From Gammaproteobacteria bacterium (lineage in GTDB: Bacteria; Pseudomonadota; Gammaproteobacteria; UBA4575): DNA of 64,000 nt. The stretch spans positions 672,001-736,000 of the forward strand of contig CBDEUS010000002.1 in assembly GCA_965243395.1 (NCBI GenBank), given 5' to 3'. A program made the translations under genes and the position numbers. Shown here piece by piece: positions 1 to 64,000 of the stretch. The notes beneath the pieces are model-generated. The model did not search any database and was not told the origin of the DNA. It was given only the letters and a program-made list of their open reading frames with translations. How positions within the stretch are numbered: position 1 is the stretch's first letter; each line of letters begins with the position of its first letter.

Positions 1-1
1 C

Positions 2-79
2 CACAACAAAATTCTTGAAGATACAGCAAAAGAAGTGGAAGAAGAGATTATACAAATGTTAGAAGAAGCAAAAGCTTGA
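2..79 (+). CDS. 3' end of a CDS entering from upstream (…HNKILEDTAKEVEEEIIQMLEEAKA*)
   Basis: Open frame from the window edge to TGA at 77-79, just before the next gene's RBS. Product not identifiable. Confidence 0.55.
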   Translation, partial: HNKILEDTAKEVEEEIIQMLEEAKA

Positions 80-109
80 ACACTTTTTGAAGTGTTGGAG
101 GTTATAGAT

Positions 110-649
110 ATGAAACCCATTCTAGATAAATTACATACAGACCATAAAAATTTTATGAAATTACTAAAATTTTTAGAACAACAATTACAAATATTAATGG
201 ACTGCGGCCACTCTGATTTTGAGCTTACGCTTGATGCAATAAGGTATATGAAAGAGTATCCGGATCTAATTCACCATCCTTTAGAGAATGTAGTTTTTAA
301 ATATTTTCTTGAGCATCATAAAGAAGTTTATGATGAACTTACTGCATTGCTACATGAACATGAAGAAATGCCTGCTCTTACAGAAAAACTATTAGAGATG
401 CTTCAAAATACATTGTCTGGTGTTCCACAAGAAAGAGAACGATTATGTAGTTATTTAAAAGAATATATTGCTAAACAAATTGAGCATATGAATCGTGAAG
501 AAGCTCAAGTATATCCAGTGATAAATTCAACACTTACAGATAAAGAATGGTCGGAAATTAAAAGTGATTTGGAAAATGTTGACGATCCCTTATTTGGGAG
601 AAATATTAAAAAGTCATATCAAGCCTTATTACAAAAGGTAGTTGGCTAA
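110..649 (+). CDS. Hemerythrin/HHE cation-binding domain protein
   Basis: LHTDH, HHPLENVVF, LLHEHEE and HMNREE motifs. GGAGG at 97-101 favours ATG 110 over GTG 92. Confidence 0.8.
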   Translation: MKPILDKLHTDHKNFMKLLKFLEQQLQILMDCGHSDFELTLDAIRYMKEYPDLIHHPLENVVFKYFLEHHKEVYDELTALLHEHEEMPALTEKLLEMLQNTLSGVPQERERLCSYLKEYIAKQIEHMNREEAQVYPVINSTLTDKEWSEIKSDLENVDDPLFGRNIKKSYQALLQKVVG

Positions 650-693
650 ATTACAAGCTGCTTTGCATATTAAACTATTCAACTTTGATCAGA

Positions 694-720
694 TGCAACT
701 TTCGGGTTGCAACTTTTTTT
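694..720 (+). terminator. Intrinsic terminator
   Basis: TGCAACT-TTCG-GGTTGCA hairpin followed by a T run, between convergent genes. Confidence 0.7.
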
Positions 721-735
721 CACACATCCATATGT

Positions 736-1479
736 TTACCAATAGCTTTCGGTTGTAATATGTCCGGGTGATCTACGTAAGTTTTTCTTTAAACCTTTTT
801 CATTAAGTGCATTGCGTGTATCCGTTAACATATCCGGATTTCCACACATCATTACTTGAGACCATTCAGGTGATATCTGCAAATTGACCTTTTCTTCTAA
901 ACTTCCATTCTCAATAGCAGCAGGAATACGTCCAGGTAATGCAAAATCGGTTTCTTCTCTGCTTACAAACGGAATCATTTTGAATTTCTGTTTAAATTTG
1001 TTCTCAAAAGTTGCGATTGTATCCTGGTAGGTTAGTTCTTTTGCGAACCGTACCGCGTGCACTAAAACAATGTTTTCAAAACGTTGCCATACTTCTTCTG
1101 ATTTAAGAATGGATAAAAATGGGCCGAGTGCCGTTCCTGTTGAAAGCATCCACATATCACGTCCTTCAGGTACCTCGTTTAAGGTAAAAAAACCATTAGG
1201 ACGTTTATCGATAAAAATAGGATCACCAGCACGAAGCTCAGCCAGTCTAGGTGACAAAGGTCCTTCGGAAACTGTGATTGAATAAAACTCTAAAAGTGAT
1301 TCATGTGGAGCATTTACAAATGAGTAAGGCCGTCCCACGATTTGATCATCTATTTGTAAACCCAATCTTCCGTACTGACCTGCTACAAATGGTTCAATCT
1401 TAGCTTCAATGCGAAGAGAATAAAGCAGTTCAGTCCAATGCTTATTCTCAATTACTTTCCCTTCTACCCAATTACTCAT
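736..1479 (-). CDS. fpr: Ferredoxin/flavodoxin-NADP+ reductase
   Basis: RPYS, GPLS, LSTGTALGPF and MCGNP motifs and a C-terminal ESYW typical of bacterial Fpr. Confidence 0.93.
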   Translation of the reverse strand: MSNWVEGKVIENKHWTELLYSLRIEAKIEPFVAGQYGRLGLQIDDQIVGRPYSFVNAPHESLLEFYSITVSEGPLSPRLAELRAGDPIFIDKRPNGFFTLNEVPEGRDMWMLSTGTALGPFLSILKSEEVWQRFENIVLVHAVRFAKELTYQDTIATFENKFKQKFKMIPFVSREETDFALPGRIPAAIENGSLEEKVNLQISPEWSQVMMCGNPDMLTDTRNALNEKGLKKNLRRSPGHITTESYW

Positions 1480-1626
1480 ATGAGTCAGCTTTAAAAAATC
1501 GTAGCGTTAAAACAGGATCACGCAACATAGTGCTGCAGTTACTAAAAAGCAACTATTCATGCATAGATATAAACCTATTATTGCTCGGTGTGTGCTGTAC
1601 TTAAGTGTAATATGAAAATTAATTAA

Positions 1627-2265
1627 TTACTTACTTACAGGCATGTTTGACTCAGGAGGTTTACCATTAAACCGATCTACAAAAAACTGAATGATACGTT
1701 TAATTCCACGCCAAAGTTTTGGTAGAAGCCAGATTATTAGCAAGATGAAAGCTGCAAGTAATGCAATGAAGATGTATGGATGCTCAATTGCAGCCCATAT
1801 TCCCGCAAACACAGCAATATCTTCCAGTAATGATGCAGTCCAATTGCTAACAGGTTCTGGTGAAGTATTAATCATCACGCGACTACCTGCTTTAGCAAAA
1901 TGAGTACCAGCAGCGATGCTACCGCCGACTATTGCTGCTGCTAATTCGGCAGCCGGAGATACATCACCTATTGCTCCGGCAGCAAGTAATGCACCTGCGG
2001 GAATGCGTACAAAAGTGTGTAAAGTATCCCAGCCTGTATCTACACCAGGTACTTTGTCGGCAAAAAATTCAACACCATACATCAAGGCTGCAGCCGCTAT
2101 AACTAGGGGGTCGCCAATGATTTGCAGGTCAGTTGGTAAGTCTACATAGCCCGTGTTCGACATAATGCCGAGCGCCAGTAATGTGCCATATAGATTTATA
2201 CCACTTGCCCAGGCTACTCCCATGGTGAGAGCTATGGTTTGTACCAGTGTTGAATATTCTTCCAT
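1627..2265 (-). CDS. DUF4126-like membrane protein
   Basis: WASGINLY, EFFADKVPGVDTGWD and SLLEDI motifs with hydrophobic segments. Confidence 0.75.
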   Translation of the reverse strand: MEEYSTLVQTIALTMGVAWASGINLYGTLLALGIMSNTGYVDLPTDLQIIGDPLVIAAAALMYGVEFFADKVPGVDTGWDTLHTFVRIPAGALLAAGAIGDVSPAAELAAAIVGGSIAAGTHFAKAGSRVMINTSPEPVSNWTASLLEDIAVFAGIWAAIEHPYIFIALLAAFILLIIWLLPKLWRGIKRIIQFFVDRFNGKPPESNMPVSK

Positions 2266-2449
2266 TATTAACCCTTACCTTGTTTCAGCTAGTTACTTAT
2301 TAAGACTGCAAAAAATCAAATTAGTGCCTTAGCTTACAAAAGCTTAGCGTAAATTCCTGTTAACAATAAAGGTAAATTTTTCAAGGTTAATCTTGAATTC
2401 CTTCTATGAAGACCCCATATTTTAAGTTTATGCAAATGAAGATGTTAAT

Positions 2450-2782
2450 TTAATAAGGTGTCAGACAAATTTGTATACGGTTATTTTCAATACGAACAGG
2501 ATAGCGTTGTAGGGCTTCTGTTGCGGGCTCTTCCATTGGTTTGCCAGTGCGTACATTAAAACGACTTCCGTGTAAGGTGCAACTTATCAATTCACCTTTT
2601 AGACAGCCAAGTGATAATGAAGAATCTTCGTGGGTACACATATCATCAACAGCATATAGCTTACCTTCAACATTAACCAGTAAGATGTCCCCTATCTCAG
2701 TATTAATTTTTTTTGTTGCGCCAATAGGCAAGTTATTCGTTGACATAATGTCAATAAAAGTAAGTTCATCATTCATGAGCAA
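2450..2782 (-). CDS. Rieske-type [2Fe-2S] ferredoxin
   Basis: CTH-x16-CTLHGSRF Rieske motif in a protein of about 110 aa. Confidence 0.88.
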   Translation of the reverse strand: MLMNDELTFIDIMSTNNLPIGATKKINTEIGDILLVNVEGKLYAVDDMCTHEDSSLSLGCLKGELISCTLHGSRFNVRTGKPMEEPATEALQRYPVRIENNRIQICLTPY

Positions 2783-2811
2783 TAAATTAAAAAGAGTTAA
2801 CGTATCTAATC

Positions 2812-3051
2812 ATGCCGTACTTTATATATAAAATCACTTCCGGTTCTGCAGGAGCAATTAAGAGTCTTGAACTTATTGATCAGTATGATGCATTTAAACC
2901 TGCTAAAAAATATATACGTGAAAAACGGCCTGAAGTTGAAACGGATAGCCGTACTACTTTAAAAATGATATTTGCGGAAACAGAGTTTGAAGCCGAGCAA
3001 CGTCTAAGTACACCACGTGAAGCACCTATTTTACGTGAATGGGAAAAATAA
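2812..3051 (+). CDS. Small hypothetical protein
   Basis: ATG start, protein-like composition, first gene of a same-strand run. Confidence 0.65.
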   Translation: MPYFIYKITSGSAGAIKSLELIDQYDAFKPAKKYIREKRPEVETDSRTTLKMIFAETEFEAEQRLSTPREAPILREWEK

Positions 3052-3077
3052 ATTTGCAGCATTCATGGTTATAAATT

Positions 3078-3533
3078 GTGGATGAGCAACAGTATAGAAA
3101 CACCTATAGCAGTATAAATCCTCAACGCTGCGTATTTGAAAAAGCAATTAACTCTCGCGTTTGTAATTGTAATCGATCACAACGTTTTAATTTAGCAGAT
3201 CGCGAGGGAGTTGCATGTAAATCTGAATTTGCGCTTAAACGCTGTAACAAATTACTTCGTTCCTTACATGAAAATGCACGTTTTGCTTTACAACGTCTTG
3301 ATATCAATCAATTAGGCCATGCACAAGAAATTAAAATACAAAATGGTGGTTTGATCGGGCTGCAGAAAGAGATGGGGAACACAAAAGAAGAAAAAGTAAT
3401 TGATATCGATACAGTCATCGAAAAGGCTGAAAATCAATATGGTAGCGTTGAGAAATTTCCCTATTCGCAAATTATGCAAGTAGTCAGTGCATATCAGATC
3501 CGTACGAAAAAAATTAAGCGAGGAAAATCATAA
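3078..3533 (+). CDS. Hypothetical 4-Cys protein, paralogue of 37429-37857
   Basis: C-x12-C-x15-C-x8-C and KIQxGGLxxLQK motifs shared with the 37429 ORF. Confidence 0.75.
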   Translation: MDEQQYRNTYSSINPQRCVFEKAINSRVCNCNRSQRFNLADREGVACKSEFALKRCNKLLRSLHENARFALQRLDINQLGHAQEIKIQNGGLIGLQKEMGNTKEEKVIDIDTVIEKAENQYGSVEKFPYSQIMQVVSAYQIRTKKIKRGKS

Positions 3534-3541
3534 AATACGTT

Positions 3542-4135
3542 ATGGCACGCGTAACAAAATTAGATAATTTACTAAATGAAGTTAGAGCTTGTCGTATCTG
3601 TGAAACTGAGCTGCCATTAGGACCCAATCCTATTTTACGCGCTAAGCGCAGTGCTAAAATACTTATTGTGGGTCAAGCACCTGGGGTAAAAGTGCATGAA
3701 TCTGGGATACCATGGAATGATCCCAGCGGTAAACGTTTGCGTGAATGGATGAAGGTTGATGAACAAACTTTCTATGATCCAGCTAAGGTTGCTATCATTC
3801 CTATGGGGTTTTGCTATCCTGGTAAAGGGTCATCGGGTGATTTGCCACCGCGTGAAGAATGTGCACCCATGTGGCATAAAAAGTTATTGACACATTTACC
3901 AAATATAAAGACGACACTACTTATTGGCCAGTATGCGCAGAAGTATTATTTGAGTGACAGTAAAAGCGCTAGCGTTACAGAGACTGTAATGAACTGGAAG
4001 CACTACATGCCTGACTATTTTCCATTACCACATCCTTCCCCCCGAAATACATTGTGGCTGAAGAAAAACTCTTGGTTTGAACAAAAAACTATTCCTCAGT
4101 TGCGAAAGTACTTACGTGCGGCGTTGAAAGAGTAG
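3542..4135 (+). CDS. Uracil-DNA glycosylase superfamily protein
   Basis: CxxC, IVGQAPG, GFCYPG and LPHPSPRN motifs. Confidence 0.88.
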   Translation: MARVTKLDNLLNEVRACRICETELPLGPNPILRAKRSAKILIVGQAPGVKVHESGIPWNDPSGKRLREWMKVDEQTFYDPAKVAIIPMGFCYPGKGSSGDLPPREECAPMWHKKLLTHLPNIKTTLLIGQYAQKYYLSDSKSASVTETVMNWKHYMPDYFPLPHPSPRNTLWLKKNSWFEQKTIPQLRKYLRAALKE

Positions 4136-4137
4136 CT

Positions 4138-4542
4138 TTGTTTAAGGAGTTAGTTATGACAGAAAATGAAACTCAAGCAGAACATTCTCAAATACTAAGT
4201 ACTGGAATTAAGAATTATGAAAATTTAAAAGACATCACGACACTTGTGTATCTTTTACAGGCCATTGCATTTGTTGGATTTACACCTGTAATAGGCGTAA
4301 TTATTAATTATTTCAAAAAAAGCGAAGTGACTGGGTCCATTCTTGAAAGCCACTTTCGTTGGCAGATTAGAACTTTTTGGTGGGGCCTATTGTGGTTTAG
4401 CCTGGCAAGTTTTTTAATTTTTACTTGGATCGGTATGCCCATTGGTTATCCTATGCTTGCTATTTTGTTTGTTTGGTGGGCTTACCGCGTGGTAAGAGGT
4501 TGGCTCAGGCTAAATAAAGGTCGCCCCATGTATACGTCTTAA
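4138..4542 (+). CDS. DUF4870-like membrane protein (true start may be ATG 4156)
   Basis: ESHFRWQIRTFW motif and 3-4 TM segments. Confidence 0.75.
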   Translation: MFKELVMTENETQAEHSQILSTGIKNYENLKDITTLVYLLQAIAFVGFTPVIGVIINYFKKSEVTGSILESHFRWQIRTFWWGLLWFSLASFLIFTWIGMPIGYPMLAILFVWWAYRVVRGWLRLNKGRPMYTS

Positions 4543-4697
4543 TAGACCTACCGTTTATCCTGTACTTGATAATAATACCTATACAAAACATGTACTTATA
4601 GAATTTTTAAGAATCTATCTATATCGGTATATTATAAAACTCTAATATATTGATTATCATTAACTCATTAAAGTTTTAAACATATTTTTTTGAGGTA

Positions 4698-4844
4698 ATG
4701 AACATGGAAGACATTAAAATTAAAAATCACATGAGTGAAATATACGGTTCAATTAATGATTACACCGTTTCACTTTGGGTTGAAACTGCAGGATTAGTTG
4801 CATTTTTGTCTGTCGTTTTTTGGGCAACAATTATATTATTCTAA
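4698..4844 (+). CDS. Unannotated 48-aa small membrane protein
   Basis: GAGG RBS at 4692-4695, ATG 4698, hydrophobic C-terminal helix, TAA at 4842-4844, followed by a strong terminator. Confidence 0.6.
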   Translation: MNMEDIKIKNHMSEIYGSINDYTVSLWVETAGLVAFLSVVFWATIILF

Positions 4845-4881
4845 AATTCAAAGGAAGAAACTACATACACGGATAGTTTAG

Positions 4882-4918
4882 GCCAGTAGTGGTGTTTTCA
4901 TCACTACTGGCTTTTTTT
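4882..4918 (+). terminator. Intrinsic terminator
   Basis: 13-bp stem GCCAGTAGTGGTG/CATCACTACTGGC with a TTTT loop, then T7. Confidence 0.85.
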
Positions 4919-5054
4919 ATTGCCTTTCAGGCCATTTGAGGAGCTAACATTTTTCAAAAAATCATTATTTTTATTTGGAACTAGCCATTATTTAGAAGCT
5001 CTAAATTCAAGCTACTAAGCATAAGAATTTAACAACAAATTTAGCTACAAGAAT

Positions 5055-5864
5055 ATGAAGTTCCTCAAGACTATTCTTTGCCTGCTGACATTTACTTCAT
5101 CGTCCTTCGTTCACGCTGATACTGTTCTACTGTTGCATGGATATTTGGGCTCCAGTTATGAGTGGCAGCGTGCAGGGATCGTTACACAACTTGATTCTGC
5201 AGGTTGGCAAGATGCAGGTGTGTTATCGATTAAACAAGACCGTGTAATAGCGGATCAAATACATCCTTCGTCAGTACGACGCACATACAGACTAGAGTTA
5301 GTAAGCGATGAATCTATTGATTCTCAGGCAGGACAGCTAGAACGTTACATCGAATATATCCGTCATAAACACACAGACGAACAAATTATTTTAGTCGGCC
5401 ATTCTGCTGGTGGTGTAGTTGCACGTTTATATATGGTGAAAAACCCAAGAGAAGATATTAGTGCACTAATTACCATAGCAAGCCCACACTTAGGGACTAA
5501 AAATGCGGAATATGCTCAAGCCATATCTGAAAATTTATTAGTGTGGGTGGAAGGTATTCCTGGAATGGGAAAATTATACCGTTCTCAAGGATTATTTTTT
5601 GATTTGATTCCAAATCGTTCAGATAATTTAATAGGGTGGTTAAACTATCAAGAACACCCGCAAGCACGTTATTACTCTATTGTAAGAAATGAAACAGATG
5701 GTGCTGTACAAGATTTTGTTGTGCCTAGTTGGAGTCAAGATATGAATCAGGTATTTGCATTACGAGGAAGAAGCACAAGCTATACAGTTGATAGCATGCA
5801 TAGTTTAACATCCGAGGACGCAGAGATTTTAACGATTATTCTTTTCGATCTTTATACAGTCTAA
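5055..5864 (+). CDS. Secreted alpha/beta hydrolase (lipase/esterase-like)
   Basis: Signal peptide, LLHGYLG, GHSAGG nucleophile elbow and ASPHLG. Confidence 0.85.
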   Translation: MKFLKTILCLLTFTSSSFVHADTVLLLHGYLGSSYEWQRAGIVTQLDSAGWQDAGVLSIKQDRVIADQIHPSSVRRTYRLELVSDESIDSQAGQLERYIEYIRHKHTDEQIILVGHSAGGVVARLYMVKNPREDISALITIASPHLGTKNAEYAQAISENLLVWVEGIPGMGKLYRSQGLFFDLIPNRSDNLIGWLNYQEHPQARYYSIVRNETDGAVQDFVVPSWSQDMNQVFALRGRSTSYTVDSMHSLTSEDAEILTIILFDLYTV

Positions 5865-6410
5865 ATGCATTCAAAGCATTCAAAAAAAATATTAATTAGA
5901 ATTTATTTATTAATTAGCATTTATTTAGGGGTTACATTAATCATTTCTGCATGTGTTGCGCCTAGTGTAAATATAAAAAAAGACACTACGAATATACATG
6001 CATCAAAGGCCAGTTCGATTCAACATCAATTTTTAAATGCTGTTAACAATGTTAGATCAAAATCAAGGAAATGCGGCCAAGAAAAATTTCCTGCTGCACC
6101 TGCTCTTCGATTAAATAATGAATTAAATCGTGCTGCTTATAAGCATTCTTTAGATATGTACGAAAATCAGTTTTTAGATCACATAAGCTCTAACGGTGAT
6201 ACCTTGGTCGAACGGATGCAGCAAGTAGATTATTTATGGCGTGCTGTAGGAGAAAATATTGCACACAATCAAAAAAGCATAAATCAAGTAATCGATGATT
6301 GGTTAAGCAGCCCTGGCCATTGCAGTAATTTGATGTCCGACCAATTTACGGAGACAGGTGTAGCTCAAGTGAAGTATTACTGGACTCAGGTATATGCTAC
6401 ACCCGAATAA
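5865..6410 (+). CDS. CAP/SCP domain protein
   Basis: HSLDM, GENIA, WLSSPGHCSN and YWTQ motifs with an N-terminal hydrophobic segment. Confidence 0.88.
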   Translation: MHSKHSKKILIRIYLLISIYLGVTLIISACVAPSVNIKKDTTNIHASKASSIQHQFLNAVNNVRSKSRKCGQEKFPAAPALRLNNELNRAAYKHSLDMYENQFLDHISSNGDTLVERMQQVDYLWRAVGENIAHNQKSINQVIDDWLSSPGHCSNLMSDQFTETGVAQVKYYWTQVYATPE

Positions 6411-6728
6411 TTAATCTCGTGCGCGCCCCATGGCATCTTTTGCAATTTCATTTGCATAGAATTCACGTATCTGTTCTACGGGTTCTATACGGTTTGCGCC
6501 TGAACCGGTTAAACATTGATCTTTTCTATCTACCGCCCACATAACATAAGCCGTAAATCCTACAAAGTCTTCAGGAAACTGATCTTTATGTGGGATACCG
6601 GTATGTTCCACACGGTCACCTTTTAATTCTTTTTTGATTCGTGCTAACTCATCTTTAAGATCATTTACATCTTCACCATCCCATTGGCCAACTACTTCGC
6701 CTTTTCTACTTATAATATCGTTTGACAT
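6411..6728 (-). CDS. Hypothetical protein
   Basis: AGGA RBS before the ATG and protein-like composition. Confidence 0.7.
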   Translation of the reverse strand: MSNDIISRKGEVVGQWDGEDVNDLKDELARIKKELKGDRVEHTGIPHKDQFPEDFVGFTAYVMWAVDRKDQCLTGSGANRIEPVEQIREFYANEIAKDAMGRARD

Positions 6729-7235
6729 AAAAATTCCTGTTAATTAATGAAATTGTTACTAAATTTTGAGCTATGCATCATCACATTTCAAGCACAAAAA
6801 AGACCATCATTTAATTAGTAAAATTGCCTACTATTAGAATGGTTGCTTAATAAGTTAATAAAGCTATCGCTACAGCTAAATTTACAAAATAGTAAAAAAA
6901 CATATTGCAATTCAAATAATCAAAAACACAAATTTATTGAATTTAAATATAGATTTCTATACGGAGGAATTGATAAACAGGTATTAGGTTTATTGATTGT
7001 GTGTGACCACTGACTGTAAAAAATATACCAAATATCGTTTACCTTTATTCACACTATAAATTGTGTAAATGAATGAACCTTATGGTTCTCAAGTTCGAAA
7101 CACAATTAAATTCCTAACTTGCTGCAAATTATTACCAAGTATCGGTTTGCGTCGTACCTTTAGTTAATTCCTTACAGCTAAAAAAGAAAATTACGCCGAT
7201 AGTATTCATACAAACATCCTGGATGACCTGATTGT

Positions 7236-7946
7236 ATGGATACACAAAAATTATTTGTTTTAATTTTGATTTTTCCTCTATTTGGTTTTTCCTCACAATC
7301 TTATTCGTTAATATCTTCCGTAAGAGCAAATCAATTGCACTTACAAGCTGAATTCGGCGATTCAGTTTCTCAACATAAGCTTGCAAATCACTATAACTCT
7401 AAAATTGGAATTTTACGTAAACCGGTGCTTGCAAAAAAATGGTATCGGGCAGCTGCGTTAAATGGGCATATCGAATCACAAAACCATCTTGGATTACTTT
7501 ATCTTGAGTTTAGAAATTATATTGAAGCGAAAGTTTGGTTTGAAAGTGCCGCATCGCATGGCCATGCTCGTGCACATTCAAACTTAGCCGGTATGTACGA
7601 GACAGGAGATGGTGTCTTAATAAATAGAAAAAAAGCTCACTCACTTTACCTAAAGGGTGCCTCTTTGGGAGATGTTCAAGCAATGTATAAGGTGAGTTTA
7701 AATCTCACTTCAGGTGATTTTTTAAAGAAAGATTATTTTAACGGTTGTGTTTGGATTTACCGTGCAGAAAGTTTTCTTAACAAAACAAATGCTAGCAAAA
7801 CATTAGTGCAAGAAATATTAAGCCAAAAACAAAATTGTCAAAAATTACTTTCAAAAACACAAATTATTGATGCACATGAAGCTGCTAGCTATAGTTTTTC
7901 TAAAAATAATGTAAATTTTAAAAAACTGATGAGCTTAACTCATTAA
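7236..7946 (+). CDS. Sel1-like repeat protein with signal peptide
   Basis: Repeated A..W...AA..G...AQ/H..LG/A..Y units. Confidence 0.82.
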   Translation: MDTQKLFVLILIFPLFGFSSQSYSLISSVRANQLHLQAEFGDSVSQHKLANHYNSKIGILRKPVLAKKWYRAAALNGHIESQNHLGLLYLEFRNYIEAKVWFESAASHGHARAHSNLAGMYETGDGVLINRKKAHSLYLKGASLGDVQAMYKVSLNLTSGDFLKKDYFNGCVWIYRAESFLNKTNASKTLVQEILSQKQNCQKLLSKTQIIDAHEAASYSFSKNNVNFKKLMSLTH

Positions 7947-8730
7947 CTGCTACTAACATTTCTGGATCATCTGTTAGCGCTTGAGAAATACAGCTTGAGC
8001 ATGCAGTAACGGGATTTACACCACTGACAATTAACTTCCCTGCATGTACTAATAAGCGTGTACTTGCACCTTCGTCTAAGCCGCTACCTTTTAAGTTGCG
8101 TGTCATTTGAGCAAACTTAACAAGTTGCCGAGCAGTGTTGTTATCTATTTGAGTTTCTTTTTCAATAATTTTTTGTTCCGTAGCAGCGTTAGGGTAGTCA
8201 AACTCTAATGCTACAAAACGTTGACGTGTACTTTGTTTTAGATCTTTTAATACGCTTTGATATCCAGGGTTATAAGAAATAGCCATGCTAAATTCAGGTG
8301 GGGCTTCAAGTAGTTCGCCAAGTTTTTCCATCGGCATCACACGTCGATCATCACAAAGAGGGTGAATCACGACGGTTGTGTCTTTGCGCGCTTCTACAAT
8401 TTCATCTAAGTAGCAAATACCCCCGGCACGAACCGAGCGCGCCAGTGGGCCATCTACCCATACGGTTTCACCACCGGTAACTAAATAGCGTCCCACAAGA
8501 TCGGAGGCTGTTAAATCATCATGACAAGAAACGGTAATGAGGGGGCGCTTCAACTTCCAGGCCATATACTCCATGAAACGAGTTTTCCCACATCCTGTAG
8601 GACCTTTTAGTAGAACAGGTAATTGATTTGAGTAAGCCGCCTCAAAAACATTAATTTCATCACCCACTGGCTCGTAATATGGCTCATCTTTAACGAAATA
8701 TTCTTCTAATTTGAAGGATTTGGCTTGCAT
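7918..8730 (-). CDS. CbbQ/NirQ/NorQ-family MoxR AAA+ ATPase
   Basis: GPTGCGKT Walker A, CYLDEIVEAR, SYNPGYQS, KDLKQSTRQRF and GASTRLL. Confidence 0.92.
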   Translation of the reverse strand: MQAKSFKLEEYFVKDEPYYEPVGDEINVFEAAYSNQLPVLLKGPTGCGKTRFMEYMAWKLKRPLITVSCHDDLTASDLVGRYLVTGGETVWVDGPLARSVRAGGICYLDEIVEARKDTTVVIHPLCDDRRVMPMEKLGELLEAPPEFSMAISYNPGYQSVLKDLKQSTRQRFVALEFDYPNAATEQKIIEKETQIDNNTARQLVKFAQMTRNLKGSGLDEGASTRLLVHAGKLIVSGVNPVTACSSCISQALTDDPEMLVAVNELSSSVF

Positions 8731-8924
8731 GATAGTTTTACTGTTATTTATCTTTAATACTACTTTGTATCAAATAATCTCGCACACTATTACCGTTAAA
8801 AATACATCAGGAAATTTAACTTACTTATACACGCATAACACTTCTATTCGTACAATACATTGGCCCAAAGTAGGATTCTCAAACGCCTTATAAGATTTCA
8901 TAATAATCAGTGATAAATGAATGA

Positions 8925-8945
8925 CTTATATCGCAGTGATATAAG
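8925..8945. promoter_or_regulatory. Inverted repeat, candidate operator between cbbQ-like and aprM
   Basis: Perfect dyad CTTATATC-N5-GATATAAG, about 100 bp upstream of aprM. Confidence 0.45.
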
Positions 8946-9045
8946 GGTACTTAAAACCGCTATAACTATATTTATATTGAATTGTTACGGATTAGCTAGC
9001 AGACTTGTCGGCCCAAAAAAATAACTTTAATGGAAATCTTCAGTA

Positions 9046-9897
9046 ATGTTTTCAATTAATCCTTTCGCTGAACTTGCGACATTAATTTCACCTACAATCA
9101 TCCAAGCATACATTGTCCTTATGTTTATTATGGTTGTGTTAGGGACAATCCTCGATATGGCGCATAAGAAAAGCGCCCAGTATTTTTTCCAAAATGCGGA
9201 ACAAGCAAAAAAGAATGCCAAACGTACTCTCAGCTTTGGTAAAAAAGCATCGCTTGCATTAGCTACATTGGCACATGAAGTTGCAACTGCAGGAGAGTTT
9301 GCAAATAAAAATACGGCACGGCGTCTTTCACACAATCTAACAATGTATGGTTTTATACTATTTGTTGTCGCAACTGCGGTTTTGATCTTCAGTTATTCAA
9401 CGAGTACTGCTGCTAGTTTTTGGCCTGTCGTATGGCACATTGGTGCGATTATGCTGTGTCTAGGGGGTTACTGGTTTTGGTTCTTTATCCGTGTAGATGT
9501 CTCATCTGAAGGAGTTAAGTGGTACAACTTCAATGGCCGTGGTGACATCTTTATCGTTGGGTTAATTGCAATGGGTACTTTTGCATTGCTTTGGTCTGGC
9601 ACACTCGCTAGTGGTGGGCTATTGAATATGATTTTCCTTGTATTGTTTATAGCTTCAAGCACAGTTTTATTCTGTTCTGTTTATTGGTCCAAGTTTGCTC
9701 ACATGTTTTTCAAGCCAGCAGCGGCTTTTCAAAAGCGTTGTATCAAAGCGGATGGTTCATATGAGAACCTTCCTGAAGTTGGCGATCTATCTGATCCTGA
9801 AATTCAAGCTAGATATCCGGATATTCCTGAGTATATGGGCAGCAATCCACCTGACATGGGTCTAGGTATTAAGGCAGAAGCCCCAAGACATTACTAA
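9046..9897 (+). CDS. aprM: APS reductase membrane anchor AprM
   Basis: Multi-TM protein with HKKSAQYFF and WSKFAHMFFKP, directly upstream of aprB. Confidence 0.88.
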   Translation: MFSINPFAELATLISPTIIQAYIVLMFIMVVLGTILDMAHKKSAQYFFQNAEQAKKNAKRTLSFGKKASLALATLAHEVATAGEFANKNTARRLSHNLTMYGFILFVVATAVLIFSYSTSTAASFWPVVWHIGAIMLCLGGYWFWFFIRVDVSSEGVKWYNFNGRGDIFIVGLIAMGTFALLWSGTLASGGLLNMIFLVLFIASSTVLFCSVYWSKFAHMFFKPAAAFQKRCIKADGSYENLPEVGDLSDPEIQARYPDIPEYMGSNPPDMGLGIKAEAPRHY

Positions 9898-9935
9898 TTT
9901 TTACTTAATTAATCGAAATTTAGAGAGAAAATATT

Positions 9936-10418
9936 ATGCCTACTTTTGTATATATGACGCGTTGCGATGGTTGCGGACATTGCGTTGATATTTGTCCATC
10001 AGACATCATGCATATCGACACGACTACTCGACGTGCTTATAACATTGAGCCAAACATGTGTTGGGAGTGCTACTCCTGTGTGAAAGCTTGTCCTCATAAT
10101 GCGATTGATGTTCGTGGTTATGCAGATTTTGCTCCACTAGGACATTCAGTACGAGTAATTCGTGATGAAGAGAAAGGCGTTATTGCTTGGCGTATCAAAT
10201 CACGCAATGGCAAAAAAGATATGAATCTATTGGCGCCTATCACAACCAAACCTTGGGGTTCAGCAACTCCTCAGTTATCTGAAGTGGAAGCTCCTAGTCA
10301 AGAGATGAAAGACAGTCAATTACTTTTCAACGAACCAAAATATATACGTTTAGATGATGGTGACATTCATACACTTGAATCAAATGGTTTAGAGATGAAA
10401 GAAGGGGTGTACTACTAA
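9936..10418 (+). CDS. aprB: Adenylylsulfate reductase beta subunit
   Basis: MPTFVYMTRCDGCGHCVDICP and CWECYSCVKACP, two [4Fe-4S] motifs. Confidence 0.96.
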   Translation: MPTFVYMTRCDGCGHCVDICPSDIMHIDTTTRRAYNIEPNMCWECYSCVKACPHNAIDVRGYADFAPLGHSVRVIRDEEKGVIAWRIKSRNGKKDMNLLAPITTKPWGSATPQLSEVEAPSQEMKDSQLLFNEPKYIRLDDGDIHTLESNGLEMKEGVYY

Positions 10419-12301
10419 TGTCTTATAAAACGATTGTCGAAGACAACATTGATATTCTAGTAGCGGGTGCTGGCATGGCCGGTACGGGTGCTGCATTTGA
10501 AGCGCGGTACTGGGGTCAAGATAAAAAAATAGTCATTGCCGAAAAGGCAAATATCGATCGTTCTGGCGCAGTCGCGCAAGGACTTTATGCTATCAATACA
10601 TACATGGGTACGCGCTTCGGTGAAAATAATCCTGAAGATCACGTGCGCTATGCACGCATCGATTTGATGGGGATAGTTCGCGAAGATTTATTATTTGATA
10701 TGGCCCGTCACGTAGATTCTGCGGTACATCAATTCGAAGAATGGGGTTTACCGTTAATGCGTAATCCCAAGACAGGCGCTTATCAACGTGAAGGTCGATG
10801 GCAGATCATGATTCATGGTGAGTCCTACAAGCCAATCGTTGCAAATGCTGCAAAAAAATCTGCGAGTGAAGTTTTCAATCGTATCTGTGTAACACATTTT
10901 TTAATGGATGAATCAAAAGAAAATCGTGTTGCAGGAGCGGTAGGTTTCAACGTGCGTACTGGTAACTACCATGTATTCAAAGCTAAAACTGTTATTTGTG
11001 CTGCCGGCGGTGCTTCCAATATTTACAAGCCTCGTTCAGTAGGTGAAGGTGCGGGTCGTGTTTGGTATGCGCCATGGTCGTCAGGCTCTGCGTATGGGTT
11101 GATGATTGGTGCGGGTGCCAAGATGACACAAATGGAAAATCGCATTGTGTTGGCGCGTTTCAAAGATGGTTACGGTCCTGTAGGTGCGTATTTTTTGCAC
11201 CTCAAAACGTATACGCAAAACGGCCTTGGCGAAGAGTATGAATCAAAGTGGTGGCCTTCTACTCAGGAATTGGTAGGTAAGGAATACTTAGATCCGGAAG
11301 TTTCGCATAGAACGCATCGTCCTATTCCAACGTGTTTACGCAACCATGCATTTATCTCAGAAGTGAATGCTGGTCGTGGACCTATTCACATGGTTACCAT
11401 GGAAGCCTTCCAAGATCCTCATCTAGAAGAAATTGGTTGGCATAACTTCTTAGGAATGACAGTCGGTCAAGCGGTACTCTGGGCTGCTACTGATGTGGAT
11501 CCTAAGTATGAGAACCCCGAACTTACAACTTCTGAACCTTATGTAATGGGTTCACATGCTACGGGCTGCGGAGCATGGGTTTCTGGTCCTGAAGATCTAT
11601 CTCCCCCCGAGTATTTCTGGGGTTACAACCGTATGACTACTGTTGAAGGGTTATTTGGTGCAGGAGATGCTGCAGGTGGTACACCGCATGCATTCTCATC
11701 GGGTTCTTTTACCGAAGGTCGTTTAGCTGCCAAAGCTGCGTGTAGGTATATCGATGATGGTAAGGCAGAAGGGATCACAGTTTCTCAAGATCAAATTGAT
11801 CGACGTAAAGCTGAGATATATAAACCAATGGAGCACTACAAGATTTACCGCAATGAAATCACAGCAGGTAGTGTTAACCCTAATTACATTAATCCGCGAC
11901 AAGGACTTGATCGCTTGCAAAAGCTAATGGATGAGTATGGTGGTGGTGTAACGGTAAATTACATGACCAATGAAAAATTACTCAACATAGGATTAAAGAA
12001 AATTAAAACTTTGGAAGAAGATCTTGAGAAAATTGCTGCAGAAGATATTCATGAGTTACTTCGCGCATGGGAATTGAAGCATCGAACAATGGCTTCTGAA
12101 GCTGTATTGCAACATACGTTGTTCCGCAAAGAGACACGCTGGCCTGGTTATTATTATCGTGGCGACTTCATGAAAGTAGATGATCAAAACTGGCATGTAT
12201 TAACGGTTTCACGACGTGATCCGGAAACAGGTGAATACACCATGGAGAAAGCGCCATGCTATCACCTGGTCGGTGATGAAGAAAAACAAGCAGCGGCTTA
12301 A
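10418..12301 (+). CDS. aprA: Adenylylsulfate reductase alpha subunit
   Basis: RSGAVAQGL, WQIMIHGESYK, FSSGSFTEGR and ETRWPGYYYR; coupled to aprB by TAATG. Confidence 0.97.
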   Translation: MSYKTIVEDNIDILVAGAGMAGTGAAFEARYWGQDKKIVIAEKANIDRSGAVAQGLYAINTYMGTRFGENNPEDHVRYARIDLMGIVREDLLFDMARHVDSAVHQFEEWGLPLMRNPKTGAYQREGRWQIMIHGESYKPIVANAAKKSASEVFNRICVTHFLMDESKENRVAGAVGFNVRTGNYHVFKAKTVICAAGGASNIYKPRSVGEGAGRVWYAPWSSGSAYGLMIGAGAKMTQMENRIVLARFKDGYGPVGAYFLHLKTYTQNGLGEEYESKWWPSTQELVGKEYLDPEVSHRTHRPIPTCLRNHAFISEVNAGRGPIHMVTMEAFQDPHLEEIGWHNFLGMTVGQAVLWAATDVDPKYENPELTTSEPYVMGSHATGCGAWVSGPEDLSPPEYFWGYNRMTTVEGLFGAGDAAGGTPHAFSSGSFTEGRLAAKAACRYIDDGKAEGITVSQDQIDRRKAEIYKPMEHYKIYRNEITAGSVNPNYINPRQGLDRLQKLMDEYGGGVTVNYMTNEKLLNIGLKKIKTLEEDLEKIAAEDIHELLRAWELKHRTMASEAVLQHTLFRKETRWPGYYYRGDFMKVDDQNWHVLTVSRRDPETGEYTMEKAPCYHLVGDEEKQAAA

Positions 12302-12313
12302 AAAAGTAATCAT

Positions 12314-12337
12314 AAGGCCTCTTTTGAGAGGCCTTTT
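12314..12337 (+). terminator. Hairpin after aprA
   Basis: AAGGCCTCT-TTTG-AGAGGCCTT followed by Ts. Confidence 0.7.
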
Positions 12338-12345
12338 GTTCTGGC

Positions 12346-12378
12346 AAAAAAAAGATCAACCAAAGTTGATCTTTTTTT
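12346..12378. terminator. Second, bidirectional-type terminator hairpin after aprA
   Basis: A8-GATCAAC-CAAA-GTTGATC-T7. Confidence 0.7.
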
Positions 12379-12429
12379 ATTTTAGAAGGCGTAAATTTTT
12401 TTATTGCAGAAACTGCTATAGAGAATGAT

Positions 12430-12780
12430 ATGAACATTATTGAAAAAAGCGACGAAGAAATTCTAGAAATTGCGCATCCAATGTGGGATGACCTTATTAA
12501 ATATTCCAACGAAGGTGAGTATGGAAAATTTATTCGTAAATTTTCTTATGATTTGTTGTTTGGTCTTAATGAGGTTGAAGTTGGAAAACAATTCGCTAGA
12601 AGTGAGCTAACCAGAAACTTAAATACTGAATATGACTATCTTGGTCTTATTCGTAGAGGTGAGCATGTAACGGTGTTGTACCGCGTGACGAGTACCAAAA
12701 AAGAAGGTGAGTGGTTAGGACGCATGGTATTGGGTTATGAAAAAGACGAAGTGAGAATTTTCGGCGCATCTGTTTTTTAA
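12430..12780 (+). CDS. Hypothetical protein
   Basis: GAGAG RBS-like site, ATG start, protein-like composition. Confidence 0.7.
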   Translation: MNIIEKSDEEILEIAHPMWDDLIKYSNEGEYGKFIRKFSYDLLFGLNEVEVGKQFARSELTRNLNTEYDYLGLIRRGEHVTVLYRVTSTKKEGEWLGRMVLGYEKDEVRIFGASVF

Positions 12781-12813
12781 TCATTTGACTGTATAAAATT
12801 TTGGATTACAAAC

Positions 12814-13353
12814 ATGAATGAAGTCATTAAAGAGGTTATCACCGAAGGAAAGCTTGTTGAATTAAAATACAAAGTTATCGATTTAAAATCAGAAGCCATT
12901 CTTACAGAAGTAGAATTTCCAATTGGTTATATCCATGGTTTTACAGAAGCGCTTGCTCCACAAGTGACTGCAGAATTGGAGGGGAAAACTGTAGGTGAAA
13001 TAATAGAAGTTCCTATCGACTGTAACAAGATATATGGTCCTAGAGATGAGTCATTGGTTGTTATCGATCATATCGATAATGTTCCTGAAGAGTATCGTGA
13101 GGTAGGTATGTCAATCCTGATGGAGAACGAAAAGGGTGAAACAAAAAGTTTTCTGGTAACCCGTGTTGATGAAAATTCTGTAACTATTGATGGTAATAAC
13201 CCACTTTGTGGTCGTGAAGTAATATTCAAGCTTGAAATTCTAACTGTGCGCGATGCAACCGATGATGAAATTGAAGCGGGTGGCCCCGTAAATGCTGAAC
13301 CAGATATTAGTGAGATCGTAGGGTCAGATCAAAAAGTACAACCACTCAACTAG
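12814..13353 (+). CDS. slyD: SlyD-type FKBP peptidyl-prolyl isomerase without a His-rich tail
   Basis: YIHG, LEGK..GE, YGPRDE, IDGNNPLCG and VRDATDDEI. Confidence 0.8.
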   Translation: MNEVIKEVITEGKLVELKYKVIDLKSEAILTEVEFPIGYIHGFTEALAPQVTAELEGKTVGEIIEVPIDCNKIYGPRDESLVVIDHIDNVPEEYREVGMSILMENEKGETKSFLVTRVDENSVTIDGNNPLCGREVIFKLEILTVRDATDDEIEAGGPVNAEPDISEIVGSDQKVQPLN

Positions 13354-13394
13354 TTTCTCTAAAGTGAATGATGCTGATCTGATGGAGAAACATA

Positions 13395-14504
13395 TTGCCT
13401 CATAATCTTTATGCCGAAACACTTTTAACACCAGGTCTTGGAATACCTATTGCGTGGCGTCATGACAACCGCGCACAGTATTTAATTGAATTGCTTGATC
13501 AGGATTCTCCAGTGCGTGGTGCACTGTCACAAGCCATTGATCGCTATGGCGATACATTCTTTGAATTAGCATCCAATAAAGAAACGCTTATTGAATGGGC
13601 CAATTCGCAAAAGACTTTAGTCGATACCGCAGATGTCAGAGAACTAAGATTGGGTGGGGCTCATGTTTTTCAACAGGCGATTGAACTTTTTCAAGGTCTG
13701 CAAATGGTGGTGGAAAAAGAAGATGACCCAGTGAGGTGGTCTGCAATTCATCACAACATAGGTGATGTGATGGGGTTTATTGGACAGCGCAGTGGCAGCA
13801 CACATTTTCTTGAGCAAGCGGCTATGTCTTATGAACAGGCCTTGGAAGCTCGAAGTTTTGAAGACACACCATTCGAGTGGGCATGTACGCAATATAATCT
13901 TGGGGTCGTGATACAAACACTTGGCCAACTAGAAGATGATCCCAACTTACTCAAACAAGCAGAACAAACCTATAAACAAGCTTCAACTGCATTGAAAAGA
14001 GATGAGCATCCAGATGAATGGGCTGCAACTTTATGCAGTACTGGCAATGTGCTTTTTCTATTAGGTATACATCGACGGGGTCCTCGCACACTAGAACAGG
14101 CTGTGGTTGTAATGCGTAATGCTATGGCGGAACGTACTCCGGATAAATCGTCTTATGCATGGGCTATTACACAAAACAATCTTGCCGCAACGTTACAAGC
14201 TTTAGGTACACATGAAGAAGATATTTCATCTCTAGAAGAATCAATCCCAATCTACGATGCAACACTGAAAGCACTACCTAAAGAAGACGTGCCGATGATA
14301 TGGGCAATGGTTTCTGCGAATCGTGCCTCTGCCATGCATGCTTTGGCCGATGAATCTGATTATGTAGAGTTGGCTATGCGAGCAGAGTCGGAATTTGCAA
14401 GCATTGCTGAATTATTTGCCGAAGCAGAATTAACACGTCATCAGCAACTGGCAGAAGAACGCAGAGATCAGTCAAATGAATTAGTTAAATTACTCCAGGT
14501 CTAA
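13395..14504 (+). CDS. TPR-repeat protein
   Basis: Repeated P..WA.TQ.NLG..L..LG units of about 45 aa. Confidence 0.8.
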   Translation: MPHNLYAETLLTPGLGIPIAWRHDNRAQYLIELLDQDSPVRGALSQAIDRYGDTFFELASNKETLIEWANSQKTLVDTADVRELRLGGAHVFQQAIELFQGLQMVVEKEDDPVRWSAIHHNIGDVMGFIGQRSGSTHFLEQAAMSYEQALEARSFEDTPFEWACTQYNLGVVIQTLGQLEDDPNLLKQAEQTYKQASTALKRDEHPDEWAATLCSTGNVLFLLGIHRRGPRTLEQAVVVMRNAMAERTPDKSSYAWAITQNNLAATLQALGTHEEDISSLEESIPIYDATLKALPKEDVPMIWAMVSANRASAMHALADESDYVELAMRAESEFASIAELFAEAELTRHQQLAEERRDQSNELVKLLQV

Positions 14505-14514
14505 GATAAGAATT

Positions 14515-15387
14515 ATGATAAAGACCTACTCCCAACGTCTCTTGCCTCCCTATTATGGGCTGGCACAAATTGTAGAGTCTGAACGCGCAAGGGCGATAAC
14601 TGTTGATGGTCAAACCTGGGAAATTCAATTTCTTCGCACCGGTAATGGCAGCCAAAGTAGAAACAATATCTTTAGACGCGCAGTAACTATTAGTGACAGC
14701 GAAATTAAACAAAAAGAACTAGAATCCTTGTTAGAGGGGCAAGAAGTTGATGAGCGTATTCTGGAATTAACAGATTTTCTTGCAGATGTTTCCTTGCCTT
14801 TTCCTGTAGCAGATCGTTATGAATATTGGTTGTTGGATGAAAAACATCAATTACCATTAGCGTTAATTTTTTCAGCTAAAGACCCCGAGCAGATGAATGC
14901 GTATCCTTCTCGTCCAGAATGGACTGCACTACCCGCAGCTGTGATGCCAATAGAATCCACAGAAGAGGAAAAGTCTTATGCAGCAGCGCCTGTAAATTAT
15001 CGCCTAGAAAGACTAGTGGCAGAGAGGGCTGGAGTAAATCCTAAGGCTAAGTGGTTCACGCGAAGTTCAAGTGAAGAATATACGTTTCCTACTTTTATGT
15101 TGTCTGAAAATTGGCAAGAGGAAGAAAGTATCGATTTATGTCAACGTTATCTTTATCGTCAGTCTCCTCGCTTGTTGATGTTGCATGGTTTAAATCAAGA
15201 GCTACGAAGACAGTTAGAAATAAATGCGAAGAGTTTCGCACTAGAAGTGGCACGTTTTTACCCTCTCTATCCTGAAGTAGTTGATCAAACTTTGATGAAT
15301 GCCATACTTGTTGAGGCAAAAATAAGAGGAACGACTGAAGATCAGCCTGCGTTGCACAAACGTAGAGACGGAATACATTATCTATAG
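14515..15387 (+). CDS. Hypothetical protein
   Basis: 290-aa ORF in an operon-like run. No recognised motif. Confidence 0.75.
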   Translation: MIKTYSQRLLPPYYGLAQIVESERARAITVDGQTWEIQFLRTGNGSQSRNNIFRRAVTISDSEIKQKELESLLEGQEVDERILELTDFLADVSLPFPVADRYEYWLLDEKHQLPLALIFSAKDPEQMNAYPSRPEWTALPAAVMPIESTEEEKSYAAAPVNYRLERLVAERAGVNPKAKWFTRSSSEEYTFPTFMLSENWQEEESIDLCQRYLYRQSPRLLMLHGLNQELRRQLEINAKSFALEVARFYPLYPEVVDQTLMNAILVEAKIRGTTEDQPALHKRRDGIHYL

Positions 15388-15416
15388 TAAGAATACATAA
15401 AGTAAAAGGATTATTC

Positions 15417-15743
15417 GTGGCGCAATATATTTTCATTTATCTGGGTGGCGAGCATCCCAGCAACCCTGAAGAAGGTAAAAAGCATTTTGAGAAATACCAA
15501 AAATGGTTGCTAAGTCTTGGAGAATCTGTAGTGAGTCCTGCGATTCCTTTTAAAGACACACATACTGTTCATAAAGACGGTAGAACTCAGCAAGGTACTA
15601 CTACATTGATGTCGGGAATGAGTATTTTAAAATTTGAAACTTTGCAGGATGCACTTGCGGCTGCAAAAGCATGTCCATTCCTTGAAATAGGCGGCACGCT
15701 AGAAGTTTCAGAAATGATTGAAATGTCAAGCACAGTGAATTAG
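15417..15743 (+). CDS. YCII-related domain protein
   Basis: W...LG, SGMSIL, AKACPFL and GTLEVSE pattern; AAGGA RBS. Confidence 0.7.
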   Translation: MAQYIFIYLGGEHPSNPEEGKKHFEKYQKWLLSLGESVVSPAIPFKDTHTVHKDGRTQQGTTTLMSGMSILKFETLQDALAAAKACPFLEIGGTLEVSEMIEMSSTVN

Positions 15744-15750
15744 ATAAACG

Positions 15751-16068
15751 ATGTCACTAAAGATAACTCAAAAACATTTTTTATATGGAAAACGTGAATT
15801 TGAATTAGATGAAGATATCGTAAAAGTTAAAGTAAATAGTTTATTAGATGAAAATAAAGATTTTGAGGTTGAGTTAGCTATGATTAATCCAGAGCCCATA
15901 TTAAGTAAATCTCGCTTGGAGTTTCATAGTCGAGTTAAGTGTCGGCCACTGATTTCTTTATATTTAAACAAACCCAACAAAAAAGAGTTTAATGCATTTG
16001 TTGATGCTATTAAAACTCGAGCAAAAAATGAATTTGATTCATTTGCTGGAATTAATGTTTCTGAATGA
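15751..16068 (+). CDS. Hypothetical protein, paralogue of the N-terminal domain of the next gene
   Basis: TQKHFLYGKREFE…NPEPI…LEFHSRV…PLISLYLNKPN…FNAFV aligns with the 16070 ORF. Confidence 0.75.
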   Translation: MSLKITQKHFLYGKREFELDEDIVKVKVNSLLDENKDFEVELAMINPEPILSKSRLEFHSRVKCRPLISLYLNKPNKKEFNAFVDAIKTRAKNEFDSFAGINVSE

Positions 16069-16069
16069 A

Positions 16070-16690
16070 ATGCGCACTAAACTTACTCAAAAACATCTGT
16101 TCAAAGGTACTCGCGTTTTTGAAATTATAGACGATCAAGTTCATATTAAGTCTCGTAAAGAAGAAACACTTAGTGTCATGCTAGCAGTACTTAATCCGGA
16201 ACCTGTTATAACGCACTCTCACCTTGAATTTGTAAGTCGCGTTAACGGTGAGCCATTATTATCATTGTTTTTGTCAAAACCAAACGTCACTGAATTTAAC
16301 GAATTTGTTGCTACGCTCAAACAGAAAGCGCGGGAAGAATACAATGCGATTTCCGGTATTAGTATTACGGGTAAACCCGCAACACTTAATGGTAATTTAT
16401 ATGAAGAGCCACCTGAGTTTGATGATGTGACTCCTGAAGATGTTGGCAAAGATAAACGTATCAATGTTGAAGGTCTTGAGAACGCAATTCATATGTTGGA
16501 AATGTACGTAGATAACGAAGAAATCAAACCACTGATAGCAGCCTTAGAATCGCTCAAACAAGCACCAAAAGATCACTCAAAATTAGTTAGGGTTGCCACT
16601 GTATTCAACGAGCTGGGATCAAGCCAAGGTGCGGTACTCACCTATGCGCCCTATGTCAGTATTATTCTTTCAGATGATCCTTTTGGGTAA
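16070..16690 (+). CDS. Hypothetical two-domain protein
   Basis: Start reassigned to ATG 16070 (MRTKLTQKH) by alignment with the upstream paralogue. Confidence 0.72.
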   Translation: MRTKLTQKHLFKGTRVFEIIDDQVHIKSRKEETLSVMLAVLNPEPVITHSHLEFVSRVNGEPLLSLFLSKPNVTEFNEFVATLKQKAREEYNAISGISITGKPATLNGNLYEEPPEFDDVTPEDVGKDKRINVEGLENAIHMLEMYVDNEEIKPLIAALESLKQAPKDHSKLVRVATVFNELGSSQGAVLTYAPYVSIILSDDPFG

Positions 16691-16837
16691 AGATAATGAT
16701 AAGCGTAGGTAACCTATTGAGTGGAGTCTACCTATAGATATTTTCTTATTATAGATAAATAGAAATAGTCATCTTGAAGAGCTAGTTTGCTAATATTGTC
16801 TGACTAAACAATTTAAATTTTTAGCGGAAGGGAAGTT

Positions 16838-16999
16838 ATGAGCGAGCAACAAAATACCAGACCCAAGGTCCCCGAGGGTGAAACAGAGTATTACAAAACG
16901 CGTCAATTAGAGGTCAATGACAAGGGTTTCGTGGGATATGAAACTATCTGGAAGGATTTTCAGAAAGAAGCTGAATATACAATACCAAAACGACCTTGA
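16838..16999 (+). CDS. Unannotated 53-aa protein (MSEQQNTRPKVPEGETEYYKTRQLEVNDKGFVGYETIWKDFQKEAEYTIPKRP)
   Basis: Purine-rich RBS GGAAGGGAAG, ATG 16838, TGA at 16997-16999, terminator right after. Confidence 0.65.
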   Translation: MSEQQNTRPKVPEGETEYYKTRQLEVNDKGFVGYETIWKDFQKEAEYTIPKRP

Positions 17000-17034
17000 G
17001 TATTTATTATTAAAACAGCTTTGCAAATATGTAT

Positions 17035-17063
17035 AAAAAGGCCCTTATTGAAGGGCCTTTTTT
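17035..17063 (+). terminator. Intrinsic terminator
   Basis: AAAAAGGCCCTT-ATTG-AAGGGCCTTTTTT. Confidence 0.85.
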
Positions 17064-17169
17064 GTTTTTCCGTTGCCGTTTATAGCAACTAGTAATTTAG
17101 ATGACTTGGTCTGTTATGTAATTAACGTTATAGTCAATCTTAATGAAGTAACGTAATCCTTTGAGATTT

Positions 17170-19005
17170 ATGCAACAAGCATTGGCCAAACAAGACGAAC
17201 ATCCATTAGCGGGTACTAAAATGACCGGCTCGGACATTATTGTGCAAGTGTTGGCACAAGAAGGTACCGATGTGATTTTTGGGTATAGCGGTGGCGCGAT
17301 ACTGCCTACCTATGACGCCGTGTTCCGATTCAATGCGGAAACCAATGAATCAATGCCACTCATTGTTCCTGCCAATGAGCAAGGTGCCGGATTTATGGCA
17401 TCTGGTTATGCGCGGGCAAGTGGTAAGGTTGGTGTGGTAATGGTGACTTCAGGTCCGGGGGCAACCAATACTGTTACTCCGGTACGTGATTGCATGGCGG
17501 ACTCTATTCCGATAGTAGTGATTAGTGGTCAGGTGCCTACACCTGCAATTGGCAGTGATGGTTTCCAAGAAGCGCCGATTGCCAACATTATGGGCGCAGT
17601 CGCCAAGCATATATTTTTGGTTACTGATCCCGAAAAACTTGAATCTACGATACGTACTGCATTTGAAATCGCGCGTACCGGTAGACCAGGGCCAGTAGTG
17701 ATCGATATTCCCAAAGATGTTCAAAATTGGGAAGGCGTTTTTCAGGGCAAAGGTCAATTACCGATACGTGGTTATCGAGAGCGTATTGAAGAAGTCGCTG
17801 AAAATATTTTAACAGACGAAGACTGCAAGTCTTTTTTTGCAGATTTCGAAAAAGCAAAGCAACCGCTTATCTATGCAGGTGGTGGTGTTATCAATGGTGA
17901 TGCATCAGCTGAACTTCGTGCTTTTGCAGATCATTTTAAAATTCCGGTTGTCACGACATTGATGGGAATTGGTGCGTACGACACAACTGAAGACCGTTCT
18001 TTACATATGCTTGGTATGCATGGCACTGCATTTGCTAATTATGCAGTGGATGATTGTGATTTCTTAATTGCCATTGGCGCACGCTTTGATGATCGTGTTG
18101 CGGCTGTACCCGATAAGTTTGCACCTAAGGCAAAATTTATTGCGCACTTTGATATTGATCCGTCTGAAATTCACAAAGTTAAACCTGTGGACTGGCATCA
18201 TGTAGGCTTGTTACCTCAAGCAATGAGTAAATTGCTTGACTATGGCTTAAATAATATTACTGCAAAAGATTATAAAGACTGGCATCAACATATCGGTACA
18301 TTAAAAAGCACCTATGCGATGAACTATGACAAGCAATCTGATCATATACAGCCCTATGCAGTAATTGAAGAATTAAATAAATATGCAAAAGGTGAGGCCG
18401 TTATTAGTACTGGTGTAGGGCAGCATCAAATGTGGGCTGCACAGTATTTTGATTTTAAATCTCCTCGTCTTTGGTTGACCTCTGGAAGTATGGGCACCAT
18501 GGGTTTTGGTTTGCCAGCTGCAATAGGCGCACAATTTGCCAGACCTGATTTGATCGTTATCGATATAGATGGTGATGCCAGTATGCGCATGAATCTGGGT
18601 GAGCTGGAAACTGTCACAACTTATAAGTTACCGATAAAAATTGTTGTGCTGAATAACCTAGGCGACGGCATGGTAAAGCAATGGCAGAAGTTATTTTTTA
18701 AAGGGCGATTGTCAGCAAGTGATAAGTCTTTACATAAAAAAGATTTTATCAAAGCGGCAGAAGCGGATGGTTATGAATATGCAGTGCGTTTAGAAAATAA
18801 AGCTGAGTTGCCAAAAGTAATTAAAGAGTTTATGGAATTTGATGGACCCGCATTTATTGAGGTGATGATTGATCCGGATGCGGGTGTATATCCTATGGTG
18901 GGACCGGGTATGAGTTATAGTCAAATGATTACTGGCGATCATATTCCTACACGAAATGCGGAAGTAGATACGAAAACGGAAGTAGATTCCTCTGAAATGT
19001 TTTGA
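17170..19005 (+). CDS. ilvB: Acetolactate synthase large subunit-like ThDP enzyme
   Basis: FGYSGGAIL, EQGAGFMA, TSGPGATN, FQEA, RFDDRV, GQHQMWAA and the GDA…NN ThDP motif. ATG 17170 preferred to TTG 17161. Confidence 0.85.
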   Translation: MQQALAKQDEHPLAGTKMTGSDIIVQVLAQEGTDVIFGYSGGAILPTYDAVFRFNAETNESMPLIVPANEQGAGFMASGYARASGKVGVVMVTSGPGATNTVTPVRDCMADSIPIVVISGQVPTPAIGSDGFQEAPIANIMGAVAKHIFLVTDPEKLESTIRTAFEIARTGRPGPVVIDIPKDVQNWEGVFQGKGQLPIRGYRERIEEVAENILTDEDCKSFFADFEKAKQPLIYAGGGVINGDASAELRAFADHFKIPVVTTLMGIGAYDTTEDRSLHMLGMHGTAFANYAVDDCDFLIAIGARFDDRVAAVPDKFAPKAKFIAHFDIDPSEIHKVKPVDWHHVGLLPQAMSKLLDYGLNNITAKDYKDWHQHIGTLKSTYAMNYDKQSDHIQPYAVIEELNKYAKGEAVISTGVGQHQMWAAQYFDFKSPRLWLTSGSMGTMGFGLPAAIGAQFARPDLIVIDIDGDASMRMNLGELETVTTYKLPIKIVVLNNLGDGMVKQWQKLFFKGRLSASDKSLHKKDFIKAAEADGYEYAVRLENKAELPKVIKEFMEFDGPAFIEVMIDPDAGVYPMVGPGMSYSQMITGDHIPTRNAEVDTKTEVDSSEMF

Positions 19006-19187
19006 AAAATTTAGTATTGCTGTTGTTTATCCAGAAGGTAATTTATCCAACAGCGATAGTAATAAAGTTGATACCACAAATTTTAAATGAATAAGACTAT
19101 ACCATTTAAGATTTTCTGCATTTATAGCTGCTTCTTTAATTTGAATTCCTCGAAGTAATCTATATTTGATATGCTCAATTTTCAATA

Positions 19188-19688
19188 GTGAGGGAAGTGA
19201 TGAATAATTTTAATAGTAAGACGATTAAGTACTTCATTATAAGTTTATTTACGATTTTGTTATTAGCCGCATGTTTAAATGATCAAAACAAGTCTACTGA
19301 ATTGAGTGCAGAAGAGATTCAAGAGAGACAACTTAAAGCATATGAAGATGCTGCAGCGGATCCCCGTCAGTTTAAAGCGGACTTGAAGGAAAATTGTCCG
19401 CACTTTGGCAATGCGCTATTAACTACTGCTGAAACCATTCAACTGGGTACACGTGTATTTAATGCAGGTGGTGTGAGCCTTACGAAACGAATTTATGAAG
19501 GTACAGTCTATAAGATATTGTTTACTATAAAAGATGATTGTATGAAATTAAGTGATGCGTTGCAGGCAGGGTTGGCTAAAGCCGCTGAAACCGAAGATCA
19601 CCATGATCAAGCTTGGGCTTTGCGTAATACCTTAGATTTAATTATGGGCGGCCCCCCTCTTAAACCCCCTGGCGCACAAATGAGATAA
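19188..19688 (+). CDS. Hypothetical lipoprotein
   Basis: LLAAC lipobox after a hydrophobic stretch. Confidence 0.7.
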   Translation: MREVMNNFNSKTIKYFIISLFTILLLAACLNDQNKSTELSAEEIQERQLKAYEDAAADPRQFKADLKENCPHFGNALLTTAETIQLGTRVFNAGGVSLTKRIYEGTVYKILFTIKDDCMKLSDALQAGLAKAAETEDHHDQAWALRNTLDLIMGGPPLKPPGAQMR

Positions 19689-19698
19689 TCGTTATAAG

Positions 19699-20088
19699 TT
19701 GATGTTTAGGTTAGCAGTAATTACTTTGTCTTTATTGTTAGTAGTTCCGCTCTACGCGGGTGAGACTATTGCAAATAATAAAGATAGTTTTGCTAAAGAA
19801 TATGCAACGCTTAAGACCTTGCTGCAAAAAGTTAAGAGCAGAGATTCTGCTGAATTATATAAGCCACAAATAGAGCAAGAATTGGCGCGGCTAAAATCAT
19901 CACAGCTGATTGCGGGTAAAGAGTATGATCAGCTTAATCAAGAAGAAAAAAAACTTTTTATAAAGAAATTTCAAAATAATCAATTTCATTGTGGGGAGGT
20001 TACACAAGTGATGGAAGAGCGAAGAAGGATATTATTAAACCCTGATCTTTACGAAATACTCGGACAATTAGTGCAAAACCTTCCTTAA
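19699..20088 (+). CDS. Hypothetical exported protein
   Basis: Signal-peptide-like N-terminus. Confidence 0.65.
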   Translation: MMFRLAVITLSLLLVVPLYAGETIANNKDSFAKEYATLKTLLQKVKSRDSAELYKPQIEQELARLKSSQLIAGKEYDQLNQEEKKLFIKKFQNNQFHCGEVTQVMEERRRILLNPDLYEILGQLVQNLP

Positions 20089-20110
20089 ATAAATTATATA
20101 TAGTATAGCT

Positions 20111-20740
20111 ATGTTCTATGCACGCAGAGACGCACAAAAATGTCTCGACATACGTGTGTGCCTATCACTACTTTTCCTTGTTTTTTTATTTGTTTTAACT
20201 GGCTGTGCTGCAGTTTTACTAAGTGGGCATTTAAGTTTTAATCATTATGAGCCCAAGTCCGGAACCTTCAAGTGCAAGTTGCCCGGAGGTGCGCTGAGTT
20301 CTAAATTAGAAATTAGTGATCGAAGTAATGATATAGGCGATACAGTAACGTTTAGTTTAAATTTGGGTTTGTTATGGCGTTTGGATCACTTGCTGATCGG
20401 TAAACATAAACTTGCAATGTTAGATAAGTCTGCCAATTCTCCAGAAGCAAGAAGATTGCAACTAGATCGAGCAAAAGAGGATTATTTTAATTTATATTTA
20501 GCTCAAAATACCGATTATGTAGAAGTTAAGTGGGAACAGTTTGATTATGTTGACGATGTAGAAGTGCTATTGGCAAATACATATATAAAATGGGATGAAG
20601 AGGAAGAGGTACGTGAATTATTGTTTTCAATCGATGGTGATTATTTAAATATTATTCACTTTGCGCAGAATTTATCTAGTAATTTACAAACAATCACTTC
20701 TGGAGCAAAAGGTTTTTATAAGAGCTGCGAATTTTTCTAA
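20111..20740 (+). CDS. Hypothetical lipoprotein-like protein
   Basis: Hydrophobic stretch ending in LTGC. Confidence 0.65.
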   Translation: MFYARRDAQKCLDIRVCLSLLFLVFLFVLTGCAAVLLSGHLSFNHYEPKSGTFKCKLPGGALSSKLEISDRSNDIGDTVTFSLNLGLLWRLDHLLIGKHKLAMLDKSANSPEARRLQLDRAKEDYFNLYLAQNTDYVEVKWEQFDYVDDVEVLLANTYIKWDEEEEVRELLFSIDGDYLNIIHFAQNLSSNLQTITSGAKGFYKSCEFF

Positions 20741-20758
20741 TTATGTAAATCAGTAGTT

Positions 20759-22240
20759 TTAATTTGCACTGACAGTACGAGTGCTGGCCCAACTTCTTAA
20801 TTGTTCAACTTTTTCTGCCATAACTACTGATAAAGGCTTGGTATTTAACAATTCTTCAAGCAGTTGTATTTGTTTGAGATGAGAATTTTCGGCATGTGCT
20901 GCGTATAGAGCAGAAACGACTGCTTGTTCGATTTCTGCACCTGAAAACCCTTCGCTAATCTGTGACAGTCTATCTAAATCAAAATTATCGGTTACCACAT
21001 CACGCTTGTTTAAATGAATACGAAAAATTTCTTCTCTGGTCTCGCGATCAGGCAAATCAACAAAGAAAATTTCGTCTAGACGGCCTTTGCGAATTAACTC
21101 GGGTGGGAGGGCTTCTATATTATTAGCAGTAATGGCTAAAAACACAGGGTGTTTGCGTTCGGCCATCCAAGTAAGAATAGTGCCTAGAACTCTATCGCTG
21201 GTACCTGTTGTATCGTCTCCGCTACTGATACCTTTTTCTATTTCGTCAATCCATAACACACAAGGCGACATGGTTTCAGCAGTTTTAATGGCATCGCGAA
21301 GATTTTTTTCCGTTTCACCAATAAATTTATTAAACAAGCTACCCATATCTAAACGTAATAAAGGTAAGCCCCATACTCCTGCAATCGCTTTGGCAGTTAA
21401 ACTTTTACCACTGCCTTGAACGCCAATAAGCAGCACACCTTTTGGTCTATCGAGTCCTTTCGGCGGTGATTCTGCAATAAATATTTCTTTACGTTGGCTC
21501 AGCCATTTTTTTAATTTGTTCATTCCGGCCACATCGGAAAATTTTGCGGTATCGTATTCAAATGACAGCCCATTATCACGGCTTAATAAACGATATTTTG
21601 CCGCCATAATTTCAGGTAAATCAGTTGTCGTTAAAGTGCCATCTTCTGCTATTGCTTGACGCGCTAAACGTCGCACATCTTGTTCCGGTAATCCGGTTAA
21701 ATTGCGCGCGAGCAAATCTACAACTTCATCATCTTGAATAACATTTTTATTATTGCTCTTACCTTGCCAACGAATCGCTTCCTGGATAACGATATTTCTC
21801 AATTCTTTTGTTGCCGGCAAACGCAACTCAAAATGTGCAACAAACTTTTCAAGTTCTGCAGGTATTTTTAGGTTGTGGCTTACAAAAACTAATGTATTGG
21901 GTTTTTCTTCATACTGCAGGGCAATTTCTTTAATAGTGCGCACATTAAATGGATCTTCCATGTAAGGATGAAAATCCATAAATAGATAAATGCCTGACTT
22001 TGAACCTCCTCGTATATGTTTAAGCGCTTCTAGTGGTTCCTTGTTAAATGCCTGCGGTTGCATGTTCTCAACATCGATTCTTTGCAGTCCCTCTGTGATA
22101 GCCCACTTATACAACTGACTGGGTAGCTCGTTGACTAACTGCATAAATAATTTCAGCACACGTGCTTCTTCGTGTGTCTCGATAACAATAATCGGTGTTT
22201 TGGATTTGATTAAGACCTTGAGGTCATTTAACTCATACAT
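20759..22240 (-). CDS. Ycf46-like AAA ATPase
   Basis: GVQGSGKS Walker A, LWIDEIEKG Walker B, LPPELIRKGRLDEIFFVDLP. ATG 22240 is the likely start. Confidence 0.88.
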   Translation of the reverse strand: MYELNDLKVLIKSKTPIIVIETHEEARVLKLFMQLVNELPSQLYKWAITEGLQRIDVENMQPQAFNKEPLEALKHIRGGSKSGIYLFMDFHPYMEDPFNVRTIKEIALQYEEKPNTLVFVSHNLKIPAELEKFVAHFELRLPATKELRNIVIQEAIRWQGKSNNKNVIQDDEVVDLLARNLTGLPEQDVRRLARQAIAEDGTLTTTDLPEIMAAKYRLLSRDNGLSFEYDTAKFSDVAGMNKLKKWLSQRKEIFIAESPPKGLDRPKGVLLIGVQGSGKSLTAKAIAGVWGLPLLRLDMGSLFNKFIGETEKNLRDAIKTAETMSPCVLWIDEIEKGISSGDDTTGTSDRVLGTILTWMAERKHPVFLAITANNIEALPPELIRKGRLDEIFFVDLPDRETREEIFRIHLNKRDVVTDNFDLDRLSQISEGFSGAEIEQAVVSALYAAHAENSHLKQIQLLEELLNTKPLSVVMAEKVEQLRSWASTRTVSAN

Positions 22241-22487
22241 ATTAAGAGTTTTTGTTTGGACTTGGTTTATATGGAACTGTTTGTATTCAGTACGTTTTAT
22301 CACCTAACTCATTAAATATGCAAGAAATCGCATACTCAAGTGTGCGATACGATGGATTACCCGCGTCAATCACTCCATTCAAGCATTCTCTAATGCTACT
22401 TTCTCAGCGAGTATTCAAAAGGCATATGACAGAATCAAAAGAAAATGTTGGAGGAATAAAACAAGCGACGGTAATATCAAAACCACT

Positions 22488-22871
22488 ATGGCTTCTGATT
22501 GTATTTTTTGTCGCAGAGTGGATCTAATTCATCAAGGCGAGTTAACATTTATTAGTGAAGATAAATATCCAGCATCACCTGGACATTTGCTCATCGTTCC
22601 AAACCGACATGTGCCGAATTATTTTGATTGCACTAAAGAAGAGATTGCAGAGCTTTGGCAAGCTGTTCATTTTGCAAAAGAGTTGGTTGAGAAAAAGCAT
22701 AAACCAGATTCCTATAATATTGGAATCAATGTAAGTGAAGCGGCCGGTCAATCTGTGCCACATACACATATACATCTAATTCCCAGATATAAGGGTGATG
22801 TGCCTGACCCTAGAGGTGGGGTGAGAAGTGTGATTCCAAAAAATCGAACTTATACGAGAACAAAGCAATAA
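22488..22871 (+). CDS. HIT family nucleotide hydrolase
   Basis: CIFC, PGHLLIVP and the AGQSVPHTHIH histidine triad. Confidence 0.9.
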   Translation: MASDCIFCRRVDLIHQGELTFISEDKYPASPGHLLIVPNRHVPNYFDCTKEEIAELWQAVHFAKELVEKKHKPDSYNIGINVSEAAGQSVPHTHIHLIPRYKGDVPDPRGGVRSVIPKNRTYTRTKQ

Positions 22872-22905
22872 ATTTTGTAATGCTGAATTCATGAAATAGT
22901 TATCC

Positions 22906-23979
22906 ATGACAAATGAATTAAGAGAAATTCGTATAAACCCCATCGTGCCTACAGAATCTGTTCTGGTCTCTACAGCACGAGGCCTTAGACCACGCAAAGA
23001 CGAAAAGCCGCTAGAAATGGGTACGGACTCCAGAATAGCAGAATGCCCATTTTGTAAAGGTAATGAGGATAAAACTCCTCCTACATTAGTTAGTTGGCCA
23101 AATGAAGAAAATTGGTCGATTCGTATTGTAGAAAATTTATTTCCAGTATTAAGTAATCAACAGCAAACACAAAATCTAAGTTTTGGTTTACAACATGTGA
23201 TTGATGGATATGGACGACATGAAGTGGTTATCGATCATGATAATCACTCAATACATATTGATCATATGTCGCAAGAACATATACAGGCATTATTTAGAAT
23301 TTACCGAGATCGAATGCAGTTTCTCTATAGCACTGATGAACGGATTAAATATGTTTTAGTGTTCAAGAATTTTGGTCCCGCGGCAGGCGCTAGTATTGCA
23401 CATACACATAGCCAGATAGTTGCAATGCCTGTCGTTCCTGAAAACGTTGCTAACGAGCTATATCATTCTCATATTCATTTTCAAAAATTTAATCAAAATA
23501 TATTTTCCCACCTGGTAGATGAGGTATTAACCTTTGAAGCAACGATTTATGATCGAGAATCCGGTGAGGTGAGAAGAAAAATTAATGTAGGTCAGTACGT
23601 AATAGAAAAAACTAAACGATTCATTGCGATTAAACCGTTTGCAAGTCGCTTTGAGTGGGAAGTACAAATTTTCCCATTATTTCCGCAAGCAGATTATCTA
23701 GAATGCAGTGACGAAGACTTAGAAGATTTTGCCTTTCTTGTTAAGCGTACAATGAGACGACTAAATAAGGTCATTGGAGGCGCACAATATAATTATTTTC
23801 TTCATTCCATTCCACATGGAGATGAATTCAACAAACATCAAGATAGCTATCTATGGCATTTAGAGATATGCCCTAGAACAAGTATTCCAACTGGATTTGA
23901 ATTAGGTTCAGGTTTGTTTGTAAGTACAGTAAGCCCGGAAGATGCCGCAAAACTCTTACGAGAAGTTGAAATTAATTAA
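22906..23979 (+). CDS. apt: GalT-family nucleotidyltransferase, probably APS:phosphate adenylyltransferase (ADP sulfurylase)
   Basis: CPFCKGNE, GRHEVVID, FKNFGPAAGASIAHTHSQ and GFELGSG. The N-terminal REIRINPIVPTESVLV resembles Thiobacillus APAT as I recall it. apr is nearby and no gal genes are present. Confidence 0.7.
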   Translation: MTNELREIRINPIVPTESVLVSTARGLRPRKDEKPLEMGTDSRIAECPFCKGNEDKTPPTLVSWPNEENWSIRIVENLFPVLSNQQQTQNLSFGLQHVIDGYGRHEVVIDHDNHSIHIDHMSQEHIQALFRIYRDRMQFLYSTDERIKYVLVFKNFGPAAGASIAHTHSQIVAMPVVPENVANELYHSHIHFQKFNQNIFSHLVDEVLTFEATIYDRESGEVRRKINVGQYVIEKTKRFIAIKPFASRFEWEVQIFPLFPQADYLECSDEDLEDFAFLVKRTMRRLNKVIGGAQYNYFLHSIPHGDEFNKHQDSYLWHLEICPRTSIPTGFELGSGLFVSTVSPEDAAKLLREVEIN

Positions 23980-26900
23980 TGTTCATATGACTTATAGCTC
24001 ACTCTAAAAAATAAACTATATAAGACAGGTACGAGTAACAAGGTTAAAAAGGTTGCAAATAATAATCCGAATATAATGGTGATAGCCATTGGCCGAAACA
24101 TCGCTGTACCGCCCCACCATAAAGGCATCATTCCTAATACTGTGGTCGCCGTGGTTAATAAGATCGGTCGAACACGTTGTTGACAAGCATCGATAATTGC
24201 GTGCCTAACCTCTTTTCCTAATTCTTCAATTTCAATTTTGATGCGGTCAATGAGAACGATGGCATTGTTAATAATAATGCCAGATAATGAAATCAATCCC
24301 AGTAAAGTAAAAAATCCCAACGAAGAGCTCGCTATCAATAACCCTACCGTAACACCGATGATGCCTAGAGGTATGGTTGCAAGAATAATTAATGGTCGCC
24401 TAACCGAGTTAAATTGCGCTACTAACAATAGTAATATGGCCATTCCTGCAATCGGAAGTTTAACCGCGATAGAAGCGTTGCCCTTCTCGGCTTCTTCGGA
24501 TTCCCCGCCTTCTGTGTAGTAATAGTCTCTTGGCCAGGTCTTTTGAGTTTCTTGTAACCAAGGTGACAGTGTTTTATTTACATCATTGGCCGTTGCATCT
24601 GTGCGTATCTTAGCTTTTAAAGTAATGGTCCGATCTCGATCACGGCGTTCAATCATACCCGGCTCAAACACTAAGCGAACATCTGCAACTTGTTTAAGAG
24701 GTACAGAGTTGCCTGTACTTTCTGAATACACACTAGTGCCATCTAATTTGCCAATATCTTGTCGGTCTGCAGCAATGGAACGTAAAGTGATAGGAATTAA
24801 TTTGTCTTCTTCGCGGAACTCGGTCATATCAATTCCGGTTAAACTTGCATTGAGAGAATAGGCGACATCATCGCTGGTCACCCCTGCGCGGCGTGCACGC
24901 TCTTGATCTACTTCAACGAGTAATTTTTTTGTTTGTTTGCCCCAGGTATTTTTTACATGAGTAACATCTTTATTTTCGTACAAATATGTTGTTACTTGAT
25001 CCGCTATTTTATAAAGCTGCTTTATTTCTGGCCCCGAAATGCGAATTTGTATTGGATAGCCAACAGGCGGACCGTTTTCCAACCGGCTCAATCTTAAATT
25101 TAGATCAGGATGGTTTTTCGCAGCGTATTTTTCAATACCTTGAATAATGACTTCTACATCTTTTCCATTTACTGTATTAGCAATAATAAAAGAGTTTGCA
25201 GGATTTTGATTGGGCGGGTTAAGTCCTAAATCTAAACGAGGCCCACCTTCGCCAACAAAGGTTAACCAGTTTTTTATTTTTGCTTCCCCATTACTGGGTT
25301 TATAAAATTCTTTGTAAATAAATTGATCAATATCTTCAATTACTGCTTGATTAGCTTCAATGGAAGTTCCCAATGGCATTTCTATTGCACCATTGAAGAC
25401 TGGATCTTCTGAAGGCTCAATAAAGGCTACCCGAACATAAGCCAAACCTTTAATAGCCGAAAAGAACAGTATTGCAACTAAAACTCCAAATAAAATTTTA
25501 TGTTTCAACACAAGAAGTAAAATATTTCTATATAGAGTGTAAAAATTACTATTAAACGCATGCAGATTCTCGGTACTCGAATTTTGTTTTCTACTTTTTA
25601 GGGATGTGGCTGACAACATGGGGATAAATGTCATTGCTACAAACCAGGAAACTAAAAGAGTAATGGTGACAACATAAAAAATATCTGAGGTATATTCACC
25701 TACCGCAGACTCTGCCAGCGCAATAGGCATAAATGCCGCACTAGTCGTTAAGGAAGAAGTCAATAAAGGCAAAAACAATTCTCGACCTGAGTCTATGGCA
25801 GCATTAATAGCGGTTAGGCCCGAGTCATACTTTACCAATATGGATTCCACCATAACGATAGCGTTGTCCACGAGCAATCCTAAGGAAATTATTAATGCGG
25901 CAAGTGAAATTTGGTTAATGGTAATCCCGAACACCTGCATGACGAATATCGCAATTATCATTGCGGTTGGAATCAGGCTGGCTACTACAACTCCAGTTTT
26001 AAGCCCCAGCATTATTACGATAACCACACATACAATGGCAATGGCTTGCAATAAGCTTTTTACAAACTCATCAACATTGGTTTTAACTAAATTAGCTTGG
26101 AACCAAATTTTTTCTAATTCGATTCCCCAGGGATATAGTGTTCGAATTTCGGGTATGACACGATCCAACTGTTCACCCAGCTTTAAAATATCACCGCCTT
26201 CACGCATCGAAATACCGATGGCAATAGTTGATTGCCCATTCGCGCGCGCCACACTTTCAGGCGGGTCCTCATAGTCTCGATATATGTTTGCTATATCACC
26301 CAAGTAGACCACACTGCCGTTAGGTGTGGGCACTACGGTTTTACGCAAGTCTTCAAGTGTTTCGAAGTTGCCTGTTGGTTCAAGTACTATTCTCTCTCTG
26401 CCAGTTAGAATGTCGCCACCAGATGAAAGAATATTTACCGTACCTAGTAAGGCTGAAAGCTGTTTAGGAGAAATGCCCAGCTCTGTTAATCTGGCATTGT
26501 CATACTCAACAAATATAGATTCTTTTTGAACACCATAAAGATTTACTTTTGCAACATCCGGGAGTTTCAAAATACGATCTCGAATATCATCTGCAACATC
26601 TTTTAATTCGGCGTAGCTATACCCATCGCCAGTAAGTGTATAGACACTTCCGAACACATCACCATATTCGTCATTTACAAAAGGATCACTTGCTCCTTCT
26701 GGAAGTTCTGCTTCAACATCATCCACTTTGCGACGTAAATCATCAAAGATAGGGCGCATTTCGGTGTATGACTCTAAGAAATTAACAGTGATAATGGAGA
26801 TACCATTACGCGATTCACTTTTAATGTAATCGACTTCAGGCATTTCCTGTATTTTCTTTTCAAGCTTATCTGTGACCAATAGTTCCATTCGTTCTGGACT

Positions 26901-27062
26901 AGCACCGGATAAAGTTGTGGTGATGACGGCAGCCCGAATGATAAAGCCAGGGTCTCTAGCTTTAGGTAATTGTTGATAAGCCAAAATGCCGCTTACAATG
27001 AGTAGTGCAATTAATATATAAACGACGCGGTCGAAGCGAAATGCAAATTGAGTGATGTTCAT
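23976..27062 (-). CDS. RND efflux permease (AcrB/AcrD/AcrF family)
   Basis: GLLVDNAIVMVE, GIIINNAIV and RVRPILLT; 1028 aa. Confidence 0.93.
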   Translation of the reverse strand: MNITQFAFRFDRVVYILIALLIVSGILAYQQLPKARDPGFIIRAAVITTTLSGASPERMELLVTDKLEKKIQEMPEVDYIKSESRNGISIITVNFLESYTEMRPIFDDLRRKVDDVEAELPEGASDPFVNDEYGDVFGSVYTLTGDGYSYAELKDVADDIRDRILKLPDVAKVNLYGVQKESIFVEYDNARLTELGISPKQLSALLGTVNILSSGGDILTGRERIVLEPTGNFETLEDLRKTVVPTPNGSVVYLGDIANIYRDYEDPPESVARANGQSTIAIGISMREGGDILKLGEQLDRVIPEIRTLYPWGIELEKIWFQANLVKTNVDEFVKSLLQAIAIVCVVIVIMLGLKTGVVVASLIPTAMIIAIFVMQVFGITINQISLAALIISLGLLVDNAIVMVESILVKYDSGLTAINAAIDSGRELFLPLLTSSLTTSAAFMPIALAESAVGEYTSDIFYVVTITLLVSWFVAMTFIPMLSATSLKSRKQNSSTENLHAFNSNFYTLYRNILLLVLKHKILFGVLVAILFFSAIKGLAYVRVAFIEPSEDPVFNGAIEMPLGTSIEANQAVIEDIDQFIYKEFYKPSNGEAKIKNWLTFVGEGGPRLDLGLNPPNQNPANSFIIANTVNGKDVEVIIQGIEKYAAKNHPDLNLRLSRLENGPPVGYPIQIRISGPEIKQLYKIADQVTTYLYENKDVTHVKNTWGKQTKKLLVEVDQERARRAGVTSDDVAYSLNASLTGIDMTEFREEDKLIPITLRSIAADRQDIGKLDGTSVYSESTGNSVPLKQVADVRLVFEPGMIERRDRDRTITLKAKIRTDATANDVNKTLSPWLQETQKTWPRDYYYTEGGESEEAEKGNASIAVKLPIAGMAILLLLVAQFNSVRRPLIILATIPLGIIGVTVGLLIASSSLGFFTLLGLISLSGIIINNAIVLIDRIKIEIEELGKEVRHAIIDACQQRVRPILLTTATTVLGMMPLWWGGTAMFRPMAITIIFGLLFATFLTLLLVPVLYSLFFRVSYKSYEH

Positions 27063-27066
27063 AATG

Positions 27067-28182
27067 TTAGTGGGTCAATACTTCTAAACCTTCTCTAACA
27101 ATATTTACTCCTGCAGTAACAATATGGTCACCCACTTTAATACCTTCTACAATTTCAATGCCTGAGGGTGTCAATTCACCGGTTGTTACAATTTGTTTTT
27201 TAATCAGGCCGACATTTTCTTTACCTGTTTGTTCAACAAGATAAACATAGGTGCCAGAATCATCTTGCCCCACTGCAACTGCTGGAACAATAAAATGTTC
27301 TTGTTGATTTGAATTTTCAAATGTGAAGGATACTTGTGCCGCCAGTCCAGGTCTTAAACCACTAGGCGTATCCGTAAGCGTAACAGTAACCGGGAAAGTT
27401 GTGCTGGCACTTGAAGCCACCCCTACTTCAGTAACCTTACCTGAAAACTTTTGGCCGGGGATAATACTAAATGTAACCACAGCATCCATATCATTTTGAA
27501 TTTGACCGATCACACTTTCCGGAATATCTAGACCTATGTCTAAACGATCTCCACAAGTGACCACTAAGATGGTTTGTCCTGCATTCACATATTCATTTAT
27601 TTCTGCATTTTTTTCTGCAACACCGCATGCTTCTGAAGCATACAAATTCGTGTAAGATACATTTAAGCGTGCGAGTTCTAAGGCTTTTTTTGAAGCTCTA
27701 ACTTGCGCAGCACTGGACTCTGCATTAGAACGGGCGGTATCTAATTGATCTCTTGAAATATTATTATTTTCATATAAACCTTTGATGCGTTCGAAGTTAG
27801 CTTTTGCATTTCTTAGCGTGGCTTCAGCTTGCGCAAGGTTTGCTACGGATTGCTGAGCTTGTAATTGATAATCAGAAGGATCAAGTGTTGCTATGAGTTG
27901 ATCTGCTTGAAGCCTATCACCCACTTTAATCTCAAGTGTTTGGATTGTGCCTGATACTCTAAAGCTTAAATTAGATTGTAAATCAGCTTTGGCGGTGCCT
28001 GAAAAAGTACGAGTTAAGCCATTTTCAGGTGTAGAAACCACCATAGATCGAACTGATCTTAACGCAACATCTTCTTCAGTCGATTCTTTATCTTGTCCGC
28101 AACCCCAAATGTTTACAATAAGGGTGGTAATCAAAAATACTTGAATAATTTGTTTCATGTATTGTTTCCTCAGAACGTACAA
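27067..28182 (-). CDS. RND periplasmic adaptor (membrane fusion protein)
   Basis: LSFRVSG, coiled-coil hairpin, GLRPGL; possible IWGC lipobox. Confidence 0.9.
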   Translation of the reverse strand: MYVLRKQYMKQIIQVFLITTLIVNIWGCGQDKESTEEDVALRSVRSMVVSTPENGLTRTFSGTAKADLQSNLSFRVSGTIQTLEIKVGDRLQADQLIATLDPSDYQLQAQQSVANLAQAEATLRNAKANFERIKGLYENNNISRDQLDTARSNAESSAAQVRASKKALELARLNVSYTNLYASEACGVAEKNAEINEYVNAGQTILVVTCGDRLDIGLDIPESVIGQIQNDMDAVVTFSIIPGQKFSGKVTEVGVASSASTTFPVTVTLTDTPSGLRPGLAAQVSFTFENSNQQEHFIVPAVAVGQDDSGTYVYLVEQTGKENVGLIKKQIVTTGELTPSGIEIVEGIKVGDHIVTAGVNIVREGLEVLTH

Positions 28183-28188
28183 TACGCG

Positions 28189-30558
28189 CTATTTTCTTGT
28201 AGCATAATATTCATTTAGTGCTTGATACCATCGATCAAACCCATCAGTTGTTAAAATTAAATCAAAGTTAGCTACTGCTCGTTGAACTTCAATCCAGTCA
28301 ATCATAAATTGATATTGCGCATCCACAGCATCGAGATTTGCAGCTAATGAGGCGTTTTGAGCATCAATCAAATCAGTAATTGAGACAACTCCCTTAGAAT
28401 AGGAGTCGATTACTAAATCCAAGTTTTCTTTTGCAGCTTTCGCAGCATTGTTACTTAAACGTATTCCGGGATAACTACCACTCGCTTGTTGTAGAGCGAT
28501 TAAAATGCGCGATTCAACTTGTTCATAAATATTTTCTTTATTATAAAGACTTTGTTGTAATTCATTACTAGCACTTGAAACAGCAGATTTTCGTGCACCG
28601 CTTGTAAATAATGGCAAACTTGCTTCAACTCCTACAGTCCAATCTTCATCTTCTAATTGCGATGAGTTACTGCCTACTCCGCTGCGATTAATATTTTGAC
28701 CATATTGTGCATTCAAACTTACGTCGGGTATGTAATAGGCGCGTTTTGCCGCTTTTAATCTTCGTTCATTAGAAGCGACAATAAATTCCGCACTTTTCAG
28801 CTCAGGAGCGTTATCTAACGCGCGTTGTACTTCAAATTCAACAAAAGTATTAAAATTTTGCGGGGTATCGAAAAAACGTTTAAATTTTTCACTGTCTAAA
28901 ATAATTAGCTGTTCAGTAATTCCTTCATCCGTTACCGATATTGGCTCGGCTAAGGGCAAATGTAATATTTGTTTTAAAAGAGTTTGTGCTTGTTCGCGTG
29001 TGGATTCTGCTGTGTACAGATTGCGTCTATCGGTTGCAATCTGACTCTGCCAACGAAGGACATCAGCGCGATCTGATGTACCGATTTTTAAACGTGTTTC
29101 AGCTAATTCAAGGTTTGTTTCCGTTACATCTAGATTTGATCTTATTACCTGCTCTGAAGCCATTGCAGACAATAATTCTAGATATGCAGTAGATGAATTA
29201 CTGATGATATCCAAAATGTTTTGACGTAGATTTTCATCCGCTGCATCTCTTAAAAACTTTGCAACAATAAAACCTGTACGTTGAGTTTCTGAATAAATTG
29301 TTTGCGACAAGTTAATCGAACTATCGGTAGTTTGTTCAACTCCAGAAATTCGTGCTGTGTCTTTGTCAATTTGTCGTGAATTGGCTCCAATACTTAACTG
29401 GGGCAATAATTCAGATCTTGTGCTGATTACATCATCTTCGGCTAATTCAAGATCAAGCCTGTCAATTTGTAGTGAAAGATTGGCATCAATCGCCTGTTGA
29501 ATGGCGCTTACCATATTGAAGGATTCACCTTGATTTTCCATACTTTCACGATAGAGGAGGTCAGCTACTTCAAGTAATTCCCATTTAGGAGAAAAGTCTA
29601 TCTCCTTTGCAGTGCGCATATTAATGGCTAGCTTTTCTGGTTGTTCCAGCGCAACTGCAAGATTCGCAGCATCGGTTCCTATCAAAATACTTTGTGTCAA
29701 TAACGCTATTCTTCTTGCATAGCGAAGAGTGTCCAGATCTCGGCCGCTTGAGGTGGCTAAGATACCCATTCTAAGTTCGTTTCTTCCAGTTAATGAGTAA
29801 CTAGGAATTTTTTTCGAAATTAGTCCCTGCGCAAATCGTTTAAACTCATCATTATTGAAGCGTAGTAAAGGCGGGACATAGATAGCATCTATCTTAGACA
29901 TCTCAACTAGTGCTTCATCAAGATTATTTACAATCGGAATAAGTGTGATGTTAAATCCAAGCTCACTTTGGACTTCACGAGTAACTCCGGTCAGTTGAGG
30001 TAAAGAATCTAAAAATAATTTATCGACTACGATTCCGAGATGTTTGAATTCCACTAATTCATAAAAGTTACGTAAATCATCTCCAACTGTGCGGTTGTCA
30101 CTGATATACACATAATTACGTTTACCACTGACACCGGGAGCTTGATAGGGCAGTTCTTGCAGTTCTCGATCAGCAACGATAGGCGCAATAACAGGCTTGT
30201 TTAAATTTTTGATCCGCGAGGCTTGGTGGCTTGATACTAATCCATTGGCGATAATTAAATCTATTGTCGGATCACTAAGAAGATCAGCGAGTTGATTGTT
30301 AATTTCTGTTGCTTGCCAATTACCATGACGAATTTTATCTTTAGGAAAAAAAACATTAAATTCGCCTGCATTTAAATCTTGTACTTCTTTTATGATTTGA
30401 TCGAGAGGTAAAAATTCACGTTTTACAGGTCCATCTAACACTATTCCTACATTGATTGTTTCTGCAGCGATCGAATGACTGGTACTCGTCAAAAATAAAA
30501 TGAAGTAGACAGAGATTATCCACCACAAACATGTTTTACGGATATCGAGTAAATACAT
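28189..30558 (-). CDS. TolC-family outer membrane protein with an N-terminal periplasmic-binding-like domain
   Basis: The C-terminal ~440 aa carry OEP repeats (LLPQLS, YSKGVVSITDLIDAQ). The N-terminal ~330 aa end in LAINMRTAKEI, as in ABC substrate-binding domains. Confidence 0.8.
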   Translation of the reverse strand: MYLLDIRKTCLWWIISVYFILFLTSTSHSIAAETINVGIVLDGPVKREFLPLDQIIKEVQDLNAGEFNVFFPKDKIRHGNWQATEINNQLADLLSDPTIDLIIANGLVSSHQASRIKNLNKPVIAPIVADRELQELPYQAPGVSGKRNYVYISDNRTVGDDLRNFYELVEFKHLGIVVDKLFLDSLPQLTGVTREVQSELGFNITLIPIVNNLDEALVEMSKIDAIYVPPLLRFNNDEFKRFAQGLISKKIPSYSLTGRNELRMGILATSSGRDLDTLRYARRIALLTQSILIGTDAANLAVALEQPEKLAINMRTAKEIDFSPKWELLEVADLLYRESMENQGESFNMVSAIQQAIDANLSLQIDRLDLELAEDDVISTRSELLPQLSIGANSRQIDKDTARISGVEQTTDSSINLSQTIYSETQRTGFIVAKFLRDAADENLRQNILDIISNSSTAYLELLSAMASEQVIRSNLDVTETNLELAETRLKIGTSDRADVLRWQSQIATDRRNLYTAESTREQAQTLLKQILHLPLAEPISVTDEGITEQLIILDSEKFKRFFDTPQNFNTFVEFEVQRALDNAPELKSAEFIVASNERRLKAAKRAYYIPDVSLNAQYGQNINRSGVGSNSSQLEDEDWTVGVEASLPLFTSGARKSAVSSASNELQQSLYNKENIYEQVESRILIALQQASGSYPGIRLSNNAAKAAKENLDLVIDSYSKGVVSITDLIDAQNASLAANLDAVDAQYQFMIDWIEVQRAVANFDLILTTDGFDRWYQALNEYYATRK

Positions 30559-30795
30559 TATTTTTATTATGCCTAATAACGATTAAAGAAGTTGTCAAAG
30601 ATTTTGAAAGTATAATGAAACAATGTCTGAACGATGGCAATTGCTGAGCATGATCAAAGTGATTAGAGGATTGCCTTAATTTGGTGCGGGTACCGTGTTT
30701 TTATCAGTTTTAAGAAACACTATTTATAGTCTAAAGCCAATAAAATTACTGATCTGTAGCATTTAATCAAATATCAGATACATTAGAATTTAGTC

Positions 30796-31320
30796 ATGAA
30801 TGACGCAAATCCAGAAGACCAAAATAAGCAAATCGGCAAAGGCATGATTATCATAGCCTGGGTGTTGATTTTTGGCATGCTCGTCTGGTTTTTTGGGATT
30901 TTGGAAACCAACAAACGTAATCCTAATCAAAATGTCGCCACTACGATTTCAACTACTGGTGAAAAAGAAGTCGTATTACAAAGCAGCAGTTATGGTCACT
31001 ATATAGCTAACGGAAAAATAAATAATAAAGAAGTAACGTTTCTGATTGATACCGGTGCGAGCTATGTATCGGTACCGGAAAGGGTCGCCAATAAAATCGG
31101 ACTAAAAAAAGGTGCTCCAATGTTGGTTTCAACAGCTAATGGTACCGTTGAAGTTTATGTAACCATCTTAAGTGAAATCAGCTTGGGAGAAATAAAACTC
31201 TATGATGTAAAAGCGGATATCAATCCACATATGGATGGCGACGAGATCTTATTGGGCATGTCTTTTTTACGTGGCTTATCAGTTACACATGAAGGTGAAC
31301 AACTGACAATCCGACAGTAA
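30796..31320 (+). CDS. Clan AA (retropepsin-like) aspartic protease, TIGR02281 type
   Basis: GHY, FLIDTGAS, TANG and LLGMSFL with an N-terminal TM. Confidence 0.9.
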   Translation: MNDANPEDQNKQIGKGMIIIAWVLIFGMLVWFFGILETNKRNPNQNVATTISTTGEKEVVLQSSSYGHYIANGKINNKEVTFLIDTGASYVSVPERVANKIGLKKGAPMLVSTANGTVEVYVTILSEISLGEIKLYDVKADINPHMDGDEILLGMSFLRGLSVTHEGEQLTIRQ

Positions 31321-31481
31321 GTAATACTGATTTTATTACTACAACTAATCCTATCTTATTGATTTTAAGCACAATTAGTCATTTATAAAATAGATTACTA
31401 TATTGTTTTTAATTCAATTTACTAATTGATAAAAATTGCGCATATTTACTCTTATATCAAGTAGTACTTAAGGGTTTTATT

Positions 31482-31952
31482 ATGAATGCAATAGATATAG
31501 GTATTGAAGAAAAAGATCGAGTGAAGGTTGCAGAAGGGCTCAAGCACTTGCTTGCCGATTCTTACACGTTATATCTACAAACACATAACTTTCATTGGAA
31601 CGTAACAGGCCCACAATTTGCAGAATTGCATGTGATGTTTGAAGAACATTACACAGAATTAGCCACTGCTGTGGATGAAATAGCAGAAAGGATTCGAACT
31701 CTTGATGTTGCAGCTCCTGGTACTTATAAAGAGTTTGCTAAATTAAGCAGTATAGAAGAAGTGGATGGTGTTCCCGCAGCCAATGAAATGGTTGATTTGC
31801 TTAAGAGTGGGCACGAGAAAGTTGTAAAAACATGTCGTACAGTACTAAACGTGGCCCAGGATGCCGATGATGAGTCAACGCTTGCATTAGTGTCCGATCG
31901 CATGCGAATTCATGAAAAAACGGCATGGATGTTACGGGCAATCAATTCTTAA
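31482..31952 (+). CDS. dps: DNA starvation/stationary phase protection protein Dps
   Basis: [24 protein letters not shown] and HEKTAWML. Confidence 0.95.
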
Positions 31953-31976
31953 ATCGATAAGAAGGATGAGCTGATT

Positions 31977-32414
31977 ATGATTAAAAATTTAATGACGAAT
32001 GTAATAATTCTTTTGTCCATGACTTGTATAGCATCAGTCTATGCAGATGAAACTTTAATTTCAGAAGCCCCCGATGGTGCAAAAGTTTATTTTATTGAGC
32101 CTCAAAATGGTGACACGGTCTCACAAACATTTACGGTTAAATTTGGTTTGTCAGGTATGGGAGTTGCGCCAGCGGGTGTAGATCGAGAACATACTGGACA
32201 CCATCATATTTTGGTTAATGTTGATGAGCTGCCTGCTATGGATAAACCGTTACCTGCGAATGACAATGTTATTCATTTTGGTGGAGGGCAAACAGAAGCG
32301 GAACTTACTTTAGCTCCGGGCAAGCATACACTTCAACTGCTGTTAGGCAATTATGTGCATATACCACATAGCCAGCCTGTTATTTCAGAAAAAATAACAA
32401 TTAATGTCGAATAA
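31977..32414 (+). CDS. DUF4399 exported protein
   Basis: VYFIEP, TGHHH, HFGGGQTE and GKHTLQL. Confidence 0.82.
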   Translation: MIKNLMTNVIILLSMTCIASVYADETLISEAPDGAKVYFIEPQNGDTVSQTFTVKFGLSGMGVAPAGVDREHTGHHHILVNVDELPAMDKPLPANDNVIHFGGGQTEAELTLAPGKHTLQLLLGNYVHIPHSQPVISEKITINVE

Positions 32415-32419
32415 AAAAT

Positions 32420-33682
32420 TTAAATTGTAAAGCTTGTGTTTAAAATTTTAGGTACTTGAATATTTTTTAATTGAATATACCTAGGCAAGCCTTCACGGTA
32501 AGGTGGATACGCTTCGCCCTTAATAAGAGGTGCTAGATAAGTGCGGCAACGTTGTGTAATTCCAAAACCGTCTTTGCTGATGTAACTGCGCGGCATCATT
32601 TTTTCCACATTTGCAACTTTAGCTAGAGATGTACTACCAATTTTCCATTTATAAGGTTTATTAGAAGTACGAACAATTGTGGGCATGACGGCAGTTTTAC
32701 CTTGCAAAGCAAATTGAACTGCAGCTTTGCCCATTGCATAGGCATGGTCAACATCTGTTTTGGAAGCGATATGTCGCGCTGCACGCTGTAAATAGTCTGC
32801 AACTGCCCAGTGATATTTATAGCCATGTTCTTGTTTAACCATATTTGCAATCACAGGAGCTACACCCCCTAATTGTTTATGCCCAAATGCATCTACACTG
32901 CCAGCATCCGCTAAGAATGTACCGTCTTCGTAACGCGCACCTTCAGAAACGCATATCACACAGAAGCCATATTGTTCTACACAGTCTTTCACGCGACTCA
33001 GAAATGCTTTTTGATCAAAAGCAATTTCAGGGAAAAGAATGATATGTGGTGCATCTCCTTTTTGTTCAGCGGCTAAACCGCTAGAAGCAGCAATCCAGCC
33101 TGCGTGGCGTCCCATCACTTCCATTACAAATACCTTGGTAGATGTTTCAGCCATTGATTTCACATCAAAGGCGGCCTCTTTGATCGAAACAGCCACATAT
33201 TTTGCAACGGATCCAAATCCAGGACAGTTGTCTGTAATCGGTAAATCATTATCAACCGTTTTGGGGATACCAATGCACTGAATGGGATAACCCATTTTTT
33301 TACTCAACTGTGAAACTTTATGCGAGGTATCTTGTGAATCACCACCACCATTATAGAAAAAGTAGCCAATATTATGGGCTTTGAAAACATCAATTAATCG
33401 CTCATATTGGGCTCGATTTTCCTCAATACTTTTTAATTTATACCGACAAGAACCGAATGCACCAGAAGGAGTATGTTTCAATGCCGCGATTGCGCTGGCA
33501 GATTCTTTTGAAGTATCGATTAAGTCTTCTGTTAATGCGCCGATAATGCCATTACGGCCAGCATAGACTTTGGCAATTTTATTTTTATGTTTACGAGCGG
33601 TTTCAATCACACCACAGGCGGTAGCGTTGATGACGGCGGTGACCCCACCAGATTGTGCATAAAAAGCGTTACGTTTTTCCAT
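32420..33682 (-). CDS. pfp: Pyrophosphate-dependent 6-phosphofructokinase
   Basis: QSGG, NGGGDS (Asp indicates PPi use), PKTVDND and MGRHAGW. Confidence 0.88.
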   Translation of the reverse strand: MEKRNAFYAQSGGVTAVINATACGVIETARKHKNKIAKVYAGRNGIIGALTEDLIDTSKESASAIAALKHTPSGAFGSCRYKLKSIEENRAQYERLIDVFKAHNIGYFFYNGGGDSQDTSHKVSQLSKKMGYPIQCIGIPKTVDNDLPITDNCPGFGSVAKYVAVSIKEAAFDVKSMAETSTKVFVMEVMGRHAGWIAASSGLAAEQKGDAPHIILFPEIAFDQKAFLSRVKDCVEQYGFCVICVSEGARYEDGTFLADAGSVDAFGHKQLGGVAPVIANMVKQEHGYKYHWAVADYLQRAARHIASKTDVDHAYAMGKAAVQFALQGKTAVMPTIVRTSNKPYKWKIGSTSLAKVANVEKMMPRSYISKDGFGITQRCRTYLAPLIKGEAYPPYREGLPRYIQLKNIQVPKILNTSFTI

Positions 33683-33757
33683 AATGGTTATTATCTAGAG
33701 TTATTGTTAATAATTTATTTTCTTATAGGCACATTAAATATTCATACGTCGGTTTAG

Positions 33758-34821
<1,064 letters not shown>

Positions 34822-34876
34822 AGAATGCAAATGTACACGATTATGTACTTGCTACAATTTTGAGTCTTATAACTGA

Positions 34877-35434
34877 TTAAGTTCTAAATTCCTGCACATT
34901 CCAACTAGCAATACTTGTTTGTATGCGCAAACATGAAACCCCGTGTTTTTGTACACGTGTTGCGCCTGCTGCACCGGGATTAAGCACCCAAGGTTCTTGA
35001 TCTTGATCGCAAACCAGTCTGTGGCTGTGCCCATAAATTATTGCTTTTGAGCTTGGGTAAGTAGCTCGTAGTTTTGCATGCCAATCGTCATAATCAGAAA
35101 AAAATTCGTCACCGTGAGTGATCGAAATTATCCCTCCGGGTAGTGAGATTTCTGCTGTGAGAGGAATTTTATTTAATTCTTCGTGTTCAGCAATATCCCA
35201 CTGTCCTGTGGTGTCGTTGTTCCCACAAACACTGATTACTTCATTAGTGATCTGATTCAATTGATTGAGCACACTCATTGAACCTATATCTCCGGCATGC
35301 AGAACTAAGTCGCACCCAACAAGGTGTTTAATTATAGAGGGATCGATAAAACTGTGTGTATCTGATAGTACTCCAATCTCAGCTTGTTCATAAGAACTGA
35401 AATCAAAGTGTTGTTGGTTTGTTTGCTTATCCAT
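34877..35434 (-). CDS. YfcE-type metallophosphoesterase
   Basis: SDTH, HAGD, GNND, THG, GHSH and NPG motifs. Confidence 0.9.
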   Translation of the reverse strand: MDKQTNQQHFDFSSYEQAEIGVLSDTHSFIDPSIIKHLVGCDLVLHAGDIGSMSVLNQLNQITNEVISVCGNNDTTGQWDIAEHEELNKIPLTAEISLPGGIISITHGDEFFSDYDDWHAKLRATYPSSKAIIYGHSHRLVCDQDQEPWVLNPGAAGATRVQKHGVSCLRIQTSIASWNVQEFRT

Positions 35435-35494
35435 AAAAGTACTTTAGTAGATTCTTAAAGCACCCAGCAATATTGCTATGCAGATATAAACTAT

Positions 35495-36280
35495 TTAATT
35501 TCTAATCCAACCAATTTCTTTTGCTGTTTTATCACCAACTACGCAAACCTTAAGACTGCTTGCCATTCTCGATTGTGTTTTACTTTCAGCAACAGTGCCT
35601 GCCATTATTTCTGCATGTCTTTGTGGATAAGTTGGAATACGGCCAGGTTCTCCCAATCCATCAGGAGGAATGGGATTGCCACTCGAATCATATTTATCTG
35701 TAGCACCTACGGTATGCAATAGCTCATGAGCAATTACAACATTATTTTGTTTAGCTTGGGACTTACTCGCAAAGGCATGAACAATACCCAGTAAACCTTT
35801 TTGAATCCCGAGAGAGTGCTCGAGTTTTTGATTGGGTTTAGCTTCATGATAAAGCACGAAGATTCGTACACGATGCTTGTTAGATTTATCATCAGGGGTG
35901 TTTTGCATTGCCCACCAGCGTAATTTTATACTCCAGAATGCAATGGCAATTGGATTAGCATTTAAACCAGGTGGCTTGGGAGGATGAGACTCTACAACAG
36001 CACCTAATATCGTAGATGTTGGCGTTGAACTCACCACATCAAATTTTTCGCTTTCACGCTTTATAAACTTATCAATGCCTGCAAAATTCTTTGTGCTGAG
36101 TTTTTCAATATAATCATCTGTAATTGCACTATCGTCTGCATTGATAGGAAATATCACAACTTCTAAAGGTTTATACCACCCTTGAGTTACTAAGCGCTGA
36201 TCTTGGGTATATAGCAGGACTGTGCCTAATAAAATAATTAATATCAGGATTCTGAAATTTTTAAAGGTAAAAATACGCAT
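35495..36280 (-). CDS. Membrane-anchored putative zinc metallopeptidase-like protein
   Basis: AHELLHTVGATD (HExxHxxGxxD) plus a downstream EIMAG Met-turn-like motif. Confidence 0.6.
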   Translation of the reverse strand: MRIFTFKNFRILILIILLGTVLLYTQDQRLVTQGWYKPLEVVIFPINADDSAITDDYIEKLSTKNFAGIDKFIKRESEKFDVVSSTPTSTILGAVVESHPPKPPGLNANPIAIAFWSIKLRWWAMQNTPDDKSNKHRVRIFVLYHEAKPNQKLEHSLGIQKGLLGIVHAFASKSQAKQNNVVIAHELLHTVGATDKYDSSGNPIPPDGLGEPGRIPTYPQRHAEIMAGTVAESKTQSRMASSLKVCVVGDKTAKEIGWIRN

Positions 36281-36370
36281 TTGTAAAGCATAAGATTTAT
36301 ACTTGCCAGCTCAACTAAACTTAGATTACTGGTAATAATTAAAAGCCATCTGGTATTCATTCTTTAAAAC

Positions 36371-37432
36371 ATGATACATCGCATAAGTCTTAAATCCGGA
36401 AAATATAGTTTTACCGCAGAAGAGCATGAATCGATTTTAGATGCTGCAATACGTGCCGGTGTGCCACTTAATTATGGCTGTAGCAATGGCAATTGTGGCT
36501 TGTGTAAGGCACAAGTAGTTTCCGGTGATGTATCTCAATTGCGTAAACATGATTTTGTTATTGGTGAAGCAGATAAAATTCAAGGCCATGCTTTGATGTG
36601 TTCAACTGCATGCAAAAGTGATCTCGTCATAGATGCAGGAGTTGCCGCAACTGTGAGTGATATTCCTGTACAGGAACTTCGCGTTAAAGTACGCAAGATT
36701 GACCAGATCAGTAACGATTTAGCCATTATTACTCTACAAGTTCCTCGTAGTGTACGACTGCGTTTTATGGCAGGACAATACATGCGAGTTTATGATGATG
36801 AACAGCGATCTCATGAATATGCTATTGCGAGTTGCCCCTGCGATGAAAAACGTATTGAGTTTCACGTTCGTAAACTTGATGATGATGCGTTCTCTAATAT
36901 GGTGTTTAAGCAACTGAGCGTCGGTGATTGGTTAAATATTCAAGGTCCTTACGGTAATTTTGTCGTAGATGATAGTAGTGATGCACCAATGGTTATTATT
37001 GCGTTTGACACAGGTTTTGCTGCGATAAAAAGTTTGCTTGAACATACTACTGCACAAGAAAAAGAGCGTGAAATTTATTTATATTGGTTAGCGTGCGGGT
37101 CTGAAGGTTTGTACTTGGACAATCTGTGCAGGTCATGGGATGACGCATTGGATGAGCTCAATTATGTGCCATTACATATGCAACGAGGTATTAATGAAAT
37201 TCTGGATAGTGAATATGAAGGGATGTGTCATATTGAAGATAAGATCACTTCGTCTTTGCATTATATAGAGCATATAAAGAATGCAGAAGTGTATTTGGTT
37301 TCGCCTGAACCTGTAGCCAAACTTGTCGAGCAGCTACTTATTGGGAAAGGTTTTCAACAAAAACATATTCATCATGAGATTATACGTGGCAACCCGAATT
37401 TAAAATGTATCCACCCTGATGCGAAAATATGA
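36371..37432 (+). CDS. [2Fe-2S]-ferredoxin/FAD/NAD(P) oxidoreductase (AscD/phenol-hydroxylase reductase-like)
   Basis: CSNGNCGLC…C plant-type ferredoxin domain, then AGQY, GPYG and DTGFAAI. Confidence 0.85.
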   Translation: MIHRISLKSGKYSFTAEEHESILDAAIRAGVPLNYGCSNGNCGLCKAQVVSGDVSQLRKHDFVIGEADKIQGHALMCSTACKSDLVIDAGVAATVSDIPVQELRVKVRKIDQISNDLAIITLQVPRSVRLRFMAGQYMRVYDDEQRSHEYAIASCPCDEKRIEFHVRKLDDDAFSNMVFKQLSVGDWLNIQGPYGNFVVDDSSDAPMVIIAFDTGFAAIKSLLEHTTAQEKEREIYLYWLACGSEGLYLDNLCRSWDDALDELNYVPLHMQRGINEILDSEYEGMCHIEDKITSSLHYIEHIKNAEVYLVSPEPVAKLVEQLLIGKGFQQKHIHHEIIRGNPNLKCIHPDAKI

Positions 37433-37857
37433 TTGATTGCAAATGTTGTTTCAGTATTACTTTGATTACAGAAGATTTTTCATGTGAACATGCGCAATTA
37501 GTGACGAGGCGTGCAGGACCTGATATTGCATGTCAATCAGAACAGGGAAGTAATGATTGTAAACACGTCTATGAAAAACTTAAATCTGTAGGGTTGCCTG
37601 CCTTTGATGCTGAAGATGATTTACTTGAAACTCCAGCCAGTGTTTTTACTAAAATACAGTTTGGCGGATTATTGAGTTTGCAAAAGTATGTAACAGAAAG
37701 CGAACACCAATCAGAGAGTGTTGAGAATATTTATCAACTAATACAGCAGGTCATGTTAAAAGAGCAAGTAGAAAAAAGTTTAAATTATCAAGATGCAGTA
37801 GATGATATAACGGCTTTTAAATTAAAGCGTCATAAGAATAGAAAAAAGTTAAAATAA
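37429..37857 (+). CDS. Hypothetical 4-Cys protein, paralogue of 3078-3533
   Basis: Same Cys spacing and KIQFGGLLSLQK; ATGA overlap with the reductase. Confidence 0.75.
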   Translation: MIDCKCCFSITLITEDFSCEHAQLVTRRAGPDIACQSEQGSNDCKHVYEKLKSVGLPAFDAEDDLLETPASVFTKIQFGGLLSLQKYVTESEHQSESVENIYQLIQQVMLKEQVEKSLNYQDAVDDITAFKLKRHKNRKKLK

Positions 37858-37887
37858 AATATAATTGATTATTGATTTGGAGAATTC

Positions 37888-38742
37888 ATGAGCTTTGAAA
37901 CGATTATTTCTGTTGCAGAGTTAAATAATAATTTAACTAACAAGGATTGGTTTGTGTTTGATTGTCGCTTTTTGCTCAAAGATCCTGCAGGTGGACTAAA
38001 AAAATTTAATCAAGGCCATATTCCAGGTGCACAATTTGCTGATATGGACAAAGATTTATCATCAGCGGCTACACCTACATCAGGACGACATCCATTACCC
38101 GAGCCAAATGAGCTCATTGTAAAGTTGCAAAACTGGGGTGTTAACAATTCTTCTCAAATTATTTGTTATGACGATATATCTGGTGCATTTGCTGCACGCA
38201 TGTGGTGGTTATTAAAGTGGTTAGGTCATTCTCATGTTGCTGTTTTAGACGGAGGCATTGATAAATGGACTGCTAATGGATTAGCACTTGATACACAAGT
38301 GCAAACCCGAAGCAAAGGATTATTTAGTGGAACACCAAATTCCGAAATGTGGGTGGACATTGATTTTGTACAACAACAACTAGAGCAAGACAACATTAAT
38401 TTGTTAGATGCACGATCAAGCGAGAGATTTACTGCAAAAGATGTAGAAACAGATCCAGTGCCTGGTCATATTCCCGGTGCAATAAATTTTCCATTTTCTG
38501 GAAACGTATCAAAGCAAGGTGAGTTTTTATCGACAAATGAATTACAAAAACGCTTTGCGGAAATGTTTACCGGAGATAATGGTAAAGAAGTTGTTAATAT
38601 GTGCGGTTCAGGCGTTACTGCCTGCCACAATCTGCTCGCAATGAATATTGCAGGCTTGCCTATGACACGTTTGTATGTAGGTTCCTGGAGCGAATGGATT
38701 AAGGAAAAAAGCCGACCAGTGGCAACTGGAGAAAGCTCATAA
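37888..38742 (+). CDS. sseA: Double-domain rhodanese / 3-mercaptopyruvate sulfurtransferase
   Basis: GHIPGA twice, GRHPLP, active site CGSGVTA and YVGSWSEW. Confidence 0.9.
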   Translation: MSFETIISVAELNNNLTNKDWFVFDCRFLLKDPAGGLKKFNQGHIPGAQFADMDKDLSSAATPTSGRHPLPEPNELIVKLQNWGVNNSSQIICYDDISGAFAARMWWLLKWLGHSHVAVLDGGIDKWTANGLALDTQVQTRSKGLFSGTPNSEMWVDIDFVQQQLEQDNINLLDARSSERFTAKDVETDPVPGHIPGAINFPFSGNVSKQGEFLSTNELQKRFAEMFTGDNGKEVVNMCGSGVTACHNLLAMNIAGLPMTRLYVGSWSEWIKEKSRPVATGESS

Positions 38743-38965
38743 ATTAATTGATTGACTGCCCAATAAGTGTGCGTATGCCACTGAATTACAATTAAATTCT
38801 GTTTTATCACGCATCTATACCCGCCTATAGCCTAGATTCTAGAGATTGTTCACAAAGCCAACTACTATTTTAAGGGTATAAGGTGTTCTGCATTGTTATC
38901 AATGCCGGACATTAATTGCACCCTTAACAAATTAGGCTGGTCTTATTTCTCAAGCAAGTCCCAAA

Positions 38966-41092
38966 ATGGTGGCTGAAACCACTGCGGTGGAGATGCCAAC
39001 TGAGGCTGCTGCGTCACTTTTAGATGCAGGGTCTTTGCCTTTTGCCGTTGTATTATTGCGCGCTAATGACGGCACGGTCGCCTATGCCAATAACCTGATG
39101 AGTATGATACTTCGTATCGGTTTAGATGAGCTAATCGGAAAAACTATCCCGGGGTTATACGAGGATAGTGTACAAAGATCTAAAACAGTTGAGTTATTAA
39201 AGAGAAGTTCTTTTTTCCCTCCTAAGCAAATAGAAATTAAAAATTTTGAGAACAAAGATCTTAAAATCATCACTGCCATTTCATTAATAAAGTTTCAAAA
39301 TGAACTTTGTATTTTTGTTGCGTTTCAAGCACCTCAAGAAGAAACCGGAAATGTAAAACGTCTACGCATTGCGATAGAGCGTCATAACATGGCTCTACGC
39401 GCTGCCAAAGTAGGTATTTGGAGTTGGGATTTAATGTCAAATCGCATAGCATGGGATGACAACATGCATGACCTGTTTGGAATTGACCCTGGAAGTTTTA
39501 CTGGTAAGAACCGTGAATTTTTAAATTATATGTTGCCTGAAGATCGTCAAGAGCAAATTGAAATAGGCAAAAAGTTTTATCAAGATGGTGGCACGTTTGA
39601 TACTAAATTTAGAATAATGCGCCCGGACGGCGAGACACGTGTGATTATTAATCGCGGTGAAGCCACTAAAAATAGTCAAGGAATTGTTACAAATGTAGTT
39701 GGCGTTTGTTGGGATGTTACAGAAAACTTTGCCTTAAATGCAAAAATTGAACATCAAGCATTACATGATCCTCTCACAGGATTACTGAATAGATTTGAAA
39801 TGCAGAAAAGGTTAGAGAACTTAATTGGGTCTTTAGGCACTGAGCCCACTGAGAATACATTCTGCTATTTTTCCTTAGATCGTTTTAAAGTTGTGAATGA
39901 TACTTGTGGACACGAAGCAGGAGATGAATTACTAAGACAAATCGCTGAACACTTAAAACCTTATATTACAGAAAAGGATACTTTTGCACGCATGGGTGGC
40001 GATGAATTTGCGTTAATCATGACTGATTGTTCAGGTGATGAAGCAAGAAAAGTCGCAGACACGCTATTACAAGCCATTCAAAATTTTCATTTTGAATGGT
40101 CAGGTAAAGTATTTGATATCAGCTTAAGTATGGCATTAGTACCCATTTCAGCAGAAAAAAGTGTTAGTGAGATCCTTGGTACCGCAGATGTTTCTTTATC
40201 TGCAGCAAAAGATGGAGGAAGAGGTCGAATTCATGAGTACCGACCGCATGATTCAACAGTAATCCGACGACATGATGAAATGCATTGGGTATTACAATTG
40301 GAAGACGCATTACGCTCGGATCGTTTTCAGTTAAATTTTCAACCCATAGAACCTTTACAGGATGAATCTGAAGAAGGATTGCATTACGAAGTATTATTAA
40401 GAGTGCTAGATGATGCGGGTGAGGTAATGTCGCCACAAGAACTTCTGAATGCCGCCGAACAATTTGACATGGCGACTCGTGTAGATAGCTGGGTAGTCAA
40501 TGCATTGTTTGATTGGTTAAAGAAGCATCCCGATCATGTTAAAAAACTGAACCTTTGTTCTATCAATCTTTCAGGTGCATCAATTAGTGATATAAATTTT
40601 TTAACTTTCTTAAAAGAAAAGCTTCAGGATCCAGATATACCAGTAACCAAGCTTAGCTTTGAAGTCACTGAAAATGCGGCTATTAAAAATATCTCTAAAG
40701 CACGAGATTTTATTAATACAATCAAAGAATTTGGCTGCAAGTTTGCATTGGATGACTTTGGTAGTGGGCATTCGTCATTCGCTTATTTGAAAGATTTGCC
40801 AGTAGATATACTAAAAATTGATGGCATGTTTGTTAGAGGAATACATTTAGAGCCTGTCAACTATGCGATGGTTAAAGCTATTAATGATGTGGGGCAAGTC
40901 ATGAATATGAAAACTATTGCAGAATATGTAGAGAACGAAGAAATCTGTAAAGAACTTAAAGAAATTGGTGTTGACTATGGCCAAGGTTATTACTTTGGCA
41001 AATCTGAAAAACTAGAAGAAGTCATCGTAGTTAATTCAATGATTGCGGAACCGGATGATTCAAGGATTGCGGAACCGGAAGATACGCATTAA
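38966..41092 (+). CDS. PAS-PAS-GGDEF-EAL c-di-GMP signalling protein
   Basis: PAS/PAC (GIWSWD, RPDGE), HDPLTGL, GGDEF, EVLLR, DDFGSG and QGYYFGK. Confidence 0.92.
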   Translation: MVAETTAVEMPTEAAASLLDAGSLPFAVVLLRANDGTVAYANNLMSMILRIGLDELIGKTIPGLYEDSVQRSKTVELLKRSSFFPPKQIEIKNFENKDLKIITAISLIKFQNELCIFVAFQAPQEETGNVKRLRIAIERHNMALRAAKVGIWSWDLMSNRIAWDDNMHDLFGIDPGSFTGKNREFLNYMLPEDRQEQIEIGKKFYQDGGTFDTKFRIMRPDGETRVIINRGEATKNSQGIVTNVVGVCWDVTENFALNAKIEHQALHDPLTGLLNRFEMQKRLENLIGSLGTEPTENTFCYFSLDRFKVVNDTCGHEAGDELLRQIAEHLKPYITEKDTFARMGGDEFALIMTDCSGDEARKVADTLLQAIQNFHFEWSGKVFDISLSMALVPISAEKSVSEILGTADVSLSAAKDGGRGRIHEYRPHDSTVIRRHDEMHWVLQLEDALRSDRFQLNFQPIEPLQDESEEGLHYEVLLRVLDDAGEVMSPQELLNAAEQFDMATRVDSWVVNALFDWLKKHPDHVKKLNLCSINLSGASISDINFLTFLKEKLQDPDIPVTKLSFEVTENAAIKNISKARDFINTIKEFGCKFALDDFGSGHSSFAYLKDLPVDILKIDGMFVRGIHLEPVNYAMVKAINDVGQVMNMKTIAEYVENEEICKELKEIGVDYGQGYYFGKSEKLEEVIVVNSMIAEPDDSRIAEPEDTH
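41041..41079 (+). repeat. 15-bp direct repeat with 24-bp period at the gene's 3' end
   Basis: GATTGCGGAACCGGA at 41041 and 41065, encoding IAEP twice. Confidence 0.8.
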
Positions 41093-41171
41093 GCACATAC
41101 TATACATTTCTTAATAATTTTTTCTGATTCTGCTATGGTTTTAAAACCATTCCAGCAGATTAGGATTAATT

Positions 41172-41741
41172 TTGAAATTTTGTAGTAGTTGTGGCTCTTC
41201 TGAAATCACTTTAAAAATTCCTGAAGGTGATAACCGTCCACGCTTTGTGTGTCCTGTCTGTGATGAAATTTTTTATCACAATCCAAAAATAGTAGCGGGC
41301 TGTATTGCAGAGTGGCAAGACAAAATTCTCATGTGCAAACGTGCTATTGAACCTCGGCATGGTAAATGGACCTTGCCGGCAGGATTTATGGAAAATCAAG
41401 AAACCATGCATGAAGCCGCGGCAAGAGAAACTCAAGAAGAGGCTACTGCTGAAGTGGTTAATTTAAGTTTATACACTATGTATAACTTGCCGCATATTAA
41501 TCAAGTATATGTGATGTTTCGTGGAGATTTAGTAGAAGGAAAAGCAAGTCCAGGTGCTGAAAGTTTAGAAGTTTCACTTATGACCGAAAATGATATCCCA
41601 TGGGACGAAATTGCGTTTCCAGTAATCAAAGAAAGTCTTGAGTTATATTTTGAAGATAAGCGAAGTAATTCAAATTTTAAATTGCGGTATGGAGATATGT
41701 TGAGGTTGTCAGGTAAAAAATTTGAAATAAAAAGATATTAA
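41172..41741 (+). CDS. NUDIX hydrolase with N-terminal zinc ribbon
   Basis: CSSCG…CPVC and the GFMENQETMHEAAARETQEE Nudix box. Confidence 0.9.
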   Translation: MKFCSSCGSSEITLKIPEGDNRPRFVCPVCDEIFYHNPKIVAGCIAEWQDKILMCKRAIEPRHGKWTLPAGFMENQETMHEAAARETQEEATAEVVNLSLYTMYNLPHINQVYVMFRGDLVEGKASPGAESLEVSLMTENDIPWDEIAFPVIKESLELYFEDKRSNSNFKLRYGDMLRLSGKKFEIKRY

Positions 41742-42121
41742 TGCCTGATACTAAAATTTTACTTTCGATAATCGAATTAGGTGGGTATCCAGATTTAACT
41801 GCTGTATACAAAAAACATGGCTATGAACCTATTGTCGTGTATAGCATGCGCAAAGCGCTAGGTGCATTAAAGAAAATAAAACCGTCCATTATCGTGGCGG
41901 AATTTAACTACCAATCTGACTTCAGAGACCGCACAAGCACACTGGAATCCTTGATAGCAGTTGCGCAGCGTAATGTAGCAATGAAGGTCATCGTATTCTA
42001 TGAAAAAGAATATGCTCATCAATTTGAAAAACTGAAAGCGCGTTATAACTTTTTTGCTGCTTTCTCCTATCCGATAGAGGAAGCACAAATTGATAAAGTA
42101 CTTTTTGATTTGAACACTTAG
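41741..42121 (+). CDS. Atypical receiver-like (CheY-fold) single-domain protein
   Basis: Alternating beta/alpha pattern, KPSIIVAEF at the phosphoacceptor position, and the YP turn. Confidence 0.55.
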   Translation: MPDTKILLSIIELGGYPDLTAVYKKHGYEPIVVYSMRKALGALKKIKPSIIVAEFNYQSDFRDRTSTLESLIAVAQRNVAMKVIVFYEKEYAHQFEKLKARYNFFAAFSYPIEEAQIDKVLFDLNT

Positions 42122-42439
42122 CTATTTTGCCTTGGAACCTCCAAGGCAAGGTGGGGATTTCCGTATTTCACCATTTTTTTCCTGCCACTCAGTTGGGGTG
42201 AGTGTATGTAAAGATAAGGCATGAACTGGGCCACTTAATTCTTCTTTTAATAACTGGTTCAGCATGCGATGTCGTGCCACAAGCATCTTATTATCAAATT
42301 CGCTTGTAACAACTGTCACTTTAAAATGCGACTCTGAGCCAGGCGGCACATTATGCATATGGCTTTCGTTTGCTACTTCTAAATAATCAGGTTTTAAAGC
42401 CTGAGTAATTTTTTCTTCGATGTTTGCTTGTATGGTCAT
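42122..42439 (-). CDS. bolA: BolA family protein
   Basis: NESHMHNVPPGSESHFKV, RHR and VHALSLHT. Confidence 0.93.
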   Translation of the reverse strand: MTIQANIEEKITQALKPDYLEVANESHMHNVPPGSESHFKVTVVTSEFDNKMLVARHRMLNQLLKEELSGPVHALSLHTLTPTEWQEKNGEIRKSPPCLGGSKAK

Positions 42440-42483
42440 ATAACAGTATGGCTAAAAGTTTGAGTCTAAATAAATAATATACA

Positions 42484-43281
42484 CTAGTTTATAGAAAAAA
42501 ATTCCTTTGCAGTTAGAGTGGTCTCTTCGGCAGTTTGTTCAATACTTGTATTGCGGCAATTTGCCACAGTTTTCAATATATGTGGGAGAAATGCGGGTTC
42601 ATTGCGTCTGCCATCGGGTTTGGGATATTCGTCTTTGGGTAGGTTTCTGGGTAAAAGATAAGGGGAATCAGTTTCAATCATAAGTCTGTTTGCGGGGATT
42701 TTTTTTACTGATTCATGTAAGTGTAGGCCACGGCGTTCATCACATATCCAACCTGTGACTCCAATGTGACAGTCTAAATCCAAATAAGTCTCAAGTTCTT
42801 CGTTGGTGCCGGTAAAGCAATGAACAACTACCTTGTTTAAGTGTTTTCTGTGTTCAGAAAGAATTTTTACAAAATCTTCATGTGCGTCACGTTCATGAAG
42901 AAAAATTGGCATATTAAGCTCAGCAGCAAGCTCCAACTGTGCTTTAAAAGTAATTTTCTGTTGCTCTGGGGGAGAGTAGTTACGATTAAAATCTAAACCT
43001 GCTTCACCAATGGCAACCACATTATTATTTTTTGCGAGAGTTTTTAATTGATCGTAGCTATCGTCTTGCCAGTTTTTAGCCAGATGAGGGTGTACACCTG
43101 CTGTTGACACCATACCTTTATATTCTAATGAAAGCTTTAAAGCATATTCACTTTCATCTACATCGGAGCCTGTTAAAACAAAATAATTTACGCCTGCTTG
43201 ATTAGCGCGTTTAACTACCTCATCTGCATCTTTGCGAAACGCACTGCTGGTAAAATTAAAACCAATGTCAACCAGTTCCAT
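42484..43281 (-). CDS. tatD: TatD family nuclease
   Basis: DIGFN, GVHPH, GEAGLDFNR, FLHERDAH, VHCFTG and ETDSPYL. Confidence 0.93.
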   Translation of the reverse strand: MELVDIGFNFTSSAFRKDADEVVKRANQAGVNYFVLTGSDVDESEYALKLSLEYKGMVSTAGVHPHLAKNWQDDSYDQLKTLAKNNNVVAIGEAGLDFNRNYSPPEQQKITFKAQLELAAELNMPIFLHERDAHEDFVKILSEHRKHLNKVVVHCFTGTNEELETYLDLDCHIGVTGWICDERRGLHLHESVKKIPANRLMIETDSPYLLPRNLPKDEYPKPDGRRNEPAFLPHILKTVANCRNTSIEQTAEETTLTAKEFFSIN

Positions 43282-43292
43282 AAAATATATAT

Positions 43293-44123
43293 TTACGCTA
43301 AGTGTGCGCAGTTTTCACAATATTCACCTTCTTCATCAGATAAAACAATCTGACAATGTCGGCAAAGACGTGTAAACGTTGGCTGTAGATTTGCGTCAAG
43401 ACACACACGATCATCAAATACAAAGCACTCACCATGCCAATGTTGATTTTGATATTTTTCTAAGTATTTAATTATTCCACCTTCAAGCTGGTACACCTCT
43501 TTAAATCCATATGTAGCAAGTATTGGCGCACCTTTTTCACAACGAATCCCTCCTGTGCAAAAAGTAACAACAGGTTTGTCTTTTGGAAGTTGATTGATTT
43601 TTTCTTGTAGGCCCACGATATCTCGAAAATTTCTCATCCCTAAATTTTTTGAATGGTTAAAACTACCCAAGTCTATTTCAAAGGTATTTCTCATATCGAG
43701 CAGGGTAATATCTTTGCCTTCATCCAGCCATTCTTTAAAGTCATCGATTGATATATGCTGAGCTTTATTTTCATGATTAATATCGTTGCATGGCTCATCA
43801 GGTATCTCATCAAATCCTAATGGCCGAGTTGGAACCAGTTCTTTTCTGACTTTTATAAGCAGCCGTTTAAAGGGAATGTTTTCAGAGAAAGAAGTGTTGA
43901 GCAATAAATCTTTTACACCACATTGCTTATTCAGTTCCCGCAAAAAATAATCAATATCGCTTTGAGTGCTTGCAATTCCGAGATTAATACCTTCAGAACT
44001 GATAAAAATATTACCTTTTATATGCGTCTGGCTACAAATAGACTGAGTATGCTCAAATACTTCGGCCGTATCGTCAATTGCAGTGTATTTATAGCCCGCA
44101 ATATTAGTAATTTGTTGAGACAT
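43293..44123 (-). CDS. TrhO/YceA-like rhodanese-domain protein
   Basis: EGIN, LDMRNTFE..GSF, FCTGGIRCEK, LEGGI and CFVFDDR. ATG 44123 avoids overlap with pepN. Confidence 0.85.
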   Translation of the reverse strand: MSQQITNIAGYKYTAIDDTAEVFEHTQSICSQTHIKGNIFISSEGINLGIASTQSDIDYFLRELNKQCGVKDLLLNTSFSENIPFKRLLIKVRKELVPTRPLGFDEIPDEPCNDINHENKAQHISIDDFKEWLDEGKDITLLDMRNTFEIDLGSFNHSKNLGMRNFRDIVGLQEKINQLPKDKPVVTFCTGGIRCEKGAPILATYGFKEVYQLEGGIIKYLEKYQNQHWHGECFVFDDRVCLDANLQPTFTRLCRHCQIVLSDEEGEYCENCAHLA

Positions 44124-44180
44124 AAAACCAAATAAAACAGTACTTAACAAAGATAACAATAATGAGTTAGGGTAGTCATT

Positions 44181-46790
44181 ATGAAAGAAGGACAACCACA
44201 AGCGGTATATCTAAAAGACTATACACCACCGAATTATCTCATTGATGAAGTTGAATTGGACTTTTTACTTGGTGAGGAGATTACAAAAGTCATCTCGCAT
44301 TTACAATTGCGTCGTAATCCTGATTATTTGGGTAATGATGAAACTTTAGAACTACACGGTGAAGAGCTTGAGCTCAAATCAGTCGAGCTTGAGGGAAAAC
44401 AATTAAATCCTCAACAATATATTCAGTCAGACGAGACTTTATTAATTCCAAATGCACCCCAACATTTTTCTCTTAAAATTGAAACCCATATCACGCCTCA
44501 GACTAATACTTCTCTAGAGGGTTTATATAAATCCAGCGGGAATTTTTGTACCCAGTGTGAAGCCGAGGGTTTTCGTAAAATTACTTATTTTTTAGATCGG
44601 CCAGATGTAATGTCTAAATACACTGTGCGTATTCAGGCAGACAAATCACGTTACCCGGTTTTATTGTCCAATGGCAATCTAAAAGAACAGGGAGAATTAG
44701 AAGCTGGACAGCATTTTGCTATTTGGCAAGACCCTTTTCCCAAGCCGAGTTATTTATTTGCTCTCGTGGCGGGTAACTTAGTGTACTTAGAAGGCATGCA
44801 TCGTACTGCATCGGGTAAAGAAATTGTATTGCGAATTTATTCAGAAAAACACAATGCTGATAAATGTGAACATGCTTTGCAATCTTTGAAAAAAGCCATG
44901 CAATGGGATGAAGACCGTTTTGGTTTGGAGTGTGATTTAGATATTTACATGATTGTTGCGGTCGATGATTTCAATATGGGCGCAATGGAGAATAAAGGCT
45001 TAAATATTTTTAATTCCAGTTGTGTGTTAGCCACATCAAAAACCGCAACTGATAACGAATTCATGCATATTGAGGCCGTCGTTGCACACGAATATTTTCA
45101 TAACTGGACAGGTAATCGAGTCACATGCAGGGATTGGTTTCAATTAAGTTTGAAAGAAGGTTTAACGGTTTTTCGTGACCAAGAATTTACTTCCGACGTC
45201 ACTTCCCGTGCAGTGAAAAGAATTAGTGATGTCCGCGCATTACGAGCTTATCAGTTTGCAGAAGATGCGAGTCCTATGGCACATCCAGTACGCCCTGCAT
45301 CTTTTATGGAAATCAATAATTTCTACACCCTGACGGTATATGAAAAAGGCGCTGAAATCGTACGCATGTATCAAATGATGTTTGGTGTCGAAGGCTTTCG
45401 CAAAGGCATGGATTTATATTTTGAGCGCCATGATGGTCAAGCTGTAACGACTGATGATTTTGCCGCAGCAATGGCAGATGCAAATGGTGCAGATTTAGAC
45501 CAATTTAAACTCTGGTATGAGCAGGCGGGTACACCGGTAGTAACAGTAGAAGATCAGTGGGATGCAGTAACAGATACATACTCTTTAAAATGTACTCAAA
45601 CCTGCCCACCTACACCTGAAAGCACAGATAAACAACCATTTGTGATTCCTTTAAAAACATCAGTATTAGATGAAAAGGGAGAAGTGCTTGTAGATGCACA
45701 AGTTTTGAATTTACATCAACGTCAACAATCTTTTGAATTTAAAAATATAGTAAGCAAACCTATTCCTGATTTATTGCAGGAGTTTTCAGCTCCTGTGCAA
45801 TTGCAATATTTATATACAGACGAACAATTAGCCTTTTTGTTAAAACATTCTAATGATGCATTTAATCGTTGGGATGCTGGTAATAGACTGGCTTTAAACG
45901 TATTACAAGAAGATGTTTCTGAGCAAAAAAATACTGGTGGATCACATTCGCTTGCTACATTAAAAGATGCGTTAAAGCATGCTTTACAACTACAAGCAAC
46001 CGAAGCTAGTTTACTCGCCGAACTATTAATATTACCGAATGAAAAAGATTTAGAAGAACGCCTTGAAAAAATTGATATGCGAATATGTGTGTTGGCAAGT
46101 GAAAGCTTGCAAAAGGATATAGCCGAGCATTTAGAAGCTGATCTCTTAAAAACTTATCACGCCTTTAGTAAAAATGTTGCTTATCAATATAATGCTGAAG
46201 AGATGGCGCGCCGAAAATTGCAAAATATTTGTTTGCAGCTATTAAACACTTTAGATAACTCTGAGTACAAAATTCTCGCACTTGAGCAATATAAACGTGC
46301 GAGTAATATGACTGAACAAGTGGGCGCCATAAATGCCTTAATTCATTTTGAATCTGATCAGCGAGAACAGGCATTAACTGCTTTTGAAAAACAATGGCAA
46401 CATGATGGGTTAGTAATGGATAAATGGCTGGCTTTCCAGGCACGCTCGAAAGTACCTGGTGCACTTGATAATGTTAAAGCGCTTATGCAGCATTCTGTTT
46501 TCAAAATTACAAACCCAAATAAAGTCAGGGCTCTTATCGGCGCTTTCGCTGGACAAAATGCTTATCATTTTCATAACCCAGATGGCAGTGGTTATGAATT
46601 TATTGCGCAACAAGTGATTGCATTAAATGAAATAAATCCGCAAGTAGCTTCACGTTTGGTGAGAACTTTAATGCGCTGGGAAAGTTATCTTGACCCATGT
46701 GGCGAAAAAATGCGTGGGCAATTAAAAATGATTGCTTCACATAGTAATCTTTCTAGGGATGTATACGAAATCGTCACAAAAAGTCTGTAA
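44181..46790 (+). CDS. pepN: Aminopeptidase N
   Basis: TQCEAEGFR, GAMENKGLN, HEYFH…E and NPNKVRALIGAF. Confidence 0.97.
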   Translation: MKEGQPQAVYLKDYTPPNYLIDEVELDFLLGEEITKVISHLQLRRNPDYLGNDETLELHGEELELKSVELEGKQLNPQQYIQSDETLLIPNAPQHFSLKIETHITPQTNTSLEGLYKSSGNFCTQCEAEGFRKITYFLDRPDVMSKYTVRIQADKSRYPVLLSNGNLKEQGELEAGQHFAIWQDPFPKPSYLFALVAGNLVYLEGMHRTASGKEIVLRIYSEKHNADKCEHALQSLKKAMQWDEDRFGLECDLDIYMIVAVDDFNMGAMENKGLNIFNSSCVLATSKTATDNEFMHIEAVVAHEYFHNWTGNRVTCRDWFQLSLKEGLTVFRDQEFTSDVTSRAVKRISDVRALRAYQFAEDASPMAHPVRPASFMEINNFYTLTVYEKGAEIVRMYQMMFGVEGFRKGMDLYFERHDGQAVTTDDFAAAMADANGADLDQFKLWYEQAGTPVVTVEDQWDAVTDTYSLKCTQTCPPTPESTDKQPFVIPLKTSVLDEKGEVLVDAQVLNLHQRQQSFEFKNIVSKPIPDLLQEFSAPVQLQYLYTDEQLAFLLKHSNDAFNRWDAGNRLALNVLQEDVSEQKNTGGSHSLATLKDALKHALQLQATEASLLAELLILPNEKDLEERLEKIDMRICVLASESLQKDIAEHLEADLLKTYHAFSKNVAYQYNAEEMARRKLQNICLQLLNTLDNSEYKILALEQYKRASNMTEQVGAINALIHFESDQREQALTAFEKQWQHDGLVMDKWLAFQARSKVPGALDNVKALMQHSVFKITNPNKVRALIGAFAGQNAYHFHNPDGSGYEFIAQQVIALNEINPQVASRLVRTLMRWESYLDPCGEKMRGQLKMIASHSNLSRDVYEIVTKSL

Positions 46791-46812
46791 ATAAAAATCT
46801 CATTATTGCCTA

Positions 46813-48333
46813 TTGACATCATCAACTGATCAATTTCGTTCTCACCGTGCGCTGGATGTATTAGAGCGTATTGGCAATCGTTTGCCTGATCCGGCTGCAT
46901 TATTTGTTATTGGTCTTTTTATTATCATGCTCCTATCACACATCGCTGTGTTATTGGATTGGTCGGTTACGAATTCTTCTACTAAGCAGGTGATTACTGC
47001 AAATAGCTTGTTAAGTAGTGCTGGAATATGGTGGTTGCTAAGTCACTTGGTCGAAAACTTTATTCAGTTTCCACCCTTAGGAATTGTACTGGTGGGTATG
47101 TTAGGAATTGGACTTGCCGATCGAAGCGGTTTATTGCCAACTGCATTGCAGATGGCGAGTATGCGCGTCAAAGGAGTGTGGTTGTCGCCAGCTATGATAT
47201 TCCTGGGCATTATGTCATCGGTGGCATTAGATGCAGGTTATGTAGTGTTACCTCCGATTGCTGCAGTATTATTCATTTTAGCTAATCGATCTCCTATAGC
47301 AGGTATAGCCGCGGCTTTTGCAGGAGTTTCGGCAGGGTTTGGGGCAAATCTTTTCATCACAAGTTTAGATCCAATGTTGGCGGGCTTTTCGCAGTCGGGA
47401 GCATCTTTAATCGATCAAAATTATCGCGTAGCAGTTACAGCTAATTGGTGGTTTATGATTGCGTCAACTGTGATGTTAACCGCAGTAGGTTGGTTTGTTA
47501 CTGAAAAGTTTGTAGAACCAAGATTTAGTGCTAGTAAAGAAATAGTTATTCCTAAGCGCATTAAGCAACAAACAGGGGTAAATCCAAAGGAAAAAACGGC
47601 AGTTTATTTTGCTTTGTTTAGTGTGTTGATCATTTTAGCGATAATAATAGCTTGTACGGTAATACCTGGGACGGCGCTTTATGGCCAAGGCAAATATTTC
47701 CCACGCTGGGTTGAAGTAACAGTACCTCTTTTATTTATTGTTTTTTTAGTACCAGGAATTATCTATGGTGTGCTGGCGGGAACAATAAAGTCTCATCGCG
47801 ATATAGCTAACATGATGGCCGACACACTTGCGTCAATGGGACCTTATATTGTTTTGGCTTTTTTTGCAGCGCAATTTATTGAAGCATTTAAGTATTCTCA
47901 TCTAGGTGAAATGTTAGCGATTGGGGGAGGTCAATGGTTAGCGGCTACAAATCTTAGTGTGTATTTTTTAATTGCTGTCTTTATATTAATTGTGATGTTC
48001 GGAAATCTCTTAATTGGTTCGATGTCTGCTAAGTATGCATTTTTTGCTCCCGTATTTGTTCCCATTTTTATGCAACTAGGTGTACGACCAGAACTTACCC
48101 AAGTTGCATATCGCATTGGGGATTCTGTTACCAATGTGATTACACCTTTGAACCCATATTTGGTTATTATTCTTGCTTTGTTGAAAGAGTATTATCCAAA
48201 GTCGGGTTTGGGCACATTAATAAGTATTATGCTTCCTTACACCATTGCATTTGCAATTGCGTGGATGTTGTTATTGTTTTTATGGATGATACTTGGAATC
48301 CCTCTGGGGCCTAACGGCTACCTTTTTTATTAA
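46813..48333 (+). CDS. AbgT family transporter
   Basis: ERIGNRLPDP, FAGVSAGF.AN and YRIGDSVTNVITPLNPY. Confidence 0.9.
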   Translation: MTSSTDQFRSHRALDVLERIGNRLPDPAALFVIGLFIIMLLSHIAVLLDWSVTNSSTKQVITANSLLSSAGIWWLLSHLVENFIQFPPLGIVLVGMLGIGLADRSGLLPTALQMASMRVKGVWLSPAMIFLGIMSSVALDAGYVVLPPIAAVLFILANRSPIAGIAAAFAGVSAGFGANLFITSLDPMLAGFSQSGASLIDQNYRVAVTANWWFMIASTVMLTAVGWFVTEKFVEPRFSASKEIVIPKRIKQQTGVNPKEKTAVYFALFSVLIILAIIIACTVIPGTALYGQGKYFPRWVEVTVPLLFIVFLVPGIIYGVLAGTIKSHRDIANMMADTLASMGPYIVLAFFAAQFIEAFKYSHLGEMLAIGGGQWLAATNLSVYFLIAVFILIVMFGNLLIGSMSAKYAFFAPVFVPIFMQLGVRPELTQVAYRIGDSVTNVITPLNPYLVIILALLKEYYPKSGLGTLISIMLPYTIAFAIAWMLLLFLWMILGIPLGPNGYLFY

Positions 48334-48341
48334 TTATTATC

Positions 48342-48758
48342 ATGCATGACAAAAATATAATTTCTGTATTCGAAAATGGCCCAATTCATATAAGGGGCGA
48401 TTTAGTACTTATCAATAGTGATGGCGATGTTATTGAAAAAACTGACGAATTATATTTATGCCGCTGTGGTAAATCGAATAACAAACCCTATTGTGATGGC
48501 GAGCATAAGAAAAATAATTTTTCGGAAGCTGGAAAATTTATTAAACCACCTGAGTCAGTAACGGATATTATTAATGAAGGTGTATTAGAAATTAAAGTTC
48601 AAGCAAACGGCCCTTTAATATTTAAAGGTACTGCTCTTATTCGAGATTGTGCAGAGAAAGAAATTTACCGAAAAGTAGGTGGACTATGTCGATGTGGGCA
48701 ATCTAATAACAGCCCTTTTTGTGATGGAACACATTCCAAAATAGAATTTGTAGCGTAA
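48342..48758 (+). CDS. Double CDGSH iron-sulfur domain protein
   Basis: CRCGKSNNKPYCDGEH and CRCGQSNNSPFCDGTH. Confidence 0.9.
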   Translation: MHDKNIISVFENGPIHIRGDLVLINSDGDVIEKTDELYLCRCGKSNNKPYCDGEHKKNNFSEAGKFIKPPESVTDIINEGVLEIKVQANGPLIFKGTALIRDCAEKEIYRKVGGLCRCGQSNNSPFCDGTHSKIEFVA

Positions 48759-48766
48759 TAGAGAAA

Positions 48767-49282
48767 TTAAAAGCCCTCGGTTGAGGTAAATAACCCTACT
48801 CGTAAATCTTTCGCCTTGTAAATTTCTTTATTGTCTACAGACATAATTCCGTCAGCAATTCCCATAACCGTACTTCTGCTAATTACTCTTTTAATATCGA
48901 GTCGATATTGTACGATTTTTGCAGTGGGTAGTACTTGACCCGTGAAACGGACTTCATTGACACCAAGTGCACGACCTTTTCCCGGATTACCTTGCCAGGC
49001 AATAAAAAAGCCTAATAGTTGCCACAAAGCATCTAAACCTAAACAGCCTGGCATAACAGGGTCCCCGGGGAAGTGGCAATCAAAAAACCATAAATCAGAT
49101 TTAATATCGAGCTCAGCCTCAATCATGCCTCGGTCATAACTTCCATTCTCATTTGAGATGTTAGTAATACGATCCATCATTAGCATGTTGGGCATGGGTA
49201 ATTGCGCATTACCCGGACCAAACATTTCACCTCTGCCACAAGCCAGTAGGTCTTCATAAGAAAAGGAATTTTTTTGCGTCAC
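48767..49282 (-). CDS. fabA: 3-hydroxyacyl-ACP dehydratase/isomerase
   Basis: [29 protein letters not shown] and GRALG. Confidence 0.96.
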
Positions 49283-49437
49283 AATGAATTGGTCTTGGTT
49301 AGCTGCATCCTTGCTGCAGTATGGTGGTGATATGCATTTATTGTTTGGAGTGTAGCAAAAGATTTTGATTATTACTTGTTATACACCAAGAATTTCAGCT
49401 TTAGCGATGTATATTGTGATGTTTTTTTCAATATATT

Positions 49438-50412
49438 TTATTGTTTAAAACGGCGATCTTGTTTTACACGATCGAGAATTAAATAAAGTTCACTAATGGT
49501 TTGTATGTAGTTTGCTTGGATTTCTTGAAGTACATCAAAGTAAGCAGCTGTTCCACTTCCCGTTACAACAATTTCAATACTATTGTTTAATTCTCGGCGT
49601 AGCTTGCGTAATTGATTTGGTAATAATGGATCATCAGCGGGTCGTGTTATACCAATCGCTACTAATTGTGCATCGCTTTGTTGTTGAGCAAAGATTATTT
49701 CGTCTACCGTTCCATACATACCTAAAAATATTGCATCCCAACCGTTTGATTTGCTAGCAGCAGCTAAGCGCAAGGCTGCAATATCACTTACAGGTCCCGC
49801 AGGTGAAGCGCAGATTAATTTATATTCAGATTCAACAAAGGGTTCATTCATAACCAAGTTTGAGAGAAATGCCCGTATAGAATAAATAGCTATTGCATAA
49901 TGAGTATCACGTAAGGCGCCGCGGCGACATTCGTCCTGAATGTGCGAAACCAGTGGTCGTAGCAAGTCTTCTAATAAAAAAATAATGCCTAACGATTTTG
50001 ATGCATCGCTAAGCGAATGATAAATGTCGTAACTATTGAACCGTTGTACTGCATCTAAACAGTCATCGAAATATTCCATCACGGATCCCGTGCTGGGACG
50101 CTGTTCTATTTTTGCGAGTGGTAAACGCGCTGCTGCGGATTCATCTTTATCAACTAACTCACGAAGTTTATCCATGGGTAAACTCGCAACATCGCCAATT
50201 CGACGCCCTGCTGAGGTCGCGCGCCGCAGCATAATAAGTTTTTCAACGTCACTATCGCTATACAATCTTCGAGCGTTACTGGCTCTTTCTGGTGTGACTA
50301 CTCCATAACGACGTTCCCACACACGTATGACATCCGCCGTAAGTCCGGTACGTCTGGCGACTACTTGAATGGGGTGCTCATGCACTAAAACGTTTGTCTG
50401 TTTGCCTGCCAC
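49438..50412 (-). CDS. MerR-family regulator with degenerate cobalamin-binding domains (CarH/LitR-like)
   Basis: MerR HTH (IRVWERRYGVVTPER…RLYS), then a four-helix bundle and a Rossmann-like domain (ICASPAG…IFLG). Confidence 0.82.
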   Translation of the reverse strand: MAGKQTNVLVHEHPIQVVARRTGLTADVIRVWERRYGVVTPERASNARRLYSDSDVEKLIMLRRATSAGRRIGDVASLPMDKLRELVDKDESAAARLPLAKIEQRPSTGSVMEYFDDCLDAVQRFNSYDIYHSLSDASKSLGIIFLLEDLLRPLVSHIQDECRRGALRDTHYAIAIYSIRAFLSNLVMNEPFVESEYKLICASPAGPVSDIAALRLAAASKSNGWDAIFLGMYGTVDEIIFAQQQSDAQLVAIGITRPADDPLLPNQLRKLRRELNNSIEIVVTGSGTAAYFDVLQEIQANYIQTISELYLILDRVKQDRRFKQ

Positions 50413-50419
50413 GTTAATC

Positions 50420-50505
50420 TGTCATAGTTATGTCTAGCTTATTGTACCAATTTTGTCTGTTTAATAAAACATATCTAGGGCATCGTCATAGCTTTGTATT
50501 AGACA
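50420..50505. promoter_or_regulatory. Tandem ~11-bp direct repeats, CarH-type operator candidate
   Basis: TGT-led units at 50420, 50431, 50443 and 50454, plus CGT/TGT at 50484 and 50495 (e.g. TGTCATAGTTA, TGTCTAGCTTA). Confidence 0.5.
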
Positions 50506-50532
50506 AATACCGGTCATATGAGAGGTAGCTGC

Positions 50533-50562
50533 TTGTGTCGTGGAGACCTTGGGTGCTATATT
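50533..50562 (+). promoter_or_regulatory. Putative sigma70 promoter for the monooxygenase
   Basis: TTGTGT-N18-TATATT with an extended -10 TG at 50554. Confidence 0.4.
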
Positions 50563-50568
50563 TATGTC

Positions 50569-50689
50569 ATCGAAAGATCTTTATGCAAACCAAATATCCC
50601 CCATGATTTTGGTTTGTTAGGAAACAGGTATGTATATCTAGCCTATAGTCTGGATTGATACTTGTCGCAACCGTTAGGTTTTACCTGAC
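50569..50689 (+). other. Structured 5' leader with four predicted hairpins
   Basis: ATC-GAAA-GAT; GCAAACCAAA/TTTGGTTTGT; ACAGGTAT…ATCTAG/CTGGAT…ATACTTGT; GTTAGGT/ACCTGAC. The three longer stems use G-U pairs on the + strand. Confidence 0.45.
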
Positions 50690-50706
50690 ATGAACTAGGA
50701 GCGAAC

Positions 50707-51855
50707 ATGAAGAAACTATTAATCAACGCGCGCTATTTTTTAGCCCCGTTTTTAATATTAGCGAGTTTATTCGGTGTATTAGCGGGGGGTCCATGGGTAT
50801 GGACCGGCGTATTACTACTGGGACTGGGTATCATCATAGACACCCTGACAACAGCACAAACACCCGGCGCGGGATTTGACGAAAACGGCGACACCAACGG
50901 CATCGTGCCCTTACTGAATGGCACCATGTACGGCATGCTGGCGGTATTTGTCCTTTTGCAACTGGCCCTTGCCTGGCGCATCTGGCAATACACCAACGGC
51001 GTCCCTGTTGTACCGGGGGGTGAAACCATCCTGGGCCTTGCGGTTCAAGACGGCATCACCGGCAGCCAACTTGTAGGCGCAGTACTATCCACCGGCATCT
51101 TTGCCGGCATCGGCATCATCTACGGACACGAACTGGCGCACACCAAAGGCTTCAGCTTCGTGATTGCGCGCTGGATGATGGCATTAAGTGGCAAAGCCCA
51201 CTTCTGCTACGCGCACGTATACAACCACCACCTAGAACTCGGTCACCAAGACGACCCAGCGACCGCGCCACGCGGGCGCAGCATGTACGCCCACTACCCA
51301 CTATCCGGGTTGGGGCAAAGCAAATTCCTCTTCATGATGGAAAAACAACGTCTTGAAAGACTAGGAGTACCCTTCCTATCCTGGCAAAACCGCTGGATCC
51401 GAGGCTACTTCATGGCATTGCCAACCGTACTTCTGTTCTGGTTCGTAGGCGGCTGGCTTGGCATGCTCTGCTTAGCGGGCGTATGGCTGATCTCCAACTT
51501 CGAACTCGAAGTCCTCAACTACCTTGAGCACTACGGATTGATTCGCGAGAAAGGCCAACCGATTGACTACCGTCATAGCTGGGACAACTCCACCGCGTTT
51601 ACCAGCTGGTTCTTTATCGAGATTGGTCGCCAGGCCGACCATCACGATCGCGGCGAGACCCACTTTTGGGAACTCGACGAAGTGGGTGCACCGAACTGCG
51701 GACGCGGCTACTTCACCCTGTTTGCATTAGGCTTATTGCCACCGGTGTTTCATGCCTACATGAAGCAACAGTTGGCGAAGTGGGATGACGAGATGGCCTC
51801 TGAGGGCGAACTTAAGATCGCGGATCAGATGAATAAACAGGCCGGGTACGCTTAA
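50707..51855 (+). CDS. AlkB/XylM-family integral-membrane non-heme di-iron monooxygenase
   Basis: HELAH, HVYNHH, NYLEHYG and RQADHH boxes, TM segments, XylM-like C-terminus; AGGAG RBS. Confidence 0.88.
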   Translation: MKKLLINARYFLAPFLILASLFGVLAGGPWVWTGVLLLGLGIIIDTLTTAQTPGAGFDENGDTNGIVPLLNGTMYGMLAVFVLLQLALAWRIWQYTNGVPVVPGGETILGLAVQDGITGSQLVGAVLSTGIFAGIGIIYGHELAHTKGFSFVIARWMMALSGKAHFCYAHVYNHHLELGHQDDPATAPRGRSMYAHYPLSGLGQSKFLFMMEKQRLERLGVPFLSWQNRWIRGYFMALPTVLLFWFVGGWLGMLCLAGVWLISNFELEVLNYLEHYGLIREKGQPIDYRHSWDNSTAFTSWFFIEIGRQADHHDRGETHFWELDEVGAPNCGRGYFTLFALGLLPPVFHAYMKQQLAKWDDEMASEGELKIADQMNKQAGYA

Positions 51856-51880
51856 AGAATCGTACTTTTTCATCTAATTT

Positions 51881-51918
51881 AAAAACCCCTGACTCCTTGT
51901 GAGACGGGGGTTTTTTTT
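51881..51918 (+). terminator. Intrinsic terminator
   Basis: AAAAACCCCTG…CGGGGG followed by T8. Confidence 0.8.
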
Positions 51919-51965
51919 GCATTTAATCTTTCCAAAAACTAATAAATCTATATTAAGCTCTTTCA

Positions 51966-52691
51966 ATGGTTGAAAAGTTTGATCCCCAAAAAAATATGAC
52001 TAGGCAAGAATCATTAACTGATTCAGTAAGTTCGTTACAGTCGGGAGATGAACGTGCGTGGTTTGAAAATGAGCTTATAAAATTTCAACAACAATTACGT
52101 GATTTACCAAATCAGGCGAGTAACCTTGAACGTGCCAAACTTGAACTTGAGATAGCTGAAGTATTTATCGGCTTAAATCGTTTAAATGATGCGTGGGAAA
52201 GTGCACGACCACTTGTTGAAATATTTATTGTCGAGCAAGAATTCGAATTTGCTGTGCGAACGTGTCGAGTGCTATATCAAGCTAACCATGAATTATCGAT
52301 CGCTGCATTGGGACAGGGATGTTGGTTAGCGGTAACGTATCCAATAAATCCAACTTTATCAATTGAGATGTTGCATAACATTGTCGATGAAACTCCTGAC
52401 AATTCTGACGGTGCTGCTGTTGCTGCGATGGCAGCACAATACATTGCTGATATGCGTGGTGCAGAAGATCGTGAAAATTTAATGTTTCTTACCACTCAAA
52501 TTGTAGCTAAGGTTGCTAAACGTCATCGAAATATTGAGGATGAAGAATCTATCAAAATATGGATTGAGATTTTAGAACTCAATGATACGGACCAGTTATT
52601 CACACGCTTAGCAAAAGTTATTGACGCCATAACAGCAGATAACTGGTGGTTTAACCGAGACGAACTTCGAGCGCAATTACCTGTTAATTAA
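51966..52691 (+). CDS. Hypothetical alpha-helical protein
   Basis: 241-aa ORF with helical composition. No recognised family. Confidence 0.72.
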   Translation: MVEKFDPQKNMTRQESLTDSVSSLQSGDERAWFENELIKFQQQLRDLPNQASNLERAKLELEIAEVFIGLNRLNDAWESARPLVEIFIVEQEFEFAVRTCRVLYQANHELSIAALGQGCWLAVTYPINPTLSIEMLHNIVDETPDNSDGAAVAAMAAQYIADMRGAEDRENLMFLTTQIVAKVAKRHRNIEDEESIKIWIEILELNDTDQLFTRLAKVIDAITADNWWFNRDELRAQLPVN

Positions 52692-52707
52692 GGAAAAATT
52701 ACCTACT

Positions 52708-52732
52708 TGTGACCCAGGTCGCATTTTTTTTT
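52708..52732 (+). promoter_or_regulatory. CRP/Vfr-like site and/or terminator hairpin upstream of the pilin cluster
   Basis: TGTGA-CCCAGG-TCGCA (one mismatch to TGTGA-N6-TCACA) followed by T9. Confidence 0.5.
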
Positions 52733-52855
52733 CCACTAGTCCACTAATCCCCTCCATTTACGCAAATTCGGCGGTTTTTACTGCGAATTTATAGCTATAT
52801 CTCATTATTGAGAGAGCGATTTCTGTACATTAATCGCACTGAGAGTTGGACTTTT

Positions 52856-53410
52856 ATGGAGAGCGTGGTGAGCAGACCAGCACAAGAGGTTGGCTTCACC
52901 CTAATTGAGTTAATGATTGTCGTGGTAATCGTGGCAATTTTTGTAACTGTGGGTGTGCCAAATTTTCGAAACTTGATAAGTGATAATCGCTTAGCAACAC
53001 AAGCGAATCGCCTTGTATCGTCTTTGCAATTGGCGCGTTCTGAAGCTCTTAAGTTACGAACTCCTGTTTCTGTATGTCGTTCAACGAATGGCTCTTCATG
53101 TGCAGGGGCTGGAAATTGGGAAACAGGTTGGTTGGTTTTTGTAGATACAAATGGCAACGGTGACGTTGATGGGGAACGAATTTTGTTAGCTAACGCTGCG
53201 CTGAGTGGCAGTAACACACTTCGTGCTACAGCTGCCCCCTTTACAGATTTCATAAATTATCAACCGAATGGTTTGCAAAGCACAACCAATATTGCCACGT
53301 ACAGAATTTGTGATGGAAACAATCCTGATGTTGATCAAGGTCGGCAAATAACAGTTTCAACTACAGGGCGAGTTCAGACAGATCGCGGTGGTTTAGCCGC
53401 TTGTCCTTAA
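52856..53410 (+). CDS. fimT: FimT/FimU (GspH-like) minor pilin
   Basis: G|FTLIELM prepilin site, ARSEA and GWLVF. ATG 52856 is the likely start. Confidence 0.88.
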   Translation: MESVVSRPAQEVGFTLIELMIVVVIVAIFVTVGVPNFRNLISDNRLATQANRLVSSLQLARSEALKLRTPVSVCRSTNGSSCAGAGNWETGWLVFVDTNGNGDVDGERILLANAALSGSNTLRATAAPFTDFINYQPNGLQSTTNIATYRICDGNNPDVDQGRQITVSTTGRVQTDRGGLAACP

Positions 53411-53430
53411 GTTAATAAGGCAAATATTTT

Positions 53431-54042
53431 ATGAATAACAGTGTAAAAACTTTTACCAAGCCACAACATAAAAAATTTATGTCTGGGTTATCTTTAATTG
53501 AGATATTAGTAACGGTAGTTGTGTTGTCAATTGGTTTGTTGGGCATAGCGGGAATGCAGGCATTTGGTATGCGTTACAGTCATGATTCTTATGCACGTAG
53601 TCAAGCAACTATGTTAGCGAACGAATTAATTGAACGTATGCATGCTAATCCAGATGCAGTCGCAAATGGTGATTACGATGATGCAGATAACAATGCTGCA
53701 ATTAATTGTAATAGCGTAACGAATGATCCTGCACATGTATCCAATCCAGCACCTGCGTGTATGGGTACAGAGGTTTGTACTGTTACGGAATTAGCACAAC
53801 TCGATGTGTTTAGAGCAAAGTGTGGACAATTCTTGGCTGGACCTGGTGCACTTGTTGGTGGCGCAGCAAATTTATTACCAAATGGAAATCTAGCAATAAC
53901 ATGTACAGATTCCAGCGTAGGTGTTGCACCCGCATGCGAAGGGGATAACACACGTACTGTTACCGTTAGTTGGCAAGATCCAGATCAAAAGGGTGACGCA
54001 ACACAGACGTTGCAAGTTCAAGTTAATGCGAGATTCCTATAA
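53431..54042 (+). CDS. pilV: Type IV minor pilin PilV
   Basis: G|LSLIEILV, GLLGIAGMQ, RSQATMLA and ERMHAN. Confidence 0.9.
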   Translation: MNNSVKTFTKPQHKKFMSGLSLIEILVTVVVLSIGLLGIAGMQAFGMRYSHDSYARSQATMLANELIERMHANPDAVANGDYDDADNNAAINCNSVTNDPAHVSNPAPACMGTEVCTVTELAQLDVFRAKCGQFLAGPGALVGGAANLLPNGNLAITCTDSSVGVAPACEGDNTRTVTVSWQDPDQKGDATQTLQVQVNARFL

Positions 54043-54044
54043 AT

Positions 54045-54800
54045 ATGAATAATGTAAATATACATAAGCAATTTGGTCTCTCAATTGTTGAATTGATGAT
54101 CGCATTAGCATTGTCATTAGTTGTAATGCTAATCACGACAAGTATCTATGTAAGCAATAAACAAACGTATCGATTTTTGGACCAATATAGTCTGCTACAG
54201 GAAAATGGACGTTTTGCAATTTTCTTTTTACGTGAGCATATTTTACAGGCTGGTTTTCCACGCCAGTCAAATGTAAATCCGTTTCCAGTTGTGCCGGGTA
54301 ACAATACAGGTACAAACGGAAGTGACACGATAACAGTGCAATTTAGATCTGCTGTAGATTGTTTAAATGATGTACCTGCTGGTGCATTACCGTTGAGACT
54401 TACTCAGAACACGTTTCAGTTAAGTGCAAATAATGAATTGACATGCAATGGAAATGGCCTTGTGGGTGGCGTAGACCAACCTGCGCAAGCTTTAGTTGAT
54501 GGAATTGTAAATTTACAAGCTGAATACGGTGTGGATACGGATGCAGATGGAATTGCGAACAGCTATGCAAATTCTACTGTTGTTGAAGCTGGAACAATTG
54601 GGGGTGCCGGTCCGGATTGGGACAATGTCGTTTCTATACGTGTTGCTGTGCTGGTTGAAGGCGAGCCAAATACTTTAGATCAACCTCAAGCGATAACTTA
54701 TAACTTATTAGGCGTTCCAGACGCGTATAACGATCGCACACCAAGGCGTGTTTTCACAACAACCATTCCTTTGCGTAATCGCAATAAGACAATTATTTAG
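54045..54800 (+). CDS. pilW: Type IV minor pilin PilW
   Basis: G|LSIVELMIA, LQENGRFA, YGVDTDADG and FTTTIPLRN. Confidence 0.9.
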   Translation: MNNVNIHKQFGLSIVELMIALALSLVVMLITTSIYVSNKQTYRFLDQYSLLQENGRFAIFFLREHILQAGFPRQSNVNPFPVVPGNNTGTNGSDTITVQFRSAVDCLNDVPAGALPLRLTQNTFQLSANNELTCNGNGLVGGVDQPAQALVDGIVNLQAEYGVDTDADGIANSYANSTVVEAGTIGGAGPDWDNVVSIRVAVLVEGEPNTLDQPQAITYNLLGVPDAYNDRTPRRVFTTTIPLRNRNKTII

Positions 54801-55325
54801 GTGGTAATCATGTTGAATTCAATTAGTAAACAAAATGGTGTTGTTTTAGTTGTTGGTTTGTTGATGTTGCTTGTCATTACGATCGTTGGTGTAACGGCAA
54901 TGAGTGACACCACGATGAATGAAAGAATGACATCAAATCATCAGTTTCAAACTTTAAGTTTTCAAGCTGCAGAATCGGCCATTCACGATAATTTTAACAT
55001 ACCATCGGTTTCACCATCTGTTACCGCAGTGAATTGGTTTATTGATCCTGCACCAACAAACTATAACGTAGATATCAAGAGTGGTACTCCGTTAGGTGTA
55101 CAAGCAGACGCCAGCATTCAATTTTGTGGTGAAGAATTACCTATGGGTTCAGGTTTTTGCAATGGTCTTTCAGCTGGTTGTGATATCGACCAGGTTTTTG
55201 ATGTTACGGGTGAAGGGCAAGTGAGTGCGCTCGGCACTCAAGAGCAACATTTACGTAGGGGAGCACGTGCCATGCTTAGTGCAGGGTTAGCATTTGATAC
55301 AACGAAATGTGATCAGGTGCCATAA
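54801..55325 (+). CDS. pilX: Type IV minor pilin PilX
   Basis: QNG|VVLVVGL (no Glu5), ERM..N and FQAAESA. Confidence 0.88.
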   Translation: MVIMLNSISKQNGVVLVVGLLMLLVITIVGVTAMSDTTMNERMTSNHQFQTLSFQAAESAIHDNFNIPSVSPSVTAVNWFIDPAPTNYNVDIKSGTPLGVQADASIQFCGEELPMGSGFCNGLSAGCDIDQVFDVTGEGQVSALGTQEQHLRRGARAMLSAGLAFDTTKCDQVP

Positions 55326-55346
55326 ATCAAATAAAAGGATTTTTTT

Positions 55347-58300
55347 ATGATATTTATTAATGAGAGTTGGAATTTTATGAAAACGTTAACACAGAAAGTT
55401 AGTTTGCTTGCGTTTGTAAGCACAATTGTATTTATTAGTGGTTTTACAAACGTCTTTGCAGAAGACATAGAGATTTATGATCGCATTCAAACAGAACCTA
55501 ATGTTCTGTTTATTCTCGATCAATCTGAAAGTATGTTAGAGCTTGTTGGAAGCACAGGCTTAACTCGTGATCAAATTGTTAAGCAGGCATTTCAACAAGT
55601 CATGAGCCAAACATACAACAACCTTAATGTAGGGTTTATGGATTATGGTCGCAATAATGGTGCAGGTGTAGATCTTCCCGTTGCAGATGTTAACGAGCTT
55701 GCAAGAAATATTGAACCTAATGTTGTGAGCACTACCGAGACTTATGCATCAATGTTAAGTCGGTTTGTTGCAAATGTAGAAGGCCCTCAACCCAATGCAA
55801 AAACGGCAACTGTCGAAGCACTATTGGAAGCTGCCAAGTATTATCGTGGAGAAATTCTAGACAATAAAAGCCAGGGTTACCAAGGTCCTCCAGGTATATG
55901 GAATGATGGTGACTCCGATTATTGGGATTCTGTTACTGGTTCCGGAAATTCTCACTGGCGTGCTGCGGGTCCTCGCACATACTCAGGTGGTAGTTGGCAA
56001 TCTTCAAGTACACCAGGGCCTTATGGACCAACTTGTAAAACGACAAACATAGCAGGAGTATCACTACCTGTTTGTACTAATCCTTGGCCAGGTAGTTGTT
56101 GGAATGTGCCTTATCAACCACCGGTAAATAATCCATTTGTTCCGAGTCACCCTCATGGTTCTAAATGTATTGACCCACCTGGATACGGGTGTTTATTGTG
56201 GAATGTGGATAACACGGAGTGTGTAACATCGGGCTGCTTGGGTGGTACTGAACCTGCGTATTACCATACCCACGCAGCATCTACTACGCCTGAAGTGCCT
56301 GCACATACACGATGTAAAGAAACAGGTACATCAACTAGTACTGGTTTTAATGGAGATCGTTTCTATATCTCTCCGATTCAAACTGCATGCACCGAAAACT
56401 TTATTGTTTTGCTATCCGATGGCGGGCCAACTATTCTTGGTAATCACGAACAAACCTCGATAAAAAATATAGCGGGTATTTCATCATGTGAAAACTTGTC
56501 AGCGGCTGGTTTTAATGATCCTTCAATTCAACAAAAAGGTGTTTGTGGACCTGACTTAGTGAAAGCTTTAGCGAATGACGACCAAGCTTCTGGCGTCACG
56601 GGTATACAGACTATTAATACCTACACCGTTGGCTTTGATTTAGGAGCGGGTGCTTCAGAGGCAAAAGATTACCTACAGAAGCTAGCAACAGATGGCAATG
56701 GGCAATTTTTTGATGCAAATGGTGCTGGCGGTGTATCGGGCTTAGTAAATATTTTCCAAAATATTTTCAATTCCATTACACAAAAACCACTTACTGTGGC
56801 GCGTGTCGGATCGACTATTGATGTGAGTACATTGTCATCCAGTCGTGATGAGTTATATGTGCCTACGTTTGCAGCAGCGCCCGGTCAACCACGATGGCCT
56901 GGTAACTTAAAAGGCTACACGATGGATCCTGCGGGTTTCTTGAAAGGTCTGGATAATAATCCGGCATTTACGACCGCAGGAGATTTTAATCCTTCATCAA
57001 GAAGTTATTGGTCTGCATCTGCAGACGGCGGTAGCATTGAAAGCGGTGGTGTTGCGAGTCGATTATATCCATCAGTTCGAAATTTATATACTGATGATGG
57101 ACCAGGAACGTCACGAAGCTTTGAAGATTTGATCGCATCTAACTTTGATGAAAACGATGTTGCATTGTTTGGTTTAGTGTCTACTGGTGATGATGATGAT
57201 GATGAAGACATGGTACAAGAACATGTTGAATGGGTTCGTGGTGTGGATGTAGATGATGAAAATTCCGATGGTAGTAGCACTGACTCAAGGAATTTCATTG
57301 GTGATGCATTGCATACCGATCCAGTAGTTGCGAACTACGACGGATCTAAAACAGATCCTGTTGTGGGGGGTTCAATTGATCGTGTCGTTTACTTCATGAC
57401 TAATGAAGGTTTTATCCATGCGATTAATGTTACAGGAAACACTGATACGACCGGAGGTACTGAGTTATTTGCTTATATGCCGAGTGACTTGTTACCTAAT
57501 ACGGATCTTTTACGTAGAGATGTGGGTGGAGGTGCAAAAGTATATGGATTAGACGGCCCATTAACGTTACATCAAGTAGGTGGTCTGACAAATGTTGCAG
57601 GCAAGAAATATTTGTATTTTGGAATGCGACGCGGTGGCATGAATTATTATGCAATGGATGTAACCGATCCGCTTTCACCATCACTCATGTGGGTTATTGA
57701 GGGTGGTACAGGCGACTTCAAAGAAATGGCTCAGTCTTGGTCTAAACCAATTGTTACTAATGTAGATGTTGGTGGAACCAAAACATTAGCACTCGTGTTT
57801 GGTGGAGGTTACGATACTACACAGGACTCTGCGACAACTTATACTGCGGACATTCAAGGCCGCGCAATTTATATAGTTGACGCAATAACTGGAGACAAAA
57901 TTTGGTCTGCAGGACCAAACACTCTAACGCCTAATAGTCCAGATACACACAATTTAGATTTGGCATTAGCAAATGGTATCGCTGGTGATGTATCAGTAAT
58001 TGATTTGGATAATGATACTTATGCGGACCGAATTTATTTTGGTGATATAGGCGGTTCAATCTGGCGTATCGATATTCAAGGTGATTTAAATGGTTTGCCT
58101 GGATTTTTAAATGATTATTCAGGTTATGAATTTGCTAATTTACATGGCAACTCTACGACTGATAATAGACGCTTCTTTGGCAGACCTATTGCAGCCTTGA
58201 CACAAAACGGAAAGCTTGCGGTATCAATTGGATCAGGACATCGGTCCCATCCATTGGATCCGAATGTGCAAGATCGTTTTTATACGCTATATGATCCTAA

Positions 58301-58751
58301 TGTAAATGGTGTTCCAACTTCTGCACCTAGCGCTGTTACAGAAAGTAATCTGCAAGATATCACCGGATTCACATCTGGTTATACAAACTCATCAATGGCA
58401 GGCTGGAGATTTGATCTTGGAGTAGGTGAAAAAGTTTTCAATGAAGCGAGTGTTTTACGTGGAGAAATCTTTTTCAGTACTTATGTTCCACCAGCGACTG
58501 TATGTAGTAATGATCCAAATGGTTCAAGATTATTTGTCTTGGATCTCGAGGGTAATGCTTCAAGAGACTTAGATGGAGATGTAAGTAACGGTAAAGATTT
58601 CTTTATTACAGTAAATAATTTTGGAATACTTCCGAAGATGGCTCTTCATTATGGCTCAACAGGTCAAGTAAGGAGTGTATTTTTACCTAATGTTGGTAAT
58701 GTTTATTCAACTGGAATACTGGAAGATCGCTTCTGGACGAATAATCCTTAA
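55347..58751 (+). CDS. pilY1: Type IV pilus adhesin PilY1/PilC
   Basis: vWA-like DQSESM and LLSDG, and a C-terminal PilC beta-propeller (YGLDG, GMRRGG, FGGGYD, Ca-loop DLDNDTYAD). Confidence 0.9.
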   Translation: MIFINESWNFMKTLTQKVSLLAFVSTIVFISGFTNVFAEDIEIYDRIQTEPNVLFILDQSESMLELVGSTGLTRDQIVKQAFQQVMSQTYNNLNVGFMDYGRNNGAGVDLPVADVNELARNIEPNVVSTTETYASMLSRFVANVEGPQPNAKTATVEALLEAAKYYRGEILDNKSQGYQGPPGIWNDGDSDYWDSVTGSGNSHWRAAGPRTYSGGSWQSSSTPGPYGPTCKTTNIAGVSLPVCTNPWPGSCWNVPYQPPVNNPFVPSHPHGSKCIDPPGYGCLLWNVDNTECVTSGCLGGTEPAYYHTHAASTTPEVPAHTRCKETGTSTSTGFNGDRFYISPIQTACTENFIVLLSDGGPTILGNHEQTSIKNIAGISSCENLSAAGFNDPSIQQKGVCGPDLVKALANDDQASGVTGIQTINTYTVGFDLGAGASEAKDYLQKLATDGNGQFFDANGAGGVSGLVNIFQNIFNSITQKPLTVARVGSTIDVSTLSSSRDELYVPTFAAAPGQPRWPGNLKGYTMDPAGFLKGLDNNPAFTTAGDFNPSSRSYWSASADGGSIESGGVASRLYPSVRNLYTDDGPGTSRSFEDLIASNFDENDVALFGLVSTGDDDDDEDMVQEHVEWVRGVDVDDENSDGSSTDSRNFIGDALHTDPVVANYDGSKTDPVVGGSIDRVVYFMTNEGFIHAINVTGNTDTTGGTELFAYMPSDLLPNTDLLRRDVGGGAKVYGLDGPLTLHQVGGLTNVAGKKYLYFGMRRGGMNYYAMDVTDPLSPSLMWVIEGGTGDFKEMAQSWSKPIVTNVDVGGTKTLALVFGGGYDTTQDSATTYTADIQGRAIYIVDAITGDKIWSAGPNTLTPNSPDTHNLDLALANGIAGDVSVIDLDNDTYADRIYFGDIGGSIWRIDIQGDLNGLPGFLNDYSGYEFANLHGNSTTDNRRFFGRPIAALTQNGKLAVSIGSGHRSHPLDPNVQDRFYTLYDPNVNGVPTSAPSAVTESNLQDITGFTSGYTNSSMAGWRFDLGVGEKVFNEASVLRGEIFFSTYVPPATVCSNDPNGSRLFVLDLEGNASRDLDGDVSNGKDFFITVNNFGILPKMALHYGSTGQVRSVFLPNVGNVYSTGILEDRFWTNNP

Positions 58752-58771
58752 ACAAGACTTTACTTTTAATT

Positions 58772-58801
58772 AAAAAACGCCGCAGTTGCGGCGTTTTTTT
58801 T
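58772..58801. terminator. Bidirectional intrinsic terminator
   Basis: AAAAAACGCCGC-AGTT-GCGGCGTTTTTTTT between convergent genes. Confidence 0.88.
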
Positions 58802-58816
58802 GGATTAGAGTTTTAA

Positions 58817-59458
58817 TTAATTATATTTTTTTGCATATTCTTCATATGAGCCATGAAAACCCACATGATCTTTTTTATTAAACGGGTCCGTGCTTTTATT
58901 TTTCATCGGAGTTTGTGCACCATCACCGAATTTAGATAAATATTCATCTATTCCACCTTGATAGGCTCCACTACTATTTTCGCCGCCATGTGATTGGTTA
59001 TTGGATTTTGCCAGGTACTCTTCCATACTCATAGAACTTGCGCCAGGAGTTGATGATTTAATAGGTGCTTCTGTGGGTGCAGCTTTTTTGCCTGTCATAT
59101 ATTCATCAATACTTCCAGAAAATCCTTGATGTAGTGTTACGTTTGCTTTCAGTTGTTCACTGCGTTCATGTGCAGATTGTGCAAGATATTCATCAATGCT
59201 CATAGAAGTTGAATCATGTCCTTGCGCATTTGATGAAGAGCTTGGTTTAGACGCTGTTTGTTTTGTAGCACTACTACTTGTAGCTTTAGCAGGCTTGGTA
59301 GTAGTGGATTCTTGCTGAGTACTCGCTTGTTGATTGGACGTTTCTGCAGAACTTTCTGCAGCAAGCCTTCTACGGTCATCGATATAAAATCCTGCAATAA
59401 CACCAAAAATAAATATGCCAACAATGGGCCAAATAATTTTTTCAGATAGTGCGGCCAT
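58817..59458 (-). CDS. Membrane-anchored low-complexity protein with five short repeats
   Basis: N-terminal TM, S/T/A/Q-rich linker, five (S/G)(I/M/Y)(D/E)EY motifs; GAGG RBS. Confidence 0.78.
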   Translation of the reverse strand: MAALSEKIIWPIVGIFIFGVIAGFYIDDRRRLAAESSAETSNQQASTQQESTTTKPAKATSSSATKQTASKPSSSSNAQGHDSTSMSIDEYLAQSAHERSEQLKANVTLHQGFSGSIDEYMTGKKAAPTEAPIKSSTPGASSMSMEEYLAKSNNQSHGGENSSGAYQGGIDEYLSKFGDGAQTPMKNKSTDPFNKKDHVGFHGSYEEYAKKYN

Positions 59459-59482
59459 GGGGCTAACCTCGTTATGATAATG

Positions 59483-59505
59483 ACTAGATTAGTAGTGAAT
59501 CTAGT
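59483..59505. promoter_or_regulatory. Inverted repeat between divergent genes
   Basis: Perfect dyad ACTAGATT-N7-AATCTAGT. Confidence 0.4.
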
Positions 59506-59624
59506 TGTTTCTTATAAGTAGAATAGTTTGGTTAAATTCTAAAACATATTCATTGCCGGTTATAGCTAGAATTGAATTTTTCTTGAGTAAAACTTCGAGT
59601 GCAGTTCTTTAACAAATTTTAACT

Positions 59625-60689
59625 ATGCAAGACATTATTCATATCGATATGGACGCATTTTATGCGGCTGTGGAGCAAAGAGATTTTCCACAATACCGTA
59701 ACAAACCTGTGGTTGTCGGTGGTGATCCTGATAAACGTGGTGTTGTAGCAACTTGTAGTTACGAAGCGCGTAAGTTTGGTATTCATTCTGCAATGGCTTG
59801 TGCGCGTGCGCAGCGTCTATGTCCGAATGCAATTTTTGTGCGGCCACGTTTTGAAATCTACCGACAAATTTCGCAGCAAATCCGCGACATCATGTTTAGT
59901 TATACCGATTTAGTTGAACCGCTTTCACTAGACGAAGCGTACTTGGACGTTACGCACTGTAAGCGCAGTTTTGGCTCGCCTACTTTGGTGGCTAAGGCCA
60001 TTAAGAATGAAATACTGCAAACAACTGGCCTTACTGCATCAGCAGGTGTTTCGTATAATAAATTTATAGCCAAAATTGCATCGGATATGGATAAACCCGA
60101 TGGACTTACATTGATCACAGAAAAACAGGGCCCAGAATTTGTAAAACAATTACCGATTGGAAAGTTTCATGGAATAGGTCCTGCAACAGAAACCAAAATG
60201 CAAGATTTAGGCATTTACACTGGTGAAGATTTACTTGCCTGGAGTCTTGATGAGCTGAAAGCAATTTTTGGCAAAGTAAGCGAATACTATTATCACGCGG
60301 CTCGAGGAGTTGATCGACGTAAAGTAATGAGTCATCGAAAACGTAAGTCGATCGGTTCGGAACAAACCTTTAGTGAAGATATAAAAGATAAGAATGAAAT
60401 GTTAGTTAAGTTGCAACAGCTAGCCACAGAGGTGTGGCAGGATATGCATACAAAAAATATTAGCGGTCGTACTATTACCGTAAAAGTAAAGTTCGATAAT
60501 TTTGTTCAAGTAACCCGTGCAGCGACATTAGCAGGGAATATCAGCAGTCTTGAAGACATCCTGGGGCAACTTGAAGATTTACTGAATAAGGCTGAGGTTG
60601 AAGGCAGGCGTGTACGTTTATTAGGCGTTGCCGTTTCTAAATTAACCACGCTGGAAAGCATTGATGAAGAACAACTTACGCTTCTATAA
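59625..60689 (+). CDS. dinB: DNA polymerase IV
   Basis: HIDMDAFYAAVE, CSYEARKFG, SLDEAYLD, KIASDMDKPDG and the C-terminal clamp motif QLTLL. Confidence 0.96.
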   Translation: MQDIIHIDMDAFYAAVEQRDFPQYRNKPVVVGGDPDKRGVVATCSYEARKFGIHSAMACARAQRLCPNAIFVRPRFEIYRQISQQIRDIMFSYTDLVEPLSLDEAYLDVTHCKRSFGSPTLVAKAIKNEILQTTGLTASAGVSYNKFIAKIASDMDKPDGLTLITEKQGPEFVKQLPIGKFHGIGPATETKMQDLGIYTGEDLLAWSLDELKAIFGKVSEYYYHAARGVDRRKVMSHRKRKSIGSEQTFSEDIKDKNEMLVKLQQLATEVWQDMHTKNISGRTITVKVKFDNFVQVTRAATLAGNISSLEDILGQLEDLLNKAEVEGRRVRLLGVAVSKLTTLESIDEEQLTLL

Positions 60690-60830
60690 AGGCTTATCCT
60701 TGAATGTTTTTTATACGTCTAAATACCCTTACATAATATGTAGGTATAGATAAGTAAGCTAGTATTAATGCAGGTACGCCTTATATATTGTAGACAATGG
60801 GGCCTTGTAGTAATGTTTAACCTAAAGGAA

Positions 60831-60852
60831 GTGACACTTATATATATGTCAC
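60831..60852. promoter_or_regulatory. Inverted repeat upstream of the Mo enzyme gene
   Basis: GTGACA-N10-TGTCAC; a second dyad TACATA-A-TATGTA lies at 60730-60742. Confidence 0.45.
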
Positions 60853-60919
60853 ATGATCAACCTGCTCGTTCATCGCCAGCAAAATATTAGCGAATCTAGA
60901 GTAGTGGAGGAGATTCAAA

Positions 60920-63214
60920 ATGCAGACCGATAAAATTAAAGCGCCGGAAGGCCATTCCATTCACCATGTTACCTGTCCTCATGATTGTCCAGATTCATGT
61001 TCCATGTTGGTAACTCGCGATGATTCCACAGGGAAAGCCGTTCGTGTACAAGGTGATCCAACACACCCTATTACGCGTGGTTATTTATGCAATAAGGTGA
61101 ACCACTATCTTGATTTAGTCTACAACGACAATCGTGTTTTATACCCGCACAAGCGTGTGGGTCCAAAAGGTCCAGGCGCAAAGTTTGAACGCATCACTTG
61201 GGACGAAGCTTTGGATGCCATCACTGATAACTTTAAAGAGACTATTGAAAAATACGGACCCGAGGCCGTACAGCCATATTCTTATTCCGGCACCATGGGC
61301 ATGGTGGGGTATTGGACCATGGACTATCGCTTCTGGAACAAGATGCAAGCCGCAGGTTTAGTTCAGTCAATTTGTATTTATGCTGCCATGTGGGCCGATC
61401 TTCACACCTATGGATTGGCGCATCCAAACATGTCTGTGCACGAAGCAGCACAAGAAGCTGATTTAATGATTCTTTGGGGTGCTAATTTAGTCAGCACCGG
61501 TGTGCATGCAATACCATTCATTCGTGAAGCCAAAGAACGTGGTATGAAATTAATTGTAATCGACCCACGTGTCACACGTACCACAATGATGGCGGATTGG
61601 CACATCCAACCTAAACCGGGTACAGATGCAGCATTAGCACTAGGAATGATGAAAGTCATCGTTGATGCAGGTAAACATGATTTAGAGTTTCTTAAAGAAC
61701 AAACCAATGGTTGGGAAGCATTAATCGAAACTAAACTTCCAGATTACCCACTAGATAAAGTTGAAAAGATTACTGGAGTTCCTGCAGCAGACATCGAAAA
61801 ACTGGCATTGGAGTACGCATCAACTAAGAAATCATGTATTCGTGCAAACTATGGATTAAATCGTCACCAGAATGCCGGACAAATGTGTCGAGCAGTTTTG
61901 GTTCTTCCATGTATAACTGGGGCATTCCGTGAAAAATGTGGTGGCGTAAGTTTTGGCACCTTGAATGAGATGTGGTTCCGTTGCATGAGTGATGCATTGC
62001 ATCGCCCTGATTTAGGAACACGTGGGCGTGCAGTTAATATGGTGCAGATTGGTCGTGCATTATCGGAAAATATTGGCCCAGATGGTGAGCAAATGGATCC
62101 ACCAATTAAGAGTATCTTTGTTTATAACTCTGATCCTGCAAACTGTGCACCTAATACCAATGCCGTGCGTGAAGGCTTCATGCGCGATGATTTATTCGTT
62201 GGAGTGCATGAAACATTCTGGACCGATACCTGTAACTACGCCGACATTGTCATCCCTGCGGATACCCAACTGGAACGTATGGATATGGTGGCGACGTATG
62301 GTAATTGGTATTTCACTATGAATAAGCCTGTGATAGAGCCACTAGGTGAAAGTGTGCGTAATTCAGAATTATTCCGCATGTTAGCTAAGAAAATGGGCTA
62401 TGTTGAAGATGGAGATAACGCATTTACACAAACGGATGAAGAAATTATTCGTGATATCTTATGTGACAAAGGCGAATCAAACTTGCTAATGGAAGGCATT
62501 AAATACGAAGACTTTGAAAATGTTGGTTTTGTGCGCGCTAATACCGCAACCGATAGTCGCGACTGGATGAAAAACGGCTGGCCAACTCCATCAGGTAAAA
62601 TTGATATTTGGTGTGAAGCTCTAAAAGAAGAAGGCGTGGATCCTTTACCTACATATGTGCCTGAAATTGAAGGTCAAGAAGATCCCAAGCGCAAGAAATT
62701 TCCGCTACAAGTATTAAGCAGTGCTTCGCATTACTTTATTGGTGATTCATTCCAGTCTGTTCCGCGCTTACAAGCGATGATGTCTAGACCTACCGTTGAA
62801 CTTAATCCAAATGAAGCTGAAAAGCGCGGTTTGCAAGATGGTGATTTATGTCGCATCTATAATGACCGTGGTGAGACGTACGCCTACCTTGTAATTATTG
62901 AAGGTCATGTGGATGGAATATGCTCTACACAAAAGCAATTCAAGGGAAGTAACACTCCTGGCGGGGTAAATGTTAATGCTCTAAACACCGAAATGCTTAC
63001 TGATTTTGGTACAAGTCCGACTTTTTATTCTTGTTTGGCAGAAGTTGAGAAAGCCAGCGAGGATATGCGCAAGCAAGCATTGTTAAAAGAGTGGGGTGGT
63101 AAAAAAGGGTACATCCAAAAGTGGCGCGAAGACCCACGTAATCAAGATGTAGAAGCAAGTGATGATGAAATTATTGCGTTTGCTGAAAAGCAACACCCAG
63201 GAGTATTTAGTTAA
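60920..63214 (+). CDS. Cytoplasmic molybdopterin (Mo-bisPGD, DMSO reductase superfamily) oxidoreductase
   Basis: CPHDCPDSC…LCNK [4Fe-4S] motif, ITWDEAL, VIDPR, PGTDAALALG, YADIVIPA and YNDRGE; no Tat signal; GGAGG RBS. Confidence 0.9.
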   Translation: MQTDKIKAPEGHSIHHVTCPHDCPDSCSMLVTRDDSTGKAVRVQGDPTHPITRGYLCNKVNHYLDLVYNDNRVLYPHKRVGPKGPGAKFERITWDEALDAITDNFKETIEKYGPEAVQPYSYSGTMGMVGYWTMDYRFWNKMQAAGLVQSICIYAAMWADLHTYGLAHPNMSVHEAAQEADLMILWGANLVSTGVHAIPFIREAKERGMKLIVIDPRVTRTTMMADWHIQPKPGTDAALALGMMKVIVDAGKHDLEFLKEQTNGWEALIETKLPDYPLDKVEKITGVPAADIEKLALEYASTKKSCIRANYGLNRHQNAGQMCRAVLVLPCITGAFREKCGGVSFGTLNEMWFRCMSDALHRPDLGTRGRAVNMVQIGRALSENIGPDGEQMDPPIKSIFVYNSDPANCAPNTNAVREGFMRDDLFVGVHETFWTDTCNYADIVIPADTQLERMDMVATYGNWYFTMNKPVIEPLGESVRNSELFRMLAKKMGYVEDGDNAFTQTDEEIIRDILCDKGESNLLMEGIKYEDFENVGFVRANTATDSRDWMKNGWPTPSGKIDIWCEALKEEGVDPLPTYVPEIEGQEDPKRKKFPLQVLSSASHYFIGDSFQSVPRLQAMMSRPTVELNPNEAEKRGLQDGDLCRIYNDRGETYAYLVIIEGHVDGICSTQKQFKGSNTPGGVNVNALNTEMLTDFGTSPTFYSCLAEVEKASEDMRKQALLKEWGGKKGYIQKWREDPRNQDVEASDDEIIAFAEKQHPGVFS

Positions 63215-63283
63215 AGTACATTACTAAACAAATCAAACCCTCGTTGCTAAAAAATGAAAAGGATAAAAGAGGAGTAAAACAAA

Positions 63284-64000
63284 ATGGCGGCAGCACAAAA
63301 AAACTTTCACGACCCGTTTGATTTCTACATAAGGAAATTACCCGAACCCGACCGTGATATTCAAACAAAACGCGTAAGTGTAAGTAGTGGTGTAATCAAA
63401 AGTGTTGAAAATTTAACTTACGACACTTACAAAATTGTAATTAAGTGTAGTGATGATGCGCCTCAAATGGTTGCGACCGCGGGTCAATACGCGACCATCA
63501 AAGTTCCTGGTTGCAGAAAACCACGTTCTTATTCATTAGCGAAAGCACCTGAAAATGAAAACCCAGATGAACATACTTTTTTTATTCGCTTAGTGCATGG
63601 CGGCAAACTTTCAAGCTGGATTGCCGAAGGGAATCGTGAGGGCGAGCATGTGGTTATTTCAGGACCGCTTGGAAAATTCTCACTTGATAGTAGTAATAAA
63701 ACAATGGTCTGTATTGCCGGCGGTAGTGGCATGAGTGCTGTTAACGCTATTGTTGAACATGCATGTAATAAACAAGTTGAGCGTGACTGTTACTTTTTTT
63801 ATGGGGCGAGGACACAAGCTGACTTATATTTACAGGAAGAGATGCGAGAAATCGAACGCAAGTGGAATAAAAATTTTAGTTTTAAATTTATTCCAGTGTT
63901 ATCAGAGGAAGCAGAGGATAGTGATTGGGATGGTCCGCGCGGATTTGTAACAGAGCATTTTAAAGATGAATATTTAAATAAAGGTGTTGTTTCGGTTAAT
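63284..64000 (+). CDS. XylA-like FAD/NAD(P)H oxidoreductase, truncated by the window end
   Basis: Not in the ORF track. GAGGAG RBS, ATG 63284, open to the end of the window. Motifs AGQY, RSYS, GGKLSSW, GPLG, CIAGGSG, FFYGART and VLSEE…W.G.RGFVTE. Confidence 0.88.
   Translation, partial: MAAAQKNFHDPFDFYIRKLPEPDRDIQTKRVSVSSGVIKSVENLTYDTYKIVIKCSDDAPQMVATAGQYATIKVPGCRKPRSYSLAKAPENENPDEHTFFIRLVHGGKLSSWIAEGNREGEHVVISGPLGKFSLDSSNKTMVCIAGGSGMSAVNAIVEHACNKQVERDCYFFYGARTQADLYLQEEMREIERKWNKNFSFKFIPVLSEEAEDSDWDGPRGFVTEHFKDEYLNKGVVSVN

Follow-up and report, generated by a model that had tools for sequence, protein, structure and literature searches.

Can a membrane di-iron oxygenase gene that lies divergently to a CarH-like regulator gene represent a self-contained system, and what might such an enzyme act upon? 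This question is raised by a locus in the 64,000-nt stretch of gammaproteobacterial DNA analyzed here (the window), whose features are collected in Table 1. The two divergent ORFs stand as a first-pass annotation had reported them, and the separate terminator that it assigned to the oxygenase gene is recovered as a hairpin at 51881-51915 (-18 kcal/mol, z -5.0; 0/200 shuffles equally good) with a U-tract after it. The monocistronic transcription that it claimed is kept as a prediction from this terminator. Likewise, the absence of oxygenase partners from the neighborhood was borne out: no rubredoxin, AlkS/TetR or crt family was found among the 36 window proteins scanned (of 73 ORFs).

Table 1. 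Features of the locus (positions in the window)
Feature	Position	Strand	Remarks
CarH-fold MerR regulator gene	49438..50412	-	324 aa; no B12 motifs; invariant Cys162
Putative operator array	50418..50505	.	TGT(C/A)YA units (TnnACA on regulator strand); predicted binding
Operator units	50420, 50431, 50443, 50454; weaker at 50472, 50484
Putative extended -10 TGGTACAAT, regulator gene	50441..50449	-	inside third repeat; consensus match only
Palindrome TGTATTAGACA	50495-50505		closes operator array
Putative extended -10 TGCTATATT, oxygenase gene	50554..50562	+	48 nt past palindrome
Gene-conversion tract	50704..51855	+	shared with G000:C1:559375-560526
Membrane di-iron monooxygenase gene	50707..51855	+	382 aa; AlkB/XylM fold; candidate DMS monooxygenase catalytic subunit
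Intrinsic terminator (hairpin and U-tract)	51881..51919	+	folding, shuffles
FAD/NAD reductase gene, 5' part	63284..64000	+	375 aa in full; no 2Fe-2S domain; C-terminal Cys clusters

Pfam places the oxygenase in the FA_desaturase family, and a search of NCBIfam matched no family. AlkB was the sole family to pass in both the sequence and the fold search of the PDB: the former matched AlkB of F. thermophila, and the latter, in which AlkB structures alone passed E 0.001, aligned the same protein (8f6t, 8sbb) at a TM of 0.76-0.77. The predicted metal site consists of H141, H145, H170, H174, H175, H275, H312 and H313 together with Q309. The eight His align with the ligands of AlkB and are invariant across 59 rows, whereas the position at which the last box of AlkB starts its His ligands is taken by the Gln in 126/126 family members and in 0/108 outer representatives (94 with His, one with Trp and 13 without a motif match). 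The last box thus reads IGRQ[AG]DHH (126/126) and the second AHVYNHH, as against LQRHSDHH and EHxxGHH in AlkB. In a FastTree tree of 83 rows, which included 54 of the 108 eligible outer representatives and left out the characterised desaturases, the family splits off as its own clade with a support of 100 and a stem of 1.06; the three AlkB rows, and XylM too, lie outside it. Hence, on its sequences, the oxygenase is not nested in AlkB and belongs to a clade of its own outside both AlkB and XylM.

The module is not self-contained, as had been claimed. The oxygenase gene in the window stands alone as a second copy, held identical by gene conversion: the shared tract is 99.913% identical over 1152 nt, the flanking DNA is unrelated, and the copies are homogenised in 15/15 genomes. 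The other copy, preceded by msrB, is the first gene of an operon that further codes for a 59-aa ferredoxin, a GST-like protein, an XylA-type reductase (G000:C1:561733) and a 75-aa membrane protein. Three relatives have kept the window-type copy alone, and they have kept the partner operon as well. Dispersed near-identical copies are also known from tufA/tufB and, as multi-copy homogenised genes, from pmoCAB/amoCAB; in contrast to these, only the catalytic gene is doubled here, not the operon, and the promoters of the two copies differ. Of 1953 genes, the two copies rank first and second for C-ending codons, and G+C at four-fold sites is similarly raised in the tuf pair (0.73 vs 0.65; 0.31 for the genome). 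We rejected high expression as the explanation, as the ribosomal-protein genes are unbiased (GC4 0.28 vs 0.31 for the genome) though the tuf pair is biased; recent horizontal transfer was rejected because synteny across the family holds for both loci and the G+C excess tracks copy number. Fragments of relatives' oxygenase gene occur in metatranscriptome contigs of three sediment runs, which cannot rank expression; the regulator had no coverage in these contigs, and a further run (X8) yielded nothing.

The window oxygenase would rely in trans on the partners encoded at the second locus. In the predicted complex it would assemble with the 75-aa membrane protein at a score of 0.87 (best control 0.00), beyond a mark reached by 116/157 solved complexes and 2/215 mismatched pairs, with a contact agreement of at least 84% and a partner pLDDT of at least 78. 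The operon reductase has the Fer2-FAD-NAD architecture and shares 40% identity with pWW0 XylA. The resemblance to XylM/XylA, with its XylN-type channel, extends to the pairing of a membrane di-iron hydroxylase with such a reductase, to the AH..HH second box and to a FadL/TodX-type channel in related clusters. However, the oxygenase is 31.5% identical to XylM over 68% of the length and in a separate clade, and its mtoX-linked system adds the ferredoxin, the GST-like protein and the small membrane subunit; moreover, none of the benzyl alcohol and benzaldehyde dehydrogenases of pWW0 was seen in the loci read. From AlkB it differs in having an XylA-type reductase in its operon and no rubredoxin partner. 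The reductase at 63284, earlier suggested for co-expression with the oxygenase, shares 47.5% identity with the FAD/NAD portion of the operon reductase; we demoted it as the cognate reductase on account of its absent 2Fe-2S domain, and it is a possible second electron donor of second choice.

The regulator combines a MerR HTH, a bundle of four helices and a Rossmann domain. Pfam detects MerR_1 and a weak B12-binding match that, at 30.6 bits, falls short of the 32.1-bit cut-off; the PDB sequence search retrieved CarH of T. thermophilus, the fold search agreed (Foldseek E 4.8e-13 to 5c8d), and the score against NCBIfam CarH is 60 bits at a cut-off of 400. Its fold and tandem 11-bp TnnACA repeats are those of CarH/LitR (T. 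thermophilus, B. megaterium, M. xanthus) and CarA. By contrast, neither the Wx9EH motif, as defined in the available part of PMC8156234, nor the cobalamin-ligand motif E/DxHxxG occurs in any of 39 regulator sequences, and Cys162 occupies the position of CarH Trp131 in 39/39 (35-100% identity) while the neighboring pocket residues drift; intermediates that have the Cys and retain the B12 motifs exist in our data. The label "CarH-like" therefore holds for the fold and the operator, and not for B12/light sensing.

Within the operator, TGT pairs spaced 11/12/22/23/33-35 nt number 170 across 32 loci, as against 32 +/- 5 in shuffles. A sigma-70 scan of the intergenic region found no promoter, and the extended -10 boxes were derived from the alignment; the palindrome lies 46-48 nt from the oxygenase -10 in 12/17 palindrome-bearing loci. 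This places the end site at a fixed distance upstream of the predicted -35, unlike the CarA/CarH operators, described in the same portion of PMC8156234 as overlapping the -35; the presumed target, too, is the oxygenase and not crt. A genome-wide scan with the repeat model revealed no other convincing site; the two matches that rank next (21.1 and 19.5; shuffle top 18.3) both lie in coding sequence. We propose that the CarH-fold protein would bind the 11-bp repeats, probably repressing its own promoter, and that it would tune, and may activate, the extra oxygenase copy. Cys162, in place of B12 and light, would read the signal, be it a thiol, sulfane sulfur or peroxide. Somewhat short of an even chance is a B12-independent plain repressor of the CarA type, released by a partner protein or ligand, in which Cys162 is structural. 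CarA, per the available text of PMC8156234, represses without B12; Cys118 is also found in 27/58 Trp-type relatives, and therefore a conserved Cys is not always a sensor; and three genera (g3, g4, g10) keep the enzyme without the regulator. Yet Cys162 is invariant beside drifting pocket residues, and the palindrome does not overlap the -35.

Across genomes, the regulator is a divergent neighbor of the oxygenase in 38/80 loci, which, with the placement outside AlkB, supports the suggestion of an undescribed regulated oxygenase system. The gene fabA adjoins the regulator in 33/38 of these loci; we do not favor a regulator of fabA, as the pairing with the oxygenase persists without fabA in five loci.

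The substrate is addressed by the co-occurrence with the methanethiol oxidase gene mtoX. In a 400-genome sample of the class, mtoX is present in 14/15 enzyme-bearing genomes vs 16/385 others, co-occurring with the oxygenase in 9/10 families, and in 83 genomes of a second family the counts are 13/14 vs 2/69; Fisher values for these counts are overstated because kin are not independent. Several families have the two genes physically linked, 1.3-23 kb apart, and in the host genome mtoX is ~98 kb from the nearest oxygenase copy. The oxygenase is present without an mtoX match in two genomes (G440, G079) and absent from 16/30 mtoX genomes. Further, a protein of M. thiooxydans recorded as "Fatty acid desaturase domain protein" (P0121), adjoining "Cyanoglobin/HbN", is 68% identical to the oxygenase. 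In Table S6 of PMC6548844, a selection of genes in which many unrelated ones are also DMS-induced, the same-named genes reach 1359 vs 10 (136-fold) and 601 vs 21 on DMS vs methanol, and an NAD-binding oxidoreductase 618 vs 12; P0121 was tied to locus tag MDMS009_226 by matching names, as the supplements gave no accession. The Methylophaga-type cluster is without the window-type regulator, and its loci hold no operator-like arrays (best scores 7-11); its induction is therefore uninformative on the window promoter. For DMS use in Methylophaga, methanethiol is the reported intermediate; the initiating enzyme was not identified in 2019 in PMC6548844, whose proteomics came from soluble fractions, nor, in the accessible part of PMC9563715, in 2022. 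According to PMC6548844, Boden et al. 2010 could not detect any activity of a DMS monooxygenase and put forward a methyltransferase.

Taken together, the oxygenase is probably the catalytic part of a membrane di-iron DMS monooxygenase with several components, which would convert DMS and O2 to methanethiol and formaldehyde. A methylated sulfur compound, earlier named as a plausible substrate, is thus the most likely one. Briefly, electrons would pass from NADH to the XylA-type reductase and, perhaps via the ferredoxin, to the di-iron site; a methyl C-H of DMS would be hydroxylated, and the resulting hemithioacetal would yield methanethiol and formaldehyde, perhaps with help from the GST-like protein. 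The MTBE enzyme MdpA is a precedent. The host genome has MtoX above the cut-off, two Fae and a serine-cycle cluster, and searches for PQQ alcohol dehydrogenase, RuBisCO and Hps gave nothing above cut-off. Methanethiol could thus be oxidised by MtoX, formaldehyde could enter the Fae/H4MPT and serine-cycle enzymes, and the sulfur could proceed to AprMBA, whose genes are also present. The same overall reaction is assigned to the flavin-dependent DmoAB of Hyphomicrobium, an unrelated protein family: a profile search of the host genome gave no DmoA/SfnG match, nor did PF00296 (luciferase-like, including SfnG/MsuD; the control rang in 9/14). This reaction type is described in the part of PMC13352529 available to us.

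Other readings of the enzyme are less probable. It is unlikely that the same system performs a different chemistry, oxidizing DMS to DMSO or acting on some other small compound, methylated or volatile, that accompanies methanethiol metabolism. Neither co-occurrence nor induction fixes the product, an unassigned Mo-bisPGD enzyme is encoded at window position 60920, and thioether sulfoxidation is common among broad monooxygenases. Tmm, for one, co-oxidises DMS to DMSO (PMC9563715, in part). However, the mtoX tie and the intermediate reported for Methylophaga suit methanethiol as the product, and the genome has no match to the luciferase-like SfnG/MsuD family for further use of DMSO.

A shade less probable still is a membrane lipid desaturase or hydroxylase that serves in oxidative or light stress and whose induction is an indirect effect of H2O2 from MtoX, with a light- or oxidant-sensing regulator that also serves fabA. 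The Pfam family and the Gln in the third box, known also from front-end desaturases, would suit this reading, as would the adjacent fabA and msrB genes. Two loci (L037, L039) hold a third oxygenase copy controlled by a different LitR-like regulator; the copy of L039 has photolyase-like neighbors, a hint at light or oxidative stress. The authors of PMC6548844 likewise interpreted the desaturase as repairing lipids under H2O2. Against it, AlkB structures alone passed in the fold search, the cluster holds the XylA-type reductase and FadL/TodX-type channel, regulator and oxygenase occur without fabA in those five loci and fabA without the regulator in eight, and the genome has a separate DesA. Finally, an AlkB/XylM-type alkane or alkylaromatic hydroxylase, earlier deemed equally possible, would suit the AlkB fold (TM 0.76), the ~30% identity to XylM and AlkB and the XylA-like partner. 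It is most improbable, the clade being separate, the loci read having neither rubredoxin nor xylCB-type dehydrogenases, the genome's only rubredoxin match lying unlinked among thiamine and haem genes, its one Rieske ring-hydroxylase-family gene falling under all NCBIfam cut-offs, and the mtoX pattern being left unexplained.

Returning to DMS cleavage, we advance a wider and decidedly more tentative proposal: that a new DMS-cleaving class, two-subunit, membrane-bound and di-iron with an 8-His-1-Gln site, might catalyze the step by which Methylophaga and many marine bacteria not yet in culture begin to use DMS; that its catalytic gene might be important enough for two tuf-like gene-converted copies; and that one copy might be switched by a CarH descendant that went from cobalamin photosensing to a cysteine sulfur sensor and from repression to activation. 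Bacterial removal accounts for 80% of marine DMS, according to the available portion of PMC13352529, and the oxygenase family, if this is right, would supply a marker gene for DMS consumers. It also provides five defined genes for joint expression and one for deletion; the window gene expressed alone or with the 63284 reductase would probably fail. The regulator, in turn, would illustrate the reuse of a B12 photoreceptor scaffold for another signal.

The two-gene observation is real: the divergent open reading frames of the membrane di-iron monooxygenase (hereafter the oxygenase) and the MerR-type regulator were recovered exactly where the first-pass annotation had placed them, and the terminator that it had assigned to the oxygenase corresponds to a strong hairpin 3' of the gene. 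Among solved structures, AlkB is the only match of the oxygenase both by sequence (E 1e-26) and by fold (TM 0.76, for a predicted model of pLDDT 94), and CarH is matched by the regulator in both kinds of search. Among 1.84 billion 50%-cluster representatives the enzyme family constitutes one full-length cluster, with the nearest full-length relatives beyond it at about 30-37% identity. In a tree it forms a single clade outside AlkB and XylM (support 100, stem 1.06), with the deeper branching not settled and long branches flagged. Eight histidines are invariant across the family, and the last His box reads RQ[AG]DHH in 126 of 126 members.

Features of the window, its genome (contigs C1 and C2) and related loci (L-numbers)
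Location	Strand	Feature
Window 7918-8730	-	CbbQ/NirQ/NorQ AAA ATPase before aprMBA
Window 49438-50412	-	Regulator
Window 50707-51855	+	Oxygenase, 382 aa
Window 51966-52691	+	241-aa protein, no Pfam/NCBIfam match; conserved 3' of the oxygenase at most type-A loci, including loci that have lost the regulator
Window 60920-63214		Mo-bisPGD oxidoreductase, NCBIfam matches all below cut-off
Window 63284-64000		Reductase paralogue; this type lies 4-7 kb from the oxygenase in 12 related loci
C1:559378		Second oxygenase copy
C2:664848		60% oxygenase paralogue, 7 kb before the window
C1:1112701		Stand-alone ferredoxin
C1:143753-153132 (L240)		Serine-cycle-like cluster: Ppc-, Hpr-, MtkAB-, Mcl-, Sga-like
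C1:591754-593103; C2:1003823-1005172		Dispersed gene pair outside the window, 99.9% identical; 449-aa protein within an ABC transporter cluster, likely substrate-binding
C1:1-9348; C1:1272337-1279210; matching C2 ends		Long perfect tandem repeats (units 387 and 318 nt) inside giant repeat proteins
L037:2758-5454; L039:8480-11143		Second MerR type, Cys-rich C-terminus, divergent from a third oxygenase copy; photolyase-like genes around the L039 copy
C1:1116253-1117242		Own paralogue of the Cys-rich MerR type
L101:11160-14068		VWA and CbbQ pair divergent from the oxygenase in Methylophaga-type clusters; perhaps a metal-insertion chaperone

The module is, however, not self-contained as had been supposed: a near-identical oxygenase copy and partner genes sit at a second locus of the same genome (completeness 100%). 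The copies are 99.913% identical over 1152 nt, a tract that begins shortly ahead of the start codon and ends at the stop, between unrelated flanks. The second copy is followed by genes for a ferredoxin of 59 aa, a GST-like protein, a reductase of the Fer2-FAD-NAD type (359 aa; 40% identity to pWW0 XylA) and a membrane protein of 75 aa. The 60% paralogue has a pair of GST-like genes and one for a membrane protein of 70 aa. Two arrangements recur in a set of 80 loci, all of them taken from other genomes: A, with the regulator divergent from the oxygenase as in the window (38 loci), and B, with the order pnp-msrB-oxygenase-ferredoxin-GST-reductase-small protein (ferredoxin and GST in 19 loci); none of the 80 combines both. 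The A copy must draw on the B partners in trans, because in three genomes (G018, G024 and G030) the sole oxygenase copy found is at A, with locus B retaining all partners and no oxygenase. The same searches uncovered a different layout in G017 and G026, where the reductase is far from a single oxygenase copy. When the enzyme was modelled together with the 75-aa protein, the predicted complex scored 0.87, against 0.00 for the best control; of 157 solved complexes 116 attain the mark for this score, as do 2 of 215 mismatched pairs. Contact agreement was at least 84% and partner pLDDT at least 78, and the modelling supports binding between the two. Since the reductase paralogue at the window's end (47.5%) lacks the 2Fe-2S domain, and the stand-alone ferredoxin is 60% identical to that domain of the operon reductase, the two might form a second, split electron-transfer chain.

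In the 15 genomes for which both loci were compared (G000, our own, and 14 others), the oxygenase copies pair by genome in the tree. Copies from one genome differ at 0-23 positions (98.0-100% identity), as against at most 72.6-90.3% identity for the best match to any copy in another genome. As the loci are syntenic, we infer that the copies are under concerted evolution rather than products of repeated fresh duplication. Of 14 two-copy loci, 13 have a higher G+C at four-fold sites than the genes around them (mean difference +0.21); the difference is +0.06 in 10 loci of unchecked copy number, -0.01 in two divergent third copies, -0.03 in three single-copy loci and -0.09 in four Methylophaga-type loci. 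The tuf pair of G000 behaves like the oxygenase pair, and because the excess is thus common to two-copy loci and tuf, GC-biased conversion is its likeliest cause. Collapse during assembly is unable to merge sequences that lie 10-25% apart. The top six G000 genes for C-ending codons are the tuf, oxygenase and 449-aa protein pairs. The two breaks in this assembly are due to the tandem repeats at its contig ends.

The label CarH-like holds for the sequence and fold of the regulator but fails for its motifs. According to PMC8156234, the defining motifs of CarH are Wx9EH and ExHxxG, and the CarH operator consists of 11-bp repeats in tandem that contain TnnACA. Both motifs are absent from all 39 regulators encoded at oxygenase loci, and all 39 have a Cys, within ECxxG, at the place of CarH Trp131. 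In a tree of 91 rows this form, with the Cys and without the motifs, makes up a single clade (31 rows, support 82) that sits within CarH-type proteins carrying the motifs; four rows combine the Cys with the CarH motifs. The regulators of L222, L223, L140 and L141, with Cys for Trp131 and both EH and the cobalt His kept, are possible intermediates still binding cobalamin. The motif-less form is present in seven genomes of the class sample, all with the enzyme (adjacent in five), and in 26 of 36 genomes of the window's family, where it is verifiably divergent from an oxygenase match in 20; six draft genomes have the regulator with no adjacent oxygenase match. The Cys-rich MerR type of L037 and L039 we take to be class II LitR-like. 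Our literature search, with subscription papers and bioRxiv supplements outside its reach, found no description of an oxygenase-divergent CarH-fold regulator.

In the regulator-oxygenase intergenic DNA of 32 loci, TGT repeats spaced 11-12 nt form 170 pairs versus 32 +/- 5 in shuffles; there is no enrichment in seven regulator-less A loci (3 versus 4.7) or 18 B upstream regions (8 versus 7.9). A repeat model trained without G000 ranks the window array first genome-wide (score 29.2, next 21.1). G289 and G439, whose regulator is not linked to the oxygenase, have TGT runs 5' of one oxygenase copy, with scores of 18.0 and 10.7. A -10-like box of the regulator gene falls inside the array, and the last site of the array is a palindrome, TGTMYWAGACA, in 17 of 39 loci. 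The distance to a putative extended -10 of the oxygenase is 46-48 nt in 12 of these, 26 nt in two and 34 nt in one (the box is unmatched in two), placing the palindrome upstream of the predicted -35, with the two main spacings differing by two helical turns. Briefly, we propose that the regulator would bind the array and, quite probably, repress its own promoter; it may also activate the oxygenase promoter, at a little under an even chance. Its state, by a best guess more tentative still, might be set by a Cys-based sulfur or peroxide switch.

G000 encodes AprA, H4MPT genes and, above cut-off, MtoX (methanethiol oxidase), two Fae, Mch, FhcD and malate-CoA ligase beta, with Mcl-, Sga-, Hpr- and Ppc-like neighbours; RuBisCO, Hps, PQQ alcohol dehydrogenase (including methanol dehydrogenase) and the DmoA/SfnG family have no above-cut-off match in the genome. 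Judged by gene content, the host appears to be a C1 user unable to use methanol by the usual route. In the absence of methanol dehydrogenase, such an organism would need a substrate yielding formaldehyde directly, and DMS would fit. We read the oxygenase as a candidate DMS monooxygenase, which would release methanethiol and formaldehyde. MdpA, acting on MTBE, is a precedent for heteroatom demethylation by an AlkB-type enzyme.

Enzyme and mtoX are found in 34 (fragments counted) and 35 of 36 genomes of the window's family, in 15 and 30 of the 400 in the class sample (both in 14), and in 14 and 15 of 83 from the family around L088 (both in 13). In seven of these 13 they share a contig, 5-23 kb apart, and physical linkage recurs in G049, G289, G439, G443, G249 and G407. 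The L088-family protein P0121, which shares 68% identity with the window enzyme, has the database entry EEF81234.1 from M. thiooxydans, named 'Fatty acid desaturase domain protein'; P0130 comes from M. sulfidovorans. According to PMC6548844, mtoX is present in these two among six Methylophaga genomes. The Methylophaga-type cluster (oxygenase-globin-ferredoxin-GST-reductase-small protein-FadL-type channel) lies about 8 kb from mtoX. Table S6 of that study, to whose locus tags the P0121 cluster is tied by matching names only, gives for DMS versus methanol 1359 versus 10 (desaturase), 601 versus 21 (globin), 618 versus 12 (NAD-binding oxidoreductase) and 17350 versus 37 (mtoX); the strands of its two mtoX rows seem swapped relative to the cluster neighbours, which leaves the argument unaffected. 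Against a DMS monooxygenase, PMC6548844 relates that M. thiooxydans earlier lacked detectable activity of this kind, a methyltransferase being proposed, and that M. aminisulfidivorans grows on DMS without mtoX; further, mtoX is not adjacent to the oxygenase in G000, and two enzyme-bearing genomes have no mtoX match. The literature search found no AlkB/XylM-type enzyme assigned to DMS oxidation, with subscription papers (Boden 2010 included) and bioRxiv supplements, which may bear on novelty, beyond its reach. The oxygenase system is a variant of the XylM/XylA kind whose chemistry and regulation are probably new, and through it the first step of DMS use becomes directly testable.

What the first reader, a model, noticed from the sequence alone, without database searches (positions are those of the whole stretch)
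60920..64000. Mo-bisPGD enzyme followed by a ferredoxin-less XylA-like reductase (gene missing from the ORF track)
Seen: a Tat-less Mo enzyme with a Cys at the probable Mo-ligand position (QSICIY), followed 69 bp later by a flavin reductase. Its segments SNKTMVCIAGGSG, ERDCYFFYGARTQADLY and FIPVLSEE…W.G.RGFVTE closely match my recollection of the xylene monooxygenase reductase XylA. Instead of an N-terminal [2Fe-2S] domain it has a short Cys-free leader. Known: Mo enzymes of this CPHDCPD group are mostly uncharacterised, and DMSO-reductase-family enzymes usually pair with a 4Fe-4S beta subunit. Inference: a novel NAD(P)H-coupled two-component Mo enzyme (for example a sulfoxide reductase), or the electron donor for the XylM-like enzyme about 11 kb upstream.
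Basis: partly seen in the sequence, partly recalled or inferred. Interest (0 to 1): 0.8.

Follow-up and report, generated by a model that had tools for sequence, protein, structure and literature searches.

The report
Soluble molybdoenzyme with its own reductase
Two neighbouring genes encode a cytoplasmic molybdenum enzyme and a flavin/iron-sulfur protein that probably links it to NAD(P)H; the pair is real and strictly conserved in some marine bacteria, but its substrate is unknown.

Summary
A 764-aa Tat-less Mo/W-bisPGD enzyme lies at 60920-63214, and an FNR-type reductase starts 69 bp later at 63284.

"Ferredoxin-less" is an artefact of the window edge. The reductase gene continues 411 bp past the window. 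It codes for 375 aa and ends in a ferredoxin domain with eight invariant Cys, read as 2x[4Fe-4S].

The Mo gene lies directly upstream on the same strand in 77 of 77 testable loci from public genomes, and in 5 of 5 sampled relatives.

The Mo protein passes no curated NCBIfam model (nitrate reductase, formate dehydrogenase, DmsA, BisC, PhsA all fail). Its predicted fold is about equally distant from all solved family members.

Most likely reading: a soluble two-subunit enzyme passing electrons NAD(P)H -> FAD -> 2x[4Fe-4S] -> [4Fe-4S] -> Mo. Substrate and direction are unknown.

The XylM-like gene has its own XylA-type partner with a 2Fe-2S domain. The two lie within about 2 kb in 13 of 16 genomes, and in this genome beside an identical gene copy on the other contig.

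This scan has already described the same pair in three other genomes. I rate it an uncharacterised variant of a known enzyme plan, of moderate interest.

The parts
60788..60852 (+). Conserved upstream region of the Mo gene. It holds TTGTAGAC (60788-60795), the block CCTTGTAGTAATGT (60803-60816) and the palindrome GTGACA-N10-TGTCAC (60831-60852). I read it as a candidate own promoter plus operator.
   Evidence: Alignment of 12 upstream regions from close relatives shows near-invariant blocks. The exact palindrome occurs in 4 of 103 stored loci, each time 67-100 bp before the Mo start codon. The consensus scan called no sigma-70 promoter on the + strand here, so the promoter reading is inference.
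60920..63214 (+). Catalytic subunit: a cytoplasmic Mo/W-bisPGD enzyme of 764 aa. It has [4Fe-4S] cluster Cys 19/23/27/57, Lys59 and the probable metal ligand Cys152. A helical C-terminal tail (about residues 714-764) is found in this clade.
   Evidence: Pfam domains. C19, C23, C27, C57, K59 and C152 are invariant in 84 family members. The AF2 model has pLDDT 94.6. Foldseek matches DMSO reductase, FDH, PcrA, acetylene hydratase and Nap structures. Cys152 aligns with the Cys of acetylene hydratase and FdhF in the profile alignment.
63215..63283 (+). A 69-bp spacer with the ribosome-binding site GAGGAG (63269-63274). No terminator-like site lies in it.
   Evidence: Sequence. The terminator scan finds nothing in the spacer.
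63284..64000 (+). The first 239 of 375 codons of the electron-transfer subunit: leader, FAD-binding and NAD(P)H-binding domains of BenC/XylA/NqrF type. The gene continues to window-equivalent 64411. Its C-terminal 2x[4Fe-4S] domain and a hairpin terminator (window-equivalent 64471-64500) lie beyond the window, at L004:3340-3612 and L004:3672-3701.
50707..51855 (+). Context only: the AlkB/XylM-like membrane di-iron hydroxylase (FA_desaturase family). In relatives it lies 2-3 genes upstream of the pair. Here it is separated from the pair by a pilus gene cluster and dinB.
   Evidence: Pfam FA_desaturase E 6.4e-29. Synteny. The gene has a 100% identical copy on the other contig.
51966..52691 (+). 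Context only: a 241-aa protein of no known family that follows the AlkB-like gene. In some relatives it directly precedes the Mo gene.
   Evidence: No Pfam or NCBIfam hit. It is found upstream of the pair in 30 of 80 loci. The protein-atlas look-alikes are named 'hypothetical protein'.

Best explanation
The two genes form one operon for a soluble, cytoplasmic, two-subunit molybdenum (or tungsten) bis-pyranopterin enzyme.

The 375-aa subunit oxidises NAD(P)H at an FNR-type FAD module. NADH is the more likely cofactor by resemblance to NqrF, BenC and XylA (recalled). It passes single electrons through its C-terminal two-cluster ferredoxin domain to the N-terminal [4Fe-4S] cluster of the 764-aa subunit. 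From there they reach the Cys152-ligated Mo centre, where a small substrate is reduced. The chain could also run in reverse for a low-potential substrate.

Shown here:
- the domain content of both proteins;
- conservation of all cluster and ligand residues;
- strict gene pairing.

Inferred:
- physical complex formation;
- the direction of electron flow;
- cluster type;
- the metal.

The substrate is unknown. It is most likely not nitrate or formate. The FNR module appears to derive from the XylA-type reductases of the same genomes, with the N-terminal 2Fe-2S domain lost and a C-terminal 4Fe-4S domain gained.
For: Pairing:
- The Mo gene is immediately upstream on the same strand in 5 of 5 class-sample genomes that hold a full-length reductase.
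- The same holds in 77 of 80 genome-contig loci. The other 3 are cut by a contig end within 58 bp of the reductase start.
- tblastn gaps are 0-108 bp, with many at 0-3 bp.
- Flanking genes differ between families, so only the pair is conserved.
- In the class sample the close Mo orthologues (72% identity or more) occupy 7 places in 6 of 401 genomes. Six of the 7 are followed by the reductase, and the next relatives drop to 40% or less.

Operon signals:
- There is a ribosome-binding site and no terminator in the spacer.
- A 13-pair hairpin plus T-run lies 60 nt after the reductase stop.
- A conserved upstream element sits before the Mo gene.

Cofactor sites:
- C19, C23, C27, C57, K59 and C152 are invariant in 84 sequences.
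- The eight reductase Cys are invariant in 55 sequences.

Fold: the Mo subunit model has pLDDT 94.6 and TM about 0.75 to solved family members.

FNR module:
- The best NCBIfam hits are AntC, BenC, MmoC and NqrF.
- It is 44-47% identical to the genome's own XylA-like reductase.

Complex prediction (Mo subunit plus reductase residues 272-375) gave weak support only. The median ipSAE was 0.40 (runs 0.40, 0.55, 0.27) and the best of 3 controls was 0.00. The runs agree in at least 77% of contacts and the partner pLDDT is at least 63. The tool states that a pass at 0.60 or under was reached by 18 of 157 solved complexes and by both of the 2 of 215 mismatched pairs that passed.
Against: - There are no expression data. 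No RNA run holds the locus.
- Complex prediction gave weak support only.
- The ferredoxin domain of the reductase model is poorly predicted, with pLDDT 53-71.
- Cluster type rests on Cys motifs. The first motif is Cx2Cx2Cx8C, without the usual CP.
- A 79%-identical paralogue of the Mo enzyme on the other contig has no adjacent reductase. The relatives at 40% identity or less are also stand-alone genes with no redox partner beside them. So a dedicated reductase is not a general need of the family.
- Nothing fixes the substrate. Gene neighbours give no consistent hint.
- The pair is rare. It was found in 6 of 400 class-sample genomes and in none of 400 other phylum-sample genomes.
Confidence: 0.75

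Rival explanations
1. The reductase is, alone or also, the electron donor of the AlkB/XylM-like membrane hydroxylase encoded 9 kb upstream.
For: - In the clade with Mo identity of 80% or more, the order CarH-like(-) | AlkB-like - 241-aa gene - [dinB] - Mo - reductase recurs on one strand. Of the 80 loci, the AlkB-like gene is seen in 19 and the 241-aa gene in 30.
- All 6 class-sample genomes with the pair also hold a 71-100% identical AlkB-like gene, against 10 of the other 394. These 6 genomes belong to only 3 families, so they are not independent.
- The FNR module is most like XylA-type reductases.
- Earlier scan note e1-1430792 describes a direct AlkB-Mo-reductase operon in another genome.
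Against: - The AlkB-like gene's conserved neighbour is a XylA-type reductase. The two lie within about 2 kb in 13 of 16 genomes that hold the gene.
- In this genome that reductase, with an N-terminal plant-type 2Fe-2S domain, lies beside a 100% identical AlkB-like copy on the other contig.
- Ten of the 16 AlkB-like genomes lack the Mo-reductase pair.
- The 38 loci with Mo identity of 77% or less show no close AlkB-like gene (one 33% match, downstream on the opposite strand, in L092) within the 5.7 kb upstream of the Mo gene, yet they keep the pair. In G052, G400 and G254 the nearest AlkB-like gene is 60-130 kb from the pair.
- The reductase is never separated from the Mo gene.
Confidence: 0.1
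2. It is an NAD(P)H-dependent assimilatory nitrate reductase of Nas type with an unusual flavoprotein partner.
For: - It has the same logic as NasC/NasB and NasA/NasC: a cytoplasmic Cys-ligated Mo-bisPGD subunit with an N-terminal 4Fe-4S cluster and an NAD(P)H flavoprotein (recalled).
- The genome has no other candidate nitrate reductase among its 4 MopB proteins.
Against: - The NasC equivalog scores 211.5 bits against a cut-off of 1100. Halo-NasA scores 123.6 against 1000.
- No NirB match passes its cut-off in this genome or in 5 relatives.
- The only NIR_SIR proteins of this genome are DsrA and DsrB, so nitrite would have no assimilatory sink.
Confidence: 0.04
3. The chain runs backwards. 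The Mo subunit oxidises a low-potential substrate such as sulfite, arsenite, formate or an aldehyde-like compound, and the FNR subunit reduces NAD(P)+, as in NAD-linked formate dehydrogenases.
For: - FNR modules and Fe-S chains are reversible (established knowledge).
- The hosts are sulfur oxidisers that make cytoplasmic sulfite. DsrAB passes its cut-offs and AprA is present.
- Many loci come from records titled as sulfur-oxidising symbionts.
- With the family profile, the top solved match is a CO2-reductase FdhF.
Against: - For formate, the family lacks the His after the Cys and the Arg that FdhF has at the aligned positions (their hallmark role is recalled).
- The genome already has a canonical FdsA that passes its model (773 against 666 bits).
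- For sulfite, this genome has AprA, so no pathway gap demands a new enzyme.
- There is no direct evidence for any substrate.
Confidence: 0.1
4. The Mo/W subunit is a non-redox hydratase like acetylene hydratase. The reductase only keeps or returns the metal to its active reduced state in an oxygen-exposed cell.
For: - Acetylene hydratase is the best single-sequence PDB match (E 1.6e-52) and second with the profile. It needs a reduced metal (recalled).
- The invariant CPHDCPD motif places acidic residues next to the cluster Cys. This is reminiscent of Asp13 of acetylene hydratase (recalled).
Against: - Identity to acetylene hydratase is only about 23%, and the fold match is no better than to redox enzymes.
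- In the alignments the Asp is offset by one position.
- A permanently coupled, co-translated two-cluster reductase is a heavy investment for occasional reactivation.
Confidence: 0.05

Closest known systems
NAD(P)H-dependent assimilatory nitrate reductases (Bacillus NasB/NasC, Klebsiella NasC/NasA)
   Same: Soluble and cytoplasmic. The Mo-bisPGD subunit is Cys-ligated and has an N-terminal [4Fe-4S] cluster. A separate flavoprotein brings electrons from NAD(P)H.
   Different: The Mo subunit fails the NasC and NasA models by a wide margin. The partner here is an FNR-fold protein with a 2x[4Fe-4S] tail, not a pyridine-nucleotide-disulfide-type flavoprotein (recalled). No assimilatory nitrite reductase was found in the genome.
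XylA / BenC / AntC / MmoC class reductases (ferredoxin-FNR fusions of oxygenase systems)
   Same: The FAD and NAD(P)H domains are homologous. They give the best NCBIfam hits and are 44-47% identical to the genome's own XylA-like protein.
   Different: The N-terminal plant-type 2Fe-2S domain is missing and a C-terminal two-cluster 4Fe-4S domain is added. All models score below their cut-offs (AntC 153 against 402, BenC 145 against 430). The partner is a molybdoenzyme, not a di-iron or Rieske oxygenase.
BoxA, the reductase of benzoyl-CoA oxygenase (recalled from the literature, not retrieved here)
   Same: As far as I recall, it is the described reductase that combines an FNR-like FAD/NADPH module with two [4Fe-4S] clusters in one chain.
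   Different: By recall, BoxA has the ferredoxin domain at the N-terminus and serves a di-iron epoxidase. No BoxA-like model appeared among the 25 NCBIfam families shown of 26.
NAD+-dependent formate dehydrogenases (FdsABG, FdhF-type) and acetylene hydratase
   Same: They are soluble cytoplasmic Mo/W-bisPGD enzymes with a Cys or SeCys ligand and an N-terminal cluster. They are the top solved matches.
   Different: Identity is only 20-23%. The Fdh-alpha model scores 247.7 against 666. The residues aligned to the FDH His and Arg differ. The diaphorase here is FNR-type, not NuoE/F-type. The genome has its own FdsA with a NuoF-like partner.
Stand-alone 'molybdopterin oxidoreductase family' proteins of about 670-730 aa carrying the CPHDCPD motif (named automatically 'RSc2859 family'; by recall CDD MopB_3)
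   Same: Same family. Members are 30-42% identical with all cofactor residues shared. None is characterised, as far as my searches show.
   Different: They have no adjacent reductase and no C-terminal helical tail.

Membership tests
Mo/W-bisPGD (DMSO reductase / MopB) superfamily | Molybdopterin and Molydop_binding domains, and the four-domain fold | tested here: met
   PF00384 scores 138.7 bits and PF01568 49.3 bits, both over their cut-offs. The AF2 model has pLDDT 94.6. Foldseek gives E about 1e-46 and TM about 0.75 to DMSOR, FDH, PcrA, AH and Nap.
Mo/W-bisPGD (DMSO reductase / MopB) superfamily | N-terminal four-Cys [4Fe-4S] site and a protein ligand to the metal | tested here: met
   PF04879 scores 44.3 bits. 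C19, C23, C27, C57 and C152 are invariant in 84 sequences. C152 aligns with the Cys of acetylene hydratase and FdhF. Metal binding itself is not testable here.
Assimilatory nitrate reductase (NasA/NasC/NarB) | Passes the curated equivalog model | tested here: not met
   NF047855 scores 211.5 against 1100. NF041323 scores 123.6 against 1000.
Assimilatory nitrate reductase (NasA/NasC/NarB) | Assimilatory nitrite reductase present in the same genome | tested here: not met
   NirB model: no match over its cut-off in the own genome or in 5 relatives. The only NIR_SIR proteins are DsrA and DsrB. NirA-specific models were not searched.
Formate dehydrogenase alpha subunits | Passes the Fdh-alpha model, with His next to the (Se)Cys and the active-site Arg | tested here: not met
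   TIGR01591 scores 247.7 against 666.25. In the profile alignment, FdhF has C-H where the family has C-[s/I], and the FdhF Arg of PLRGQNN faces a non-basic column. The hallmark status of these residues is recalled.
S-/N-oxide reductases (DmsA/YnfE, DorA/TorA, BisC) | Passes the subfamily models and has a Ser ligand | tested here: not met
   TIGR02166 scores 266 against 777.7, TIGR00509 scores 204 against 1017.55 and TorA scores 135 against 909. The ligand position holds an invariant Cys. The Ser rule is recalled.
Acetylene hydratase | Close sequence kinship and the catalytic Asp next to the second cluster Cys | tested here: inconclusive
   It is the best phmmer PDB hit (181.8 bits) but only about 23% identical. 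In the alignments the AH Asp faces Pro24, and an Asp follows one position later. No AH model was available to score against.
XylA/BenC-type oxygenase reductases | FNR-type FAD and NAD(P)H domains | tested here: met
   PF00970 and PF00175 are over their cut-offs. The model's FNR part has pLDDT around 90 or more.
XylA/BenC-type oxygenase reductases | N-terminal plant-type [2Fe-2S] ferredoxin domain, and passing the equivalog models | tested here: not met
   There is no Cys in residues 1-55, and matches start at about model position 100. AntC scores 153.4 against 402 and BenC 145 against 430. The genome's real XylA-like protein (L006:5734-6813) has the domain.
Two-cluster (2x[4Fe-4S]) bacterial-type ferredoxin domain | Two CxxCxxC...C motifs and a Fer4 profile match | tested here: met
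   PF00037 gives E 3.7e-10 at residues 339-360. The dicluster model PF12838 scores 26.7 bits against a cut-off of 27. Eight Cys are invariant in 55 sequences. The first motif is atypical (Cx2Cx2Cx8C, no CP), so one cluster could differ in type. The domain's model confidence is low.

The most novel reading that the evidence does not exclude
The pair is an add-on to the AlkB-like/XylA-like oxygenase system of these marine sulfur-oxidising and methylotrophic bacteria. On this reading the reductase arose by duplication of the neighbouring XylA-type gene, swapping its 2Fe-2S head for a 4Fe-4S tail. The Mo enzyme acts on the same still-unknown small substrate or on its product, for example an oxidised methyl-sulfur compound such as DMSO or dimethylsulfone. 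NADH-dependent reductase activities for these compounds were reported in methylotrophs without genes being assigned (recalled). That would define a new three-enzyme pathway and the first NAD(P)H-driven soluble enzyme of this MopB branch.
Probability: 0.15. Interest if true: 0.75.

Novelty: new variant of a known kind. Interest (0 to 1): 0.5.

Why it matters
The MopB branch that carries the CPHDCPD motif is large. The representative library holds 1,878 clusters at E 1e-30 or better. I found no characterised member in my searches.

Here, unlike in most of the family, the enzyme comes with a built-in NAD(P)H-linked partner. That makes it directly assayable with a soluble physiological-type donor instead of artificial dyes. 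It is therefore a practical entry point for finding the substrate of the whole branch.

The hosts are abundant uncultured marine and sponge-associated sulfur oxidisers. A new cytoplasmic Mo reaction there could bear on marine sulfur or C1 cycling.

The FNR-(4Fe-4S)2 fusion is also a neat case of electron-transfer modules being re-tooled from an oxygenase reductase.

Tried and rejected
- RNA evidence: the look-up of sequencing runs listed no RNA holder, only four DNA-type runs from one study. Read laying was therefore not used, and nothing can be said about expression.
- Names of homologues: the listing of cluster members could not be run because the database was switched off, so source names for the 40%-identity relatives were not obtained.
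- Protein atlas: it gave only generic names for the Mo enzyme and 'hypothetical protein' for the 241-aa neighbour.
- A conserved third gene: clustering ORFs from 81 loci gave only lineage-local synteny. These were TraB/GumN in 40 loci, dinB in 29 and the 241-aa gene in 27-30. A YeeE/TsuA-like transporter and a SoxY-like gene flank the pair in G400 only. I did not treat them as partners.
- A sulfite-oxidation gap: I looked for missing AprA or SoeA. AprA is present in the own genome, G150 and G052, and absent in G317 and G254, so there is no consistent gap.
- The C-terminal tail as a docking element: it is present in most paired Mo proteins. In 9 of 77 loci, however, the match stops at residue 721, and the tail-bearing paralogue has no adjacent reductase. 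I rejected it as a rule.
- Reductase model: the ferredoxin tail was too poorly predicted to analyse.
- Literature: searches found no paper on this pair or this MopB branch. I read passages by 'find' in PMC10100899, PMC9751292, PMC13524816 and PMC13352529. PMC13524816 only lists MopB_3 (CD02766) as a clade label. One search failed on term syntax and was re-sent with other terms.
- Phylum sample: a search of 400 further genomes found no other reductase at E 1e-60 or better.


Full report
WHAT IS THERE

The window is G000:C2:672001-736000. An ORF at 60920-63214 (+) codes for 764 aa with the three Pfam domains of Mo/W-bisPGD enzymes: Molybdop_Fe4S4, Molybdopterin and Molydop_binding. Its N-terminus has no twin-arginine leader, and the first cluster Cys is residue 19, so the protein is cytoplasmic (read from the sequence).

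After a 69-bp spacer with a GAGGAG ribosome-binding site, a second ORF starts at 63284 and runs off the window. I fetched the rest from the same genome. The gene is 375 codons long and ends 411 bp beyond the window.

Pfam finds FAD_binding_6 and NAD_binding_1, and in the last 90 residues a Fer4-type domain. That domain has eight Cys in two motifs: C289-x2-C292-x2-C295-x8-C304 and C345-x2-C348-x2-C351-x3-C355-P. All eight are invariant in 55 homologues.

The 'ferredoxin-less' character is an artefact of the window edge. The Fe-S domain is at the other end of the protein and is of 4Fe-4S type, not 2Fe-2S.

IS THE PAIRING MORE THAN CHANCE?

A sample of 400 scored genomes of the same class holds a full-length reductase in 6 genomes, this one included. 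In all 5 others the Mo gene lies immediately upstream on the same strand.

A scan of species-representative genomes returned 80 loci with a full-length reductase at 52-95% identity. Of these, 77 have the Mo gene (66-98% identity) directly upstream on the same strand, with tblastn gaps of 0-108 bp. In the other 3 the contig ends within 58 bp of the reductase start.

Close Mo orthologues occupy 7 places in 6 of 401 class-sample genomes. After them, identity drops abruptly from 72% to 40% or less (that tally includes one genome flagged unpublished, G296, which I do not otherwise use). The only close copy without a reductase is a 79%-identical paralogue on this genome's other contig.

Genes flanking the pair differ between families. 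The unit of conservation is therefore the two genes.

A strong hairpin plus T-run follows the reductase stop by 60 nt, and no terminator-like site lies in the spacer.

Upstream of the Mo gene, 12 close relatives share near-invariant blocks and a GTGACA-N10-TGTCAC palindrome. This suggests an own regulated promoter, separate from dinB. That is inference, because the consensus scan called no promoter there.

The record titles show uncultured marine Gammaproteobacteria. Many are labelled Thiotrichales, Candidatus Porisulfidus or Candidatus Oxydemutatoraceae. One reductase homologue is named from Hyphomicrobium methylovorum. In a phylum-wide sample of 400 other genomes no further carrier appeared.

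WHAT KIND OF MO ENZYME?

No NCBIfam model is passed:
- dmsA_ynfE scores 266 against 777.7 bits.
- Fdh-alpha scores 247.7 against 666.
- NasC scores 211.5 against 1100.
- bisC_fam scores 204 against 1017.
- PhsA scores 164 against 694.

By single sequence, the best solved relative is acetylene hydratase (E 1.6e-52). With a profile of 84 family members the top matches are nearly tied: FdhF of the CO2 reductase at 386 bits, acetylene hydratase at 383 and an archaeal formate dehydrogenase at 381.

The AlphaFold model is confident (pLDDT 94.6). Foldseek places it about equally far (TM about 0.75, 20-23% identity) from DMSO reductase, TorA, formate dehydrogenases, perchlorate reductase, acetylene hydratase and Nap.

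The representative library shows a large family of mostly 670-730-aa proteins at 30-42% identity, with 1,878 clusters at E 1e-30 or better. In 84 aligned members C19, C23, C27, C57, K59, R72, C152, D236, P446 and E452 are invariant. C152 aligns with the metal-ligand Cys of acetylene hydratase and with the Cys of FdhF.

At the positions where FdhF has His after the Cys and the Arg of PLRGQNN, the family has other residues (the hallmark role of these residues is recalled).

The seven 36-39%-identical relatives whose neighbourhoods I annotated are stand-alone genes with no redox partner next to them.

Most paired proteins carry an extra helical C-terminal tail of about 50 residues. In 9 of 77 loci, however, the match ends at residue 721.

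RULING OUT THE OBVIOUS FUNCTIONS

The genome has four MopB proteins:
- a canonical NAD-type formate dehydrogenase alpha subunit, which scores 773 bits against a cut-off of 666 and lies beside a NuoF-like gene and H4MPT-pathway genes;
- NuoG;
- the two paralogues.

No NirB passes its cut-off in this genome or in five carriers. The only siroheme-type proteins here are DsrA and DsrB. Nitrate assimilation would therefore have no nitrite sink.

AprA is present, inside this window at about 10451-12271. The host is thus a sulfur oxidiser with C1-oxidation genes, and no pathway gap points to the Mo enzyme.

THE XylM QUESTION

The XylM/AlkB-like gene at 50707-51855 belongs to the FA_desaturase family. 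It is 100% identical over 1152 bp to a copy on the other contig. A GST-like gene follows that copy, then a 359-aa reductase with an N-terminal plant-type 2Fe-2S domain. That reductase is a true XylA/BenC-type protein.

Across the class sample the AlkB-like gene (58-100% identity) is found in 16 of 400 genomes. In 13 of these a XylA-type reductase match lies within about 2 kb of it. Ten of the 16 lack the Mo-reductase pair. The hydroxylase therefore has its own donor.

Two observations nevertheless link the systems:
- All 6 carriers of the pair also carry the AlkB-like gene. They belong to only 3 families, so they are not independent.
- In the clade closest to this genome the order is CarH-like(-) | AlkB-like - 241-aa gene - [dinB] - Mo - reductase. 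Of the 80 loci, the AlkB-like gene is visible in 19 and the 241-aa gene in 30. No close copy of either gene is seen in the 38 loci with Mo identity of 77% or less; only L092 has a 33% AlkB-like match, downstream on the opposite strand.

In this genome a pilus gene cluster and dinB have come between them.

The FNR module of the Mo-linked reductase is 44-47% identical to the XylA-type protein. This fits an origin by duplication and domain exchange.

MECHANISM

The most economical reading is a soluble heterodimer-type enzyme with the path NAD(P)H -> FAD -> two [4Fe-4S] -> [4Fe-4S] of the Mo subunit -> Mo(Cys152) -> substrate.

Complex prediction of the Mo subunit with reductase residues 272-375 gave weak support only:
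- The median ipSAE was 0.40 over runs of 0.40, 0.55 and 0.27.
- The best of 3 controls scored 0.00.
- At least 77% of contacts were shared between runs, and the partner pLDDT was at least 63.
- By the tool's calibration, passes at 0.60 or under were reached by 18 of 157 solved complexes and by both of the 2 of 215 mismatches that passed.

The reductase model is confident for the FNR part and poor for the ferredoxin tail. Direction, metal, cluster types and substrate are all inferred or unknown.

EARLIER NOTES OF THIS SCAN

Three earlier reports on other genomes describe the same pair:
- e1-1517251: soluble NAD(P)H-linked pair, substrate unknown.
- e1-1523957: a YeeE neighbour, judged incidental.
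- e1-1430792: an AlkB-like gene in one operon with the pair.

My results agree with the first two. I too saw a YeeE/TsuA-like gene beside the pair in one genome only. My results qualify the third: the AlkB linkage is real in one clade, but the hydroxylase's conserved partner is the XylA-type reductase.

LITERATURE

Searches found no paper on this pair or this MopB branch. I read only passages returned by 'find' in PMC10100899, PMC9751292, PMC13524816 and PMC13352529. None treats this branch beyond a clade label. BoxA and the NADH-dependent DMSO and dimethylsulfone reductase activities of methylotrophs are cited from memory only.

VERDICT

This is a real, strictly conserved two-gene module: a new variant of the known plan 'Mo-bisPGD subunit plus NAD(P)H flavoprotein', with an unusual FNR-(4Fe-4S)2 partner and an unknown substrate. 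The claimed oddity of a missing ferredoxin domain is not real. Interest is moderate, and the scan has already seen the pair elsewhere.

Noticed in passing
window 50704-51855 and G000:C1:559375-560526: The AlkB/XylM-like gene is duplicated at 100% identity over exactly 1152 bp, essentially the CDS alone, on the two contigs. A third copy at 61% protein identity lies at C2:664848-665999. GC is 0.46-0.52 around this gene, against about 0.40 in the surroundings. Gene conversion, recent duplication or an assembly effect could all explain it.
   Followed up: partly
class-sample genomes, e.g. G312:C2:69630-73374 and G187:C1:365111-368618; own L006:3364-6813: A highly conserved AlkB-like hydroxylase (58-86% identity across families, including 1.1-Mb genomes) lies within about 2 kb of a XylA-type reductase in 13 of 16 genomes. 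Here a GST-like gene sits between them. The substrate of this widespread marine oxygenase system is unknown to me.
   Followed up: partly
L005:4240-6988 (G000:C1:62239-64987): A paralogue of the Mo enzyme (766 aa, 79% identical, with the C-terminal tail) has no reductase next to it. An ArsR-family regulator lies divergently upstream, and the perfect palindrome TTGTATATACAA lies next to that regulator's start codon, in the sequence that separates the two genes. The ten residues after the Cys ligand differ strongly (CIYAAMWADLH against CTYAATEATTQ) while the flanks are conserved. This suggests a changed substrate pocket.
   Followed up: partly
window 51966-52691: A 241-aa protein with no Pfam or NCBIfam match follows the AlkB-like gene and in some relatives directly precedes the Mo gene (for example L047, L054, L045). 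It is predicted-helical by eye, and its atlas look-alikes are unnamed or weakly TPR-like. It might be a maturation or scaffold factor.
   Followed up: partly
window 49438-50412 (-): A MerR-type regulator with a B12-binding domain (weak CarH-like hits) lies divergent to the AlkB-like gene. The same arrangement is seen in 6 related loci, which hints at light- or cobalamin-dependent control of the oxygenase.
   Followed up: no
window 52808-58751: A run of small proteins with prepilin-type N-termini is followed by a 1134-aa PilY1-like protein. This looks like a type IV pilus minor-pilin cluster, and it sits where relatives have the AlkB-like cluster next to the Mo pair. The reading comes from the sequences only and was not checked against families.
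   Followed up: no
window about 10451-12271; G000:C2:818552-820949; G000:C1:643000-655000: The host carries AprA (in this window), DsrAB, an NAD-type formate dehydrogenase with a NuoF-like subunit, and H4MPT-linked C1 genes (fhcA/C/D). This points to a sulfur oxidiser with C1-oxidation capacity and no assimilatory siroheme reductase.
   Followed up: partly
window 60788-60852: Conserved non-coding blocks and a GTGACA-N10-TGTCAC palindrome lie 67-100 bp before the Mo start codon in this and related genomes. This is a candidate operator whose binding protein is unknown.
   Followed up: partly
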